From the NCBI GenBank assembly GCA_016721625.1, contig JADKHR010000001.1, forward strand, positions 2,688,503-2,752,502: DNA of 64,000 nucleotides, read 5' to 3'. The notes beneath the pieces are model-generated. The model did no database searches. It worked only from the letters and a program-made list of their open reading frames with translations, and was not told the DNA's origin. Positions 1 to 64,000 of the stretch are shown here, one piece after another. A program made the translations under genes and the position numbers. Numbering within the stretch: position 1 is the stretch's first letter; the number at the start of each line of letters is the position of its first letter. Source of the stretch: Elusimicrobiota bacterium. Its GTDB lineage: Bacteria > Elusimicrobiota > Elusimicrobia > FEN-1173.

Positions 1-2745
1 GCCTGGTCCATGGTGGAGCATGTCCGATTTTTTCCACACGAAAACTTTGGCACCTACGATCGAAATGTTTTTTGGCACGATTTTTTCCACCAGCGCCGGA
101 AACACCAAGGATTATCAAAAGAATAAAATATTCTATTCCTTGTCGGATTGGCGCACCCATTTGATTACCCAGGATCCCCAGATTGCCCGGGGTCCCCTGA
201 TTGAGAATAATTCCTCTGAAACGGCTTCGTTTTATGAGTTCCGCCCGCTCCGTCCCATTGAACCAGAACTTATCGCGAATGGAACGTTCAATTCAAATGC
301 CAGCTCTTGGTCCCAATGGACAACCACCGGGGGAGGGGCCATCGCCTGGAACGACACGGTCGCTTGCGGACATGCCGGCGGTTGCCTATCCGCCGTTTAT
401 AGCGCCGGTTCCTCAGACGCCATGACGGTGAGCACTCGTTTCCCCGTGGATACGACGAAACTTTACGAGGCTCGCTTGGACCTACGGAGCCAAAAACCCG
501 GAAAAATGTGGCTCGTCATTCGACACAATTCGCTTGGGAGTCCAGATATCCGATATGAGTTCAATATGACGCCGGGGTCGTGGAAAACTATTTCCCACGT
601 CTTCACGGTAACCGTTACGACCCCGGCGGCCAGCTTCTGGCTGGAGACCCGAGGCGACACCTCGGATTATCAGTTCGACAACGTCTCTTTCCGGGCTGTG
701 AATGTCACCCCGAACGACTTGACCAAAGCGGTTGAATTGCGGGTCAACCAGCAGGCGACTCCCCAAACTTTCCCGCTGTCGGGTCCCTACGTGGACGCCC
801 GGAATAACACCCTGGCGGGCGCCGTGGTTTTGCCTCCATTCTCGTCAATGGTCTTAATCCCCGCGTATAACAACGACGACGGTTCCTGCAACAACCTGGA
901 AACCCATTTCACCGCGCCCGGCGATTGCCCCACGGCGGGACCGCCGGACGTTACCCCGCCTACCGTTGCGCTGTCGTCGCCGAGCGCCAACCAAACGTTC
1001 ACGACCCATCAAACGGTTTCAATCGAGGGATCCGCGAGCGATGATGTTTATATTTCAAAAGTTCAATTTTTTCTGGACGGCGTTCTTTTCAGCACGGACA
1101 CCACGTCTCCGTATTCGACCCCATGGCCCATAACGAAGGCCGACAACGGAAATCACACGTGGTCGGCCACGGCCTTCGATGCGGCGGGAAATTCTTCCAC
1201 CACGGCCGTTGTCCCGGTCACCGTCACCATTGAAACGATTCCTCCCACCGTGACCCTGAGTTCCCCGACAGCCAACGCGCAGTTCTTTACGCGCAAACGG
1301 TGCCCTTGTGGGCCGCGGCGACGGACAATGTGGGGGGGGGGATCCGCCGGGTAGAATTTCTATTGGACGGATCGGTTTTTGCCACCAGCACGGGCCCTTT
1401 CAGGGGATCTTGGCCCATCACGGCTGTTCAGAACGGGACGCACACCTGGTGCGCCCGGGCCTTTGATTTGGAAGACAACAGCGCCGTTTCTTCCACGGTC
1501 ACGGTCCATCTCAAAATCGACGACGCCCGGTTTGTCTCCCAAACCGTCCCAGCTAAGATGGTGGCGGGCCGTGTTTACCCTGTCTCCGTCGCCATGCGAA
1601 ACACCGGAAGCGTTCCTTGGACCCGTGGGAACCAATACAAATTAGGTTTCCCCAGCGGGATAGGAACGCCGGACACCCTCTGGCTTGGGACCACAAACCG
1701 TGTTCTCCTTTCCACCTCCGATTCTGTGGTGAACGGTGAGGATAAAATCTTCGCGTTCACTGTAAAAGCCCCCACCACCACAGGAAACTACAATTTCCAG
1801 TGGAAAATGGTCCAGGAAGGGCAACACTGGTTTGACGACATGTCCCCAAATGTCGCGGTCAACGTCTTTGTGGACACCACCCCCCCGCAGATCCTATTGT
1901 CCACTCCGACGGCCAGGATCCGGGTAACGTCCCCACAAACCCTGTCGATCCATGCCGATGCCGCCGATGACGATGGAATCGCCAAGGTCTGGTTCATCTT
2001 AGACGGCGTCACGGTGTCCACGGTGACGACCGCGCCCTTCACGTATGATTGGTCGATCACCTCGGCCCTGAACGGCACGCGCACCTGGTCGGCGACAGCC
2101 TTTGATTTCGAGGGACACAGCACCACGGTTGTTCCCGTCCCGTTGACCGTGGATGTCGACGTCACAAATCCGCTCGCCCCCGCCGCGTTGGCCGCGGAGG
2201 GCAAAACAAGGTCGCTGGTTTTGACCTGGCCCCCGTCCACAGACAGCGGGGGGAGCGGGCTGGCGGGGTATCGAGTGGGCGTGGCCCTGGACGCCGGCTT
2301 CGCCGGTTTTGTCGATGGATGGAACGATTTGAACGTGGGCTCAACAACGACCGTGACGGTGTCAGGGGTCGAGCCGGACTCGGTGTATTACGTCCGCGTC
2401 CGCGCTTTTGACGGAGCCGGTAACTTGTCTAACTTTCGGACGGTCTCCGTTCGAACGTTGCCGGAAGCCTCTCTCACGGTGGACACGGCCCGGGCCTACC
2501 CGGTGCCGTTCCGCCCAGGGCGCGGGGCCACGGGGGTAACGTTCGACCGGACGCCGGAAGGAGCGGACATCCGTCTTTTCACCAACGACGGCCGGTTGGT
2601 CAAAACCCTCGCGGGCAATTCCAGCGGCATGGCGATCTGGGACCTCACCAACGACGAAGGCATACCCGTGGCCAGCGGAGTTTACTTGGCGATTATTGAA
2701 AAAGACGGGGGGCGGAAACGCTTGAAGATCGTGGTTCAGAAATAG
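1..2745 (+). CDS. Secreted multidomain surface/adhesin-like protein (CBM-like N-domain, three bacterial Ig-like repeats, NBR1-type Ig domain, FN3, FlgD-Ig/T9SS-type C-terminal domain). The frame is broken once near 1286-1288, and the 5' end may lie left of the window.
   Basis: ORFs 20..1354 and 1300..2745 join into one protein. Ig repeat 2 starts in one frame (SSPTANAQF) and continues in the other (YAQTVPLWAAATDNVGGGIRRVEFLLDG), matching repeat 1 (SSPSANQTFTTHQTVSIEGSASDD..VQFFLDG) and repeat 3. The frame of ORF 20.. stays open back to position 2. The C-terminus (YPVPFRPG..IRLFTNDGRLVKTL..WDLTNDEG..VASGVYLAII) fits the FlgD-Ig/T9SS sorting-domain pattern. Confidence 0.7.
2265..2745 (+). repeat. 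Copy 1 of a ~480-bp near-identical segment (end of FN3 plus C-terminal domain) shared with 5010..5490
   Basis: Direct DNA comparison at a constant offset of 2745 nt. There are perfect runs of ~100 bp (2511-2609 = 5256-5354) and no indels. Confidence 0.9.
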
Positions 2746-2772
2746 AATCCGAAGGCTTGGGTGGGAGAAGAT

Positions 2773-5490
2773 ATGAATAAATGGTTATGGGGTCAACGTT
2801 CGCTACTCATGGCATGTTTGGCGATGGGTTTAAGCGCCTATGCCGAATATCCAACGTGGGTGGGCGAACACGTTTCCGTTGGGCAAAAGGTCGCCGAACT
2901 GGTGGGCCCGGGTCCCGCGGGGGCAGAACGTTATTACGCCAGCTACATTTATGAGGGCACGGGAGGTCATTTCGACCTCGTGAGCGTTGACCCGCTCACT
3001 GGGGTTATGGAGGTCTTTCCCGGGCCGTCCGAAGAGGGGGCCCGGGGGTTGGCGGTGGGCCAGGACGGGAAAATATACCTGGGAACGGTTTGGCATGCCA
3101 AAATCATGGAGTTTGACCCGCAAACAGGAACGATCACTGATCGCGGTCGACCCGGCGGGGCCTACGCGGAAACTTTCATCGCTGAAATTGCCTCGGGCCC
3201 GGATGGCAACATATACGCCGGGACCTATCCGAACGCCAAATTAATTCGGTACCGCCCCGACACAAAGTCCGTGGAAGACCTGGGAAAAATGGGGGAACCC
3301 AATGATCAATACGTCATCAGCGTTGTGGTCAGCACAGATGGCTTTGTGTTCGGTGGCACCGGACCTATAAATTCAAAAATTGTCGCATACAAAATAAGCA
3401 CGGGAGAGAGACAAGTCATCTTAACAACGAATGAGAGTGGATTTGTCAAATTATTTCATGGAAGGGACGGAAAAATCCATGCCAAATGCGATGATGGTCG
3501 AATGTACCGGCTGAATGGGTTTAACGCGCCGGTATCCGTCAACGGGTTCCCTTGGGTGTATAAAAACGAACTCAACAATGGATCCAGGCTCAACATGCCT
3601 GTCGGCGGTTTCGGGGATGTGACCATCACCCAGGGGACCACCACCGTTAAATCGTTCCCGTTTTCCTATAAAGGGAAACCCCGCCGTATCATGACGTTCG
3701 CTTCCTTGCGCAACGGGCCGGCCATGTATTGTAGTGGCATTCTTGATTTTAACTTGTTTTCTCTCCAAGATAACACCTTTACAAATATCGGATATCTTGG
3801 GGGCGGTGAGGCGTATACAATGATCCCGAACGCCGATTCCACCAAGGTGCTCATAGCCGCCTACTCCGGGCTGGCACCCCTCATGTTGTATGACCCGGCC
3901 GTTACCTTCAACCCTGGGATTAACCCCGTTTTCGCTGGTATGGGCCGAATTGACTCTTCGTGGAGACCTCATACGATGGTTGTCCTATCGTCCAGCGTTG
4001 TCGTGGCCGGTGGTCAACCCGGATACGGGAAATTCGGGGGGCCGTTGGTGAAGTGGAATTTTGAAAGCAACGTGGTCGAAACATGGATTCCCATTCCCAA
4101 CGAAAGCCCGTATTCGCTCGTCAAGTTCGGTGGGAAAATCATCGGCGGCACCATCACCAAAAACGGGACCGGCACCACGCCCATCGAAACCCAAGCGACC
4201 TTGTTCATCTGGGACCCGGACACAAAAGAAGTGGAATACGCCATTAAAATGCCCGGAAGCGTCATCACCAATCTGGTCGTCAGGGAAGGGTTTGTATACG
4301 GTTTTTGCGATTCGAAATGGTTTCGGTTCAATCCCGAAACTCGCGCACTCGTACAAAGAACTCAGCGCGGCGTCTGGGCGCTGAGCAAAAGTTTGGTTGT
4401 CATGCCGGACGGAAACGTCTGGGGGCTCGCTGAGTCCGGGATTTTCAAAGTCGATCCCCAGGTGGATCCCGCCCATCCAACGATAAACCCGGTGACCGTG
4501 GTCCTTTCGACCACCGCCCTGGGCATGCCGCTAACGGCGGGATTTGCCGCCAAAGGGAACGATCTTTATTTCGCCTCCCTCACGAAGTTGTTCAAATTCA
4601 CAATACCGTCACCTGTTCCCGACACCACCCCGCCGACCGTCCACCTTAACCAACCGGCGTCCGGCTCCATTTTTTCCAAAGTCCAAACGGTGTCGGTGAA
4701 ATGTACGGCCAACGACGACACGGAGGTCGCGAAAGTCTGGTTTCTCCACAATGGGGTCGTGGTGTCGACAGACACGACTGTACCCTTTTCCTACGCCTGG
4801 CCGATCACGGAATCGGACAATGGCCCCCACACCTTGACGGCAACGGCGTTTGACGCCGTGGGGAACAGGTCCACGACCGCGATCATGTCCGTTCTTGTTG
4901 ACATAGATGCCACACCACCGGTGGCTCCTGTATCGTTGACGGCATTGGCGGTCTCTTCCTCCTCCGTCCACCTGTCCTGGTCTGCGAGCACGGACAACGT
5001 CGGCGTGGCCGGGTATCGGGTGGACGTGGGCCTGGACGCCGGCTTCGCCGGTTTTGTCGACGGGTGGAACGATTTAAATGTGGGGTCCACAACCACCGTG
5101 ACGGTGTCAGGGGTCGTGCCGGACACGGTGTATTACGTCCGCGTCCGCGCTTTTGACGGAGCGGGGAACCTGTCCGATTTTCGAACGGTTTCCGTCCGGA
5201 CATTGCCGGAAGCCTCGCTTACGGTGGACACCGCCCGGGCCTACCCGGTGCCGTACCGCCCAGGGCGCGGGGCCACGGGGGTAACGTTCGACCGGACGCC
5301 GGAAGGAGCGGACATCCGTCTTTTCACCAACGACGGCCGGTTGGTCAAAACCCTTGCGGGCAATTCCAGCGGCATGGCGATCTGGGACCTCACCAACGAC
5401 GACGGCACCCCCGTGGCCAGCGGGGTTTACCTGGCGATCATTGAAAAGAACGGCGCGCGGAAGAAATTGAAGGTGGTGGTGCAGAAATAG
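2773..5490 (+). CDS. Secreted beta-propeller-like repeat protein with an Ig-like repeat, FN3 and a FlgD-Ig/T9SS-type C-terminal domain
   Basis: ORF 2761..5490. The ATG at 2773 gives a signal-like N-terminus (MNKWLWGQRSLLMACLAMGLSAYA). Recurring DG.IY.GT blade-like motifs are followed by PPTVHLNQPASG..VAKVWFLHNG (Ig-like), FN3 and the same C-terminal ~160 aa as the upstream gene. Confidence 0.75.
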   Translation: MNKWLWGQRSLLMACLAMGLSAYAEYPTWVGEHVSVGQKVAELVGPGPAGAERYYASYIYEGTGGHFDLVSVDPLTGVMEVFPGPSEEGARGLAVGQDGKIYLGTVWHAKIMEFDPQTGTITDRGRPGGAYAETFIAEIASGPDGNIYAGTYPNAKLIRYRPDTKSVEDLGKMGEPNDQYVISVVVSTDGFVFGGTGPINSKIVAYKISTGERQVILTTNESGFVKLFHGRDGKIHAKCDDGRMYRLNGFNAPVSVNGFPWVYKNELNNGSRLNMPVGGFGDVTITQGTTTVKSFPFSYKGKPRRIMTFASLRNGPAMYCSGILDFNLFSLQDNTFTNIGYLGGGEAYTMIPNADSTKVLIAAYSGLAPLMLYDPAVTFNPGINPVFAGMGRIDSSWRPHTMVVLSSSVVVAGGQPGYGKFGGPLVKWNFESNVVETWIPIPNESPYSLVKFGGKIIGGTITKNGTGTTPIETQATLFIWDPDTKEVEYAIKMPGSVITNLVVREGFVYGFCDSKWFRFNPETRALVQRTQRGVWALSKSLVVMPDGNVWGLAESGIFKVDPQVDPAHPTINPVTVVLSTTALGMPLTAGFAAKGNDLYFASLTKLFKFTIPSPVPDTTPPTVHLNQPASGSIFSKVQTVSVKCTANDDTEVAKVWFLHNGVVVSTDTTVPFSYAWPITESDNGPHTLTATAFDAVGNRSTTAIMSVLVDIDATPPVAPVSLTALAVSSSSVHLSWSASTDNVGVAGYRVDVGLDAGFAGFVDGWNDLNVGSTTTVTVSGVVPDTVYYVRVRAFDGAGNLSDFRTVSVRTLPEASLTVDTARAYPVPYRPGRGATGVTFDRTPEGADIRLFTNDGRLVKTLAGNSSGMAIWDLTNDDGTPVASGVYLAIIEKNGARKKLKVVVQK
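5010..5490 (+). repeat. Copy 2 of the ~480-bp near-identical segment shared with 2265..2745
   Basis: See copy 1. Confidence 0.9.
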
Positions 5491-5624
5491 GGGGCACCCA
5501 CAGCCGGGAGCCCACGGGAGGACGCAGGGGCATTGTCCGCCGGACTTGGGTTTGGGTGGCGCAAACGGACGGTGGACTATGCGTTCGTCAGCCGCGGAGA
5601 TTTAGATCCCAGATGAGTTTTGTC

Positions 5625-6238
5625 TATCGGCTACGGTTTTTGACATGAAGCGCCAGCATGGGACACGGGCCAGCAAGAGGGATCCATCCAGATACCATCT
5701 AAAGAAAACCCTTGAAAAAAACCGGGGGGGGGGTATACTTATAGAGAAGGCGGGTGTTTCAGACGGAGGGGAAAATGCGTCCTGTGCGCGGTCAACCTTC
5801 GGGCTTCACCCTGATCGAGCTGATGCTCGTGGTGGCGATCATCGGTCTTTTGGCGTCTATCGCCATTCCCAAGTTTGCGGGCCTCATCATCAAATCGAAA
5901 GAGGCGGGTGAAAGGACAGTTGGGCGGGTTGCGGAGCGCCATCAGTATTTATTATTCCGATAACGAGGATTTATCCAGACCCATTTACTGATTTAGCGGC
6001 GACTCTACTAAAAATACATTGACGCGATTGCTTCCATTCGAATTCCCACCGTTCCCTATCGACCCATCCCTATGCCAAACGTTCCAGGCCCGACAGGGAC
6101 GATTCGGCGTGGGGCGCCGTTTTGACGAGTTGGTATTACGACTGGTCCACCAGAGAACTTTTTGTCAACTGCACCCACCTCGACTCCACCGGCCGGGTGT
6201 GGTCCACGTATTAACGATTCCCTTTTCTGGGACCATGG
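5625..6238 (+). repeat. Direct repeat A (~614 bp): pilin promoter region plus a degenerate pilin gene
   Basis: Aligns base for base with 7333..7950 apart from a few substitutions and small indels. It ends at gggaccatgg. Confidence 0.9.
5775..6214 (+). pseudogene. Degenerate copy of the type IV pilin-like (prepilin N-terminal methylation domain) gene
   Basis: The first 44 codons are identical to 7480..7926 (MRPVRGQPSGFTLIELMLVVAIIGLLASIAIPKFAGLIIKSKEA). After that there is a 2-nt deletion and at least three more indels (net -7 nt), so the remainder is readable only across three frames (ORFs 5754..5963 and 6019..6264). Confidence 0.8.
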
Positions 6239-6244
6239 TGGAAT

Positions 6245-6271
6245 TAGGGGACATGATTGACTAGTTGACTT
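6245..6271 (+). repeat. Left 27-bp terminal inverted repeat
   Basis: Perfect reverse complement of 7301-7327. It contains the stop codon (6261-6263) of the transposase C-terminal reading frame. Confidence 0.9.
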
Positions 6272-7272
6272 CCAGCCAGGAGGCCAAGCCTGACGCTGGA
6301 AATATGACGTCCCCTCGTTGTCTCGCGCGCGTCGCCGCACCGTCTCCCATCTTCGTCATGAGCGCCATCTCCCGGTTCGTACGTCCGAGATACTCCACCC
6401 CGATATGGATGAACAGGGCCTTCGCTTTCGATACCCGCGCGGTCCTGTCCCTTTTGAAGAGAATGTCTTTAGATACCTGAGCCTCTTCAGCAATCCGCTC
6501 CGCCACCTGGCTCAGGGTGACCCTTTTTCCTAAGCCGGTCCTGTGCGGTCTCCTCCACCTCCACGGCTTTCATGATTTCCTGAACAAAGTCCCCCGATCC
6601 CAATATCCTGGAATCATAGGCTTCTCGCTCCCCCGCACGCCCGGCTCTCAGCACGTTTCGAACACCGCCCATCGATCGGATCAGGCCTCCTCCGGTTAAA
6701 TCCGTTCTTTTTCCCCGGCGGAATCCCTCCTCGACAAATTCTTCATACATTTTTTTAGCCTTGAAATGGTTGGACGAAAATCGCCCCCATACTTCGGCGA
6801 TTTCCTGCCAGGGAATTCGCCTCTTTCCCATTAACGCACCGTGGCCGCAGTAAGGATAATTCGACAGCTCCTGCGTGTCCTTGACAAGCTTCGCCCGCAA
6901 CGGATTGAGGTGAATGTAGCGCACCAGTTCCAACAAGTAAGGTTCTTCTTCACAAATGATCGATTTGTATCGATTCCCAAAGAGGTGGCCGGATCGCTTA
7001 TGACGGACATTGTAGGCCGTCGCATACCCCGTCATTACTTTTCGCATGAAGGGCACAAGCCCAGTCTTGCCAGAGCGGACCAGGAGGTGGAAATGATTCG
7101 GCATCAGGGACCATGCAAGGATTTGACTTGGATATCTTTCGTTGGAGGTTTCCAGCCGGGCTTGAAAATCAGCGTAGTCCCCTGGACCCGAAAAGAGAAC
7201 CCGCCGCTCGATGCCTCGCGCCATCACATGGTGCAACAGCCCGGGTATATCAACTCTCGCCTGGCGTGGCAT
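6261..7272 (-). CDS. IS200/IS605-superfamily (RayT-like) Y1 transposase with a DnaA-domain-IV-like C-terminal HTH. There is a frame change at 6521-6528.
   Basis: ORF 6487..7272 has the HUH motif (PNHFHLLV) and the catalytic Tyr context (LVRYIHLNPLRAKLV). ORF 6261..6506 (VSKDILFKRDRTARVSKAKALFIHIGVEYLGRTNREMA..ATRARQRG) continues it as ..RLRKKG / VTLSQVAERIAEE after a +1 shift at AAAAAGGG on the coding strand. Confidence 0.8.
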
Positions 7273-7300
7273 GCTCCAAATCTACCTCCTCTCCAACAAT

Positions 7301-7327
7301 AAGTCAACTAGTCAATCATGTCCCCTA
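7301..7327 (-). repeat. Right 27-bp terminal inverted repeat
   Basis: aagtcaactagtcaatcatgtccccta is the perfect reverse complement of 6245-6271. It lies 29 nt upstream of the transposase ATG (7272). Confidence 0.9.
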
Positions 7328-7332
7328 TCTCG

Positions 7333-7950
7333 TATCGGCTACGGTTTTTGACATGAAGCGCCAGCATAAAACACGGGCCAGCAAGAGGGATCCATCCAGA
7401 TACCATCTAAAGAAAACCCTTGAAAAAAACCGGGCGGGAATACTTATAGAGAAGGCGGGGGTTTCAGACGAAGGGGAAAATGCGTCCTGTGCGCGGTCAA
7501 CCTTCGGGCTTCACCCTGATCGAGCTGATGCTCGTGGTGGCGATCATCGGTCTTTTGGCGTCTATCGCCATTCCCAAGTTTGCGGGCCTCATCATCAAAT
7601 CGAAAGAGGCGGCGGTGAAAGGACAGTTGGGCGGGTTGCGGAGCGCCATCAGTATTTATTATTCCGATAACGAGGGGATTTATCCAGACCCATTTACTGA
7701 TTTAGCGGCGACTCTTGTACCAAAATACATTGACGCGATTGCTTCCATTCGAATTCCCACCGTTCCCCTATCGACCCATCCCTATGCCAAACGTTCCAGG
7801 CCCGACAGGGACGATTCGGCGTGGGGCGCCGTTTTGACGAGTTGGTATTACGACTGGTCCACCAGAGAACTTTTTGTCAACTGCACCCACCTCGACTCCA
7901 CCGGCCGGGTGTGGTCCACGTATTAACGATTCCCTTTTCTGGGACCATGG
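7333..7950 (+). repeat. Direct repeat B (~618 bp): pilin promoter region plus the intact pilin gene
   Basis: Aligns with 5625..6238. Confidence 0.9.
7480..7926 (+). CDS. Type IV pilin-like protein (prepilin-type N-terminal cleavage/methylation domain)
   Basis: The leader MRPVRGQPSG|FTLIELMLVVAIIGLLASIAIPKF is the class III signal / N-methylation motif. GGGGAAAA lies upstream of the ATG. The protein is 148 aa. Confidence 0.85.
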   Translation: MRPVRGQPSGFTLIELMLVVAIIGLLASIAIPKFAGLIIKSKEAAVKGQLGGLRSAISIYYSDNEGIYPDPFTDLAATLVPKYIDAIASIRIPTVPLSTHPYAKRSRPDRDDSAWGAVLTSWYYDWSTRELFVNCTHLDSTGRVWSTY

Positions 7951-7963
7951 GTGCTGTGGTCCC
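7941..7963. terminator. GC-rich hairpin between the convergent pilin and tonB-like genes (no U-tract)
   Basis: gggacca-N9-tggtccc, a 7-bp stem. It lacks a following T run on either strand. Confidence 0.35.
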
Positions 7964-8009
7964 CCCTAAACGCATGAACGGGTCCTAATGGGAAAAGGGG
8001 AGAAGCGGC

Positions 8010-8735
8010 TTACTGTAGGCGGAAACGGACGAGGACGGGGAGTTCTTTTTCTTTGAAGCCGTCGGGGAGGGGGGGGAAGGGGGCGGCGGCGGAGACGGCG
8101 TGTTTGGCGGTCATGTCGAAGAGGGAATCCCCCGAGGACATTTTGATCTTGATGGCCTTTACGGTTCCATCTTTTAAGAGAGTGAACCCCACTTTGCACT
8201 CCCGGGTGCCGGCGTCGGTGCGATCCCAAGCTTCCCAAAGACGTTTGTAGACCAACTCGCCATACCACTTAAAGGGGAACTGTTTCGCCCCTCCTCCGCC
8301 CCCGCCGGGGCCGAACCCACCGATCTCAAGGGACGTCCCCACGCCGCCCACGGGGCCTGTTTTGGCGCCTTGGAAATCGCCGTGGCCCAGGGGGGAATTT
8401 CCGCGACCGTCTTTCTTGCCGCCCTTCTTGGGGAGGTTTTTGGGGGCTTCCGGGACCTTTTTTTCTTCTGGTTTTTCGGGTATGGCCACACGGTTTGGGT
8501 CTTCCGCCACAGGCGGGGGCTCCGCCAGGGGAGGTTCGGTGACGGCGGGTCGGCCCACGGGGGAGGCCGTCGGGGACGGCGCGGGCTCCAGCCTCCCGGT
8601 TCCGAACCCCGATTGTCCCCCGAGGAATTGGAACCCATAGTAGACCTGGGGTTTTTCCGTCCAGAACAGGGCCAGGGAAATCACTCCCAGGAGCACGCCG
8701 TGGAGGGTGGATGAATAAATGAGGTATCGGTTCAT
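8010..8735 (-). CDS. TonB-family energy transducer (N-terminal TM helix, Pro-rich linker, TonB C-terminal domain)
   Basis: N-terminal MNRYLIYSSTLHGVLLGVISLALFW, a PEPPP-rich spacer, and the C-terminal region FKWYGELVYKRLWEAW..VGFTLLKDGTVKAIKI..SGDSLFDMTAKHAVSAAAPFPPLP. Confidence 0.8.
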   Translation of the reverse strand: MNRYLIYSSTLHGVLLGVISLALFWTEKPQVYYGFQFLGGQSGFGTGRLEPAPSPTASPVGRPAVTEPPLAEPPPVAEDPNRVAIPEKPEEKKVPEAPKNLPKKGGKKDGRGNSPLGHGDFQGAKTGPVGGVGTSLEIGGFGPGGGGGGAKQFPFKWYGELVYKRLWEAWDRTDAGTRECKVGFTLLKDGTVKAIKIKMSSGDSLFDMTAKHAVSAAAPFPPLPDGFKEKELPVLVRFRLQ

Positions 8736-8788
8736 GGGGATTTGGAGCCGGAACTGTTTAGTCTTTTGGAATTCAATAAACGGTCGAA

Positions 8789-8814
8789 ACTTGTCAAGTT
8801 ACGACTTGTCAAGT
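8789..8814. promoter_or_regulatory. Two copies of the near-palindrome ACTTGTCAAGT spaced 15 bp apart, 55-80 nt upstream of the tonB-like start
   Basis: 8789-8799 and 8804-8814 are identical. Each reads TTGACA on the bottom (coding) strand. I could not place a convincing -10 element. Confidence 0.3.
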
Positions 8815-8862
8815 CATGACTATCAAATCCAGAAAATCCGATAAAGCGGGAATTTAGGGATT

Positions 8863-8885
8863 CCTTCCCCCCTGGAGGGGGAAGG
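8863..8885. repeat. Polypyrimidine/polypurine hairpin CCTTCCCCC-N5-GGGGGAAGG
   Basis: Perfect 9-bp stem in the exbD-tonB spacer. Confidence 0.6.
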
Positions 8886-8937
8886 GTGGATGGGGGGCGG
8901 CCTCCGTCTTCGTTGGTAAAGTCCCCCCCCACCCCAA

Positions 8938-8961
8938 CCCTCCCCCTCGGTGGGGGGAGGG
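8938..8961. repeat. Polypyrimidine/polypurine hairpin CCCTCCCCC-N5/6-GGGGGAGGG
   Basis: Perfect 9-bp stem, the same style as 8863-8885 and 53782-53804. Confidence 0.6.
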
Positions 8962-9088
8962 AGCCACAGCCGTGCCTGTTTTTCATCAATTTGGTGAAAC
9001 CCGCCTCTGACGGAAAAAAGTTCTTATCGGAGTATTTGAGTTTCAAAGTTAGATCCTACCCCGGGCTTTATCATCTTATGGGAAAAGC

Positions 9089-9550
9089 TCAGGGGACCGG
9101 CGAGGGCTCCGGCGTTTTGGGCGCCGGTGGAGGTTCTTCCGCGCTGGTGAGGACGGCCACGCCGACCTTGGCGGCTTTCGACTTTTGGGCGGCGTCCAGG
9201 GCCAGGATCACGTTTTTAAAGGAGACGTCCCGGTCGGCTTCAATCAAGACGGCGCGGCGGGCGTTGGTCTTCAGGGCCTGGGCCAGGAGGTCGGCGAGGT
9301 CGTTACGCAGAACGCGCCGGTCGCCCACGTAATAATCGCCGTCCTGGGTGATTTTGACCCGGAGAGGGGTGTCGTCGTCTCCCGGTTGACCGGCGGCGCG
9401 GGGGAGGTTCACCGGGATTTGGGACTGGGCGATGAAGGGGGACAGGATCATGAAGATGATCAGGAGCACCAACACCACGTCGATGAAGGGCACCATGTTG
9501 ATCTCGGTGATGAGGCGTTTCTTTTTGTGGGAGCCCAGGTGAACTTTCAT
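9089..9550 (-). CDS. ExbD/TolR-family biopolymer transport protein
   Basis: ITEINMVPFIDVVLVLLIIFMI.. TM segment followed by the periplasmic ExbD fold pattern (VKITQDGDYYVGDRRV..LIEADRDVSFKNVILALDAA). Confidence 0.85.
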   Translation of the reverse strand: MKVHLGSHKKKRLITEINMVPFIDVVLVLLIIFMILSPFIAQSQIPVNLPRAAGQPGDDDTPLRVKITQDGDYYVGDRRVLRNDLADLLAQALKTNARRAVLIEADRDVSFKNVILALDAAQKSKAAKVGVAVLTSAEEPPPAPKTPEPSPVP

Positions 9551-9553
9551 CGG

Positions 9554-10006
9554 TCAGTCCAGGCCCGCGGTCTCCATGAGTTTCTCGTTATGAAAGGTGA
9601 AATAATTGAAGATCATGCTGGCCGGGATGGCCACGGCCAGACCGGCGGCGGTGGACACCAGCGCTTCGGAAATGCCGCCCGCCACTAGCGACATGCCGCC
9701 CCCTCCGCCGGAGGCCTGGCTGATGGTGTGGAAGGCCCGGATGATGCCGATCACGGTTCCCAGGAGCCCCACGAAGGGAGCCGCGTTCGCCAGGGTTCCC
9801 AGCAGAGCCAACCGTCGCTCCGCCCGGTCGAAAAGGGATTTTAATCCGGCGCCGTCCCCCCCCTTGTTCAGGACCGATCGGATCCCCCGGTGCAGGGACC
9901 AACATTCCAAAAAGATCGATACCGTAAGAATGGAAAAGAGAAACAGGATGGAAAGCACCGGCCATCCCAGGATGAGCGTGTGTTTGAGGTCGAAGGTTGA
10001 GATCAT
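9554..10006 (-). CDS. MotA/TolQ/ExbB-family proton channel protein
   Basis: LGTLANAAPFVGLLGTVIGIIRAF..GGISEALVSTAAGLAVAIPA signature. Its start overlaps the cstA stop (ATGA). Confidence 0.85.
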   Translation of the reverse strand: MISTFDLKHTLILGWPVLSILFLFSILTVSIFLECWSLHRGIRSVLNKGGDGAGLKSLFDRAERRLALLGTLANAAPFVGLLGTVIGIIRAFHTISQASGGGGGMSLVAGGISEALVSTAAGLAVAIPASMIFNYFTFHNEKLMETAGLD

Positions 10007-11700
10007 GCGAGCACCTTTTCTTTTTCAGGTTCCGGCGCCGGCCGGGTTGACGGTCGACGGACGGTACGGATGGAATCGGCAATCAACAAAAGGGCGAGGC
10101 CGCTTAAAACGACGGCCACCACCGGGATGGTTTCCCAGTGGGGCTGGGAGACGAGCGAGGACGCCCAGGGGGCGATGGTTCGAGCCAAGGCCCAGAGGGT
10201 CATGGCCATCATGAACGCCATGGGCCCCGCGGTCACGAGCCAAAGTTTTCCGCCCCGTTCCCTCAGCCAAACGGTCAATCCCAGGAGCGTCAGCCCGGCC
10301 AGAAGTTGGTTGGACGTTCCGAAAATGGTCCAAAACATTTTCCACGCGGGCACCGGGTTCCCCGCCGGATCCACCAGGCGAAGCGTGACGAAATAGGCCG
10401 GGAGCGCCAGCGTGAGTAAAGTCGCGGCCATGCCTCCCCGAAAACTTTTCCAGCCGGTCAATTCCTGGAGCATATAACGTCCCAGCCGGGTGGAGACGTC
10501 CAGGGTATCATAAATGAACGTGGCGAAGGCCAGCAGGGCAAAACGCCGGGCCAGGTCCGGGTTGATGCCGAACTGTTCCACGAACCGGGACAGCCCCGCG
10601 GCGTAGATCCGGTCGGGGCCGAGCCCCAGGCTGGCGTCCCCCGCCGGAAGGATCATGAGCGTGGCCAGGGCCACCACCGCCACCAGCGCCTCCAGGAGCA
10701 TTCCCCCATAACCCACCAGTCGGCAGTCCGTCTCCAGGTCCACCTGCTTGGAGGTGGTGCCCGAGCCCACCAGCCCATGAAACCCCGAACAGGCTCCGCA
10801 GGCCACGGTCACGAACAGCATGGGGAAGAGCGGCATTCCGTTGGCGCCCGTCCAGCCCAGGAGGGCCGGGTAGCGGATCTTGTCCCCGCCCAAGAAAAGG
10901 CCCACGAGCCCGGCCAACAGAGTTCCGTAAAGGAAATACCCGCCCAGATATCCCCGTGGTTGAACCAAAAGCCAAAGCGGAATGAGGGAAGCCACGAAGC
11001 AATAGGCCAGGATGGAGAAATTCCAAGCCACCTGGGGACGAAGCCACCCGGCGTCGGGAAACCGAAGCGGCATGGACGGGCCCCAGGCGATGGCCAGGCC
11101 CACCAAGGGAAGGGCGACCAGGGTGGCGGCCCAGAGGGGCACGCGGGCCTTGGTCAAAGCCAACCCCAAGGCCAGGCCGATCAAAAGATAGAGGGTGGAG
11201 GAAGCGGCGACTCCTCCGCCGAAGGCGGGCTCCACGAAGCTCGCGCTGGTGATGTCGGTGAAGGCCGTGATGACGTAGACCAGGGAAAGCCAGACGAAGG
11301 CCGCGAAGAATTTGTAGGCCCGCCCGCCCACGTGTTCGCGCAGGATCTCGGCCACCGAGGTGGCTTTGTGGCGAATGGACCCCACCAGGCTGGAATAATC
11401 ATGCACCGCGCCCATGAAGATCGATCCGAAAACGATCCAGAGGAGCGCCGGAAGCCAGCCGAACCACATCCCGGCCAGAATAGGGCCCACGATGGGTCCC
11501 GCCGCGGAAATGGCGGAGAAGTGTTGGGCCAGGAGAAGAGGTCCCTTGGCCGGGACGAAATCCACGCCGTCTTGATAGGTGTGGGCGGGGGTGACGCGGC
11601 GCCGATCCAACGCGAAGGCTCGGGAGAGGAACCGGCCGTAGACCCTGTAGGCGATCAGGAAGAGCGCGCAAGAGAGAGCGGCCACGGGGGCGAGGGTCAT
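10003..11700 (-). CDS. cstA: Carbon starvation protein A family transporter
   Basis: 565 aa and polytopic. The N-terminal region YGRFLSRAF..TPAHTYQDGVDFVPAKGPLLLAQHFSAISAAGPIVGPILA is typical of CstA. Confidence 0.85.
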   Translation of the reverse strand: MTLAPVAALSCALFLIAYRVYGRFLSRAFALDRRRVTPAHTYQDGVDFVPAKGPLLLAQHFSAISAAGPIVGPILAGMWFGWLPALLWIVFGSIFMGAVHDYSSLVGSIRHKATSVAEILREHVGGRAYKFFAAFVWLSLVYVITAFTDITSASFVEPAFGGGVAASSTLYLLIGLALGLALTKARVPLWAATLVALPLVGLAIAWGPSMPLRFPDAGWLRPQVAWNFSILAYCFVASLIPLWLLVQPRGYLGGYFLYGTLLAGLVGLFLGGDKIRYPALLGWTGANGMPLFPMLFVTVACGACSGFHGLVGSGTTSKQVDLETDCRLVGYGGMLLEALVAVVALATLMILPAGDASLGLGPDRIYAAGLSRFVEQFGINPDLARRFALLAFATFIYDTLDVSTRLGRYMLQELTGWKSFRGGMAATLLTLALPAYFVTLRLVDPAGNPVPAWKMFWTIFGTSNQLLAGLTLLGLTVWLRERGGKLWLVTAGPMAFMMAMTLWALARTIAPWASSLVSQPHWETIPVVAVVLSGLALLLIADSIRTVRRPSTRPAPEPEKEKVLA

Positions 11701-11793
11701 GGGTTCATTCCTAGGAGGTGAGGTTCATTCGTCGATGGCGTTAAGAATGGTATTATAGAATTTCAGGGGTGGAGAGTGCAGGGGAGGATGGCC

Positions 11794-12691
11794 ATGCGTG
11801 TTCTCGTTTCCGGTTCCACGGGTTTGATCGGCGGGGCTTTGGTGAAGGCCCTGGAAAGGAAAAAAATACGACGTGGTTCGACTCAGCCGAACGGACGCCG
11901 TTTCCGCCCCGCGGCTCCTGTGGGATCCCCAAAGGGGCCGGGTGGAAACGCGGCTTCTGGAAGGGTTTGACGCCGTGGTCCATCTGGCGGGCGAAAGCAT
12001 CGCCGCTGGGCGGTGGACCCCCGCGTTGAAAGAAAAGATTCGCGACAGTCGGGTGCGGGGGACCACGTTCCTCGCCAACACCTTGGCCGGCCTTTCCCGC
12101 CCGCCCAAGGTGTTGGTTTGCGCGTCGGCCGTCGGCTTTTACGGAAACCGGGGAGAGGAACGGTTGACGGAGGAGAGCCCGGCGGGGGAAGGTTTCCTTC
12201 CCGAGGTGTGCCGCGCCTGGGAAGCCTCTTGCGCCCCGGCGATGGAGAAAGGCATTCGGGTCGTGAACCTGCGTTTCGGCGTGGTTCTCAGTTCCGGGGG
12301 CGGAGCTTTGAAAAAGATGATCCTTCCGTTCCGCTGGGGGCTGGGGGGAATCATCGGAAACGGCCGCCAATGGTGGAGCTGGATCGGTTTGGAGGATGTG
12401 GTGGGCGCCATTCGGCACGTGATGGGCACCGAGGGTTTGTCGGGCCCCGTCAACGTCACCGCGCCGACGCCCGTGACCAACGAAGGCTTTACGAAAGAGT
12501 TGGGCCGCGCCCTGCACCGGCCCACGCTCCTTCCCATGCCCGCCTTTGCCGCCAAATGGGCCCTCGGCGAAATGGCCCAGGCCCTCTTGCTCGCCAGCGC
12601 CCGCGTCGCCTCGAAAAAACTCATCGACAGCGGCTACCCGTTCCGCCACCCCGACTTGGCAGGGGCGCTTCCCTCACTGTTGCGGAGGTAG
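11794..12691 (+). CDS. YfcH-like epimerase-family protein (TIGR01777-type NAD-binding domain plus DUF1731). The frame is broken in an A7 run at 11860-11866.
   Basis: MRVLVSGSTGLIGGALVKALERKK (ORF 11776..11970) continues as YDVVRLSRTD.. (ORF 11873..12691) if the A7 run is read as A6. GGAGG lies 6 nt before the ATG at 11794. C-terminal region: RQWWSWIGLEDVVGAI..YPFRHPDL. Confidence 0.75.
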
Positions 12692-12729
12692 CTCCGTTTG
12701 CGCCAGGTTAGCGCTTCCAATCGAATTTT

Positions 12730-12752
12730 GTAGTTGCCCCATTTATGGGGCG
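12730..12752 (+). repeat. REP-like element: GTAG head plus hairpin (GTAGTTGCCCCATTTATGGGGCG)
   Basis: GTAG is followed by the stem GCCCCA(T)/(A)TGGGGC. It lies in inverted orientation to 12788-12810. Confidence 0.65.
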
Positions 12753-12787
12753 TCATTTTCTCAAGACAGGTTATCCCGACGGTAAAC

Positions 12788-12840
12788 CGCCCGATAAATC
12801 GGGCAACTACAAAGGGCATGCTTCGTCGGGTGAACCAGGC
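12788..12840 (-). repeat. REP-like element (reverse complement GTAGTTGCCCGATTTATCGGGCG) plus ~30 nt of conserved flank
   Basis: The stem carries a compensatory C/G swap relative to 12730-12752. The flank aaagggcatgcttcgtcgggtgaaccaggcgg resembles the flank of the copy at 59582-59640. Confidence 0.65.
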
Positions 12841-12842
12841 GG

Positions 12843-13061
12843 TTAAAGAGATACGTCTTTTTTATGCACGCCGCCCGTGTTTTCCAGTCGGAGCTTGAGC
12901 TCTTTGTTTTCCTTTTGCAATTCCATGAGTTTCAAGTGAACCTTGTTCAACAGATAGTTCCCTAGAAAAAGGGAGAGGAGCGCCAAGGCCCAACCGGACC
13001 AGGCCGCGATTTTTCCCATCCGGGCCAAGTGGGCCTTCGTTTTTTCGGTTTCTTCATCCAC
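12843..13061 (-). CDS. Small membrane-anchored coiled-coil protein (hypothetical)
   Basis: 72 aa, with one TM helix (IAAWSGWALALLSLFLGNYLL) followed by a heptad-like tail. It starts 10 nt after the ychF stop on the same strand. Confidence 0.45.
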   Translation of the reverse strand: MDEETEKTKAHLARMGKIAAWSGWALALLSLFLGNYLLNKVHLKLMELQKENKELKLRLENTGGVHKKDVSL

Positions 13062-13070
13062 GGCAGACCC

Positions 13071-14144
13071 TCAAACGTTGAACCGGAAATACACCACGTC
13101 CCCGTCCTTCATTTCATAGTCTTTTCCTTCGATGGAAACGAGGCCTTTTTCCTGGAGGGCCTTGTAAGAACCCAGGCGCACTAAATCTTCATACTTATAA
13201 AGTTCAGCGCGGATGAAGCCCCGCTCGATGTCGGTGTGGATTTTGCCCGCGGCCTTCACCGCTCGGGTGCCCCGGGGAATGACCCAGGCCCGGGTCTCCT
13301 GGGGCCCCGCGGTAAAAAAAGAAATCAAGCCCAGGAGGTCTTTCCCCGCGGTGGCCAACGCCGCCAGGCCCGGGGTTCCGATCCCCGCCGATTCGTAATA
13401 AGAGGCTCGTTCTTCCTCGGGCAGTTGAACAATTTCGGCTTCGATTTTGGCGCAGAGCGGCACCACCCGGGCGTTTTCCGCCTTGGCCCGTGCCTCCAGG
13501 GCGGCCAGCATTTTCGGTTCCGGCCCTTTCTCGTCGGTGTTCGCCACGTAGAGCACGGGTTTTCCCGTGAGAAATCCTTGTTCCAACTGGACGTCGGCGG
13601 GCACGTTCTGGGACCGGGCCGACCGTCCTTCCCGAAACCCCTTCACCAAACTTTCCATCAGCTCGAGTTTTTCCTTTGCTTTCTTTTCGCCGGAGCGGGC
13701 GGGGCCCTGGAGTTTGTCCAGGGCCTTTTCGGCCTGTTGGAGATCGGCCAGCAAAAGTTCGGTTTCGATGATGTCCGCCGCTTCGCCGGGGTTCAAGGCT
13801 CCCAGCACGTTCACCACCTCGGGATCCTCGAAACAGCGGACCACGTGGGCGATGGCGTCCACGGCGCGGATGTGGGAAAGGAATTTGTTGCCGAGCCCCT
13901 CCCCTTGGCTCGCCCCCTTCACCAACCCCGCGATGTCCACGAATTTGATCCCGCCGGGCGTGACCTTTTCGCTTTTGAACATGTCCCCCAGGACGGTCAA
14001 TCGTGAATCCGGGAGCGGGACGATGCCCACGTTGGGGTCGATGGTGGTGAAGGGGAAATTGCTGGCCGCCGCCGCGGCGCCGGTGAGGGCGTTAAAGAGC
14101 GTGGATTTTCCGACGTTGGGAAGACCGACGATGCCGATGTCCAT
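13071..14144 (-). CDS. ychF: Redox-regulated ribosome-binding ATPase YchF
   Basis: MDIGIVGLPNVGKSTLFNALT..NFPFTTIDPNVG.. with the C-terminal TGS-like end DGDVVYFRFNV. Confidence 0.95.
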   Translation of the reverse strand: MDIGIVGLPNVGKSTLFNALTGAAAAASNFPFTTIDPNVGIVPLPDSRLTVLGDMFKSEKVTPGGIKFVDIAGLVKGASQGEGLGNKFLSHIRAVDAIAHVVRCFEDPEVVNVLGALNPGEAADIIETELLLADLQQAEKALDKLQGPARSGEKKAKEKLELMESLVKGFREGRSARSQNVPADVQLEQGFLTGKPVLYVANTDEKGPEPKMLAALEARAKAENARVVPLCAKIEAEIVQLPEEERASYYESAGIGTPGLAALATAGKDLLGLISFFTAGPQETRAWVIPRGTRAVKAAGKIHTDIERGFIRAELYKYEDLVRLGSYKALQEKGLVSIEGKDYEMKDGDVVYFRFNV

Positions 14145-14163
14145 AAGGAAAGACTCCTTTGAT

Positions 14164-15000
14164 TTAAAAGTGGGAGGAGCGAGGGCGCCCGAGGGCGTCT
14201 CCGTAACTCCGGCGGATCAGGCGGTCGGCGAAGGAGGGCAGAAGCGCGCTGACCCAAGCGCCCGGCCGGATCCACCAGGGGACAAAATATTCCGTGCCTC
14301 GCCGCTCCACGGCTTTGGCCACGGCCCGGGCCGCCCGGCGGGCCGAAATACGGACCCCGTCCCGTTCGGGGTATCCGGTGGGGAGACGGGACCGGTCCAC
14401 GCCGTTGGGCATCTCCGTTTCGGTGCCGCCCGGGAGGACGAGGCTGAAGGTCACGTTTTGGGCCGCCCATTCCACCCTCAGGCTTTCCGTGAGGCCCAGG
14501 AGGGCGAACTTGCTGGCCGCGTAAGCTCCCATGAAGGGAAGGCCGCGCCGGCTCACCCCCGACCCCACTTGAACCACGTGACCGCCGCCTTGTTTTTCAA
14601 AAAGGGGAAGCGCGGCGCGCACCGCCTCGATGGTCGCCCAGAAATTCGTTTCGAAAATTTCCCGCATTTCCGCCACCGGCATGTCTTGAAAGGTGGCCAT
14701 GCGGAGGATTCCGGCGTTGTTCACGAGAACGTCCAATCGGCCAAAATGGGAAGCGGTTTGCTCAACCCCTTTCCGGGCCTGGTCCGGTTTAGAAATATCC
14801 ACTGGGCAAACGAGTGCCGGGGAACCGCCATTATTTTCAATCTCTCGGGCCAGGGTTTCCAGTCTTTCTTTGCGCCTCGCCGCGAGTGCGAGCCTCCACC
14901 CCCGGGACGCTAAAATCCTCGCGGTTTCCCATCCGATGCCGCTGGAGGCGCCCGTGATGAGGGCGACGGGTGATTCCTTTTTAGGGGGGACGGGTGTCAT
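14164..15000 (-). CDS. Short-chain dehydrogenase/reductase (SDR) family oxidoreductase
   Basis: VALITGASSGIGWETA (TGxxxGxG), NNAG, and the YAASK active-site motif. The ATG at 15000 is chosen instead of the long ORF start at 15204, which overlaps nadE. Confidence 0.85.
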   Translation of the reverse strand: MTPVPPKKESPVALITGASSGIGWETARILASRGWRLALAARRKERLETLAREIENNGGSPALVCPVDISKPDQARKGVEQTASHFGRLDVLVNNAGILRMATFQDMPVAEMREIFETNFWATIEAVRAALPLFEKQGGGHVVQVGSGVSRRGLPFMGAYAASKFALLGLTESLRVEWAAQNVTFSLVLPGGTETEMPNGVDRSRLPTGYPERDGVRISARRAARAVAKAVERRGTEYFVPWWIRPGAWVSALLPSFADRLIRRSYGDALGRPRSSHF

Positions 15001-15004
15001 CGGT

Positions 15005-16687
15005 TCACTCCCCCGTCGCTTTGAATTTGTTTGTGATGGGCATGCGCCGGTCCCGGCCGAAGGCCCGGGGGGTGATCTTGATGCCCGGCGGTGTTTGGCG
15101 GCGTTTATATTCCATGGCATCGATGGTACGGATCCATTTCGCCGCGACCTGGCGGGGAACACCGGCCTTGACGATCCGCTCCAGGCCTTGGTTCTCCTCC
15201 ACATACCGATGGACGATGGTGTCCAAAACCTCGTAGGGGGGCAGGGAGTCCTGGTCCCTCTGGTTCGGCCTCAGTTCGGCCGTGGGGGGGCGCGTGAGCG
15301 TGGTCTCCGGGATGAGCGGGCGCCCGCCCCGGGCGTTTCGCCAACGGGCCAGGCGGTACACCAGGGTTTTCGGGAGGTCTTTGATCACCGCGAAGCCCCC
15401 GGCCGAATCGCCGTAGAGCGTGAAATAACCGGCCGACAGCTCGGATTTGTTCCCCGTGGTCAACACCAACCAACCCAACTTGTTGGAAAGGGCCATTAAA
15501 AGGGTCCCGCGCACGCGGGATTGGAGGTTCTCCTCGGCCACGTCGGGCGCGCGGTCTCCGAAAAGAGGAGCGAGGGTTTTCCGGAAGGACTGAACCGTCT
15601 CCTCGATTGGGAGGGTGTGGAACTCGATCCCCAGGTTTCGCGCCACCGCCTCGGCGTCGTTCCGGGTTTCATCGGAATTGAAGCGCGAGGGGAGCGTGAC
15701 GCCCACCACGTTTTCTTTGCCCAGGGCGTCGGCCGCGATCACCGCCACCAAGGCCGAGTCGATGCCGCCCGAGAGTCCCACCAGCACCCGGCCGAACCCG
15801 TTTTTTCGAACGTAGTCGCGGGTTCCGACGATGAGGGCGGAATAAATTTCCTCCTCCGGGTCCAGGGGCGGCGCCAGAAAGGAGGTGTTGGGCGCCCGAT
15901 CTTCCGACCGTCGCGGGATTTTGACGGCCTTGGCGTTTTGGAGCGAAACGGGTTCCAAGGGCAGGTCGGTGATCAAAAGGTGTTCGTCGAAGGCGGGGGC
16001 CTGGGCGACCACGCGGCCCTTGGCGTTCATGACCAGACTGGAGCCGTCGTAAACCAATTCGTCTTGGCCGCCCACCAGGTTGCCATAGGCGATGGCCGCC
16101 CCGCATTCCCGGGCTTTATTTGTTAAGACGGCGACCCGTTCCTTCCCCTTGCCGGCATGGAAGGGGCTGGCGGATAGGTTCAGAATCAGGGAGGCGCCTG
16201 CTTTGCTCGCGGCCAGGGCGGGCCCTTCCGGACGCCAGACGTCCTCGCAGACGGTCAGCCCGATCCGCACGCCGCCCAAGTCCAGCAGAGCGGGCTCTTG
16301 GCCGGGGAGGAAATACCTCTGTTCGTCGAACACTCCGTAGTTGGGCAGGAACCATTTGTGAAAGCGTACCCGAATCCGGCCGCCGTGGAGGGCCACGGCG
16401 GCGTTGAAGAGCGCCCCGGGACGCCCCTCGGGCAGGCCCAACACCACCAGAAGGTCTTTGGGTAACCGAGGGAGGAGTTGATGGAGCGCCTTCTCGCATT
16501 CCTCCAAAAAGATCGGTTCCAACAGGAGGTCTTCGGGGGGATATCCCGTGAGGGACATTTCCGGGAAAAGGACCAAATCCGCTCCCGCCGCCCGAGCCCG
16601 GGCGCTGAAATCCACGATCCGGGCGGCGTTCCCGGCCAGATCCCCAACGGTGGGGTTGATTTGGGCGAGGGCGAGACGAAGGAGCAT
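15005..16687 (-). CDS. nadE: Glutamine-dependent NAD+ synthetase
   Basis: Starts at MLLRLALAQINPTVGDL (CN-hydrolase domain, ..CEDVW..), followed by the synthetase domain VGLSGGIDSALVA. The upstream 335 codons of ORF 15005..17692 overlap the GAF gene and are Arg/Pro-rich junk. Confidence 0.9.
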   Translation of the reverse strand: MLLRLALAQINPTVGDLAGNAARIVDFSARARAAGADLVLFPEMSLTGYPPEDLLLEPIFLEECEKALHQLLPRLPKDLLVVLGLPEGRPGALFNAAVALHGGRIRVRFHKWFLPNYGVFDEQRYFLPGQEPALLDLGGVRIGLTVCEDVWRPEGPALAASKAGASLILNLSASPFHAGKGKERVAVLTNKARECGAAIAYGNLVGGQDELVYDGSSLVMNAKGRVVAQAPAFDEHLLITDLPLEPVSLQNAKAVKIPRRSEDRAPNTSFLAPPLDPEEEIYSALIVGTRDYVRKNGFGRVLVGLSGGIDSALVAVIAADALGKENVVGVTLPSRFNSDETRNDAEAVARNLGIEFHTLPIEETVQSFRKTLAPLFGDRAPDVAEENLQSRVRGTLLMALSNKLGWLVLTTGNKSELSAGYFTLYGDSAGGFAVIKDLPKTLVYRLARWRNARGGRPLIPETTLTRPPTAELRPNQRDQDSLPPYEVLDTIVHRYVEENQGLERIVKAGVPRQVAAKWIRTIDAMEYKRRQTPPGIKITPRAFGRDRRMPITNKFKATGE

Positions 16688-16731
16688 GTGGGACGGTCTC
16701 CCAGGTTTAGAAAAGGGGCCCCGCTGGGAGG

Positions 16732-17964
16732 TCACCGGGACTGGCCGAGGTCTTCGGCCAGGAGGATGGCTTCGGCGATTTCTTTCATGGTTTTTCGTCG
16801 ATCCATGCTTTGTTTTTGAATTTCGCGGAAAGCCTCGGGTTCGGAAAGACCGCGTTTCTTCATGATCGCGCTTTTGGCTCGTTCGACCAGTTTGCGGGTT
16901 TCGAGGGCTTCCTGGGCGGACAATTTTTCCTGGAGAAGCCGGGTTTGCATGATGGCCGAGGCGCACTGATTGGCCACGGATTGCAGGACGGAAACGTCTT
17001 CCTTGGAAAAATCGTATTCCTGGGCGGTGTAGGTGTTGATGACGCCCAACACCTTGTCCTTGAACATCATGGGGAGCGACAGCAGGGACACCAACCCTTC
17101 GGAGACGGCGACGTCGGGGAAAGAGAAACGTTTGTCCTTTCTGACGTCGGAGATGATGACGGGTTTCTTCTCCAGGACGGCCCGGCCGGAGAGGCTCTGG
17201 GCCACGGGGACGGGCGGTTTGTTGCGGTAGGCGTCCGAGAGGGACTGGGTGGCCGCGATGCGGAGCTGGTGGGATTCGTCGTCCAGCAACATGATGGAGC
17301 AAATCTTGGAGCCCATGAGGGAGGCCGTCATGGCCACGATCAACTGGAGGATCTCCTCCATAAACCGGTCGGAGGTGACGGTGCGGCTCACGGCGGAAAG
17401 CGTTTGAATGGCGTCGGCCTTGCGGCGGGTTTCCTCGTAGAGCCGAGCGTTCTCGATGGCGCCGCCCACTTGGCGGGCGATGGTGCTGAGGAGCTTGAGC
17501 GCGTGCTCGCTGTGGGCGGTGGGTTTCTTGTGTTGGACGTTGATGACGCCCACCACGCCTTCTTTGACCAAAATCGGGACGGAGAGGAACCCCTCGAACT
17601 TGTCTTCCGGCAAGTTGTGGAAAAATTTGAAGCGATGGTCCTCGTGTGCCTTTTCCGGGATGGACAGCGGTTTCTTGTGTTCCGCCACCCAACCGGTCAA
17701 CCCTTCGCCCATACGAAGGCGCAATTGGTCGATTTCCCCGGGGTGGGGGGGTTTGGAGGCGGAGAGCACTAAACTCCGGTGGGAGGGTTCGTGCAGATAA
17801 ATAAAACAGGCGTCGGCTTTGGTGAGTCCGCTCACCAACGTCACTATTTCCTGAAGGATGGTGCGAAGCTCCAAGGTGGACCCGATGATTTGGGTGATGC
17901 GGTGAAGCAGATCCAACTCTTCGGTGGTGCCGAGAGAACGGGTTGAGACTTTAGCGCGGGGCAT
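16732..17964 (-). CDS. GAF-GAF-ANTAR RNA-binding antitermination-type regulator
   Basis: Two GAF-like segments (..GEGLTGWVAEHKKPLSI.. and ..SLSGRAVLEKKPVIISD..) are followed by the ANTAR helix pattern ALETRKLVERAKSAIMKKRGLSEPEAFREIQKQSMDRRKTMKEIAEAIL. Confidence 0.8.
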   Translation of the reverse strand: MPRAKVSTRSLGTTEELDLLHRITQIIGSTLELRTILQEIVTLVSGLTKADACFIYLHEPSHRSLVLSASKPPHPGEIDQLRLRMGEGLTGWVAEHKKPLSIPEKAHEDHRFKFFHNLPEDKFEGFLSVPILVKEGVVGVINVQHKKPTAHSEHALKLLSTIARQVGGAIENARLYEETRRKADAIQTLSAVSRTVTSDRFMEEILQLIVAMTASLMGSKICSIMLLDDESHQLRIAATQSLSDAYRNKPPVPVAQSLSGRAVLEKKPVIISDVRKDKRFSFPDVAVSEGLVSLLSLPMMFKDKVLGVINTYTAQEYDFSKEDVSVLQSVANQCASAIMQTRLLQEKLSAQEALETRKLVERAKSAIMKKRGLSEPEAFREIQKQSMDRRKTMKEIAEAILLAEDLGQSR

Positions 17965-18120
17965 GGCTCGCTCCTAAGTGGGAAAATGGAGAGGGACTAA
18001 AGGAACCCCCACTCTATCAACTTTCCGCCGGAGCGTCAAACCAGGAGCCGTCAAAAAAACAGGGACCCCCTGGAGACTGAGAATCTCTGTAAAAGGGCTC
18101 GAGACCTTGTGTTCGGAGTT

Positions 18121-18591
18121 TCATCCCTCCAGCAGGCTTCGGAGCATCCAGGAGGTTTTTTCGTGGAGTTGGAGGCGTTGGGTGAGGAGGTCCATGGTGG
18201 CTTGGTCGGAGGCTCGCTCGGCGGCGGGGAAGGCCCGGCGGGCGGCTTGGATCACAGTTTCATGGCCTTCCAGTAGCTGGCGGATCATGTCTTGGGCTTT
18301 GGGAACGCCGACGGCTTCTTTGACGGAGGTGAGCTTGCCGAACTCGGCGTAGGACCCCGGCGCGTGGTTTTCCAAGGCGCGGATGCGTTCGGCCACCAGG
18401 TCCACCGCCAACGCCATTTCGTTGTAGTGCCCCTCGAACATCAAGTGGAGGGTTTGGAACATGGGCCCCGTCACGTTCCAATGGAAGTTGTGGGTTTTGA
18501 GATACAGCGTGTAGGTGTCCGCCAACAGCACCGCCAATCCCTCGGCGATTTCTTTCTTCTGCTCTTTCGAGATCAATTTAGATTCGGTCAT
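18121..18591 (-). CDS. dps: Dps-family DNA-protection/ferritin-like protein
   Basis: LADTYTLYLKTHNFHWNVTGPMFQTLHLMFEGHY..D.VAERI is the Dps ferroxidase signature. GAGGAG precedes the ATG at 18591. Confidence 0.9.
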   Translation of the reverse strand: MTESKLISKEQKKEIAEGLAVLLADTYTLYLKTHNFHWNVTGPMFQTLHLMFEGHYNEMALAVDLVAERIRALENHAPGSYAEFGKLTSVKEAVGVPKAQDMIRQLLEGHETVIQAARRAFPAAERASDQATMDLLTQRLQLHEKTSWMLRSLLEG

Positions 18592-18658
18592 GGAATTCTC
18601 CTCTTCGTCGTTGTTTGGATATTTTAGCATCATCAGGACGTCCGCTCCAGTGGCTGGG

Positions 18659-19828
18659 TTAAAAATAGAGCAGGGCGTCTTGTCTCGCTTGGCGGAAGCT
18701 TTGAATCTCTCGCCGCCATGACTTTTCCAGTGAAAGAAGTTTTGCACCGCTTTCCATGGCGCGGCGGATTTGATCGGTGCCGCAGAGGATGTCCATAGGC
18801 TTCTTTTTGGTTTCGAATTCGTAGGGGGGAGCTTTCCAGCGGAATTTGGGGGAGAGTCGTCGAACGGTTTGGATCAAGCTCAGACCGGTTCGGAAGGACT
18901 GGAACTGGGCGGGATCGGTGACATGGATTTGGACGCCGCCGCAGAGTTGGCCGGCCCATTTGTTGAAAGTGGGGCGGAACTGGAGGGCACGGAATCGGAC
19001 GCCCGGAAGCTTTTGGGCGGCGAGCGCCTGGGCGAGACGGGTGCCGTCGACGAAGGGGGCGCCGACGATTTCAAAAGGCCGCGTGGTTCCGCGTCCCTCG
19101 GAAAGGTTAGTGGCTTCCAAAAGGCACATGCCGCCATAGACGGTGGCGGTTTCCAGGGTCGGCATGTTGGGGGAGGGGAGGACCCAGGGCAGGCCCGTTT
19201 CGTTAAACCGCATGGACCGGCGCCAACCCGCCATGGGGACCACGTGCAAATCGGTTCCCCATTTTTGCGTCCGGTTGAAATGGCGGGCCAATTCGCCCAC
19301 GGTCATGCCGTGGAGGACGGGGAGGGGATGTCGTCCAACAAAAGAGGCGAAGGCGGGGTCCGGCAAGTTGCCTTCCAATTTCTCCCCGCCCAGGGGGTTG
19401 GGGCGGTCGAGCACGATAAGGGGTTTGTCCTTCTCGGCGCAGGCCTTCATGGCCAGGGCCATGGTCCAGATGAAGGTGTAGTAGCGAACGCCGATGTCTT
19501 GGAGGTCGAAGAGCAGGGCGTCGATGTTTTCGAGCATGGCGGGGGTGGGGGACAGATTTTTTCCATAGAGGCTGTAGACGGGAAGGTTTGTCCGAGGGGC
19601 CCGGGCGCCCTGGACCGGGGCTTGGTCTTGAAGTTCGGCCGCCAAGCCGTGTTCGGGGGCGAAGAGCGCGGTCAGTCGGAACCCGGAGCGGCGGAGGGCA
19701 TCCACCGCGTGTTCCAGCGCGCCGGTGACGGAGGCGCCGTGAACAATGGCGCCCAGCCGTTTCTTTCGCCAGGGGCGTCCCAGGGGGCCTAAAAATCGAT
19801 CGAGCCCAGCCTGGACCGGGGGGGTCAC
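18659..19828 (-). CDS. DUF1343 / NamZ-like exo-beta-N-acetylmuramidase family protein
   Basis: FDLQDIGVRYYTFIWTM..LDRPNPLGG..HPLPVLHGMTVGELA..PSPNMP..ATNLSEGRGTTRPFE are characteristic DUF1343 blocks. The GTG start overlaps the stop of the upstream gene. Confidence 0.8.
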   Translation of the reverse strand: MTPPVQAGLDRFLGPLGRPWRKKRLGAIVHGASVTGALEHAVDALRRSGFRLTALFAPEHGLAAELQDQAPVQGARAPRTNLPVYSLYGKNLSPTPAMLENIDALLFDLQDIGVRYYTFIWTMALAMKACAEKDKPLIVLDRPNPLGGEKLEGNLPDPAFASFVGRHPLPVLHGMTVGELARHFNRTQKWGTDLHVVPMAGWRRSMRFNETGLPWVLPSPNMPTLETATVYGGMCLLEATNLSEGRGTTRPFEIVGAPFVDGTRLAQALAAQKLPGVRFRALQFRPTFNKWAGQLCGGVQIHVTDPAQFQSFRTGLSLIQTVRRLSPKFRWKAPPYEFETKKKPMDILCGTDQIRRAMESGAKLLSLEKSWRREIQSFRQARQDALLYF

Positions 19829-20649
19829 GCGAAGGCCGACCCCGTGTGAAGGACTGTTCTTTGCCGCCGTGCCTCCATCAATAAAATCCCCGCCGCCACG
19901 GCCACGTTCAGCGACTCGACCCGGCCGGCCATGGGGATTTTAATTCGCTGGACGGGAAGGGCGCCGAGCGATGGGAAATTCACCCCGCGCGCCTCGCCGC
20001 CCAAAAGGAGCACGCAGGGGGCGGTCCAATTCCACTGGAAATAGCTGTGGGATCCCCCGGCGTCGGCCGCCAGCAGGGCGGGAGAGGTGGGGAAGGCGTT
20101 TAAGATCGTTTGGATCGAGTCGGTTCGAAAGATCGGTATTCGGAAAGCGCTTCCGGCGGAGGCCCGCAGGGCTTTGGGCGAGAGGGGGTCCGCGGTTCCG
20201 GGCAAGACTCCCACGGCGGTCACTCCCGCCGCTTCGGCCGACCGAAGAATGGCGCCCACGTTGGCGGGCGACTGAAGGGCGTCCAACAGGAGGATCAAGG
20301 GGGGCGGGGTTCCAAGCCCCGCCACCGTGGCCAGGTCAAAACCGTGGGGCCGGTCCGCCCGTACGGCGATCCCGGGCGGGGTTTCTACATCGGAAATGAA
20401 TTCCATGACTGAAGACGTGACCGCATGAACGGTGGCGCCTCGGTCGCGCAAGGCTTGGATGAGCGGGGCGGTTTTCGGATCTTTTTCGCTTTGGGGGATC
20501 ACCGCCGCTTCCCGGGGCGTGAGGGTCGAATCCAACAGTTCTTCCAAGAGACGCCGCCCCTCGACAAAAATGGAGCGTCCGTCCTTTCCGTCCCGCGCGG
20601 CCCGAAAGCGGGCCACCGTGGGGTTGGACCGGGAGGCGATAGGGGTCAC
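19825..20649 (-). CDS. TrmH/SpoU-family RNA 2'-O-methyltransferase
   Basis: LLLDALQSPANVGAILRSAEAAG..LLLGGEARGV..IPMAGRVESLNVAVAAGILLME (SpoU motifs 1-3). Confidence 0.85.
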   Translation of the reverse strand: MTPIASRSNPTVARFRAARDGKDGRSIFVEGRRLLEELLDSTLTPREAAVIPQSEKDPKTAPLIQALRDRGATVHAVTSSVMEFISDVETPPGIAVRADRPHGFDLATVAGLGTPPPLILLLDALQSPANVGAILRSAEAAGVTAVGVLPGTADPLSPKALRASAGSAFRIPIFRTDSIQTILNAFPTSPALLAADAGGSHSYFQWNWTAPCVLLLGGEARGVNFPSLGALPVQRIKIPMAGRVESLNVAVAAGILLMEARRQRTVLHTGSAFA

Positions 20650-21812
20650 GGGAGGGGGGGGGCCGCCGTGGATCCGGAGATGGAGGAAATTTCTTTTTTT
20701 TCCGTCGCGCGGGCCAGCTGTTCGCCGTAGATTTTGGCGAAGGCGAGGACGCTCGCCACCGTGAGGGGGCCCACCAGGAGGCCGATGGGCCCGTAGGCCT
20801 GAAGACCGCCCAGGGTGCCGAAAAAAAGCAAAGCGATGGGGATCTTGGCTTTGCTCCCGATGATGAAAGGGCGAAGAAAATTATCAACGGTGCTGACGAC
20901 CAAACCGCCCCAAAGAAGAATCCCGACGCCTTGAACCACCCAGCCTTTCAAAATGAGGTAGACGCCCACCGGCAACCAGACCGCGGTCGCCCCGATGAAA
21001 GGGATGAGTGCCATAAACGCCGTGGCGAAGCCGAGAACCACGGAAAAGCTGACGCCCGCGAGGGCGAACCCGACCCCGGCCAGGAGACCCTGGACCGACG
21101 CGGTCACGAACATTCCACGCACCACGGCGGTGAGCGTTTGGTTTAACCGGTTCAGGATGTGGGTTTTGTAGGCGGTTTCCATGGGGATCAGGCCGACTAT
21201 TTTCTCGGTCAATCGATTACCGTCTCGAAAGATAAAGAAAAGCGTGAAGACCATGATCAGGGTTTGAAAGACAAACAAGATCAAATTTTTGACGATGGAC
21301 GCGCCCAGGGAAGACACCTTGTTTCCAATGCCTTCCATCGTGCGGAGGAGCGTGTCGCGGGGATTGACCCCCGCCTGGATCAGAAGTTCTTGCGAGCGTC
21401 TCCACACCTTCTTCACGGGCGCCGGAAGCCGTTCCTCCAGGGTGGCGCGGGGGTTCGTTCGAACCTCTTGAACCTGTTCTTGGGCCCATGGATAGATGGC
21501 CGCGGCTTGCCGGCCCAGGAGGGCGAGGAAAAACAAGGTCGGCACCACCACGATCAGAAAAAGAGTGGCGACGCTGGTCCCCGCCGCCAGGTTCGGCCGG
21601 CCGCGGCTCCAACGGAGAAAACGCGTGTGGAGGGGGTAAAAAACCAACGCCAAGGTGATGGCCAAGAGGATTCCTGAAAGGAAGGGGGCGACGATCCGGA
21701 GGAGCTGATACAAGAGAAACCCGAAGGCCGCGAAAAAAAAGACCCGAAACAAAATGGGACGAGCTTCACTTCTCCGGTCTGGGACGATTGGAATCACTGG
21801 GGTTCCCTCCAT
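20646..21812 (-). CDS. AI-2E family transporter (PerM/UPF0118)
   Basis: Polytopic. The start is taken at MEGTPVIPIV (ATG 21812), because the upstream part of ORF 20646..22304 overlaps ispG. C-terminal block: FLRPFIIGSKAKIPIALLFFGTLGGLQAYGPIGLLVGP. Confidence 0.8.
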   Translation of the reverse strand: MEGTPVIPIVPDRRSEARPILFRVFFFAAFGFLLYQLLRIVAPFLSGILLAITLALVFYPLHTRFLRWSRGRPNLAAGTSVATLFLIVVVPTLFFLALLGRQAAAIYPWAQEQVQEVRTNPRATLEERLPAPVKKVWRRSQELLIQAGVNPRDTLLRTMEGIGNKVSSLGASIVKNLILFVFQTLIMVFTLFFIFRDGNRLTEKIVGLIPMETAYKTHILNRLNQTLTAVVRGMFVTASVQGLLAGVGFALAGVSFSVVLGFATAFMALIPFIGATAVWLPVGVYLILKGWVVQGVGILLWGGLVVSTVDNFLRPFIIGSKAKIPIALLFFGTLGGLQAYGPIGLLVGPLTVASVLAFAKIYGEQLARATEKKEISSISGSTAAPPLP

Positions 21813-23806
21813 TTTCCATGCTCCTTTATCAATGAGACAAGCCGGTCTTCGGCCAGTGAGGCCGAGAGTCCTTTTTCCACGCACTCTTTGCCCACATACA
21901 AATTGATTTTCCCCGGGCCTCCTCCGACGTAGCCGAAATCCGCGTCGGCCATTTCGCCCGGCCCGTTGACGATGCATCCCATGATGGCGATCTTGACGTT
22001 CACCAGATGGCCCGTTTTTTTCTTGATTCGGTCCGTCGTGGTTTGGAGGTCGAACAGCGTCCGGCCGCAGGAGGGACAGGAGACAAACTCCGCTTTGGTG
22101 ACCCGCGCCCCGGCTCCTTGGAGGATGTTCGCCGTGAGCTCCAGTTCCCGTTCCAGGCCCAAACCCGTTCGCAGGGTCAGGCTGTCGCCGATTCCGTCGG
22201 CCAACAGCGCACCGGCCAGGGTCGAGGCGGACAAGAGGGACGATTCTTCCTCCGCCGTCCAGGGGGCCACGATATGGAAGGGAAGTTTTGCTTCTTTTAT
22301 CCAAGGTTGGGCGATTCCGTATCGGGCCTGATGCAAAAGTCGGGACACGTTCGTGTCTTCGAGCGCCAGGACCATGTTCGGGGTGTGTAAAAAAGCCGAC
22401 CGAGCGGCTTTTAATAAATCCTCAACGGCCTCTCCAAAGAGCCAAAGGGGTTTCCCGGCCTTCGCGCAGGCTTTGGCGGTGTCCTCCGCCCCCTGGAGCC
22501 CCTTCGGGCTCAGGGCGATCCCGTCCGAAAGGGACAAGGCGCGGTCCAGATATTCTAACCCGTCGACGCGGGTCAAGAACCCCAAGCGGGCCGTTTCGAA
22601 CCGCAGGGCCTTTCGGAAATGGTCCAGTGAAATGAGATCGTCCGTGGATCGGACGGGCCACTCGATGATCTCCGGAGGCAGGCCCCGGCCGGTCTTTAGG
22701 CGTTGTTCCAAAATGGTCAGAACGGCGGCGGGGTTCGCCGTGGCGGGGTTCAACCGCGCCACCGAGCGGGGCGGGTGGGCGCCGCCCACCCCCATCGGGC
22801 CCACTCGAACTTCGAGCGCCGGCCGCCGCGAGTAGTGAAAAGGATTGTCCGCCACGGCCTGGTTTCCGCTTTTGGCGTTCAAAAAACAGGTGGGGGGGCG
22901 GTGGTCGTAGGGGGCCGCCAAGCGGCGGGCCACGGGGATTTCCAGTTCGGGTTCTTCCGTCAGCGACACCCGTAGGGTGTCGCCGATCCCGTCTTCCAAA
23001 AGCGCTCCGATCCCCACGGCGGATTTAATTCGGCCGTCCTCTCCGTCGCCGGCTTCCGTGACGCCCAGGTGGAAGGGGTAGTCCATGTTTTCGTGGGCCA
23101 TGCGGGCCGCGAGCAGTCGATAAGCGGCGATCATGACCTTGGGGTTGGAGGCTTTCATGGAAAGGATGATGTCGTGATACCCGTTCCGTTCGCAGATCCG
23201 GACGAATTCCAGAGCGCTTTCGACCATTCCCTCCGGGGTATCGCCGTAGCGGTTTAGGATGCGGTCGGACAGGGAGCCGTGGTTCGTGCCGATGCGGAGG
23301 GCTCGGCCCAGCCGCTTGAGTTTCAGAACCAGGGGGGTGAACCGTTCTTCGATGCGGGCGATCTCCTCGTCGTATTGGGTGTCCGTATACTCCCGGATTT
23401 TGAAGGCCTTGGCGTCGGTGAAGTTGCCGGGATTGATGCGAACTTTTTCCACGTGTTCGGCCGCCTCGAGCGCGGCCTCCGGCCGGAAATGGATATCGGC
23501 CACCAGGGGGACACGGAACCCCTTGGCGCGAAGGGCGGCCGCGATGTTTTTTAAGTTCGCGGCGTCGACTTCCGTGGGCGCGGTGACCCGGACGATCTCG
23601 CATCCGGCGCGAATGAGGCGCACCGCCTGGTCCACTGTCGCTTGGGTGTCCTGGGTGCGCGTCGTGGTCATGGATTGAATACGGAGGGGATTCTCCCCGC
23701 CGACGCCCACATCCCCCACGCGGACGACCCGGGTCTTCCGCCTATGGTAGGCGAAAAGATCAGGAGAAAAGGAAAGGTTTCCGGCTAGCTGCGCGACAGG
23801 GGTCAT
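21794..23806 (-). CDS. ispG: 4-hydroxy-3-methylbut-2-enyl diphosphate synthase, long form with an inserted domain
   Basis: N-terminal TIM-barrel block VGGENPLRIQSMTTT.., the C-terminal 4Fe-4S block FVSCPSCGRT..IAIMGCIVNGPGEMADADFGYVGG, and a ~270-aa insert between them. Confidence 0.9.
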   Translation of the reverse strand: MTPVAQLAGNLSFSPDLFAYHRRKTRVVRVGDVGVGGENPLRIQSMTTTRTQDTQATVDQAVRLIRAGCEIVRVTAPTEVDAANLKNIAAALRAKGFRVPLVADIHFRPEAALEAAEHVEKVRINPGNFTDAKAFKIREYTDTQYDEEIARIEERFTPLVLKLKRLGRALRIGTNHGSLSDRILNRYGDTPEGMVESALEFVRICERNGYHDIILSMKASNPKVMIAAYRLLAARMAHENMDYPFHLGVTEAGDGEDGRIKSAVGIGALLEDGIGDTLRVSLTEEPELEIPVARRLAAPYDHRPPTCFLNAKSGNQAVADNPFHYSRRPALEVRVGPMGVGGAHPPRSVARLNPATANPAAVLTILEQRLKTGRGLPPEIIEWPVRSTDDLISLDHFRKALRFETARLGFLTRVDGLEYLDRALSLSDGIALSPKGLQGAEDTAKACAKAGKPLWLFGEAVEDLLKAARSAFLHTPNMVLALEDTNVSRLLHQARYGIAQPWIKEAKLPFHIVAPWTAEEESSLLSASTLAGALLADGIGDSLTLRTGLGLERELELTANILQGAGARVTKAEFVSCPSCGRTLFDLQTTTDRIKKKTGHLVNVKIAIMGCIVNGPGEMADADFGYVGGGPGKINLYVGKECVEKGLSASLAEDRLVSLIKEHGKWREPQ

Positions 23807-24104
23807 CGGTAAAATTATACCAAACCATGCGGGTGGGGCCTAACGGAGCCCCTAAGGCTTTGGTCATCCCGATAACAGCACGAACTTGTATTGGAAAAAT
23901 TCCGGATCCTTCCGGATGGGGCCGACTATTGGATCCTCACGCCTAATGTAAAGTCCGGGGTAAACCTGCCTTTTCGTGAGATCACGAAAGTCGGCTCATG
24001 CCCGCTCACCCCTGATGGCATAGCCCTTTTTCGGCTGAGAGGGGGTGAGGTATTTGGCCGTACCATTGCATAAGTAATAATTCTAATTGAAATCGGCTTG
24101 GGTC

Positions 24105-24135
24105 TTGACAAGAGGGATGATTGAGCGCATATAAC
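24105..24135 (+). promoter_or_regulatory. Sigma70-like promoter candidate for the FeeM-like gene
   Basis: TTGACA (24105-24110), then 17 nt to CATATA or 19 nt to TATAAC, about 55 nt upstream of the ATG at 24188. Confidence 0.35.
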
Positions 24136-24187
24136 GATGGGAAGGAATATTGTAGTCTGAAGTGCCCTTCGTTTGGGGCCAACTTTT

Positions 24188-25078
24188 ATGATAACTCTCG
24201 GCGATTTTAAATTTGTGGTGGCAACGACCCCGGAATTGTTGAACGGAGTCTTTCGGCTCCGTTACCAGGTCTATGTGGACGAATACGGTTTTGAGCACGC
24301 GGGGGACCATCCGGACGGGATGGAGAAAGACGAATGGGACCCCTGTTCCATTCACATGGCCGCACTAAACTCCGAGGGCGACGTGATCGGGACGATTCGT
24401 TTGGTTCTGAACTCTTCGGCCGGGTTGCCGACCTTGCAAGCCGTGGCTCCTTTTTATTTCGACCAGAACCCCCATTCCCAGCACATCGGCGAGGTGTCGA
24501 GGCTGGCGGTGGCGCGATCTTTCCGACGCCGGGTCGAAGATGGGTTCTACGGGGTTCAAGCCTTGGCTTCCCCGAAAGGGAGCATCGCTTTTCACCGGGC
24601 GGAGGACGGGGATTTCCCGAGCCAGGAGCGGCGTCGGCGGTTCGCGGTGGTGCTGGGGCTCTTTAAGATCATGTACCACGTGAGCAAGCGCATCAATCTC
24701 AAGGACTGGTATATGGTTTCGGAAAAACGGTTGTGGTACCTTCTGAAACGCTACCACATCCTTTTTAACCCGATCGGTCCGGAGATGGAATACCATGGGA
24801 TCCGGATCCCTTACATCGGTCACATCAAAGACATCGAATCCCACATGATGAAGGCGAGCGCTTCCCTGGCCGAATCTTTTCAGGAGGGGCTCGATGCGAC
24901 CGACGGGGCCGCCAGTGTGGCGCCGGAAGAATCGTCGGTCAAAAAAACCGACGTCAACCCGGTTCCGCCGGTCTCGTCGGTTTTTTCGGAAACGGAGGCC
25001 GAACAAAAAGCGCGTGCGGCGGCCCAGGCGGTGGCCGAGATTGTCTGGCCTCACCGGATCCCGCGGCGCCGGTCCTAA
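24188..25078 (+). CDS. FeeM-like / PEP-CTERM-associated-type N-acyl amino acid synthase (GNAT / LuxI-like fold) with a low-complexity C-terminal tail
   Basis: ELLNGVFRLRYQVYVDEYGFE..HMAALNSEGDVIGTIRLV..IGEVSRLAVARSFRRR matches the pattern I associate with this family. The last ~70 aa have no recognisable domain. Confidence 0.55.
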   Translation: MITLGDFKFVVATTPELLNGVFRLRYQVYVDEYGFEHAGDHPDGMEKDEWDPCSIHMAALNSEGDVIGTIRLVLNSSAGLPTLQAVAPFYFDQNPHSQHIGEVSRLAVARSFRRRVEDGFYGVQALASPKGSIAFHRAEDGDFPSQERRRRFAVVLGLFKIMYHVSKRINLKDWYMVSEKRLWYLLKRYHILFNPIGPEMEYHGIRIPYIGHIKDIESHMMKASASLAESFQEGLDATDGAASVAPEESSVKKTDVNPVPPVSSVFSETEAEQKARAAAQAVAEIVWPHRIPRRRS

Positions 25079-25346
25079 TACCCCCCAAAAGCTCGCGTCC
25101 CCTATTCCCTCACCTTCCCCTCGCATCAGTGGCCCTGTCCCGTTCACCCCATCCGATATCGCCGGGACTGCACCGACAATCCGCAAAGGGCCGGACGGTG
25201 CGGCCGCTCCCGGTGGCGTGAACTCTGCGAACGGGCTCACCAGCGAAGAGGGAATTCTCTTTCAGAGAGTCAAAGAGACCCCGTTTTTTTTCGACGTCCT
25301 TTGTCGATGCTCGGAAACGCGAAGTCGGTTTTTTGTTTGAACGCGA

Positions 25347-26483
25347 TCAATTGAGTTCGGGTGGGTTCGGGGCGGAGCCGCCGTGGAAAACCCGGGTCAG
25401 TTGTCCCACGGCGGCGGGGGAAGCGAGCACGGTGCCGATGAGACGGGAGGAGAGGCGGGGGAGGTTGAGGACGGACCGAGCGACCCACCCCAACCGTTGG
25501 CGCTTTCCGTACGTTTGGCGCCAGACGGATTCATAGGTCGCAACGGGGTCGGCGTTTTTTCCGGCGGCGCGGATCGCCCCGTGGATAAGAGGCCCGGCGC
25601 CCAGGGCCCGGCCGATGCCTTCGCCCATGAAGGGATCTCCGACGGCCGCGGCGTCCCCGGCCCGAAGGGTTCCGTCAGAGGGGCTGAGGCCGCGGGAAAA
25701 GGGCAACGGTCCGACCCCCGCCCAGGGACTCTCTCGGCGGGACCCTTCCATCAGGAAACGGAGAGCCTTGTTCAGGACCCAGGCCTCGGAGAACACTCTT
25801 TCCCAGTCCAGGGCCTCCCCGGTTCGCCGATGGAGACCGCAGAGGTTGGATGTCCCGTCCGCGAACGTGACGATCCCCACGTAGCCTCCGGGATAAAAGT
25901 GCAGGGACATCTCTCCTGAAGACTGGACCACTTTCGAAAAAGTCGCGTTCCATCCATACCAGCCCCGGCCATCCTTCCGGAGCCTTCCCCCTGAAAAACG
26001 TCCGTCCGCTCGGACCAGGAGATCGGCCCGGACCGTTTTTCGCAATCCCGGCAAATCCAACAGCCACCCCTCGCCTTCCCGGCGATGTTCGCCGACGCGA
26101 ACCCCCCGTTGGACCTCTCCCCCTGCGGCCTCGGCGGCGGAGAGCAAAATTTCCTCCAGAACAGGCCGGGGGAGGGATAGGCCTGGGGCCGGAAGCGGTC
26201 CTCGGTGATCCGCGCCCCGGTTGGTGGTGACCCGGATGGTGTGGATGGGCACGGCCCGCTCTCTCACCTGGTTTTCCAACCCGAGCCAGGCCAGGTGGGC
26301 CAGGGCTTCGGCGTCCAGGAAGGCGCCGCAGACCCGATGCCCGATCGTGGTACGCTGTTCGACCAGCGTCACGGCGAAGCCGGAGCGGAGAAGCCCCAAG
26401 GCGGCGCTCGCTCCCGCTGGCCCCCCGCCGACCACGATGGCTTTTTTCAGGCCCGTTCTCCCGCCAAACTCACCCGGAACCAC
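25347..26483 (-). CDS. FAD-dependent oxidoreductase/monooxygenase (geranylgeranyl-reductase-like), SrsC-like position
   Basis: KKAIVVGGGPAGASAALGLLRSGFAVTLVEQ (GxGxxG Rossmann) and a C-terminal GDAAAVGDPFMGEGI motif. It is the last gene of the PKS operon, and its start overlaps the methyltransferase end. Confidence 0.75.
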   Translation of the reverse strand: MVPGEFGGRTGLKKAIVVGGGPAGASAALGLLRSGFAVTLVEQRTTIGHRVCGAFLDAEALAHLAWLGLENQVRERAVPIHTIRVTTNRGADHRGPLPAPGLSLPRPVLEEILLSAAEAAGGEVQRGVRVGEHRREGEGWLLDLPGLRKTVRADLLVRADGRFSGGRLRKDGRGWYGWNATFSKVVQSSGEMSLHFYPGGYVGIVTFADGTSNLCGLHRRTGEALDWERVFSEAWVLNKALRFLMEGSRRESPWAGVGPLPFSRGLSPSDGTLRAGDAAAVGDPFMGEGIGRALGAGPLIHGAIRAAGKNADPVATYESVWRQTYGKRQRLGWVARSVLNLPRLSSRLIGTVLASPAAVGQLTRVFHGGSAPNPPELN

Positions 26484-27160
26484 GATTCCCGACGCGCGGA
26501 CAAATAGCCCAAACCGGCTTCCGCGGCCAGGGCCGCGAGTTCATTGACGCGAAAAGCCCGTCTCACCGAAAGGGGTCCGTCATGGCGGACCATACGGTCG
26601 CCCCAGACCCAACTGGAGAGACCGACCGCCCAATAGGACGGCAGGCTTCGCCGCAGGTCCGAAACCACCAACCCCCGCCGGGCGCGACGGTCCAGGCAGT
26701 GAAGCGTTTCAGCGCGGAGCGCGAGCGGCATGTGGTGGAGGAAAAGGGAGGCGGTCACATAATCAAAGGTCAATTCTTTCGGAATGTCTCGGAGGTCCCG
26801 GACGAGAACGGTGATCTCGGGGTAAGCGCGAACGGATTCTCGGGCCAGCTCAGCCACGGAGGGGTGCAGTTCCACGGCCGTGATTCGAAGCGAATGGCCA
26901 GCGGCCCGGCCCCAGCGGGCCAGGGCGACCGGTATATCGGCGCCGCCCGTCCCGACGTCCAAGATGCGCACGGGTTCCCCCGGGTGCCAGCGTTTGGACC
27001 ATCTTCGAAAATGGCCCAGAACGGCCTCCGCTCCGCCGAAACGGCGGTTGGTGAGGGCGAGATAGGCCAGGGCGCGGCGTGCTTGGACGGGGTCAAAGGG
27101 ACAAGTGTCCATCCATTCGTCTTCGTCCACGGGAAGGCGGAGGTCGGGGAATAAATTCAT
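26447..27160 (-). CDS. Class I SAM-dependent methyltransferase, SrsB-like position
   Basis: VRILDVGTGGADIPVALA (motif I), ..ASLFLHHMP... The ATG at 27160 overlaps the PKS stop (ATGA). Confidence 0.75.
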   Translation of the reverse strand: MNLFPDLRLPVDEDEWMDTCPFDPVQARRALAYLALTNRRFGGAEAVLGHFRRWSKRWHPGEPVRILDVGTGGADIPVALARWGRAAGHSLRITAVELHPSVAELARESVRAYPEITVLVRDLRDIPKELTFDYVTASLFLHHMPLALRAETLHCLDRRARRGLVVSDLRRSLPSYWAVGLSSWVWGDRMVRHDGPLSVRRAFRVNELAALAAEAGLGYLSARRESWFRVSLAGERA

Positions 27161-28192
27161 GGAAAACGCAGAAGAGCCGCGTGGGCTGAAAACCCCGCCC
27201 CGAACGAACCCATGAACGCCCACTCGCCCGGTCGGGGGGGGCGGCGCTTGAGGGACTCGGCCAGAGTGAAAAGAACGGCGGGGGAGGAGAGGTTTCCCGC
27301 GCGTTTCAATACCGCCCGCCCCGCTAAAAGGTCGGTGGGGGAAAGCCCCAGCTCTCGCTCCAGGGCCTCATGCACTCGGGCTCCGCCGGGGTGGAGAATC
27401 CACCGGCTTATGTCTGCTTTGGAGCCCCTGGCGGTGAAGGAGCTTTTGAAGGAGGGTGCGCGTGGCCCGGGCCGCCCGCATTGGAACTTCCGGAGAAAGG
27501 ACGTTCCGGAGATGGCCCTTTTCGCTTCGAAACCGGAGGCCCTCCCTCCAGGCGGGGACGACGAGCGACGCCGTATCCACCAACGCGGGGCCTTTCCCTC
27601 CTCCGGACTGAAGCAGGACGGCGGCGGACCCATCTCCGAAAAGGGCGTTGGAGACGACGAGGTCCGGGGCGTCGTCGGACACCATGGCCGCCGAGCAGAT
27701 TTCCGTGCAGACAACGGCGGCCAGCGCGCCGGGGTTCGCCAAGCAAAAGGAGTTCGCCGCCTGAAGGGCCGGCAGGGCCGCGCCGCATCCCATTCCAACC
27801 AGGTCCGCGAATGGAACGTCGTGCCGGAGCCCCGCCGCGTCGACCACGCGGGCCGCCAGCCCGGGACAAAGATACCCCGTGCAGGTGGCCGCGGCGAGGA
27901 AATCTACCTGGGAGGGGACTCTCCGCGCCAGCGACAGGACCCGTTTGAGAGATAGCGTTGAAAGGCGAAGAGCCTCGCGTTCGAACCGGGCATTTTTACG
28001 ATCGAGATCCCGGTCTAGAATATCTTCTAGTTTCCGCACCGCGAAGTGCCGGGTCGCCACCGAATGGTGAGAGAACACGCGACGATAAAAAGCCCGGGTC
28101 CTGGCCCGAAGGTCGAAGTTTTTTAGGATGAACCGGAGGGCATCTTTTTGAGAAACCCGAAGCCGGGGCAACGCCGTGCCCACCGCAATCAT
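27157..28192 (-). CDS. Type III polyketide synthase (chalcone/stilbene synthase family). The frame is broken near 27417-27423.
   Basis: Cys in ATCTGYLCPG (ORF 27368..28237); His in WILHPGG and Asn in AGNLSSPAV (ORF 27157..27798). The two pieces join as ..LLHRQGLQ / KADISRWILHPGG. The start is uncertain (ATG 28192 or 28237). Confidence 0.8.
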
Positions 28193-28356
28193 TCGCGTCA
28201 CGGGAGAACCGTTGCAAGCCGGAAGAGGACGGGGCATAGGGTGTGGGGAGAGCCTCTGGGAGATACTCTACCATTCCTTCCGGCGGTCGGGGGAGCAAAA
28301 AGAAAGGGGGCCCGACCGCGAAGGCCCGGGCCCCCCGCTTCCTGGGAGGGAAGAAT

Positions 28357-31300
28357 TTATTGGATGAGGGTCACGCGGAAGGTACGACGGTCCCCGTCTT
28401 TTTCCGCCACGCCGAAATAAACGCCGGAGGACACCGAATGTCCGGATCCGTTGCGTCCGTCCCAGGAGGTGGCGCCGTTGGTCCCCGCAGGGTCCAGTTG
28501 CCGCACCAAGTCGCCGGCCGCCGTGTGGATCTTCACCAGGGTTCCTTCCGGCACGCCCCCGATCGTCACGGACGTTTGCCCGGTCCCCGGCCGAAACGGA
28601 TTGGGATACACCCGCACCGTTTGAGGGGTCGCGGGCGGGGCTTGGAGCAGAGCCACTGTGCAAGGCTTCGACAGCGCGGCCGAGGGGCCCCACATTCGCC
28701 ATTGACCCGTTTCCTCATCCAACGCGGCCACGGCAGACCGCAGGAGATCGGAACCGCGGTGGGCGTTGACCGTCACGGGCGTCCCATCCCCGTCGTCTCC
28801 CGAGATCCGCCAGATTCCGGCGCTTCTCCATGGGGACGGGGTGGGGGGAAGGGATTCCTCCACGGGATCCAGGTAAACCGCCGTCTTGTCCGTCCAGCCG
28901 CCCGGGGGCGGGGAGAAGGTCGGCAAAGCCGTGGGAGCGGAGGCGGGGGAATCACTGGTTTCGTAAATGGAAAGCGCCCCGAACCCGGATGTCTTCGGCC
29001 CTGTGGACACCGTCGCGTCAAAGGAGGTGACCACCCCGTTTCCATTTTGGGCGCGGACCTTAAAGGCATAGGGCGTTCCGGCGGCGATCCCGGTGAGGGG
29101 GGTGGACAGGCTAGGCCCAAAATAGACCCGTGCAAAAACGCCATTTCTAACGGAACGATAGGCTCCGTAAAGCGTGTTGGCCGGATTTCCGTTGGCGGAC
29201 CAGGACAGGGTGAGCTGCCCGTTGACCTTGTTCAAGGTTGTCCCCATGGGCGGGTTGGCCAGCGTAAAGAACACGGACGAGTTTGGAGACGAGGCGGTTC
29301 CGTTTCCATTGAACGCTTCCACCCTCACTTGCTGGGGCGTGTTGACCCCGAGGCCGGATTGCGTCCAGGACACGGTATTGGCGGGCAAGTTGTCCACCAG
29401 GACCGCGATGTCGGCGGCCCTTCTCACTCGGTAGCCGGTTTCGTTTGTGGCGTTGTCTTTCCAAGACCAACGGAGGCTGTTGTTGCCGCGGGCCGCCAAC
29501 GAGACTTGTGAAGGGGCCGCGGGCGCCTTGCCGCCCACAGAACTTTGGGCCGATGTGACCGATCCCCCCGCGTTTGAAGCGGCCACATACCGGAAAACCG
29601 TTTTACCTGGAAGAATACCGGTTTCCTTGAAGTTCGTCGCGTTCGCGGGAAGATTCGCGATGAGGGCAAAGGGGCCCTGGGCGCTGGTCGATCCATAGAG
29701 GCGGTAGGCCGTCTCGTTGGAGGCTCGATCGGTCCAGGTCCATGTTACCGCGCCGGAGGCTAAAACTCCGGTCAGGCCTGTGGGGCCTTGGACGCGGCTG
29801 TTGGGTCCTCCGCCCAGCGGGGGGGCCGCACCGGTCTCCAGCCGGATGAGCCGGATCCGTCCGTCCGTCGATAGGGTCACCAGATGGGACCGCCCGAGAG
29901 CGTCCAATGTCAACGAGGCGGGGGCGCTCCACCGTTCGTCCTCCGCCAGGGTGGTCTCCGTCCAGCCGGTCTCGGAACGGACGCCATAAACGGTCCGGGT
30001 CATCGGAGGATTGTAATTGTAATGCAGAACGTAGAGCGCGTGCGCGACCCCGGCTCCGTCCAGGGCGAATCCGGGCGCAGGGGTGTCGGTGTGGTCCCAA
30101 TCCGGCGAATCGGAATGGGCGTATTCACTCGCCCATCCGGCGGCTGTTCGCGCGCTGTAACGAACCCGCCCATCCCGGTTGTTCAGACAATCCAAAATGC
30201 GAGGTTGACCCTCCCCGTCCATCAGGAGGGTGGGTTCCACCCGGTAGCGCCATTCCTCGATGGAATCCGCCTGTTCCGGCGCGGACCAGCCCGCGGTGTC
30301 CCGGACCGTGTAGAAGAGGGCGTGGGAGTCTCCTATCGAGCCGAACGCCACGTTAAGCCGCCCGGTCTCGTCCAGGGCGAGGTGGCTCGTGTTCGCGGCC
30401 ACGCCTCTCGCCACCGTTTCGATCAACCAACCCGCGCTTGTTCGTCGACCGTAGCGGAGTTCGGTTTCGCCTCCGGGAACGGACCAGACGACATGGGGGA
30501 TCCCGCTCGGATCCACCGTCAAATGGACCACCACGTTTGGGTTCACGCCGGCGACGACCTCATTTCTCCAGGCGCCGTTTTCCCGCAGGGCCCAGCGAAT
30601 ATTTCCGTCCCCGCTGTAATAGACGACCTGGGGCCGTCCAAAGGCGTCGACCGCCAGGTCCTGGGCGGAAAGAACAATATGTCCGTCCCCTGTGGGGATT
30701 CCCGAGGCCGTCGGATCGATCATTTCCCCCGCGGTCCAAGCCGTCCCATTCCAAAGGGCGTAGCGAAGTCCCTGCCGGGAGGGATCGTAAAACGCGACGT
30801 GCAGTTGTCCCGCTTCATCCATGACGCTTCGAATCGTCCCATCCGCCGCCAGGGGACCATAGGAGGTGAACACCGCGTCCGTGGTTTCGGAGGCCATGGG
30901 GGAGGACGTTTCGCCCGCATCGTTCACGGCCGCGACGGTGCGGTAGTAGGTTCGGCCTGGGACGAGCCCCGTTTCCGTGAAATGGGTGGTATCTGCGGGG
31001 ATCTCGGCTTTCAGGGTGAAAGGCCCGGCGGCCGATGTGGCGCCATACAATCGATAACCGGTTTCGTTCGCGGCGTTGTCCTGCCAAGCCCACGCGATCC
31101 GGTCCATGGCATGTCCGGTCGGAGCCAGGCCGGAGGGGGCCACGGGGAGGGCCCCCAATACGTTCTCGAAACGGGTTTCCAGGATGGAATACCCCCAGAT
31201 GTTGCCGTTAATACCACCCCGTTGGCGGCAGAAAATGCGGAAGTAGCGGGCCGTCACGGCGGGGAAATCGGCGATGTCTTCGCCGCCATCACCGGCCGTT

Positions 31301-33377
31301 GTCGTAAAGACCTCCGTCCAGCGGGCCCCGTCGTTAGAATACTGGATTCCGTAACTCTTCGCGTGGGCGGTTTCCCATTGGATCGTCACCCGGTTGACCT
31401 TTTTCGGCGCCAAGAAGTCCATGGCGAGGAACTGGGGATCGGCCCAGGCCGATTCCCAGCGGGTAGCCAAAGTCCCGTCCACGGCGTAGCGGGCCTGGTT
31501 GCCGTTCAAAATCGAGGAAGCGAAGGCGTAGGGCTCGGTGTAGGGACGAAGGCCCAGGAGATTCATTCCCCGTTGCATATGGGGGTTTTTCATGAAGCTC
31601 TCCGTCACCGTTAACGGCGCGAGTTCCGTGAGTTGGTTGGCCAGGGCGATGACGAGGGGTCCGTTGTTGATGCCGAGGGTGATATTGGAAACCCCGGGGT
31701 TGGGCCGGACGCGGAAGGAGTCGGTGAACCCGTGGCGGCCCCAAATGGCGCTCTTGTATTGGAAATACATATGACGAAGGGCGGCCAGGGTGTTTTCATA
31801 GTTGGTGGAATGATAATGAGTGAGCCCAATGGACGTCCCCGCCGCCGCCGGGGCGACGGTTCCGTCGTGGTCGTCCACTCCGTAGACGTGGTAGAGATCG
31901 TCCGCCCCATAGGCCGCGGTCAAGCCCCAGCGGTTGTCGTCATAGCGTTTTTGGGGATCGTTCAGGCAGGTGAGGCGATTGACCTCCGTGGCGAGCAGGA
32001 GTTCTTCGAGTAGTCGCCGAAATCGTCGTGAAGCCCCTGGTCGAGGAAGTCGTTGTGGACGCCGCGCATGTCAAAGTAGAGGTGATGGAATTGGTGGTAA
32101 AAGAGAGGAGCGGATCCAAACCCGTGCATGTAATCGATCCCCTGACGGTTCTCCCACCCGCGGTTAAGGTTGTTCCAGGCGGCGGTGCTGATGGCGTGGG
32201 TCGGGGACCCGAAGGCGAGCGGGTAAATGAAGATGGATTCGGAATAACCGTCCCACAATGCGGGCAAGTAACCCGATTCATCCGTCCAGCCCATGGAGAG
32301 GAAAGTGTCCCGGAATCCGTCGCCGGTATGGCCCGTGAACGCGGTCCAATCCATGCGGCGGTAAAGCCGATCCGCTTGGTCGGCGATGTCCGGGTAGGTG
32401 TCCCGGAAATACTCACCTGCTTGGAGGGCTCCCATGATGAAAAGAGATGAATCGACCGTGGAAATTTCCGACCGGTCGTCTCCATCCACCCAACGGGCCG
32501 CGTCCGGCCCGTTCAAGAACCGGTAAAAAAAACCGTGGAAATTCGGTGTTTGGGATTCGAAGACGTTCAAAACCTTGACGATCCGGTCGTGGGCTTCTTG
32601 ATTGGTGATCCACCCATTGGCAGCGCCGATGGTGTAAACGCTGAGCCCGAACCCCGTCGCCCCAATGTGGGCCTTGCGGGAGTGTCCTTCTTTGAAGCTG
32701 AAGGCGGTATCGCTCACGAGGCCGGTGGTGGGATCCGCCTCGTTCCAGAAATACCAGAACATCTTTTTGGACATCCATTTAAGGAATTCCCGCGGATAAA
32801 AGGCTGTGTTGGTGATCTGGATTCCTGAAATGAAGGCGTTGTCGGGGTCTGAATCGTCCTGGAAGCATTCGATTTCAATGCCGTTGTTATAAATGGGAAG
32901 GTTGACTTCTATGGAATAGGGTTTGTTTTTTCCACCCGCGGCTTTCCAAACGTCCAGTTTGCTCTGAACGACGGTGCCGTTTACTTTCACGCTGAACACG
33001 CGCTGCCCCTCCGCGTCCCAATAGGTCTCGCAAAAGAGGAGTTTAATGTTGTAGCCCCCGCCCGGGACCTCGATCCGGTAACGAACATTCCTCCCGTAGC
33101 GGTGGGATCGATAGACTTCGTCCAGATTCCCGATTTGCGGGTCCGCGCTTTCCGCGGGTTGGCCGCCAAAATAACCCCACCGGTAAAGACCATCAAAGGG
33201 TTCGTCTTTCATCCAGAGTTTTCCATCCAGGACGAGGTCCGTCGTCGTTCCGCAATTGATGCGGTACACTTCTTCCCCTGTGTCGGAGGCGGGAATCAGG
33301 TCGGCCCGCAAGGCCGCCGGAAGCGCCGCCGAAGCGGCCGCCAGGACGCAGAGAACCTGCCGTATGGATCGATTCAT
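28357..33377 (-). CDS. ~1700-aa secreted glycan-binding/glycosidase-like protein: signal peptide, malectin domain, glucoamylase-like (PF10091/GH144-type) domain, F5/8 type C (discoidin) domain, several FN3 domains, a repeat region, and a FlgD-Ig/T9SS-type C-terminal domain. The frame is broken near 32000-32009.
   Basis: ORF 31962..33461 ends mid-domain (..FLDQGLHDDFGDYS). The frame of ORF 28357..31923 is open upstream and continues ELLLATEVNRLTCLNDPQKRYDDNRWGLTAAYGADDLY..GFTDSF..GINNGPLVIA. The discoidin block is ARYAVDGTLATRWES..ARYFRI, and the C-terminus is VYPNPFRPGTGQ..SWDGRNGSGHSVSSGVYF. The start is uncertain (ATG 33377, 33407 or 33461). Confidence 0.7.
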
Positions 33378-33555
33378 TGGAAACCCCTTTAAGGTCGTTG
33401 TCTTCATCCCCGGGCGGTGTATTTGCCCGCGTGGGCAATTTAACCAAGAAAAAAAACCCACGTCAAGTTAAAAAATAGGCCGCCTCGTTCAGGGAGGGGG
33501 AAAAACGGCTTGAAACGGCTTTGGGGCAAAAACAGTGGCGTGGGGATTATTTGGG

Positions 33556-34494
33556 CTATTCGTGTTCGGCGAGCCAGCGTTCGGTTTGGATGGCGGCCAT
33601 GCACCCCTGGCCCGCGGCGGTGATGGCTTGGCGGTAGACGTGGTCCACGCAATCGCCGGCGGCGAAGACCCCCGGGATGTTGGTGCGGGTGTGGCCGTCG
33701 GTTTTGACGTAACCGACCTCGTCGGTATGGATTTGACCTTTAAACAGGCCGGTGTTGGGGTCGTGGCCGATGGCGAGGAAAAGGCCCGCGGCGGAGAGGG
33801 TTTCCAGGGCGCCGGTCTTGACGTTCTTGATCCTCAACTGCTCGAGGGTTTTCTCCCCGTGGGTGTCTTCCAGCGTGTAGGGGACCTTGAAGGTGATTTT
33901 AGGGTTGGCCTTGGCTCGGTCCAGCATGACGCGGGAGGAGCGGAACTCTTCTCGCCGGTGGAGCAGGATGACCTGGGACCCGAATCGGGTCAGGTAGAGA
34001 GCTTCCTCCATGGCGGTGTCGCCGCCGCCGATGACGACGATGGGTTTGTTTCGGAAGAGGGGAAGCGCGCCGTCGCAGGTGGCGCAGGCGGAAATGCCGC
34101 GGTTCCAGAACTTGGCTTCGGCCTCGGTGTGCAGCCGTTTGGCGGCCGCGCCCGTGGCGATGATGACGGCTTTCGCCGTGTATTCGGTTTCGTCCGTCGT
34201 TATTTTGAATGGGTGTGAGGAAAAGTCCACCGACTCCACGTCTTTGTCCAACACCTCGGCGCCGAACCGTTCCACCTGTTGGCGCATCCGGTTCATGAGT
34301 TCGGGGCCCATGATCCCTTCCGGGAAACCTGGAAAGTTTTCCACCTCCGTGGTGGTCATCAGCTGGCCGCCCGGTTGGCCGCCTTTCAGGAAGCCCCCCA
34401 GAACCAGCGGTTGGAGGTCGGCGCGGGAGGCGTAGAGGGCCGCGGTGAACCCCGCGGGGCCGGAACCGATGATGATGACGTTTCGCGTTTTCAT
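33556..34494 (-). CDS. trxB: Thioredoxin-disulfide reductase
   Basis: VIIIGSGPAGFTAALYA, redox-active CATCDG, VVIGGGDTAMEEALYL, and C-terminal FAAGDCVDHVYRQAITAAGQGCMAA. Confidence 0.95.
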   Translation of the reverse strand: MKTRNVIIIGSGPAGFTAALYASRADLQPLVLGGFLKGGQPGGQLMTTTEVENFPGFPEGIMGPELMNRMRQQVERFGAEVLDKDVESVDFSSHPFKITTDETEYTAKAVIIATGAAAKRLHTEAEAKFWNRGISACATCDGALPLFRNKPIVVIGGGDTAMEEALYLTRFGSQVILLHRREEFRSSRVMLDRAKANPKITFKVPYTLEDTHGEKTLEQLRIKNVKTGALETLSAAGLFLAIGHDPNTGLFKGQIHTDEVGYVKTDGHTRTNIPGVFAAGDCVDHVYRQAITAAGQGCMAAIQTERWLAEHE

Positions 34495-34534
34495 GGAATA
34501 TCCTTTGTGAGAAAGTTGAGAGGAAAGGGGTGGC

Positions 34535-34990
34535 TCAGTAGCTCTTCTTTGAGGCGGACAGGTATCGGAGGACGTCTCGGATGAGAAGGATGCTCACAGG
34601 GGTTCCGTCGGCCCGAAGCACGGGGACGTGGCGGTGCCCGCCGATGGCCATTTTGTTGACCGCGAAAGCGATGGGGTCTTCCGGGCGCACGAAGCTGGGG
34701 TCCCGGGTCATGACGTCCTCGACCTTCACTTTGGACAGGTCCGGGTGGAGGCCGGCGACTCGCAGGGCCAGGTCCCGGTTGGAGAGGATGCCCACCATTT
34801 TCTTGTTTTGGTAGACCAGGACGCACCCCTTCTTCTCTTTTTGAAAGATTTTGACGATTTTCTCCACCGTGTCGTCGGGACTGCAGACCAGGAGGTCCAA
34901 ACCCGTCAGAAGTTCCGAGACCGGTTCCTTCAGAAGGGCGTCTTGGAAAGCGTTGTCCCGCCGGCGGACGGAGGGGATGTCCCGCTTCAT
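34535..34990 (-). CDS. CBS-pair domain protein, possibly with a Cys/His-rich N-terminal extension reaching ATG 35067
   Basis: Two CBS motifs (..VCSPDDTVEKIVKIF..GCVLV.. and ..VEDVMTRDPSFVRPEDPIAFAVNKM..HVPVL). The frame stays open upstream (..LLPHCGYENRTEADHCAQCLHSL). It would begin at the ATG overlapping the korB stop if the A5 run at 35060-35064 were A6. Confidence 0.75.
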   Translation of the reverse strand: MKRDIPSVRRRDNAFQDALLKEPVSELLTGLDLLVCSPDDTVEKIVKIFQKEKKGCVLVYQNKKMVGILSNRDLALRVAGLHPDLSKVKVEDVMTRDPSFVRPEDPIAFAVNKMAIGGHRHVPVLRADGTPVSILLIRDVLRYLSASKKSY

Positions 34991-35063
34991 CAGCGAGTGG
35001 AGGCACTGGGCGCAATGGTCGGCTTCGGTTCGGTTTTCGTAACCGCAATGGGGCAGGAGTTTT

Positions 35064-36098
35064 TCATTGGACCGTCCAGGTGTCTTCGTCGTAGAGAAGC
35101 GAGGTGAGGTTCCCCCGCCCTTTCTTTTTGATCACGGCCTGAATCTGCTCGTTCATCAGGTCGTCATACGTCGGTTTTTCCACACACCGGAACACACCGA
35201 AGGGCACGGGAAAATCCGGATACACCAGCTGAGTGAGGAGGTAAGCGTGGTTGGGCCGCGGGTCGGCTTCGTCATGGATCAGGAGGTCCCGGGGGTTGGT
35301 GGGGTCGTAATCCACGATCTCGGGGTAAAGGCCGTTCAGCCGGATGGACCGCTTTTTGTCGGCCCGCCCGAAAATCAGGGGTTTGCCGTTTTCCAGGTAG
35401 ACCATGCGGTCTTCCCGGGTGTCCCGCCCCGTCACGGGCGCGTGGGTTTTGTCGTTGAAAATGATGCAGTTTTGGTAAATTTCGATGAAGGAGACGCCTT
35501 TGTGCCGCATGGCGCGTTCGAACATGGCGCTCATGTGGCGGGGGTCGGAGTCCAGGGTGCGGGCGATGAAGGTGGCTTCCGAGGCGATGGCGATGCAGAG
35601 CGGGTTGATGGGGTGCTCAATGGACCCGTAGGGGGAAGACTTCGTCACTTTCCCCGTGGGCGAGGTGGGGGAATACTGCCCTTTGGTCAGTCCGTAGATT
35701 TGGTTGTTGACCAAGAGAACGTTGAAGTTCAGGTTCCGGCGCATGGCGTGGAGGATGTGGTTGCCGCCGATGGAGAGGCCGTCCCCGTCGCCGGTGATCA
35801 CCCAGATGGACAGATCTTTGTTGACGCAACGGAGTCCCGTGGCGATGGTGGGGGCCCGGCCATGGATGGTGTGGAAGCCATAGGTGTTCATGTAATAGGG
35901 GAACCGGGAAGAACAGCCGATCCCCGAGATGAACACATAGTTCTCCCGAGGGACGTCGAACTTGGCGAGGGTTTGCTGGACGGCCCCCAGAATGGAGTAA
36001 TCTCCGCACCCCGGGCACCAGCGGACCTCCGCGCCCGAGACGAAATCATTCTTGGTGAATTTTGGACGAGAGGCGGACAGCGGAAGATGGATTTCCAT
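35064..36098 (-). CDS. korB: 2-oxoglutarate/2-oxoacid:ferredoxin oxidoreductase, beta (TPP-binding) subunit
   Basis: Starts at MEIHLPLSASRPKFTKNDF..WCPGCGDYSIL..GIGCSSRFPYY..ITGDGDGLSIGGNH. The upstream part of ORF 35064..36845 overlaps korA and is junk. Confidence 0.9.
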   Translation of the reverse strand: MEIHLPLSASRPKFTKNDFVSGAEVRWCPGCGDYSILGAVQQTLAKFDVPRENYVFISGIGCSSRFPYYMNTYGFHTIHGRAPTIATGLRCVNKDLSIWVITGDGDGLSIGGNHILHAMRRNLNFNVLLVNNQIYGLTKGQYSPTSPTGKVTKSSPYGSIEHPINPLCIAIASEATFIARTLDSDPRHMSAMFERAMRHKGVSFIEIYQNCIIFNDKTHAPVTGRDTREDRMVYLENGKPLIFGRADKKRSIRLNGLYPEIVDYDPTNPRDLLIHDEADPRPNHAYLLTQLVYPDFPVPFGVFRCVEKPTYDDLMNEQIQAVIKKKGRGNLTSLLYDEDTWTVQ

Positions 36099-37946
36099 TA
36101 GAGGATTTCCTCGATGGCTTGCCTTACTTCGGAAACGAAGAACGGGATCCCCCGCACCCGGTTCAGCCCGATGAATCGCGGCGCTTTGGAGAGCTCGCCG
36201 TCGTTGAATTGGTGCCGGAGAAGCAGGATCAACTGCCCCAAGTTTAATTCGGGGACCAACACCTTGTCGAAATTCGAAAGAAGCTCCCGGGTGTTTTTCG
36301 GGAAGGGGTTCAAATAACGCAGATGCGCCTGGGACACGGGGCCCCGCTCGGAAGCGTTCACTTCGTCCACGGCGGCGTGGATGGCGCCGTAGGTGGACCC
36401 CCACCCCAGGACGAGGATCTTTCCCCGGGCGGGCCCGCGGACTTCCAGCGGCGGGAGGTCGTCGGCAATGCGGGCGACTTTTTCCGCCCGGAGCTTCACC
36501 ATCTTTTCGTGATTGTCCGGATCGTAACTCACGGACCCCGTGACGTCTTGCTTTTCCAGACCGCCGATTCGATGTTCCAAACCTGGGGTTCCGGGTTTGG
36601 CCCAGGGCCGGGCGAGGGTTTCGGGGTTCCGGGCGTAGGGGGTAAAAGGTCCCTTCCACTGGGTCGGGTGGGTCACGACGATCTTGGGCAGGTCCTGAAC
36701 CGCCGGAAGCTTCCAGGGTTCCGCGCTGTTGGCCAAATAGCCGTCGGAAAGCACGACCACGGGCGTCATGCGGGTGAGGGCGATGCGGCAGGCCTCGACC
36801 GTGGCGTTGAAACAATCCGCGGGGCTTTTGGGGGCGATCACGCAAAGGGGGGACTCGCCGTTCCGTCCGAAGAGGACTTGAAGGAGGTCGGTTTGTTCCG
36901 TCTTGGTGGGCATGCCGGTGGAGGGGCCCGTCCGCTGGACATCGACGACCACCAGCGGGAGTTCGGTGATCACGGCCAAATTGAGCGCTTCCGATTTCAG
37001 GCAGAAGCCGGGGCCCGAGGTTCCCGTGACGCCCAATTCTCCGCCGAAACTGGCCCCGATGGCGGAGCCGATGGCGGCGATCTCGTCTTCCGCTTGGAAG
37101 GTTTTGACTCCGAATTCCTTGTGTTTGGACAGCCCTTCCAAAATTCCCGAGGCCGGCGTGATGGGGTAGGAACCGTAGAAGAGCGTTTTACCGGCCAGTT
37201 CCGCGGCGGCGATCAGTCCCAGGGCGGTGGCCTCGTTGCCCGTGATTTTTCGGTAGGTGCCGGGTTCCAGTTTCGACTTGCGGATTTCGAACCGGGTGGG
37301 CAGGAGTTCCGTGATGTCGGCGTAGTTGTATCCGGCTTTGAGCGCGGCGATGTTGGCGTCGACGAACTCGGTTTTCTTGGCGAATTTTTCGGAGATCCAA
37401 TCCACCGTGTGGTCCAGGCTCCGGTCGTAGAGCCAGAACATGAGGCCCAGGGCGAAAAAGTTTTTGCACCGTTCTTTCCGAGTCGCGGATCGGATGTTCC
37501 TTGAGGGCGTTCAGGGTCAGGTCGGCCAGGGGAACCTTGAGGACCTGCCACTCCCTCAAGGTCCCGTCCTCCAACGGATTGGCGCGGTAGGCCGCTTTCT
37601 CCAAACCCTGAGGATCGAAGGCGTTCTCGTTCAAGATCAAGAGGCCGCCCTTTTTGACATGGTGAAGATTGACTTTGAGGGCCGCCGGGTTCATGGCGAT
37701 CAGCACGTCCGCCCGGTCGCCCGGCGTGAAAATGGGGCCGTCGGAAAATTGGAGTTGGAAGCTGGAAACGCCGGGGAGAGTTCCGGCGGGGGCGCGGATT
37801 TCCGCCGGGAAGTCCGGGATCGTGGCGAAATCGTTGCCCATCGCCGCGGTGGTGTCCGTGAACTGGTCTCCCGTCAACTGCATCCCGTCGCCGGAATCCC
37901 CGGCGAAGCGGACGGTGACGGCGGGAAGGATCTTCTTTTCTTTCAC
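36098..37946 (-). CDS. korA: 2-oxoglutarate/2-oxoacid:ferredoxin oxidoreductase, alpha subunit (fused gamma-alpha form). The frame is broken at 37455-37466.
   Basis: The N-terminal part (ORF 37188..37946: VRFAGDSGDGMQLTG..IPDFPAEIRAPAGT) reads through to ..HPIRDSERTV. It then continues in the frame of ORF 36098..37441 as NFFALGLMFWLYDRSL..GSYPITPAS... The shift lies in the A5/T5 runs. Confidence 0.85.
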
Positions 37947-37949
37947 CGG

Positions 37950-38447
37950 TCAGCCCCCCTCGGCCGTGTGGGCGACTTGGTGCGGATTGGGGGGGATGTT
38001 GTAGACCTCGCCGGGATAGAATTCCGCCAAAAAGCGAACCAGGGTCCGCACGCTCAGGACGTTCACCAGTTCCTGTTTTTCGTTCACCAGCGGGATGTGG
38101 TAGACGTCGTTGTCGGCCATCAGGTCCACCGCCCGGCCCACGGGGTCGTCTTGCCGGAGCACCAGGGGATCGGCGGTCATAAAGTCGCGGACGGGGCGGC
38201 GGGTGTCCACCTTCGTGTTGAGTATTTTTCGCGCCACGTCGGATTCGGTGAATATGCCGACCACGCGCTTCGCTTCGGCCACCACGAGGTAGGCCGAGTT
38301 ATTTTCCCGCATCAATTCAATGGCGCGATCCACGGAAATGTCCGGGGGGGATTGGATCAACCGGGGGTTGATGATTTCACCGATCTTCTTGTCTTTTAGC
38401 CGTCGCTCAGAGGGAGTGGGCATGGGGTTCCTTTTGTGGATCGCCAA
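37950..38447 (-). CDS. CBS-pair domain protein
   Basis: Two CBS motifs (..SPPDISVDRAIELMRENNSAYLVV.. and ..VRDFMTADPLVLRQDDPVGRAVDLMADNDVYHIPLV). It is the first gene of the kor operon. Confidence 0.8.
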   Translation of the reverse strand: MAIHKRNPMPTPSERRLKDKKIGEIINPRLIQSPPDISVDRAIELMRENNSAYLVVAEAKRVVGIFTESDVARKILNTKVDTRRPVRDFMTADPLVLRQDDPVGRAVDLMADNDVYHIPLVNEKQELVNVLSVRTLVRFLAEFYPGEVYNIPPNPHQVAHTAEGG

Positions 38448-38582
38448 GTGGCCGCGGGAATATGATAGTTAAAACCTCTCGGTTCCACAACGTCGGCCCC
38501 GCCGTTTCGGAGGAACATCTTTTAAGGGGCTTCAAAGTTTGCTTGAATCACGCTACGATTCGACGTCAATCCAGGAGAATCA

Positions 38583-39759
38583 ATGAAACTTCACGAATAT
38601 CAAGCCAAACGCCGGATGGAGGAGTTCGGATTGCCTGTCTTGAAAGGACGGGTGATCACCAAGGCGGGGCAGGTGAAGGCGGCCTTGGGAAAATTGGGGA
38701 CCGGTCCGTGGGTTCTGAAGGCCCAGGTTCACACGGGCGGCCGGGGGAAGGCGGGGGGCGTGCGGGTCCTGCGGGACGCGGCCGAAGCCGCGGCTTTCGC
38801 CAAGGGGCTGTTGGGAAAACCCCTCGTCACCCATCAAACGGGGCCCCAGGGATTGATCGTTCGATCGATTTTGGCCGAACCCGCCGTCCAGGTCCAGCGG
38901 GAGTTATACGCGGCGGTCTTGATGAACCGAAAGACCGGGAAACCGGTTTTGCTGGTGTCCGCCGAAGGCGGCATGGACATTGAGACCTTGGCCGCCACGG
39001 CGCCGGAAAAAATCGTGCGGGTGGACATCGATCCCCTGCGGGGATTGGAGTCTTTTCAAGCCCGCGACGTGGCTTTCGCCACCGGGCTGGCCGGAGAACA
39101 ACTGAAAGAATCGGTCCCGTTTTTCCGGAACATGGTTCGGATGTTTCTTGCCTTGGACGCCAGTTTGGTGGAGGTGAACCCCCTCGGTGTTATCGCCGGG
39201 CCGGAGGGGAACCGGCTTTTGGCCATGGACGCCAAGATCACCATCGACGACAACGCTTCGTTCCGCCAGGAAGACCTCTTTAAAGAGGCCGATCGGGCCG
39301 ACCTTTTGGACGCCGAGCGGCGCGCCATCGAGGTGGGCATTTCCTATATCCGGTTGGACGGCGCCATCGGTTGCATGGTGAACGGGGCGGGTCTGGCCAT
39401 GGCCACCATGGACATCATCAAGCTTCACGGCGGGGAGCCCGCGAACTTCCTCGACGTGGGGAGGCGCCAAGGTCGAGCAGGTGACCGAGGCCTTTAAGAT
39501 CATTTTGTCGGACGCCCACGTGAAGGTGATTCTGGTGAACATTTTCGGCGGGATCATGAAATGCGATGTCATCGCCCAGGGCATTGTGCAGGCCGTCAAA
39601 AGCACCGGTTTGGACCGCCCCTTGGTCGTTCGGTTGGAGGGGAACCGGGTGGAGGAGGGGCGAAAGCTTTTGGCCGAATCGGGCCTCGCGATTACCCCGG
39701 CCTCGGACCTGGCCGACGCCGCGCGGAAGGCCGTGGCCCTTTCATCGTCGTTGGCCTAG
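38583..39759 (+). CDS. sucC: Succinyl-CoA synthetase (ADP-forming) beta subunit. The frame is broken at 39458-39464.
   Basis: [67 protein letters not shown] is followed, in another frame, by [27 protein letters not shown]. The conserved GGGA falls exactly in the G run. Confidence 0.9.
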
Positions 39760-39825
39760 CCCAAAAGCTCCCGTTCGGGGCGTGCCGGAATCCAAGCCAT
39801 GGAAAACAAAAAGGAGTCTTTCTTG

Positions 39826-40164
39826 ATGAACCCATACGAAAGTCTGATGAAAATCCCGCCCAATAACGTGGCGGACGTTCTGCGGCGTTTGACGGGGCTC
39901 GCTTCGGGCAAGCCCGAGGAAGCCCCGCTTCTGACTCTCTATCTGTCCAACGGGGCTTCCGTGGCGGGGGTTCTGCTTCAGTTTAGGAAAGACCACGCCC
40001 AACAGTTCGTCGTGACGGTGGGACATTTCAAGAACACCGACGGAGCGGCGGAGGCCCTGAGTTTCGTTCCTTTGTCCCAGATCTCGGCGGTGACCATTCA
40101 TCACCCGTTGCGACTGGCCTCGGTGTTGACGGAACCGACCGCCGCCGACACCCAGGAACCATGA
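39826..40164 (+). CDS. Hypothetical 112-aa protein embedded between sucC and sucD
   Basis: AAGGAG lies 9 nt before the ATG at 39826, and the stop overlaps the sucD start (ATGA). I recognise no domain. Confidence 0.55.
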
Positions 40165-41066
40165 GCATCCTGATCGATCGCGACACCCGGGTCATCGTCC
40201 AGGGAATCACGGGGGCGGCCGGGTCCTTCCACGCCAAAGCCTGCCGGGACTATGGCACCCAGGTGGTCGGAGGGGTGACGCCGGGGAAAGGGGGCTCCAA
40301 CCTCGACGGCATCCCTGTTTTCAATACGGTGAAAGAAGCGGTGAAGGAAACGGGAGCCACGGCCTCGATCCTTTTTGTTCCGCCTCCCTTCGCGGCCGAC
40401 GCCGTTCTGGAGGCGGCGGACGCGGGGGTAGGCCTGCTCCTCTGCATCACCGAAGGGATCCCGGTGTTGGACATGGCTCGCGTGAAGGCGACTCTCAAAG
40501 GGACCGGCGCCCGGTTGATCGGTCCCAACGGCCCGGGAGTCATTACCCCGGGGGACGAACGGCGGCCCGGTTGCAAGATCGGGATCATGCCCGGGTACAT
40601 CCACAAACCCGGGCGCATCGGCGTCGTTTCCCGGTCGGGCACTCTGACCTACGAGGCGGTCTGGCAATTGACCCAGCGCGGCATCGGCCAATCCACGGTG
40701 CTCGGGATCGGGGGAGACCCGGTTCAGGGGTCTACGTTCGTGGACATTTTGGAGCTTTTCGAAAAAGACGCGGACACCGACGCCGTCTTGATGATCGGGG
40801 AGATCGGCGGGTCGGCGGAGGAGGACGCGGCGATGTTTTTCAAGAAAAAAATGTCCAAGCCCCTTTTCGCCTTCATCGCCGGGCGCACCGCCCCGGAGGG
40901 CCGGCGCATGGGACACGCCGGGGCCATCGTGGACGCGGGCGACGGGCAGGCCTCTCACGGCTCGGCGGCGGAAAAGCGCGCGACGCTGGAAGCGGCCGGC
41001 GTCAAAGTCATCGACTCTCCGGCGGACATGGGAGAAATGGTTTTAAAAATGGTCCGAGGGTCTTGA
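40161..41066 (+). CDS. sucD: Succinyl-CoA synthetase alpha subunit
   Basis: [51 protein letters not shown] (phosphohistidine loop). Confidence 0.95.
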
Positions 41067-41074
41067 CGGCCCGC

Positions 41075-43041
41075 ATGCCTCCCGCCGGGCCGCCCATCGT
41101 TTCTCTCGGCCGCGCCGTTTGCGGCACCTACGCGGAGGCGAGCGAGCGGGAATGGTTGGAAACCAACGGGCGGGGCGGTTACGCCATGGGCCCCGTGTCG
41201 GGGGGGACCACGCGCCGTTACCACGGGCTTCTGACCGTCGCCCGCCGTCCCCCCCTGGACCGTTTCCAGCTCGTCAACCGGGTGGAAGAAGCGGTGATCC
41301 GGGGCGGGAGCCGCGTGGACCTCTCCTGTCAGCAATACCCCGACGTCGTTCACCCCCAAGGCGCCGAACGGCTCGAATCCTTCCGCCTGGACCCTTTCCC
41401 GACCTGGACCTACGATTGGGGCGAAGGAAAACTGGAAAAATCTTTTTTTCTCCGCTACGGCGAAGACACCGGGGTTTTGACCTACCGGCTCCTTTCGGGA
41501 CCGCCCGTGGAACTCGAGGCCCGGCCCCTCCTTTCCTTTCGGGACCACCACGCTTTGGGACGCCAGGACGGCCGGTTCGAAGGCCGGGTCCATGCCACGG
41601 AACGCGCCTTTCACGCCGACGTTCCCGACGGCGGAACCCTTTCGGTGACGACCGCCCGGGGGCGGTTCGAGAGCGCCCCTTCCTGGTTCCGGAACCAGGT
41701 CTACGTGCAGGAGGAGCGGCGCGGCCTTGAAAAACCGAAGACGTTTTTTGTCCCGGTTTTTTCCGTTTGCCCCTCGAGGTGGGGACCCCGGCGCGCCTGA
41801 TGTTTTCCGTGGTTCCGGGCCTCGCGTTCCCGGCGGAGGGCTGGGAAGAGGAAGAGCGGGAACAACGGCGAAAAATCGTCAAGGGGTCCCTGGTTCGCGG
41901 GGCCCTGGGCGGCGCCCTCTCCCTGGCCGCCGACCAGTTCGTGGTCTCCCGGGGGGAGGGCTCCAGCGTCATCGCGGGGTACCCCTGGTTCGGCGATTGG
42001 AGCCGAGACGCGCTGATTTCCTTCCCCGGCCTTTTCCTGGCCACGGGGCGATGGTCCGAAGCTCCCGGGCTCCTGAACACCTTTGCCCGCCACGTCCGCC
42101 AGGGGCTTTTACCGAACCTTTTTCCGGAAGGCGGTTCCTCCGTCGCCTACAACGCGGTGGACGCTCCGCTTTGGTTCATTCGCGCCGTCCAGGCCTATCA
42201 CAAAGCGACCCACGACGACGCCTCCGTCCGAACCTGGTTGCCCGTCATGCGGGACATCGTGGACGCTTATCAAAACGGGGCGGGGTACGACATTCACATG
42301 GACGGTGACGGTTTAATCGTGGCGCCGGCCGCGGACGTTCCTCTCACGTGGATGGACGCCCGGGTGGACGGTCAATCGGTCACCCCGCGCGGAGGAAAGC
42401 CGGTTGAAATCCAAGCCCTTTGGTACAACGCCCTCCAGTTTTTGGTCGAGATCCAGTTGCGGCTAAAAGAGGCCGGGCGGGGCTACGATCAGTTGGCCCA
42501 GGTGGCGCAAAAAAGTTTTAATGAAAAATTCTGGAACGAGGAGGACCAGTGTTTGTATGATGGGCTGGATGGAAAACACCGGGACCCCGCGCTTCGCCCC
42601 AACGCCCTGCTGGCGGTCAGCCTTCCCTACGAGATTTTGGAAGAGAAACATTTTCGTCCCGTGGTGGAGACCGCGTGGTGGGAACTTCACACGTCGCGGG
42701 GGCTCCGAACGCTGGCTGGACGGTTTCCTGAATACCGCGGCCGTTGCGAAGGGTCGCCCCACGAAAGGGACGGCGCCTACCACCAAGGCACGGTCTGGCC
42801 TTGGCTTCTGGGACCCTTCATGACCGCCTACGTCAAGGCGTTCGGATCCACGGAGGAGACCAAAAAACAGTTGGTTCGATTTCTCCAGCCCTTTCTCCAT
42901 CACTTGACCGAGGCCGGGGTCGGCCAAGTGTCCGAAATTTTCGACGGAAACCCGCCTCACACTCCGCGGGGCTGTCCCGCCCAGGCGTGGAGCGTGGGGG
43001 AACTCCTGCGGGTGATGTGGGAGGAAGGGGTCACGCTATGA
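41075..43041 (+). CDS. Glycogen debranching enzyme, archaeal/bacterial amylo-alpha-1,6-glucosidase type (GDE_N_bis + GDE_C). The frame is broken at 41730-41736.
   Basis: EWLETNGRGGYAMGPVSGGTTRRYHGLL.. (ORF 40571..41800) reads to ..EERRGLE, then continues as EDVFCPGFFRLPLEVG..GYPWFGDWSRDALISFPG..YHQGTVWPWLLGPF..CPAQAWSVGE (ORF 41767..43041). Confidence 0.85.
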
Positions 43042-44105
43042 GGTTGCGCGCGCTCTGTCTCGCGGTCGGTTCTTTGTTTTTGTCCGTTTCTTCGCGGGGG
43101 GGCTTCGATGTTCAGTTCACGCCCCAGGGGCCCGTGCGCACGGAAACGCCGACCGCTCCGCCGGTTCCGGCCGATCCCCCCCAGGAGGGCATCGTCGCGA
43201 TTCCCCTGGCGGATCTCCGGCGGGAACCTCGACTCGTTTCGCCTCAGGCGGTTTCCCAACGTCCCTACGCCGTCGATGATCAACAGGAAACACAGCTTTT
43301 ATTCGGCGAAAGCGTCCAAATGTTCGAGGAGCGGGACGGGTGGATTCGGGTGGAAGCGCCGGAACAGGTGGAATACACCCACAGCGACCGTTGGCAGGGT
43401 TATCCCGGGTGGGTTTTGAAAGAGGCGATCCTTCCCCGGCCCGGAAGTTTTTTCCCCAGCGCCGTCGTCACCGCGCGCTATGGCCGCGTGCGGCAAACCA
43501 CGAAGTGGCATTCCCCTTTTATGGAGTTCCCCATGGGCTCCCGGCTGTGGGTCGTTTACGTTGAAAAACCCTGGGCCCGGGTCCAGGGACCCAGCGGCAC
43601 GGTGGGCTGGATCCGCACCACGGAACTTCGCCTGGACCGCGACGTTCCCCGGAAAAGCGACGGGGTTCGGGAGGCCATCCTGGTGGCCGCGCGGCAGTTT
43701 TTGGGGGAACCCTATTATTGGGGGGGGCGGGCGGGCCATGTCAAAGGGGGGGCGAATCCCTCCGGGGTGGACTGTTCGGGCCTGGTCAACGTGGCCTACC
43801 GCGCCGTGGCGCTGAACGCGCCCCGGGACGCTCACGAACAATTTATGGCCGCCCATCCTTTGGAGAAAGCCGACGCTCTCCGCCCCGGGGACCTGGTTTT
43901 CCTGGCCAAGAAAGAGCGCTCCGACCGCATCGCTCATGTCATGCTTTTTGAGAAAGGGGAAACCCTGATCGAGGCGGTCCATGAATTCAACGTGGTTCGC
44001 CGGGTGACCTTCAAGAAGAAGTTCGGGGTACGCCGCGCGGCGCTTCAGGCGGGAGGCGTGGCGGCAGGCTACGTCGTCCGTTTCGGTTCCTTCCTCGAGC
44101 AGTAG
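43038..44105 (+). CDS. NlpC/P60 (C40) family peptidase with SH3-like N-terminal region (YkfC-like gamma-D-Glu-diamino acid endopeptidase candidate)
   Basis: Signal peptide MRLRALCLAVGSLFLSVSS; catalytic block YYWGGR..SGVDCSGLVNVAY..GDLVFL..HVMLF. The ATG overlaps the stop of the preceding gene (ATGA). Confidence 0.8.
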   Translation: MRLRALCLAVGSLFLSVSSRGGFDVQFTPQGPVRTETPTAPPVPADPPQEGIVAIPLADLRREPRLVSPQAVSQRPYAVDDQQETQLLFGESVQMFEERDGWIRVEAPEQVEYTHSDRWQGYPGWVLKEAILPRPGSFFPSAVVTARYGRVRQTTKWHSPFMEFPMGSRLWVVYVEKPWARVQGPSGTVGWIRTTELRLDRDVPRKSDGVREAILVAARQFLGEPYYWGGRAGHVKGGANPSGVDCSGLVNVAYRAVALNAPRDAHEQFMAAHPLEKADALRPGDLVFLAKKERSDRIAHVMLFEKGETLIEAVHEFNVVRRVTFKKKFGVRRAALQAGGVAAGYVVRFGSFLEQ

Positions 44106-44129
44106 GCCCCGGGCATAACCCCCGGTCGA

Positions 44130-45200
44130 GTGGAGCGGGTGGAAGTTCGCCCGGTCCGTCGGTCTCTTCGCCATCCCTTCGTCACTGCCCTCGGACAAAA
44201 AAGCCATTCGGACAACGTGGTCGTGGGCGTTACCCTCTCGGGCGGCCGGCGCGGCCTGGGCGAGGCGTCTTCCTCCTTGGCCATGCCGTGGCAAACGGGG
44301 CCTCTCCTGGCGGCCTCGATTCGTCGGCTCGGGCGGCGGTTTCGGGGACGCGACGTCCGCGACATCGAACGGGTGGTGGCGGAATCGTGGCGGGTCGAGG
44401 GGGACTGGCCCACGGCGGTGGGGGCCTTCGAAGCCGCGCTGTGGGACGCCTTGTCCCAAGCGGAGGGGATCCCTTTGTTCGCCCTGTGGGGCGGCGTCCA
44501 GCGGGAAATCGAAACGGTCCTTTCGATCTCCGCCGTCGCGCCGGAGGTCGTCGGAAAACGGGCCCGGGCGGCGGCTCGCGCCGGTTGGCGATTTCTCAAA
44601 CTCAAGCTGAACGGCCACGAACCCCAGGCCCTCAACCGGGATCGGGTTCGCGCCGCCCGCCGGTCCGCGCCCCGGGCGCGCCTCTTGTTGGACCCCAACC
44701 AAAGTTATGACCCCAACGGTTTAGAACAACTTCTTCGGTGGGCTCGCGCCGACGGGATCGCCATCGAATTGATCGAGGAACCTTTTCCGAAAAGGGACTG
44801 GAAGGCGTTGGCGGAGGCCCGGGCGCGGGAGCTGGGGCCCCTCTTGGGAGATGAGTCCGTCCAAACCGCCGAGGACGCCAGGCGGGCCTGTCGGGGGGCG
44901 TTGCTTCGGGGACCCAACATCAAATTGGCCAAGAGCGGTTTGCTTCGGAGCCGGGCTATTCTGGACGTGTTCGACCGGGCGTTCAAAGGCCGGGTTCTGT
45001 CGATGATCGGGTGCATGGCGGAATCCCGCATCGGGTTGGCCGCCGCCGTCCATTTCGCGCTGGGCCTCGGGGGTTTTCAATACGCCGACCTGGACGCGGA
45101 CCTGCTTTTGAAACCCACCGAAGCCCGTGGCGGCTACCTCCGCCGGGGCCCATGGATTTCTCTTCCGAAAAATCCGCCGCCCGGGCTGGGTCTTCGATGA
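44130..45200 (+). CDS. Enolase-superfamily dipeptide epimerase (L-Ala-D/L-Glu epimerase-like)
   Basis: MR/MLE-type pattern: ..AFEAALWDALSQAEGIPLFALWGG..FLKLKL..LLLDPNQSY..IEEPF..GDES..IKLAKSG... It is adjacent to the NlpC/P60 gene, as in the ykfB-ykfC pairing. Confidence 0.7.
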   Translation: MERVEVRPVRRSLRHPFVTALGQKSHSDNVVVGVTLSGGRRGLGEASSSLAMPWQTGPLLAASIRRLGRRFRGRDVRDIERVVAESWRVEGDWPTAVGAFEAALWDALSQAEGIPLFALWGGVQREIETVLSISAVAPEVVGKRARAAARAGWRFLKLKLNGHEPQALNRDRVRAARRSAPRARLLLDPNQSYDPNGLEQLLRWARADGIAIELIEEPFPKRDWKALAEARARELGPLLGDESVQTAEDARRACRGALLRGPNIKLAKSGLLRSRAILDVFDRAFKGRVLSMIGCMAESRIGLAAAVHFALGLGGFQYADLDADLLLKPTEARGGYLRRGPWISLPKNPPPGLGLR

Positions 45201-46396
45201 GGTCCGGTTTTCCGCCGGCCCTTCTGGCGTTGGTTTTGCTGGGGCTCACCGCGGGGATCCTTGCGGCGCGGCGGCAGAAATCCCTCTCGTTTCTTTTCCG
45301 TTGGTTGCCCGTGCCGTTTTATTGTTATTTCCTGCCGACCTGTTTGGCGGCCGTGGGCCTCCTCCCGGCCGAAAGCGCGCTTTACGGCTGGGCGGCCCGG
45401 TTCCTTCTCCCGGTTTGCCTGGCCCTTCTTCTGATCAATGTGGATCTCCCCGGGTTGGCCGGGCTCGGTCGCCCGGCCCTCGTCGCCATGGCCTGGGGCG
45501 TGGGCGGGATTCTGGGCGGCATGGTGGCGGCGTATGGTCTCTTTCACCCTTGGCTTCCCCCGGAGGCTTGGAAATCCGTGGGGGCTCTGGCCGGAAGTTG
45601 GACGGGAGGGAGCGCCAATCTGATCGCCGTGAAAGAGGCGTTGGGGGCGCCCGAGAACGTGTTCTCTCCCGTGATCGTGGTGGACACGGTGTTCGCCTAC
45701 AGCTGGATGGCTTTCCTGATTTGGCTGGCGGGGCGGCAGGAGATCATCGACCGCTGGAACCGCGTTCCAGCGGAGGGCCTGGTTCTTAAAAAACAGAAGG
45801 AAGACCACCGGGTTGTTCGCGGACGCCCCTGGCCCTGGGCGGGGGTGCCGGTCACGGCCCTGGCCCTGGCCGCGCTTTCCTTGGCCTTTGGGACCCTGGC
45901 GGGTCCCTCTTTGAGCCAAGCGGTGGGACGTCTTTTTCCGTCTCTGGGGAACAGCCTGAAGCCCGCCACCTGGACCGTCATCGCCGTAACGACGGCCAGT
46001 CTCGGGGCCGCGTTTTCGGGGCGGTTCCGGGCGGCGCCGGAGCGGACGGAGCGGATCGGAAACTTCCTTTTATTTTTCCTCTTGACGATTCTCGGTTCCC
46101 AGGCATCCTTTAAGGCGTTGGGGGAAGCGCCGGCCTTTCTGGCGGTGGGGGCGGCGGCCCTGTTGGTTCACGGGGCGGCCCTGGCGGTGGGCGCGCGCTG
46201 GTCGCGCCTTCCACTTTCGCTTCTGGCCACCGCCAGCCAGGCCTGTGTGGGCGGGGTGGTGTCCGCCCCCATGGTCGGGGCGGTCTACCGGCCGGCGTTG
46301 GCCGCCGTGGGGCTTTTGTTGGCGATATTTGGAAACGTCGTCGGAACGTATCTGGGGCTTCTGACGGCTCAGCTCTGCGCGGGTCTGGGAAATTGA
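45197..46396 (+). CDS. DUF819-family integral membrane protein
   Basis: Polytopic; GSWTGGSANLIAVKEAL block. The ATG at 45197 overlaps the epimerase stop (ATGA). Confidence 0.65.
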   Translation: MRSGFPPALLALVLLGLTAGILAARRQKSLSFLFRWLPVPFYCYFLPTCLAAVGLLPAESALYGWAARFLLPVCLALLLINVDLPGLAGLGRPALVAMAWGVGGILGGMVAAYGLFHPWLPPEAWKSVGALAGSWTGGSANLIAVKEALGAPENVFSPVIVVDTVFAYSWMAFLIWLAGRQEIIDRWNRVPAEGLVLKKQKEDHRVVRGRPWPWAGVPVTALALAALSLAFGTLAGPSLSQAVGRLFPSLGNSLKPATWTVIAVTTASLGAAFSGRFRAAPERTERIGNFLLFFLLTILGSQASFKALGEAPAFLAVGAAALLVHGAALAVGARWSRLPLSLLATASQACVGGVVSAPMVGAVYRPALAAVGLLLAIFGNVVGTYLGLLTAQLCAGLGN

Positions 46397-46439
46397 GGCG
46401 AGGGCGGGGAAAATGACGAACCAAGAAAGGGTGATCAAA

Positions 46440-48341
46440 ATGAAACGAACGTTTTGGGCGGGAATGGGGGTCTTCCTCCTCGGGCTCGGGGTGGCGCGCG
46501 GCGAAATGACGGGGTGGCAGGAGGAGGGCGACGAACTCCCTTCCGGGCCCCTGTCGACGGCGCCCGTCTCGGTGGCCCCGGTGGCGGGGACCACGGAACC
46601 CCCGGGGGCGCGGCCGCCGCTCATGATCGTGCATCCGCCGGAGGGAATGGCGATCCCGGCGGTCAAATCCTCTTTCGTCTACGGCTGGGCCGACCCCGCG
46701 GGAACCCTGACCGTGAACGGCCGCCCGGTGATGATCTATCCCGGGGGCGGTTGGCTGACGATGGTCCCCTACACGCCGGGTCCTTTCACCTTGCAGGCCG
46801 AACTCCGCTCGCCCACCACATCCTACGTGACGTTCCGCCGCGTGACGGTGGGGGGAGGTGGGGGGCCTTCGACGGTTTTCTCCCTTCTGCCGGTTCAGCC
46901 CGACCAGGATCTTCTGCTTCGGGCGGGGGAGACGGTGGTGGTTCAAGCCCAGGGGCCGCCGGGGTTGGAAGGGTCGTTCCAGTGGGAAGGTTCCAAGAAA
47001 CGCTTCCCCCTGGGCGAATACGGTTCAAACGGTCGGGGAACCTATCGGGGTTTTTTCACCATTCCCGGCGACGGAAAATTGGAGAATGCATCGCTCCGAA
47101 TCACGCTCCTGGATAAAAAGCGCGGGACCAAACAGAGCGCCAACGCCCCCGGGCGAGTCTCTCGGTTGGACCGGGGTTCGCCCTGGGTGGTGGAAGTGAC
47201 CACCTCTCCGGCGATCCTTCGCGCCGGGCCGGGCCTGACCAAAGGGGACAAGGGTGGATACGTGATGTTTCCTCCCATGGGAACGCGCCTCCTGGTGACG
47301 GGCCGACGGGGGGGGGAACTTCGGGTGTCCCTTTCCGCCTCGAGAGAAGCGTGGATCGGCGTCGATGAGGTGAAAGACCTTCCGGAGACCGCGCTGGCGC
47401 CCCGCACCACCGTCACCGCGATCTCGGTGGAGACCGCCGGAAAGCACACCCAGGTCCGGGTATATTTCGGCACGAAGGTTCCCTTCGAGATCCGACCCTC
47501 CGAGGATGGGCGAACCATGGACGTCCTTTTTTTTGGAGCGGTGTCCAATACCGATTGGATCCACTACCACGATCCCCAGGGGGCCGTTCGGCGGGTGGAA
47601 TGGTTTCAGGACGACACCGACACCTACCGTCTTCGGGTCCACCTTCATCCCGGCCGGTGGTGGGGCTACGACGCGCGGTTCGACAACGGTGGGTTTGTCT
47701 TGGAGCTTCGGCGTCCCCCGCCGAACGCCAAATCCCCCTCGTCCTTGGCGGGCCTCACGATCGCGGTGGACGCGGGCCATTCGGCGGACCGAGGCGCCAT
47801 CGGGCCCACGGAACTATTGGAAAAAGACGCGAACCTGTCGATCGCGGCCTGCCTGGAGAAAAGGCTCAAACAAGCGGGCGCCGAGGTCGTGATGATCCGG
47901 AAGGGGGACGAAAACGTGGCTCTTTACGATCGGCCTAAACGGGCCTGGGAGGCGCGGGCGGACATCTTGATCAGCGTGCACAACAACGCCCTCCCCGAGG
48001 GAGCCGATCCCTTTGAGCGGAACGGGTACGGGGTTTACTATTTCCATCCCCAGAGTTTCGCGCTGGCCCAAAGGGTCCACGAAGCTTACGGCGAAAAGTT
48101 CGGCGGGAAAGGGAAAGGTTCCCGGTCCGCGGCTTTACGGGACGACGGTCTCCATTACGGTAACCTGGCCCTTCCCCGCACGGGCCAAATGCCCGCGGTG
48201 CTGACCGAGTCGGCCTACATGATCCTGCCGGAGGAAGAGGCCCTCCTCCGGACGGAAACTTTTCAGTGCGATTGCGCCGAAGCCATGTTTCGCGGGCTCA
48301 CGCGGTTCGTGGAGGACACGCGGAAAAAAGACACCCCGTAG
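46440..48341 (+). CDS. N-acetylmuramoyl-L-alanine amidase (Amidase_3 family) with a long N-terminal domain
   Basis: Signal peptide MKRTFWAGMGVFLLGLGVARG; catalytic domain IAVDAGHSADRGAIGP..EKDANL..ILISVHNNALPEG..VLTESAYM. Confidence 0.85.
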   Translation: MKRTFWAGMGVFLLGLGVARGEMTGWQEEGDELPSGPLSTAPVSVAPVAGTTEPPGARPPLMIVHPPEGMAIPAVKSSFVYGWADPAGTLTVNGRPVMIYPGGGWLTMVPYTPGPFTLQAELRSPTTSYVTFRRVTVGGGGGPSTVFSLLPVQPDQDLLLRAGETVVVQAQGPPGLEGSFQWEGSKKRFPLGEYGSNGRGTYRGFFTIPGDGKLENASLRITLLDKKRGTKQSANAPGRVSRLDRGSPWVVEVTTSPAILRAGPGLTKGDKGGYVMFPPMGTRLLVTGRRGGELRVSLSASREAWIGVDEVKDLPETALAPRTTVTAISVETAGKHTQVRVYFGTKVPFEIRPSEDGRTMDVLFFGAVSNTDWIHYHDPQGAVRRVEWFQDDTDTYRLRVHLHPGRWWGYDARFDNGGFVLELRRPPPNAKSPSSLAGLTIAVDAGHSADRGAIGPTELLEKDANLSIAACLEKRLKQAGAEVVMIRKGDENVALYDRPKRAWEARADILISVHNNALPEGADPFERNGYGVYYFHPQSFALAQRVHEAYGEKFGGKGKGSRSAALRDDGLHYGNLALPRTGQMPAVLTESAYMILPEEEALLRTETFQCDCAEAMFRGLTRFVEDTRKKDTP

Positions 48342-48346
48342 GGGTT

Positions 48347-49687
48347 TTACACCGCCTGGGTTTGGGCGGGCCGGCGTCGGCTGTCGAGTCGGCGGGAAAG
48401 AAGGTAAAGTGGGAACCCGACGGCGGCCACGGCGATTCCCAAGAGGGACTCCCGGGGTTGCTCCCAAATGCCGTTCACCGCGATGGCCACGTTGAGCGCG
48501 ATGAAGAGGAGCGGGGTCCAGGGGTAAGCCCACACTGGATAGATCCCCGCCGGGACGCCCCCTTTCCGCCGAAAGAGGAACAGCGAGATCCCCGTTACCG
48601 CGAAGAATAAATAGATCACGACTTCCGTGTAGGTGACGATGGTGTCCAAGGTCCCGGTCCAAACCAGGACCAACGTGATCCCGGCGTTCCCGAGCATGGC
48701 CAGGATCGGGGTTTGGGTGATAGCCGACCGTCGGCCGAAAATCCGAAAAAGTCCGTGGTCCTCGCCCAAAGCCTCCAAGATCCGCCCCCCCGAGAGAATG
48801 TAGCCGTTCAACGCCCCGAAGGTGGAGATCATCACCATGGCGGCCACCACCCGTCCCACGGTCCCCGGGAAGAGGCGGTCCATGGCCCCGGCCGCCACGA
48901 GGTTCGTTTCCCGAAGGACGGGGAGCGGAAGATAATAAAGGTAGACCACGTTGACCAGCAGGTAGACGACCGTCACCGAGAGGAGCCCCCCGACGATGGC
49001 CCGAGGAAGATTTCGTTGCGGGTCCCGCACTTCCCCGGCCACGTAGGCCGCCTCGTACCAGCCGCCGTAGGTCCAGAGGACCGGGATGAGCGCCAGTCCC
49101 AGTTGGGAAATCCAGTTTCGGCCCGAACCCCAGAGGGGGGCGAAATGGGCCGTGTCTCCTTTTCCGGCGGCCAGGCCCACCGCGATGATGCCGAACAGCG
49201 CCAAAAGTTTCAACGCGGTAAAAACGTTTTGAATTCCTTTCCCGAACCGAAGTCCCAGGATGTTCAATCCGGTCAAAAGGAGGACGGCCGCCGTGGCCAG
49301 GGGCTTCACCGCGGACGGCTCCAGCCGGCCCACCTGGACCGCGTGTTCGGCGAAGACGTAAGCCAATATGGCCAAGGTCCCCGTGCGGCTGACGAACAGG
49401 CGCGTCCAACCGTAAACGAACCCCCAGGCCGGGCCGTAGGCCTCCGTCAAAAAAACATATTCTCCGCCGTTTTTTGGGAACCGCGTGGCCAATTCCGCCC
49501 AAACCAGCGCCCCGCAGAGGGACAGGAGCCCGCCGATCACCCAGGCCGCCGCGAAAAGGCCCACCGAGGAGGAACAACGCGCCACCGAGTCGGACAAACG
49601 AAAAATTCCCGCTCCGATGATACAGCCGACCACGAGGGCCGACGCGTCGAGGAGGTTTAACCGGGGGGCCGACTCTTTCGGGTTCAT
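48347..49687 (-). CDS. APC-superfamily amino acid permease
   Basis: Starts at MNPKESAPRLNLLDASALVVGCIIGAGIF..WAELATRFPKNGGEYVF. It has 12-TM-like hydrophobicity. Confidence 0.85.
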   Translation of the reverse strand: MNPKESAPRLNLLDASALVVGCIIGAGIFRLSDSVARCSSSVGLFAAAWVIGGLLSLCGALVWAELATRFPKNGGEYVFLTEAYGPAWGFVYGWTRLFVSRTGTLAILAYVFAEHAVQVGRLEPSAVKPLATAAVLLLTGLNILGLRFGKGIQNVFTALKLLALFGIIAVGLAAGKGDTAHFAPLWGSGRNWISQLGLALIPVLWTYGGWYEAAYVAGEVRDPQRNLPRAIVGGLLSVTVVYLLVNVVYLYYLPLPVLRETNLVAAGAMDRLFPGTVGRVVAAMVMISTFGALNGYILSGGRILEALGEDHGLFRIFGRRSAITQTPILAMLGNAGITLVLVWTGTLDTIVTYTEVVIYLFFAVTGISLFLFRRKGGVPAGIYPVWAYPWTPLLFIALNVAIAVNGIWEQPRESLLGIAVAAVGFPLYLLSRRLDSRRRPAQTQAV

Positions 49688-49842
49688 GCCGGGGAGCGTA
49701 CCATTTCCGATTTCCCAATGGAACCGCCGATGACGGGAGGGTTGACAAAGAATTGTTTGTCTGTTAAGTTTACCAGACCATGGCAAACCCCCACCCCCAC
49801 TCAGCTGGTCCAACGAACCCTGATCCCTTTCAACCGCCGCGC

Positions 49843-50385
49843 GTGAAGCGGAAAATCATCATCATCAAACGCGGCATGCAGATGAAGTTCGTCTTGCTGG
49901 TCTCTTCTTTCGTGGCGATCGCCATCACGGCCATCGGCATCGACTTCTATTACCACTTCGGCCGCGAGGTTCAGAATTTCATGGACCCAAGTTTGTACGA
50001 GCTCTTCCGCACCGACAGTTACGTTTTCTTGGTGAAACTCGCCCTCTACATGGTGGGCGTCACCATCTTCGCGGTTTTCGCCTCCCACAAGGTGGCCGGG
50101 CCCATTTATCGGTTCGAGCGGTCGGCCCGCACGGTGGGCTCCGGGGACCTCACCCACCGGGTGCGGCTTCGGGTGGGCGACGAGATGGAAGAGTTTCAGG
50201 ACGAGTTCAACCTGATGGTCGAATCGATCCAACGGCTGGTCTCTCAAGATTCCCACGTGGCCATGCGCGTCTCGAAAACCATCGGGGAACTTCTCAACGA
50301 CCGTCACGCGGGCCCTGAATTTCATCGCCGTTTGGAACAGGTAAAAGCCGATGTGGATCATCTCCACAAGGGCTTTAAAATTTAA
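49843..50385 (+). CDS. Membrane protein with a HAMP domain. The start is uncertain (GTG 49843, ATG 49780 or 49876).
   Basis: Two TM helices are followed by SHKVAGPIYRFERSARTVGSGDLTHRVRLRVGDEMEEFQDEFNLMVESIQ (HAMP pattern). Confidence 0.7.
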   Translation: MKRKIIIIKRGMQMKFVLLVSSFVAIAITAIGIDFYYHFGREVQNFMDPSLYELFRTDSYVFLVKLALYMVGVTIFAVFASHKVAGPIYRFERSARTVGSGDLTHRVRLRVGDEMEEFQDEFNLMVESIQRLVSQDSHVAMRVSKTIGELLNDRHAGPEFHRRLEQVKADVDHLHKGFKI

Positions 50386-50399
50386 TCTCCTCTGACGTT

Positions 50400-52424
50400 T
50401 TGAACTCGTCGGCCGCGCTCCGTGAACCGGGCGCGGCCGATTTTTTTTCCCACCTCCTCCGCCGTCCACTGATCCCTCTCGTGCTTTTGGCGGGAGGGGC
50501 TTTCGCGGCCTTGTCTTTCTGGTCCCCTCCGAAGGCCCCGCCGGGCCCCCTTTTGGCCGCCTCAGGCCGACCGGCGGTTTTGGTGGGGCGCGTGGCCGGT
50601 TATCCTTCGGGGCGGCCGGGAGGCGACTTTTTTCCACTGCGGGTCCGTTGGGTCCGCTTGGCCGGGGCGCCGGCGTTTCGCGGGAGAGGGGAGGTCTCGG
50701 TGTTTCGGAAAAAACCGACGGAGGCCTTCGCCTGGGGCGATTCCGTTTCCGTTTGGGGGCCCCTCGTGTCGACGGAGGGGGGCCCGCGCGGGCCCGGCCG
50801 GGCCTTGGCGCGGATTTTCGTTCCGGAGGGGAGAAGCGCCCTCCTCGGGCGGGCTTCGCCATGGAACCCGATCCGCTGGGCCGCCGCGCTCCGGACCAGG
50901 TTCCACGAATCCTTCCAACGCCATTTGCCCGGGGTCTTGGGGGACCTCCTGTGCGGGGTCGTTCTTGGCGAGCGCCCTCCCGGCCTTTCGGAATTCGCGG
51001 AAGATTTTCGCCGGAGCGGGACCTATCACCTCCTCGTGGCTTCCGGGTCCAACGTGGGGTTTGCGTTGGGGGTGTGGTGGATTTTCTCGCGCTGGGTCCT
51101 GTGGTGGCCGCGCCGATGGACCCTCGTCACCGCGCCCTTGGCCGCTTTCCTCTACGCGTTCATGGCGGGGGGGGACGCCCCCGTTCTTCGGGCGGCGGTT
51201 ATGGCGTCGGCCATTTCCGTGGGCGCGCTCCTGGGGCGCTGGGACCGTTTGGAACAACCGTTGTTCCTTTCGGCGGGAATTCTTTTGCTGTGGGACCCCT
51301 CTTCCCTCTTTAACGCGGGATTTCAAATGTCCTATGCCGCCACTCTCGCCATCGCCATGGTGTGGCGCGGGTCGGAGCCGGACACTCTGGAGACCCGTCC
51401 AGGCCCGCGTCACGGGGTGGCGCGGGTGGGCCGATGGCTTTTGGACCTCTTCGTGACCAGCCTGGCCGCTCAAATAGCGTTGGCGCCCCTTCTCCTCTAT
51501 TACTTCGGCCGTTTTTCTTGGGTCGGTCTCGCCGCCAACATGCTGGCCGTCCCCCTGGCCGGCGTGTGTCTTTCGCTCGGGGTCGGGTTGGCGTTTTTGG
51601 ACGGGTTCTGGCCCGCCGCCGCCGGTCTCTGGGCCGTCCCCACCCGGTGGGGTGCGGAATCGCTGACGGCGTAAGCGCGGCTATGCGCTCGGTGGCCAGG
51701 GGCGGAATGGCATCACACCCTGAACGGCCCCCAGGCTATGGCCCTGGCGGTGGGGATAACGGCAGGGTTCATCGCCCTCAAATTTAAGCGGCGCCGGTGG
51801 GCGGTCCTCCCCATCCTTTCCCTGGGGAGCCTGATCGTTGTTTCCGGGCTGGCGACGCCCGTCGGCCCGGAGGCTCTGGAACTGTCGTGGCGGGGAGGGA
51901 AGGCCCCCGGGGTTCGAATTCAAACGTCCGGTCGGTCCACCGTGATGGAAACCTCAACGGTTTTCCGCTCGATGGGGGATCCAGGCTCCGTCCGTCGGGT
52001 TCCATGGACATCCCACGGGTTCGACCTGGACCCGAGGTGGGTGGACGGTCGGGTGTGGACGGAGGGCGGCACCCGTTGGGAAGTGGTGCGCCCCGGCGGA
52101 AAAGACGGGTTCGCCTTTTGGTTGGAGCATGGGGGGACGAGCGCGTTCCTGAATTTCGGTCTGACCGCGCGTCAGCAAAAGGCCTGGCTCCTCGGCCCTC
52201 CGCGCGGAGCGGACCTTGTGTCTTGGTTCGGAGGGAAGGGCGGTCCCCCGACCGACCGGATGCTGGCGGTTTTGCGCCCGCGCTGGATCGTGACGCCGAG
52301 TTCCCGCGTGCCGCGGTCCGTGCGTCGGGCCGGGGTCGCGCTTTATCACCCCCGGGGCACCGACCTTCATTGGCGGGCCGAAGAATCCACCGCCGGGTTT
52401 AGACCACCTCCGCAAAATTGGTAG
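50400..52424 (+). CDS. comEC: ComEC/Rec2-family DNA internalisation channel protein, interrupted by an in-frame TAA at 51672-51674
   Basis: Competence-domain blocks FRRSGTYHLLVASGSNVGF..AFMAGGDAPVLRAAVMA..GFQMSYAATLAI..IALAPLLLYYFGRFS. ORF 51738..52424 is in the same frame, and the 21 codons between the stop and its ATG are open. Confidence 0.75.
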
Positions 52425-52425
52425 G

Positions 52426-52809
52426 ATGTCTCCCATCATGGGTTTTTCTATCGGGGTGGATATTGTGGAGGTCAAACGCGTGGCGCGGCTGGTGAAGAAC
52501 CCCCGCTTTGTCGATCGCGTTTTTTCCCCCCGGGAGGTGGCCTATTGCCGGGGAAAGAAGAATGCGGCCCAGCATTTCGCTGTCCGTTTTGCCGCGAAAG
52601 AGGCGGTGTATAAGGCGCTGGGCCGCCCGGGCGTGGCGCACAAAGAAATCTCGGTCAAAAACGACCCCACGGGTAAACCCCGCGTTGAGTTGGCCCAGCA
52701 CCTGAAATCTTTTGAAAAGCGGGTGAGCCTCACCCTCTCGCACACCGCCGAATACGCCGTGGCGGTGGCGCTCTTTCAGCCCGTTCGGCGTTCCTCTAAA
52801 GGGTCCTGA
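52426..52809 (+). CDS. acpS: Holo-[acyl-carrier-protein] synthase
   Basis: GVDIVEVKRV..FSPREVAYC......FAAKEAVYKALG..ISVKNDPTGKP..SLSHTAEYAVA. Confidence 0.9.
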   Translation: MSPIMGFSIGVDIVEVKRVARLVKNPRFVDRVFSPREVAYCRGKKNAAQHFAVRFAAKEAVYKALGRPGVAHKEISVKNDPTGKPRVELAQHLKSFEKRVSLTLSHTAEYAVAVALFQPVRRSSKGS

Positions 52810-52812
52810 GCG

Positions 52813-53697
52813 ATGGCTCCTTCGGTGACGACGTTTCGTTCCTGGCTCCCGCCCCGGCGGCCCGACGCCCACAAAAATAATTTCGGTCACGTGCTCGTGC
52901 TCGGCGGTTCCAGGGGCCTGATGGGCGCGCCTCGCCTGGCCGCCTGGGGCGCCCTCCGGGGCGGAGCGGGCCTGGTCACCATGGCGGTGCCGGAATCTTT
53001 GGAGCCCATTGCGGCCGGGGGTCCTTGGGAGGCCATGACGCTTCCGCTTCCGGAAAAAAATGGAGTCCTGTCGGTTCGGGCCCTCCCGATGGTTCGGCGA
53101 TGGATCGAGGCCCGGCGGGTGTCGGCCGTGGTTTTGGGCCCGGGTTTGGGGGGCGGGGCGGGGGTCACCGCCTTTGTGCGCGGCTTTCTCGCCACCCTCT
53201 CCGTCCCGACGGTGTTGGACGCCGACGGGTTGAACGCGCTGGCGCGCGGCGGGTTCCGATGGATCGCGGCTCCCTGGATCCTCACGCCCCACGCCGGGGA
53301 AATGGCGCGATTGCTCGGGACCTCGGCCTCCGAGGTTCAAAAAGACCGGCGCGGTTCGGCCCTCTCGGCGGCCCGTCGATTCAAAGCCGTGGTGGTCTTG
53401 AAAGGCCGCGGGACTCTCGTCACCGACGGCGATCGGGAATTTAAGAATTCCACGGGCAACCCGGGAATGGCCACCGGTGGCACGGGCGACGTTCTGGGCG
53501 GTCTCACGGCCGCGCTCCTGGGCCAGGTGTCGGCCAAAGACGTTCCCGAACGCCTTTGGCGCGCCGCCGTTTTGGGCGCCCATCTCCACGGTTTGGCCGG
53601 CGACCTGGCCGGCGCGAAAACAGGCCGGGTTTCGCTCATTGCGGGCGATGTGGCCGCCCACCTCCCCCTGGCCTTCCGCCGGACCTTCTCCGTCTGA
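52813..53697 (+). CDS. nnrD: ADP-dependent NAD(P)H-hydrate dehydratase (YjeF C-terminal type)
   Basis: HKNNFGHVLVLGGSRGLMGAPRLAAWGALRGGAGLV..GNPGMATGGTGDVLGGL. Confidence 0.85.
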   Translation: MAPSVTTFRSWLPPRRPDAHKNNFGHVLVLGGSRGLMGAPRLAAWGALRGGAGLVTMAVPESLEPIAAGGPWEAMTLPLPEKNGVLSVRALPMVRRWIEARRVSAVVLGPGLGGGAGVTAFVRGFLATLSVPTVLDADGLNALARGGFRWIAAPWILTPHAGEMARLLGTSASEVQKDRRGSALSAARRFKAVVVLKGRGTLVTDGDREFKNSTGNPGMATGGTGDVLGGLTAALLGQVSAKDVPERLWRAAVLGAHLHGLAGDLAGAKTGRVSLIAGDVAAHLPLAFRRTFSV

Positions 53698-53781
53698 AAA
53701 GAGGGAGGATATTCCCCTCCGGTCATCGTTTCGAATTGGATTTTTCCCAGGAGCGGGGGGGCCGAAACAGACCTCCCCCAG

Positions 53782-53804
53782 CCCCCTCCTAGAGAAGGAG
53801 GGGG
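53782..53804. repeat. Polypyrimidine/polypurine hairpin CCCCCTCC-N7-GGAGGGGG
   Basis: Perfect 8-bp stem in the nnrD / M20 spacer, the same style as 8863-8885 and 8938-8961. Confidence 0.55.
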
Positions 53805-53939
53805 AACCAAGCGGAAGGAACTCGAGTTGGCTTGTGAATGGGATTCCCTCCGACGACTTGGTCTCTCTGGAGGGGAGGCCCATGGACCCGCGCGGTTTCT
53901 CTTAATTTTGTAGAATAACACATCCTTCATGCGCCGACC

Positions 53940-55121
53940 TTGCCTTCTCCGCCCCCGATCGTGAACGACCGAGAGACGCTGGCCATCGCCGTTTCTCTCC
54001 GACGTAGAATTCACCAGTGTCCGGAACTGGGCGGTCGTGAATTTGAGACGACGGCTCATGTGGCCCGCGCGCTGAGGCGCGGAGGGATCCCCTTTAAAGC
54101 GCACCGACCGACGGGGCTGGTGGCCCGCCTCGAAAATGGGTCCGGCCCCTGCGTGGCTTTGCGGGCGGACCTGGACGCTTTGCCACTGACCGAAATCCCA
54201 GCCCTTCCCTTTCGCTCCCGCCGCCCCGGCGTCATGCACGCTTGCGGGCACGATGCCCACACGGCCATGATGGCGGCGGCCGCCCTTCGGCTGAAGGCCG
54301 AGGGGCTGGGCGAGCGGGGCACCGTCAAATTTTTGTTTCAACCGGACGAAGAGGGGTCGGGCGGAGCGCGGCAACTCCTTCGGCAGGGGGCCTTCAAGTC
54401 TCCCTCGGTGGACTCGGTGTTCGGTCTTCATGTGAACCCGCGGCTTCCCGCCGGCACCATCGGACTTCGCCCCGGGCCTCTCATGGCGGCGGTGGATCGG
54501 TTCACGTTGACGGTGACGGGGCAGGGGGGCCACGGCGCCTACCCCCACGAAGGGCGGGACGCCATCGCTATCGCGGCGCAGATCATCTCTTCGCTTCAAT
54601 TGATCGTGTCCCGCCGGGTGGATCCCGTGGAGCCCGCGGTTCTGACCGTGGGAACGATCCATGGCGGAGAACGGTTCAATATTTTGGCTTCAACGGTGAC
54701 GCTCACGGGAACGGTGCGGACCCTGTCGGACGACCTGCACGCCCGCCTGCCGCGCCTCATCCATGAGGTGGCCGACGGCGTGGCGCGCGCCCACGGGGCC
54801 CGCGTGGACCTAACCTACGAGATGTTGGGCCGCCCGGTGGTCAACGATCCGCGCATGACCGCGCTGGCTCGCCGCGCCGCCGTGGACGCGGTGGGAGAAC
54901 GGCGCGTGGTGGATTTGGACGGGCCCTCCATGGGCGGGGAAGACTTTTCGGAGTATCTTTATCGGGCGCCCGGGTGTTTCGCTTACCTCGGCACGGGCGC
55001 CGGCCCGTTGACCCGCCGCCCCTGGCACCATCCGTCCTTCGTTTTGCACGAACCCTCTATGTTGTCGGGCGTTAAGTTTTTAATGGCGGTGGCGCGCCGG
55101 GCCTTGAACGAAAAAGCGTGA
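53940..55121 (+). CDS. M20-family amidohydrolase (aminoacylase / hippurate hydrolase-like)
   Basis: LRRRIHQCPELGGREFETTAHV..ALRADLDALP..MHACGHDAHTAM... The start is TTG 53940 or GTG 53961. Confidence 0.85.
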   Translation: MPSPPPIVNDRETLAIAVSLRRRIHQCPELGGREFETTAHVARALRRGGIPFKAHRPTGLVARLENGSGPCVALRADLDALPLTEIPALPFRSRRPGVMHACGHDAHTAMMAAAALRLKAEGLGERGTVKFLFQPDEEGSGGARQLLRQGAFKSPSVDSVFGLHVNPRLPAGTIGLRPGPLMAAVDRFTLTVTGQGGHGAYPHEGRDAIAIAAQIISSLQLIVSRRVDPVEPAVLTVGTIHGGERFNILASTVTLTGTVRTLSDDLHARLPRLIHEVADGVARAHGARVDLTYEMLGRPVVNDPRMTALARRAAVDAVGERRVVDLDGPSMGGEDFSEYLYRAPGCFAYLGTGAGPLTRRPWHHPSFVLHEPSMLSGVKFLMAVARRALNEKA

Positions 55122-55134
55122 CGGGGGGAACGGT

Positions 55135-56166
55135 ATGGCGGGAGCGGCGGCCGGGGATCCACCTTTCGCTTTCATGGGGCGCGTGAGCCGAAAAGCCGTC
55201 GGCACGGTGGGGTCTTTGGGCGAGTGGGGGTTTTTGGCGCGGCTTCTGCCGAAGCTGTCCAAGGGACTTTCGGGTCGGGTGGCGTTGGGACCGGGGGACG
55301 ACGCGGCCCTTGTCCGGGTGGGCCGGGAAACGTGGGCCTTGACGACGGACATGCTGGTGGAGGGGGTTCATTTTCGGAAGGAATGGACCACGGGCGAAAA
55401 TTTAGGGCACAAGACCCTGGCCGTCAATTTGTCGGATCTGGCCGCCATGGGGGACGTGGCGCCTGCCGTGGGCGTTCTCTCGGCGGGGATGCCGCCGAAG
55501 ACGCCGGTCCGGTTTATCGAGGGGTTTTACCGGGGCTTTGCGCGGTTGGCTCGGGAGCACGGGTTCGAGCTGGTGGGCGGGGACACGGTTCGTTCGGATC
55601 GGCTGGTCTTCTCTCTGGCCGCCTTCGGCCGGGTGCGGGGACTGGTTTTTAAACGGTCCGGCGCTCGCGTCGGGGACGCTCTGATGGTGACGGGAACCCT
55701 GGGGGACGCGGCCGCGGGGTTGATCCTTCTGGAAAAGGGGGGGCGGCGCCGGGACTCTTTTCTCGTCCAGCGCCTCCTGCGCCCGGAACCGCGGCTGGCA
55801 TGGGCCCGGCGGCTGGCGGGGACCGGGGGCGTGACGGCGGGAATGGATTCCTCCGACGGTTTTTGGCGGAGCGTGAAGGTCCTCGGGGAATCTTCGCGCG
55901 TGGGCGCCGAGGTGTGGGCGGACCGGTTGCCGGTCTCCCCCTCGCTTCGGACCTGGGCGAAGGGTCGGGCCGAAGATTTTGCGCTGGTGGGCGGAGAGGA
56001 CTACGAGTTGGTTTTTACCGCGCGGCCCGAGGCCGTGCGCCGAATTGAGAGTTTTGGTTTTGCCCGCGAAGTGGGAAGAATCCTTCCCTCTCGCCGGGGA
56101 TTCACCGCGTTGCACGACGGACGCAAACGGGAGGTTCCCTCTGGCTTCGAGCATTTTAACGGTTAA
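55135..56166 (+). CDS. thiL: Thiamine-monophosphate kinase
   Basis: GEWGFLARL..GPGDDAALV....LTTDMLVEGVHF..GHKTLAVNLSDLAAMG..GGD (AIR-synthase-related fold). Confidence 0.9.
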   Translation: MAGAAAGDPPFAFMGRVSRKAVGTVGSLGEWGFLARLLPKLSKGLSGRVALGPGDDAALVRVGRETWALTTDMLVEGVHFRKEWTTGENLGHKTLAVNLSDLAAMGDVAPAVGVLSAGMPPKTPVRFIEGFYRGFARLAREHGFELVGGDTVRSDRLVFSLAAFGRVRGLVFKRSGARVGDALMVTGTLGDAAAGLILLEKGGRRRDSFLVQRLLRPEPRLAWARRLAGTGGVTAGMDSSDGFWRSVKVLGESSRVGAEVWADRLPVSPSLRTWAKGRAEDFALVGGEDYELVFTARPEAVRRIESFGFAREVGRILPSRRGFTALHDGRKREVPSGFEHFNG

Positions 56167-56212
56167 GAAAACCCCGGCGCTTTCCCGGGAGACAGGGAGC
56201 GAGGCCGAAACC

Positions 56213-56644
56213 ATGGCCTTCGCCCGTGAGTTGGGCGGCCATTTGAAGCCCGGCGATTGGGTGGCGCTCATGGGGGAATTGGGGAGCGGCAAGACGGCTT
56301 TTGTTAAAGGTTTGGCCGAGGCTCTGCATTTGGAGGGTGTGCCGCGGAGTCCCACCTTTTCCATTGTCCAGGTCCACCGCCCCAAACGGGGAGGGATCGC
56401 CCTTCGACACGTGGACCTCTATCGGCTCGCCCCGATGGAAATCCCCGCTCTCGAGTGGGAGGAGCTTCACCAGGATACGGGCGTTACCGTCGTGGAATGG
56501 GCGGAGAAGTGCCAATACCTATGGCCTTCCCAATGCCTTCCGATCCGACTGACCCACGAAGGTCAGGACGCACGGCTTATCGAACTCTACATCTACGGCG
56601 CTCGCTCGGAAGAACTCGTGCGGCGGCTGAAAGGCGCAAAATGA
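56213..56644 (+). CDS. tsaE: tRNA t6A biosynthesis ATPase TsaE. The true start may be a non-ATG codon upstream.
   Basis: ETMAFARELGGHLKPGDWVALMGELGSGKTAFVKG..SPTFSIVQ..HVDLYRL..VVEW. The frame is open upstream (..TPALSRETGSEAET), but I see no canonical start there. Confidence 0.85.
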   Translation: MAFARELGGHLKPGDWVALMGELGSGKTAFVKGLAEALHLEGVPRSPTFSIVQVHRPKRGGIALRHVDLYRLAPMEIPALEWEELHQDTGVTVVEWAEKCQYLWPSQCLPIRLTHEGQDARLIELYIYGARSEELVRRLKGAK

Positions 56645-57438
56645 AAATCCTCGGCATAGAAACCACCGGCGTTCACTTGGGGGGATGTCTCTGGGAAGAT
56701 TTCCGCATCCGCTCGGAGAAGTCTTTTTCGGACGGCGTCTCTCACAGCCAACGGCTGATGCCGGCTTTGGACGACATATTCAAGAAGGTGTCCTTCGGTC
56801 CCCAGGATCTGGACGCCCTGGCGGTGGACGTGGGCCCCGGCCGGTTCACGGGGATCCGGCTGGGCGTCTCCGCCGCGCGGACACTGGCTCAAACGCTCGA
56901 GAAGCCCCTGGTGGAAATGACGAGCCTGGAGGTTTTAGCGGCGGAAGGGTCCGGCTGGCAAACGGGGAAATCCTTCGTTTGGAATTTCAAGGAGGACATG
57001 CTGTGCGTTCTTCTGGACGCGCTCCGGGGCGACGTCTACATGGCGGTCTGGCGGTTTCATAAGTTGACGGAAAAAAGCCGCCGGGGGATCCCTTCCGGCC
57101 GGTCCTACCACACCTTCAGCCATCACTTCAAATTGGTCCACGCCCCCACGTTGTTCCCGTTCGACCGTTTCCTTCATTTCTTCCAAAACTGTTTTCAGAC
57201 TCAAAGTCTCCTGTTCCTCGGGTCCGCGGCCAGCCGGTATAAGAAGGAGCTGTCCAAAGCCTTTGGCCGCCGCGCTCGTTTCCGCCCGGACGTGATGGAA
57301 CCCAAACCCTTCTGGGTGGCCGCCCTGGGGTCCGAGAAGTTCTTCCGCCGCGAAGTCAAATCCTTCGCCCAGGTCCGCCCCCTCTACCTCCGCCCCTCCT
57401 ACGCCGAAGAAGCCGCCGCCAAAGCCGCCCGCCCGTAA
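56641..57438 (+). CDS. tsaB: tRNA t6A biosynthesis protein TsaB
   Basis: MKILGIETTGVHLG..HSQRLMPALDDIF..DLDALAVDVGPGRFTGIRLGVSAAR. The ATG overlaps the tsaE stop (ATGA). Confidence 0.85.
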   Translation: MKILGIETTGVHLGGCLWEDFRIRSEKSFSDGVSHSQRLMPALDDIFKKVSFGPQDLDALAVDVGPGRFTGIRLGVSAARTLAQTLEKPLVEMTSLEVLAAEGSGWQTGKSFVWNFKEDMLCVLLDALRGDVYMAVWRFHKLTEKSRRGIPSGRSYHTFSHHFKLVHAPTLFPFDRFLHFFQNCFQTQSLLFLGSAASRYKKELSKAFGRRARFRPDVMEPKPFWVAALGSEKFFRREVKSFAQVRPLYLRPSYAEEAAAKAARP

Positions 57439-57550
57439 AACGATCCCGGGGCCGGTCCACAAGACAAACCGCTACCTAACTCCTAGAAAACAAAATAGTT
57501 TAAAAGTTTAGGAAGTCCCCTTCCTTCCACAGGCCGACCTGACCGCTGAC

Positions 57551-57573
57551 GGGCCCGCACGGCGGGCCCTTTT
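57551..57573 (+). terminator. Rho-independent terminator candidate (unit 1) downstream of tsaB
   Basis: gggcccgc-acg-gcgggccc (8-bp GC stem) followed by tttt. Confidence 0.6.
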
Positions 57574-57681
57574 CCTCCCATCAGGTCGGCGCGGTCAGGC
57601 GTTCAAGTCCCCTGTTGGTTATTCTCTCTCATGTCCAGCGTGCGCGGGGGGCTTGTCTTCCAGGCCGGCCTGACCGCTGAC

Positions 57682-57704
57682 GGGCCCGCGCGGCGGGCCC
57701 TTTT
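57682..57704 (+). terminator. Second copy of the terminator hairpin (unit 2)
   Basis: gggcccgc-gcg-gcgggccc followed by tttt. Confidence 0.55.
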
Positions 57705-57771
57705 CCTCCCATCAGGTCGGCGCGGTCAGGCGTTCAAGTCCCCTGTTGGTTATTCTCTCTCATGTCCAGCG

Positions 57772-57853
57772 TGCGCGGGGGGGGACTTGAACCCCCACGC
57801 CTCTCGGCTTACGCACCTCAAGCGTACGCGTCTGCCAATTTCGCCACCCGCGC
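57772..57853 (-). tRNA. tRNA-Leu (anticodon GAG)
   Basis: The reverse complement folds as a cloverleaf: acceptor GCGCGGG/CCCGCGC, anticodon stem TACGC/GCGTA with loop TTGAGGT, a 13-nt variable arm, T arm GGGGG-TTCAAGT-CCCCC, and discriminator A. No CCA is encoded. Confidence 0.9.
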
Positions 57854-57878
57854 ACGCTGGACACGAAAAAAAAAGAAT

Positions 57879-58244
57879 CTATTTCTTTGCGGGGACCGCC
57901 GCCTTTTCAACGGCGGGTGCCGTCTCGGGCTTGACCGGGGCCACGGGGGCCGCGGCGGGCGAAGAGATGGGCGCCGGAATGGAGAATTCCCGGGTGACGC
58001 TCCGCACGCCCCGTTTGGAGCCCAGGTAAGTGAGGAGAAGAGACGAGATGAAAAAGGCCACGGCGAAGCCGGTGGTGACTTTGCGGATGAACTGAGAACC
58101 GGAGGGCGCCGAGAAAACGGCGTCGCTCCCGCCTCCCCCGAAAATTCCCGAAAACCCCGCGCCTTTCCCGGACTGCAACAGGACCGCCAGGATCACCAAC
58201 AGGCAGGCCACCACGTGGACGGAAAGCAAAACGCTGTATAACAT
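57879..58244 (-). CDS. secG: Preprotein translocase subunit SecG
   Basis: MLYSVLLSVHVVACLLVILAVLLQSGKGAGFSGIFGGGGSDAVF.. with a second TM helix and an Ala/Pro-rich tail. Confidence 0.9.
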   Translation of the reverse strand: MLYSVLLSVHVVACLLVILAVLLQSGKGAGFSGIFGGGGSDAVFSAPSGSQFIRKVTTGFAVAFFISSLLLTYLGSKRGVRSVTREFSIPAPISSPAAAPVAPVKPETAPAVEKAAVPAKK

Positions 58245-58254
58245 GAAGTCTCCT

Positions 58255-59442
58255 CTAGTTGAGCGCGGTCACGCCGGGGAGTTCCTTGCCTTCAAGGAAT
58301 TCCAGGGACGCGCCGCCGCCCGTCGAAATGTGTGAAATTTTGTCGGCCAGGCCCGTGGATTGGACGGCGGCCACGCTGTCGCCCCCGCCCACCACCACGG
58401 TGGCGCCCTTCGTTGCCGCGTCGGCGGCTAGTTTCGCCACTTCCCGGGTGCCCCGGGCGTAACGATCCACTTCAAAGATGCCCATGGGGCCGTTCCAGAA
58501 AATGGTTTTGGCCGAGGACAACGGCAGGGTCAAGCTCTGGATGGTTTTTGTCCCGATGTCCACGCCGATGGCGCCGGCGGGGATGGCTTGGTCGGCGGTT
58601 TCCCGGGCCGTTTCCGGTTTGTCGATGGCGTCCACCACGGTGTGGTCCCGAGGAAGGATGATGTTGACGTTCAGCTTGGCCGCTTTTTCCATGAGAGTTT
58701 TGGCCAGGTCCAATTTGTCCTTCTCCACCAGCGAATTGCCCACCAAAATGTTTTTTGCGAGCAGGAAGGTGTAGGCCATGGCTCCACCGATCACCAGGGT
58801 GTCCACCCGGTCGATGAGTTTGTCCAAAACCTCGATTTTGTCGGACACCTTGGCCCCGCCGACCACGGCGACAAAGGGTTTAACAGGGTGATCCTTCACT
58901 CGGCCCAGGTACTCCAATTCTTTCAGTAACAAAAACCCCGCCGCGCTGGGCAAAAGTTTGGGCACGCCGGCGGTGCTGGCGTGGGCCCGATGAACGGCGC
59001 CAAAGGCGTCTTGAACGAACAGCTCGCCCAATCCGGCTAAAGATTTGGCAAAGGCCGGGTCGTTTTTTTCCTCTTCCGCGTGAAAGCGCAGGTTTTCCAA
59101 AAGGAGGACGTCGCCGTCTTTCAGGTTTTTGACCGCAGCCTCCGCCGCGGGGCCCACGCAGTCCGGGGTGAAGGCCACGGGTTTCTTCAAAAGCTGGGAC
59201 AGGTGCTGGGCCACGGGGGCCAGGCTGTATTTCGGGTTCGGAGCGCCTTTGGGGCGGCCCAGGTGGGCCATCAGGATCACCCGCGCGCCGTTTTGGATCA
59301 GGTGGTTGACCGTAGGGAGTGAGCCTCGCACGCGGGTGTCGTCCGTGACGACGCCCTTTTCCATGGGGACGTTGTAATCGACGCGCACCAAGACGCGCTT
59401 GCCTTTGACGTTTAAATCCTTGACCGACTTAAGAGGTTTCAT
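58255..59442 (-). CDS. pgk: Phosphoglycerate kinase
   Basis: [30 protein letters not shown].. blocks. GAGGAG precedes the ATG at 59442 (alternative ATG at 59457). Confidence 0.95.
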
Positions 59443-59581
59443 AAAGGGGCTCCTCATCGAGAACCACAGCGAGAGTTCGACATGGTACTATTTCCCAACG
59501 GTAATTGTAAAGGCGGGCGCGAAGGCCCCAGGGAACGCTGACGCAAAGTCCTGTTGGAAGAAATCATCTTGACGAAAAGGT

Positions 59582-59640
59582 CGCCCCATAAATGGGGCAG
59601 CTACAAAAGGCATGGCCTGTCGGTTTCAGCGGGCGGTTCA
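59582..59640 (-). repeat. Third REP-like element (reverse complement GTAGCTGCCCCATTTATGGGGCG) with a conserved flank
   Basis: cgccccataaatggggcagctac + aaaaggcatggcctgtcggtttcagcgggcgg parallels 12788-12840. Confidence 0.6.
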
Positions 59641-59686
59641 AGGGGCACGCCGGAACAAAGTCCATTGAGGTGCTAAATTTTGAATC

Positions 59687-59716
59687 TTGACGGAAATGTC
59701 ATATATTATGTAATAT
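59687..59716 (+). promoter_or_regulatory. Sigma70-like promoter candidate for the rrf2-suf operon, inside an AT-rich island
   Basis: TTGACG (59687-59692), an 18-nt spacer, then TAATAT (59711-59716), about 43 nt upstream of the ATG at 59759. Confidence 0.4.
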
Positions 59717-59758
59717 ACCTACTAGAGAGTAAGATATCCGTTTTTCAGGAGCTGGTTT

Positions 59759-60241
59759 ATGCGCGTCACCGCCATGCAGGAGTATGGGCTTCGTTGCATG
59801 CTTCAGCTTGCCGCCCACAAAGAACCGTCCCCTCTGCCCGTGCGGGAAGTGGCCCGACGGGAACGGCTGACGCCCGTCTATGTTGAGAAAATTCTTGTGA
59901 ATTTACGGCGGGCGGGGCTCGTCAAGAGTCTTCGGGGGGTGAACGGGGGTTACCTTTTGGCGATGAGCCCGAAAGACGTTTCCGTGGCGGGCGTTCTCTC
60001 GGCCCTGGGCCAGGTGGATTTGGGGAAAGATCTTTGCCGACGGTTCACGGGAAACTCGAATGCTTGCGTGCACGCGGGGGGCTGTTCGATTCGCCCCGTC
60101 TGGGGGCTCTTGACCCGCTACATCTACGGGTTTTTGGAAAAGATCACGCTGGCCCAGCTCCTTCAGGAAGAGGCCCAGGTGACGGGCGATATTAACAAAA
60201 TCGGCGCCAAAGAGCCCCATTTGCTTGGGGCGAAGGCTTAA
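59759..60241 (+). CDS. Rrf2-family (IscR/SufR-like) Fe-S-cluster-binding transcriptional regulator
   Basis: N-terminal wHTH ([53 protein letters not shown]) and the Cys cluster [17 protein letters not shown]. Confidence 0.85.
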
Positions 60242-60243
60242 CC

Positions 60244-61008
60244 ATGACCGCTCCCCTCTTTGAAATAAAAGATTTGCACGTTTCCGTGGAAGGGAAAAAA
60301 ATCCTCCACGGTTTGAGCCTTTTGGTTCGCGCCGGAGAAGTTCACGCCATCATGGGCCCCAACGGGTCCGGCAAAAGCACGCTTTCCTACGCCGTTTTGG
60401 GGCATCCTCGATACGCCATTGAATCAGGCGATATTTTGCTGAACGGGGAGAGCCTCCTGCCGCTCAAGACCAACGAACGCGCCATCAAAGGCCTCTTCCT
60501 GGGGTTCCAATATCCCGTGGCGGTTCCGGGCGTGAGCGTGGTGAACTTCCTTCGCACGGCCATGAAAAACCGGCGGGGGAAGGACGTGCCTCTCAAAGAA
60601 TTCAAAAAAGAATTAAAAGAAAACATGAAGGCTCTCCAGATGGACACCGCCTTCGCGAATCGTTATTTGAACGAAGGGTTTTCGGGCGGAGAGAAAAAGC
60701 GGCTGGAGATTCTCCAAATGGCCCTTCTTCAGCCGTTGATGGCCATACTGGACGAAACAGATTCGGGCTTGGACATCGACGCTCTGAAGATTGTTTCCGA
60801 AGGAATCAACCGCTTGTCGGCGCCTACCCGTGGAATGCTGTTGATCACCCACTACCAGCGCCTGCTCGGCTACGTCAAGCCCCATTTCGTCCATGTCCTG
60901 GCCGGAGGGCGGATCGTTCGGTCCGGCGGGCCGGAACTGGCGTTGGAACTGGAAAGCAAGGGCTACGAGGGAGTCGCCGGCGGCTCCTTGGCCGCGTCCC
61001 ACGCGTAA
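60244..61008 (+). CDS. sufC: Fe-S cluster assembly ATPase SufC
   Basis: [10 protein letters not shown] (Walker A), [14 protein letters not shown] (signature), [10 protein letters not shown] (Walker B). Confidence 0.95.
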
Positions 61009-61054
61009 CGCCGGGTCATCCGGCGGCTGTCAGCGGTAAACCAAGAGGAATCCC

Positions 61055-62470
61055 ATGACGACAAAACCCGACCTCAAGTCGCTCGGTCAAGAATACCAGT
61101 ATGGTTTTCACGACTCCATGGAAAACTACACTTTCCAATCGGGCCGGGGGCTCACGCGTGAAATCGTGGAGAGCATTTCCTCCATGAAAAAGGAGCCGCA
61201 GTGGATGCGGGATTTTCGGCTGGACGCCCTCGCCACCTTCCTGAAAAAACCCATGCCGACCTGGGCCAACTCGGACCTCCTTTCCAAGATCGATTTCGAC
61301 AACATTCACTACTACATGAAACCCACGGACAAACAAAGCCGCACCTGGGAAGAAGTTCCGGAGGGAATCAAAAATACGTTCGACCGATTGGGCATTCCGG
61401 AGGCGGAGCGGAAGTTTTTAGCCGGGGTCACCGCGCAGTATGAGTCCGAGGTGGTTTACCATTCGCTTCGCGCGGACCTGGAAAAGTTGGGCGTCCTTTT
61501 CCTCGGGATGGACGATGGTCTTAAACAATTCCCCGAGATCGTGAAGAAATATTTCGCCACGGTCATCCCCACCGCCGACAACAAATTCTCCGCCCTCAAT
61601 TCCGCGGTTTGGTCCGGCGGTTCGTTTATTTATGTGCCCAAGGGCGTCAACGTGCCGATTCCTCTCCAGGCTTATTTCCGGATCAATTCGGAAAACATGG
61701 GGCAATTCGAGCGCACGCTGATCGTTGCCGATGAAGGGTCTTTCGTCCACTACATCGAGGGGTGCACCGCCCCGACCTATTCCTCCAACTCGCTTCACTC
61801 CGCGGTGGTGGAACTGATCGCCCTCCCGGGCGCCAAGATTCGCTACACCACGATCCAAAACTGGTCGAAGAACGTCTATAATCTCGTGACGAAACGCGCC
61901 ATGGCCCATCGGAACGCCACCGTGGAATGGATCGACGGAAATTTGGGGAGCCTCCTGACCATGAAATACCCCGCCATTTACCTGGTGGGGGAAGGGGCCC
62001 GGGGGGAAGTGTTGTCGGTGGCGTTTTCCGGAAAAGACCAACACCAGGACGCGGGCTCCAAAATCGTCCATGTGGCGCCCAACACCACGAGCGTGGTGAC
62101 GTCCAAATCCATTTCCAAGGACGGCGGGCGGTCCAGTTACCGGGGGTTGGTGAAGGTCCATCGCGGGGCCACGGGGTGCAAGTCCAATGTTCGGTGCGAC
62201 GCGCTTATTCTGGATGACACGTCCCGCTCCGACACCTATCCCACCATTGAAATTGATGAGGAAGACGTGTCCATGGGCCACGAGGCCACCGTTTCCAAAA
62301 TCGGCGAGGAACAGCTTTTTTATCTTCAGAGCCGGGGCTTGAGCGAACACGAGGCAACGCTCATGATCGTGAACGGATTTTTCGAACCGTTCACCAAGGA
62401 ACTTCCCATGGAATACGCGGTGGAGCTCAACCGGCTGTTGGAGATGGAAATGGAGGGATCCGTTGGCTGA
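61055..62470 (+). CDS. sufB: Fe-S cluster assembly scaffold protein SufB
   Basis: 471 aa; ..[50 protein letters not shown]. Confidence 0.95.
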
Positions 62471-62480
62471 GGGAAAGACC

Positions 62481-63807
62481 ATGACGGAAACGCTTCCGGC
62501 CGCCTCGGGGTTTTCGCGGGAGGTGTTGGCGGGTCTCGCGGCAGGGAGGCGGGAGCCCTCCGACCTCGCGCCGGTTCGCCATCGCGCCTGGGAGTTCTTT
62601 GACCAGTTTCCATGGCCGACCAAGGAAGATGAAGCTTGGCGGCGCACGGATCTTTCGAGGCTTCACCCGGACCGCTTCACGCCGATGGCGGCCACCGAGG
62701 GCCCTTCGCTCAATTTGCCTTCGGCCTTCGAGGGGTTTGTTTCCCCGGAGGAGGCGCTGACCCTGTGGGGCCCGTCGGGAGTGTTTCGGCGGGTGCCGCC
62801 CGCCATGGAAGAGAAGGGCGTCGTCTTCATGGATTTGACCGAAGCCCTTCGCCGATTTCCGGACCTGGTGTGGCCCCATTTGGGCCGCGTTCTTTCCCCG
62901 GAGAGCGGCAAGTTTCCCCGCGCTCTCCATGGCGTTTTGGAGCCGGGGCCTTTTCGTCTATGTTCCCAAAGATGTGGACGCGGGGGTTGTTCTGCGGGGC
63001 GGATACGCGCCGCGTTTGGCGGATGGCCAGGCCGTGGTGACCCGGACGCTGGTGGTGGCCGAACCCGGCGCCCGCCTCACGTTTATGGAGGATTACGCGG
63101 CGGAGGGCCCGGAGGGGGAAGGCGCCGCCCTGGCGGTGGGCGGGGTGGAATTGGTCTTGGGGGAAAACTCCCAGGTCACCTACGTGAACCTTCAGCGCCA
63201 AGGCCGAAGCGTCAACCATTTTCTTTGTCAAAGCGCCCAGTTGGCCCGTGACGCGCGTTTAACCACGCTGGCGCCGGCTCTGGGCGGGGGCCTCTCGCGA
63301 GCCGATTTTGGGTCGATCCTTCAGGGGGCGGGAGCGGCGGCGAATTTGTACGGCCTGGTGTTTGGCGACGGGAAACAGCGTTTCACCCACCACACGCGCC
63401 AGGAGCATCAAGCGCCGCGCACGTCCAGCGATCTTTTGTTTAAATCGGCTCTGATGGACGAAGCCCGTTCGATCTTCACGGGTTTGATTCGGATTGAAAA
63501 AACGGCCGTCAAGAGCGAGGCCTACCAAGCGTCCAAGAACATCCTGCTTTCCAGAAACGCCCGGGCCAACGCGATTCCGATGCTTGAAATTTTAACCGAC
63601 GATGTGAAATGCGGACACGGGGCGGCCGTCGGCGGTTTGGACGATGACCAACGATTTTATCTGATGAGCCGGGGCCTGGGCCGCCGCGAGGCGGAGCAGG
63701 CCATGGTGGAAGGTTTCTTCGAGGACGTTCTTCAGCGGGTGCCGGTGCCGGCCTTGCACGAACGGTTGAGGTCCGCCATCGACGAAAAACTGGCTCGGGA
63801 GAAATAA
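62481..63807 (+). CDS. sufD: Fe-S cluster assembly protein SufD. The frame is broken in a C4 run at 62916-62919.
   Basis: ORF 62463..63251 reads to ..LSPESGKF, then continues in the frame of ORF 62929..63807 as (P)ALSMAFWSRGLFVYVPKDV..HGAAVGGLDDDQRFYLMSRGL. Confidence 0.85.
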
Positions 63808-63809
63808 AA

Positions 63810-64000
63810 TGAACGCCAACGGCCGCGTACCATCGCCTTTCGATCCCGCCGCCATCCGCCGGGATTTCCCCATTCTTTCCCGCCGGGTGCATGGGAAACC
63901 CTTGGTTTACCTAGACAACGCCGCCACGACTCAAAAACCCATGTCGGTCATTATGTCCATGACGGCCTATTACGAACGCACCAACGCCAACGTGCATCGG
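63810..64000 (+). CDS. sufS: Cysteine desulfurase SufS, N-terminal fragment (runs off the window)
   Basis: My translation from the ATG at 63810 is MNANGRVPSPFDPAAIRRDFPILSRRVHGKPLVYLDNAATTQKPMSVIMSMTAYYERTNANVHR, which is the class V aminotransferase / SufS N-terminal signature. Confidence 0.85.

Follow-up and report, generated by a model that had tools for sequence, protein, structure and literature searches.

Organization of the Duplicated Pilin Locus

The analysis covered a 64-kb stretch of Elusimicrobiota DNA (the window), which lies on a single closed contig of 2,758,065 bp. The locus under study contains two copies of a pilin unit with a transposase cassette between them, in the order L, pilinA, element, pilinB, TonB; the features are listed in Table 1. 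Comparison within the window showed that copies A and B represent one repeat of 614 and 618 bp, respectively. Two direct repeats of ~615 bp, each with an upstream region and a prepilin gene, had been described in the initial annotation, as had a cassette of 1083 bp that lies exactly between them and is bounded by perfect inverted repeats of 27 bp; both were confirmed. The duplicated segment comprises the pilin unit and the element and measures 1708 bp, and the cassette, a TIRtron, marks its joint exactly.

Table 1. Features of the pilin-element-pilin locus (window coordinates)
Feature	Position	Strand	Description
Direct repeat, copy A	5625-6238	+	pilin upstream region and pilin gene; ATG 5775, original stop 6212-6214
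Sigma-70-like promoter	5712-5739	+	TTGAAA-16 nt-TATACT, 10/12 matches; G10 tract (5724-5733) in spacer
TGGAAT	6239-6244		six bases between repeat A and 27-bp arm; compared with L026
Left terminal inverted repeat	6245-6271	+	TAGGGGACATGATTGACTAGTTGACTT; carries last codons and stop codon of the transposase gene
TIRYT gene	6261-7272	-	Y1/HUH domain and C-terminal DnaA-domain-IV-like HTH
Promoter-like site, transposase gene	7279-7307	-	TTGACT-17 nt-TAGATT; -35 box inside right inverted repeat
Right terminal inverted repeat	7301-7327	-	perfect complement of 6245-6271
TCTCG	7328-7332		five bases between right arm and repeat B
Direct repeat, copy B	7333-7950	+	pilin upstream region and intact pilin gene 7480-7926
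Hairpin	7941-7963	+	GGGACCATGG-GTG-CTGTGGTCCC; 3' of copy B

Copy B encodes an intact prepilin of 148 aa, as proposed initially. The protein matched PF07963 (30.2 bits, cutoff 21.2) and TIGR02532 (33.2 bits, cutoff 16.3) and has the leader ending in G, the FTLIE motif and the hydrophobic helix of a type IV pilin or pseudopilin (QPSG followed by FTLIELMLVVAIIGLL). Copy A agrees with copy B for 44 codons and then runs out of frame, again as first described. Its coding region carries four deletions relative to copy B, with a net loss of 7 nt: -2 at 5906, -2 at 5966, -2 together with two substitutions at 6007-6010, and -1 at 6053. The upstream regions differ by GGG/AAA at 5661-5663, by G10TAT versus GGGCGGGAAT at 5724-5736, and by two further SNPs.

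The promoter of Table 1 is present in copy A only and has no counterpart in copy B, where no consensus promoter was found in the upstream region with its interrupted G tract (GGGCGGGA). The G10 tract of copy A was confirmed by the contigs L001 and L002, and a relative (L024) has promoters of the copy A type with G8 and G11 tracts. The hairpin downstream of copy B had been taken for the pilin terminator, with repeat A stopping inside its first arm. The repeat ends instead at the 3' end of the 5' arm or at the start of the loop. The hairpin was also rejected as a terminator candidate: the label is unsupported because a U-tract is absent and the stability equals that of shuffled sequence (z ~0). 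A scan of positions 5000-9000 against Rfam yielded no RNA family in the locus.

Identification of the Cassette as a TIRtron

The cassette was identified with high confidence as a TIRtron, an element of ~1.08-1.09 kb with a RAYT-like Y1/HUH transposase that carries a C-terminal HTH resembling DnaA domain IV. In the assembly, the transposase gene is split into two reading frames, 6487-7272 (261 aa) and 6261-6506 (81 aa). The split is caused by a deficit of 2 nt near 6523, and addition of one C and one T yields the canonical protein of 337 aa. The Y1_Tnp domain PF01797 was matched with 39.2 and 37 bits (cutoff 23). The top NCBIfam match was the REP-associated tyrosine transposase (REP_Tyr_transpos, NF047646), whose score of 57.6 bits is below the cutoff of 80. 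The motif NHFHLL is present, and in 29 homologues the HUH residues His-60 and His-62 as well as Tyr-112 and Tyr-119 (RYIHLNP) are invariant; we take the putative catalytic tyrosine from the similarity to E. coli RayT. At least 8000 homologues exist, typically of 337 aa and mostly from Elusimicrobiota, and many of them carry a precomputed PF08299 match. The single transposase sequence stayed below the Pfam threshold for this C-terminal domain, and a single-sequence search of the PDB gave no meaningful match. With a family profile, DnaA domain IV structures (2z4r, 1l8q, and 1j1v) were matched over residues 244-329 with E = 3e-4 to 6e-3, the best match having E = 3e-4 over residues 253-327. For the Y1 domain, the family profile found no solved relative in the PDB at E < 0.1.

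The two 27-bp arms are perfect and are the only copies in the 64-kb window with up to three mismatches allowed, where none is expected by chance. The right arm also holds the -35 box of the transposase gene and the left one its stop codon. The arms do not fold alone (0 and -5.6 kcal/mol, not above shuffles). The six bases TGGAAT that separate repeat A from the left arm probably belong to the element, judging from the letters around other ends: an independent copy (L026) has GAATTTA beside GGGG at one end, and the opposite end of the window element reads GAGATA, with agreement at four of six positions.

Elements of this kind were named TIRYT in 2013 (Di Nocera, De Gregorio & Rocco, PMC3733652). 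In that paper and in Quentin et al. 2018 (PMC6006769), terminal inverted repeats tipped with GGGGWSAS are the defining mark of the TIRYT/TIRtron group, and most of the TIRtrons described carry this motif outermost in the repeat. TIRYT corresponds to subclass 2.1 of the TnpA-REP proteins of Quentin et al. (PMC6006769), and the Bac_DnaA_C/HTH extension to subclass 2.1.2. Neither biochemical or genetic characterization nor experimental activity of a TIRYT is reported in the literature consulted. The type is already described but little studied.

The window element has the features of the group, namely a Y1/HUH domain, bracketing inverted repeats that are not REPs, and a C-terminal Bac_DnaA_C/HTH. 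As in the published TIRtrons, the protein is RAYT-like and among the longest of the superfamily, and the terminal inverted repeats are non-palindromic, one of them reaching into the 3' end of the gene. Single and dimeric copies of the repeats are likewise present in some genomes. The inverted repeats had been noted initially as unexpected for the enzyme family. This is correct for canonical IS200/IS605 elements and does not hold for the TIRYT enzyme present here: because terminal inverted repeats define the TIRYT group they are to be expected, and every relative examined carries them. Differences from the published TIRtrons were found as well. The window tip GGGGACAT matches GGGGWSAS at 7 of 8 positions, the final one being T and not S. 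The host phylum is Elusimicrobiota, and a term search of Quentin et al. (PMC6006769) did not find Elusimicrobia. The full units of a related MAG, at least two in number, behave more like an insertion sequence than like a single-copy domesticated gene, and the window copy lies at the joint of a 1.7-kb duplication.

Two other classes were considered and rejected. Canonical IS200/IS605 elements (IS608, ISDra2; PMC5027513) share the Y1/HUH fold of PF01797 and the lack of an evident target-site duplication with the window element. Their TnpA is, however, short (about 130-160 aa), and the window protein with 337 aa is more than twice as long. Perfect terminal inverted repeats take the place of subterminal hairpins in the window element, no TnpB-type second ORF exists within the 1.08-kb cassette, and no conserved target tetra- or pentanucleotide is detectable. 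REPtrons with their RAYT-REPIN systems (Nunvar 2010; Ton-Hoang 2012, PMC3333891; Bertels & Rainey 2011, PMC3116915) belong to the same Y1/HUH superfamily and likewise have a gene bracketed by inverted short repeats that are able to spread as miniature pairs. In contrast to these, the arms of the window element are not palindromic hairpins, the NF047646 score is below the cutoff, and the protein has an extra HTH domain. Apart from the two arms, the 64-kb window also lacks the dispersed repeat copies that are present in the related MAG. A looser parallel is offered by the TnpA-REP genes near prochlorosin arrays (Laurenceau et al., bioRxiv 10.1101/2020.03.09.984088), where the element also lies beside a multi-copy family of small secreted proteins and where the genes resemble the pilin family in having conserved ends and a variable core. 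The authors of that study themselves withdrew the causal claim, and, unlike in the prochlorosin arrays, there is a single pilin case here.

Related elements were collected from other Elusimicrobia, where nearly the same repeat is found on a unit of 1081 bp and where the elements adjoin unrelated genes. A genome scan with the repeat gave matches in one related MAG only and did not recover the source genome. This MAG contains at least two full, diverged copies of the 1081-bp unit, dispersed together with solo ends and repeat-spacer-repeat miniatures. The 25-bp repeats, which contain two TTGACT half-sites, are 96-100% conserved compared with 73-91% identity in the interior. The near-invariant repeats, the fixed unit length of 1081 bp, the more variable interior, and the miniature derivatives argue that the TIRtron repeats would be functional recognition sites, and the collected relatives supply defined substrates for experiments with TIRYT. 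A conserved target motif or a target-site duplication outside the repeats was searched for and rejected, as the flanks are unconserved beyond a frequent A or TA. One relative (L021) has a perfect 123-bp tandem duplication of flank, repeat, and 91 nt at the element end, and another (L005) has solo ends nearby in direct orientation. At the elements of relatives that were inspected, no flanking duplication comparable to that of the window was present.

Frameshifts in Copy A and in the Transposase Gene

Judged by the pattern of sequence differences, both the copy A frameshifts and that of the transposase gene probably represent long-read consensus deletions that were left uncorrected. The pilin gene is intact in four independent short-read contigs (L001, L002, L003, and L023) that share the pilin-to-element junction. 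The differences in which the window stands against at least two short-read contigs are all deletions, they lie in copy A and in the transposase, and most of them are located in or beside short homopolymer or repeat runs, e.g. CCCCTTTTTT to CCCTTTTT. Restoring the two bases in the transposase gene gives not only the canonical protein but also the canonical element length of 1081 bp. Another gene of the window, gde_arch, is interrupted at T6/C4 runs close to position 41,770. On the side of copy B and TonB, zero indels were found relative to the contig L012. All four deletion sites in copy A are at least 139 nt away from the nearest base that distinguishes A from B, and the errors would fall in a region whose short reads map at least as well to copy B.

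Three observations speak against consensus errors. The G10 run of copy A is correct, and therefore at least that stretch was polished. Four errors within ~150 nt are dense even for an unpolished nanopore consensus. Finally, L001 has a transposase frameshift of its own, so that genuine decay of the element copy is possible. Because the frameshifts are nevertheless most likely consensus errors, both pilin copies are probably intact in the organism. An intact copy A would then stand behind the consensus promoter with its G10 spacer, and copy B behind the variant with the interrupted tract. As a caution, polished long-read MAGs may keep consensus deletions in one copy of a recent duplicate and so mimic a pseudogene.

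The initial annotation had offered a silent-copy/expressed-copy arrangement for pilin variation. Copy A would then be a genuine pseudogene or a silent cassette used for pilin variation or phase switching. A frameshifted copy beside an intact one, the better promoter on the broken copy, and the conserved ends and variable middle of pilin family DNA fit this idea. It is nonetheless highly improbable, as copy A, unlike silent cassettes, keeps its 5' end and a full promoter and is not one of the promoter-less, 5'-truncated, divergent copies of the pilE/pilS type, the variable region has no A/B diversity apart from the deletions, four other contigs lack the frameshifts, and the changes are deletions with essentially no substitutions, a pattern atypical of natural decay in bacterial mutation spectra.

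Evidence for the Duplication

The duplication itself is quite likely real, with partial corroboration from other assemblies. A single contig of 2.76 Mb, as in the source, presumably comes from a long-read assembly, and long reads would bridge 1.7 kb. The pilin-to-element junction was seen in L001, L002, L003, and L023, and the pilin-to-hairpin-to-TonB junction in L012, which is 100% identical to the window over 7518-9007 (1490 nt). The upstream variants of the A type (G10, T, G) were confirmed in L001-L003, where they invariably accompany the junction with the element. Only the window shows the element-to-pilinB junction and the left boundary of copy A. A metagenome scan for the repeat start CTACGGTTTTTGACATGAAGCGCC found nothing, a scan with the G-variant of the repeat gave no contig beyond the known MTKZ one, and neither an empty site nor the element-to-pilin junction was recovered in the metagenome scans. 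Simple insertion alleles with the element only upstream or only downstream of the pilin gene were likewise not recovered. Exact look-ups of the 909-aa upstream protein, the 261-aa ORF, and P0124 gave no record.

The contig L003 (k = 127) crosses the pilin-to-element junction unbranched, and L012 (k = 31) crosses the pilin-to-TonB junction unbranched, so some strains may carry only one of the two junctions. This evidence would be weak because both contigs are short, which suggests low coverage.

It is unlikely, although not negligibly so, that the arrangement is an assembly artefact or strain chimera and that no chromosome carries the duplication. The assembler would have threaded one path through strains with different insertions: either the element lies upstream of the pilin gene in some and downstream in others, or one strain has the element and another lacks it. 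A minority haplotype would then account for the low consensus quality of copy A and the element. This explanation draws on the element-to-pilinB junction being unique to the window, on L003 and L012 each crossing one junction with no sign of the other, on the clustering of consensus-type deletions exactly in copy A and the element, and on the allele-like appearance of the A-type and B-type upstream regions. However, the assembler output requires a junction between the element and the pilin upstream region in some real molecule, and the presumed long reads of the contig would bridge the locus. A chimera also needs two independent insertions 0.6 kb apart in co-existing strains, which is the assumption of the recombination model plus a misjoin.

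Origin of the Pilin-Element-Pilin Arrangement

The pilin duplication at the TIRtron is an ordinary IS-linked duplication, a routine type of rearrangement. IS-linked tandem duplications arise by unequal homologous exchange between IS copies, for which homology suffices. The end product X-IS-X with the IS exactly on the joint is also found here; unlike the classic cases, which have the form IS-X-IS-X-IS, the window has one element copy.

As the origin, we tentatively favour homologous exchange between two insertion alleles that flank the pilin gene, a reading to which we would give rather less than an even chance. On one chromosome copy the element would have followed the pilin gene directly, and on another it would have preceded it directly. 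Two such alleles could follow a local hop, and their shared orientation would be expected from single-strand, replication-fork-directed Y1 transposition. If the two alleles then recombined homologously within the element, the product would automatically be pilin, element, and pilin, with the element exactly on the joint. The same product could be formed from a circle of pilin and element that was reintegrated by homologous recombination. Comparable circles of an IS plus flanking DNA, the translocatable units of IS26, are known to integrate, with a DDE enzyme in that case. Recombination between two element copies had been among the first proposals, and it is retained in the form of an exchange between insertion alleles. 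We infer the two-allele intermediate. The pilin-to-element and pilin-to-TonB junctions were found separately, the former in L001-L003 and L023 and the latter in L012, while the upstream-insertion allele and a full empty site were not recovered. The best explanation as a whole combines a TIRtron, a real duplication, consensus errors, and allele exchange, and we hold the chances for and against this combination to be evenly balanced.

An ordinary tandem duplication of the pilin gene might also have come first, the TIRtron having inserted later at the joint without a role in the event. We consider this improbable. Pilin paralogues are numerous in Elusimicrobia, L024 has two of them 1728 bp apart around an unrelated AAA_14/DUF4143 gene, and selection would act against insertions within either gene or promoter. 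Yet the element occupies the joint exactly, apart from at most 6 and 5 extra bases that are probably its own, and the chance of landing there within the neutral zone is ~1-in-10 to 1-in-100. An element-free tandem was not found, and the pilin-to-element junction is common to several diverged samples with identical coding sequences. Relatives with two diverged paralogues at this locus and no cassette had been named at the outset as the sign of an old tandem duplication; the more distant L024 does have two diverged paralogues, but at another locus and with a different inserted gene in between.

Equally doubtful is capture driven by the element, in which the Y1/HUH enzyme would use one end of its own and a pseudo-end beyond the pilin gene, excise pilin and element as one single-stranded unit, and paste them beside a resident copy (transduplication). 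Rolling-circle HUH elements such as IS91/ISCR and Helitrons are known to capture flanking DNA and provide a precedent. The position of the element exactly on the joint, the 123-bp end duplication of L021, and the directly oriented solo ends near the L005 element would agree with capture. On the other hand, a pseudo-end in the form of a hairpin or repeat-like sequence was looked for at the left boundary at 5625, and no repeat-like sequence or significant hairpin was found. The flanks of the true ends and the putative pseudo-end have no sequence similarity, and no unit of pilin and element was found at any other locus. Experimental activity of a TIRYT is also not reported in PMC3733652 and PMC6006769.

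The corresponding general proposition is that TIRtrons may be active single-strand transposons, able to duplicate or co-mobilize an adjacent gene through a pseudo-end or through template switching at their ends. We regard it as a long shot. If it were true, TIRtrons would drive the expansion of the pilin gene family in Elusimicrobia, and the pilin-element-pilin arrangement, the L021 duplication, and the L005 solo ends would be footprints of one end-centred replicative mechanism.

Two further features were noted in the contigs with the pilin-to-element junction. L023 contains a hybrid ORF of 400 aa without a Pfam match, and this contig is probably chimeric. In L001, the sequence after the right repeat folds back on the contig, as it is the reverse complement of the left flank, and the recombination model leaves this unexplained. 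The fold-back, for which an inversion of the element or a palindromic target was considered, has the length of exactly one k-mer (54/55 nt) at 2.45x coverage and may be a graph artefact.

Organization of the duplicated pilin locus

Repeat finding and pairwise alignment recovered the two direct repeats of about 615 bp proposed in the initial annotation as one repeat pair, copy A upstream and copy B downstream. As had been claimed, the downstream prepilin is intact; it passed the thresholds of both PF07963 and TIGR02532 and has the leader QPSG/FTLIELM. The gene in copy A is the same for 44 codons and then runs out of frame, again as described. Upstream of the gene, A and B differ by GGG versus AAA at 5661-5663, by G10TAT versus GGGCGGGAAT at 5724-5736 and by two further single-base changes; within the gene, the differences are four deletions, all in copy A. 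The hairpin at 7941-7963 had been taken for the pilin terminator, with repeat A ending inside its first arm. Repeat A instead reaches the 3' end of the 5' arm or the point where the loop starts. The hairpin lacks a U-tract and does not exceed shuffled sequence in stability, so that a terminator is not established.

Features of the pilin locus and of other genes discussed in the text
Feature	Position	Strand	Description
Direct repeat copy A	5625-6238		614 nt
Copy A pilin promoter	5712-5739		TTGAAA-16-TATACT; sole consensus-like promoter of the two copies
Deletion in copy A gene	5906		-2
Deletion in copy A gene	5966		-2
Deletion in copy A gene	6007-6010		-2 and two adjacent substitutions
Deletion in copy A gene	6053		-1
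Inverted repeat, left	6245-6271		27 bp, perfect
ORF continuing the transposase	6261-6506		81 aa
Y1_Tnp ORF	6487-7272	minus	Y1_Tnp match
Inverted repeat, right	7301-7327		27 bp, perfect
Direct repeat copy B	7333-7950		618 nt
Copy B prepilin gene	7480-7926		148 aa, intact
tonB	8010-8735	minus	
Intergenic region	8740-9090		between tonB and exbD
exbD	9089-9550	minus	
Split TIGR01561, first ORF	40571-41800	plus	overlapping frames
Split TIGR01561, second ORF	41767-43041	plus	overlapping frames

In copy A, a G10 tract lies in the 16-nt spacer between -35 and -10. In copy B (7417-7445), where promoter prediction gave no call, the tract is broken as GGGCGGGA and the spacer is 13-14 nt. The length of the tract thus differs between the copies, and the two pilin paralogues of a more distant relative (L024) carry G8 and G11 tracts (313-345, 2038-2070). 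Judged by its sequence, the pilin promoter looks like a slipped-strand phase-variable promoter. The DNA of the pilin family is conserved at both ends and variable in the middle. Directly upstream of the locus, three large surface-type proteins (444, 481 and 909 aa) with Big_7, fn3 and Kelch domains are encoded in a row at 20-5490 (plus strand).

A silent-copy/expressed-copy arrangement for pilin variation, one of the origins suggested initially, was rejected: copy A is complete at its 5' end, it alone has a consensus-like promoter, and A and B are the same in the variable part of the gene. Tandem pilin paralogues with an accessory gene between them do occur in the group, since L024 has an 86%-identical pair, 1728 bp apart, around an AAA_14/DUF4143 gene. 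This pair lies at a different locus from that in the window.

The cassette is a TIRtron

The perfect 27-bp inverted repeats and the Y1 transposase reported between the pilin copies were both confirmed. With three mismatches allowed, the 27-bp repeat had only these two matches in 64 kb (chance expectation zero). The transposase gene is split; adding back a C and a T near 6523 (CCCTTTTT to CCCCTTTTTT) fuses the Y1_Tnp ORF with the 81-aa ORF, which carries the protein on in another frame, into a 337-aa protein. Two contigs from other datasets (L001 and L002) read CCCCTTTTTT at this point. A length of 337 aa is usual in the family, a very large one with at least 8000 matching database proteins; its named matches are mostly from Elusimicrobiota MAGs, many with a precomputed Bac_DnaA_C (PF08299) match. 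The best NCBIfam model, REP-associated tyrosine transposase, scored 57.6, below its cutoff of 80. Across 29 aligned homologues, the HUH histidines H60 and H62 and Y112/Y119 of RYIHLNP are invariant, and the resulting profile matched structures of the DNA-binding DnaA domain IV at residues 253-327 (E = 3e-4). At residue 102, in the conserved NRYKS motif, Phe replaces Tyr in 3 of the 29 homologues.

Di Nocera et al. (2013; PMC3733652), where they introduce the terms, name RAYT-like genes with terminal inverted repeats TIRYT and the units TIRtrons, and give GGGGWSAS as a motif common to many TIRYT repeats. The present repeat starts (TA)GGGGACAT and agrees with it at 7 of 8 positions. Quentin et al. 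(2018; PMC6006769), in their account of TnpA-REP subclass 2.1, place most TIRYT there, with a Bac_DnaA_C/HTH C-terminus and no REP hairpins. Folding of single inverted-repeat arms gave no hairpin. One arm contains the transposase stop codon, the other the -35-like TTGACT of a promoter-like site for the transposase gene. The cassette is a further TIRYT/TIRtron, a kind already described but little studied. The remark that inverted repeats are unexpected for the family holds for canonical IS200/IS605 elements and fails for the TIRYT subfamily, since all five relatives examined have them.

Among these relatives, a 78%-identical gene has perfect flanking repeats of 25 bp (GGGGACATGATTGACTAATTGACTT), and the repeats measure 33 bp at a 56%-identical gene and 23 bp at another; L025 and L026 share this inverted-repeat architecture. 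From GGGG to CCCC, the unit measures 1081 bp in three related contigs where both ends are present (L015, L021 and L025), and short-read contigs of the window's own element copy imply the same length. The window element has 1079 bp, the bases missing at 6523 making up the shortfall of two. Between units, identity is 96-100% for the 25-bp repeats and only 73-91% for the interiors. The related MAG GCA_016714745.1 has the repeat in several settings: bounding two or more full copies, alone as solo ends, and in miniatures (repeat, 20-45 nt, repeat). Beyond GGGG, an A or TA is frequent and the flanks are otherwise unconserved; no target duplication was visible. The repeat comparisons and the fixed unit length provide a useful basis for testing TIRYT activity.

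Some derivatives were also observed. The miniatures at L016 6844-6923 and 7895-7974, L018 2044-2116 and L019 815-881 consist of two inverted terminal repeats 17-45 nt apart and are MITE- or REPIN-like TIRtron derivatives, seen in a related Elusimicrobia MAG. L021 (JADKCG010000008.1), also from a related MAG, has a perfect 123-bp tandem duplication (4730-4975) at the transposase-3' end of a full TIRtron. Each unit takes in 7 nt of flanking DNA, the terminal repeat and 91 nt from inside the element; ahead of the duplication stands a shorter stutter, AACCTTAGGGGACATC. In L005, the transposase-3' end plus repeat (about 60 nt) occurs in three direct copies (2004-2068, 3966-4030 and 5453-5514; 84-88% identical) inside 3.5 kb around a single TIRYT gene, which is conserved in synteny and was met again in several metagenomes.

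Frameshifts in copy A

Copy A is probably not a true pseudogene, and a consensus artefact is a fairly likely source of its frameshifts. The pilin-to-element junction CCATGG/TGGAATTAGGGG was found independently in four contigs from other datasets (L001, ENA ERZ2624663; L002, MTKZ01120273; L003, ERZ925387; L023, JGI 3300045378), and the pilin frame is intact in every one. L001-L003 also share the A-type upstream variants, including G10. All window-specific differences from at least two of these contigs are deletions, mostly within or beside short homopolymer or repeat runs, and they include the double loss of CCCCTTTTTT to CCCTTTTT in the transposase. In natural decay, bacterial mutation spectra lead one to expect more substitutions than indels. 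The 261-aa and 148-aa proteins of the window map to a single NCBI contig of 2,758,065 bp, which from its size is presumably a closed long-read assembly. None of the four copy A deletions is closer than 139 nt to a base that tells A from B, and short reads used for polishing would here map to copy B, the cleaner one. The window is correct in the A-specific G10 region, and its stretch 7518-9007 (pilin B, hairpin and tonB) matches the independent contig L012 at 100% identity, free of indels. Against consensus error stand the high density of four errors in about 150 nt and a frameshift that the L001 transposase carries of its own.

A further pointer to consensus error lies elsewhere, in the window's gene for an archaeal-type glycogen debranching enzyme (TIGR01561). 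The gene is broken in two at T6/C4 runs near 41,755-41,775, one NCBIfam model covering positions 1-204 on the first ORF and 256-568 on the next. This is either a pseudogene or a leftover assembly homopolymer indel.

Reality and origin of the duplication

The duplication is likely to be real, and other contigs corroborate part of it. Besides the pilin-to-element junction, the junction from pilin through the hairpin to TonB was seen independently, in L012. Only the window shows the junction from element to pilin upstream region, CCCCTATCTCG/TATCGG, or the left edge of copy A; metagenome scans gave no further instance of either. The simplest genome has the order left flank, A, element, B, TonB side, because the element-to-pilin junction can be assembled only from real reads, and long reads would span 1.7 kb. 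That a strain chimera or artefact made the duplication is unlikely, even though L003 and L012 each cross their own junction unbranched, so that some strains may have only one of the two; the shortness of these contigs points to low coverage.

Two of the junction contigs have unusual ends. After the right repeat, L001 runs on (1608-1661) as the reverse complement, base for base, of the contig's left junction. This fold-back takes up 54 of the final 55 nt, the length of a single k-mer (k=55), at 2.45x coverage and looks like a graph artefact; alternatively, some of the population could carry the element inverted, or the insertion site could be palindromic. L023 joins unrelated low-GC DNA (1-566) to pilin codon 5, and at 1500-2261 the 3' third of TIRYT is fused to an unrelated frame, giving a 400-aa ORF with no Pfam match. 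A chimeric assembly is the probable explanation for L023, a rearranged locus a possible one.

The cassette had been placed exactly between the repeats, and the element does fill the joint exactly when 6 and 5 outer bases are counted with it. These bases are probably part of the element, since L026 reads GAATTTA/GGGG where the window reads GGAATTA/GGGG, and the other end in the window reads GAGATA. Exchange between two insertion alleles is the most likely origin. The element would lie immediately 3' of the pilin gene in one allele and immediately 5' of it in the other, in a shared orientation, and exchange between them would yield pilin - element - pilin automatically. The shared orientation would be expected from fork-directed single-strand Y1 transposition, which is established for IS608 and ISDra2 (PMC5027513) and is inferred for this element. 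A pilin-plus-element circle reintegrated by homologous recombination would give the same product. The upstream differences between A and B, set against identical coding sequences, fit a recombinational origin with two alleles. An unrelated insertion into an older tandem duplication is possible but unlikely, as the exact joint would have to be struck. Capture of the pilin by the element through a pseudo-end is likewise possible but has no positive support: no repeat-like sequence or significant hairpin was found at 5625, and the pilin-plus-element unit was found at no other locus. If real, the flanking duplication is an ordinary IS-linked rearrangement.

The adjacent tonB-exbD region

Past 9007, L012 differs from the window at 40 of 498 positions inside exbD (compared span 7518-9505), and alignment places an apparent sharp recombination mosaic boundary near 9008. 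The intergenic DNA between tonB and exbD is G/C-rich with strong structure (DNA fold z = -3.8) and is matched, as a long hairpin, by miRNA-precursor models of Rfam. At 8789-8818 it contains two tandem 15-nt units, each with a ACTTGTCAAGT palindrome, a possible operator.
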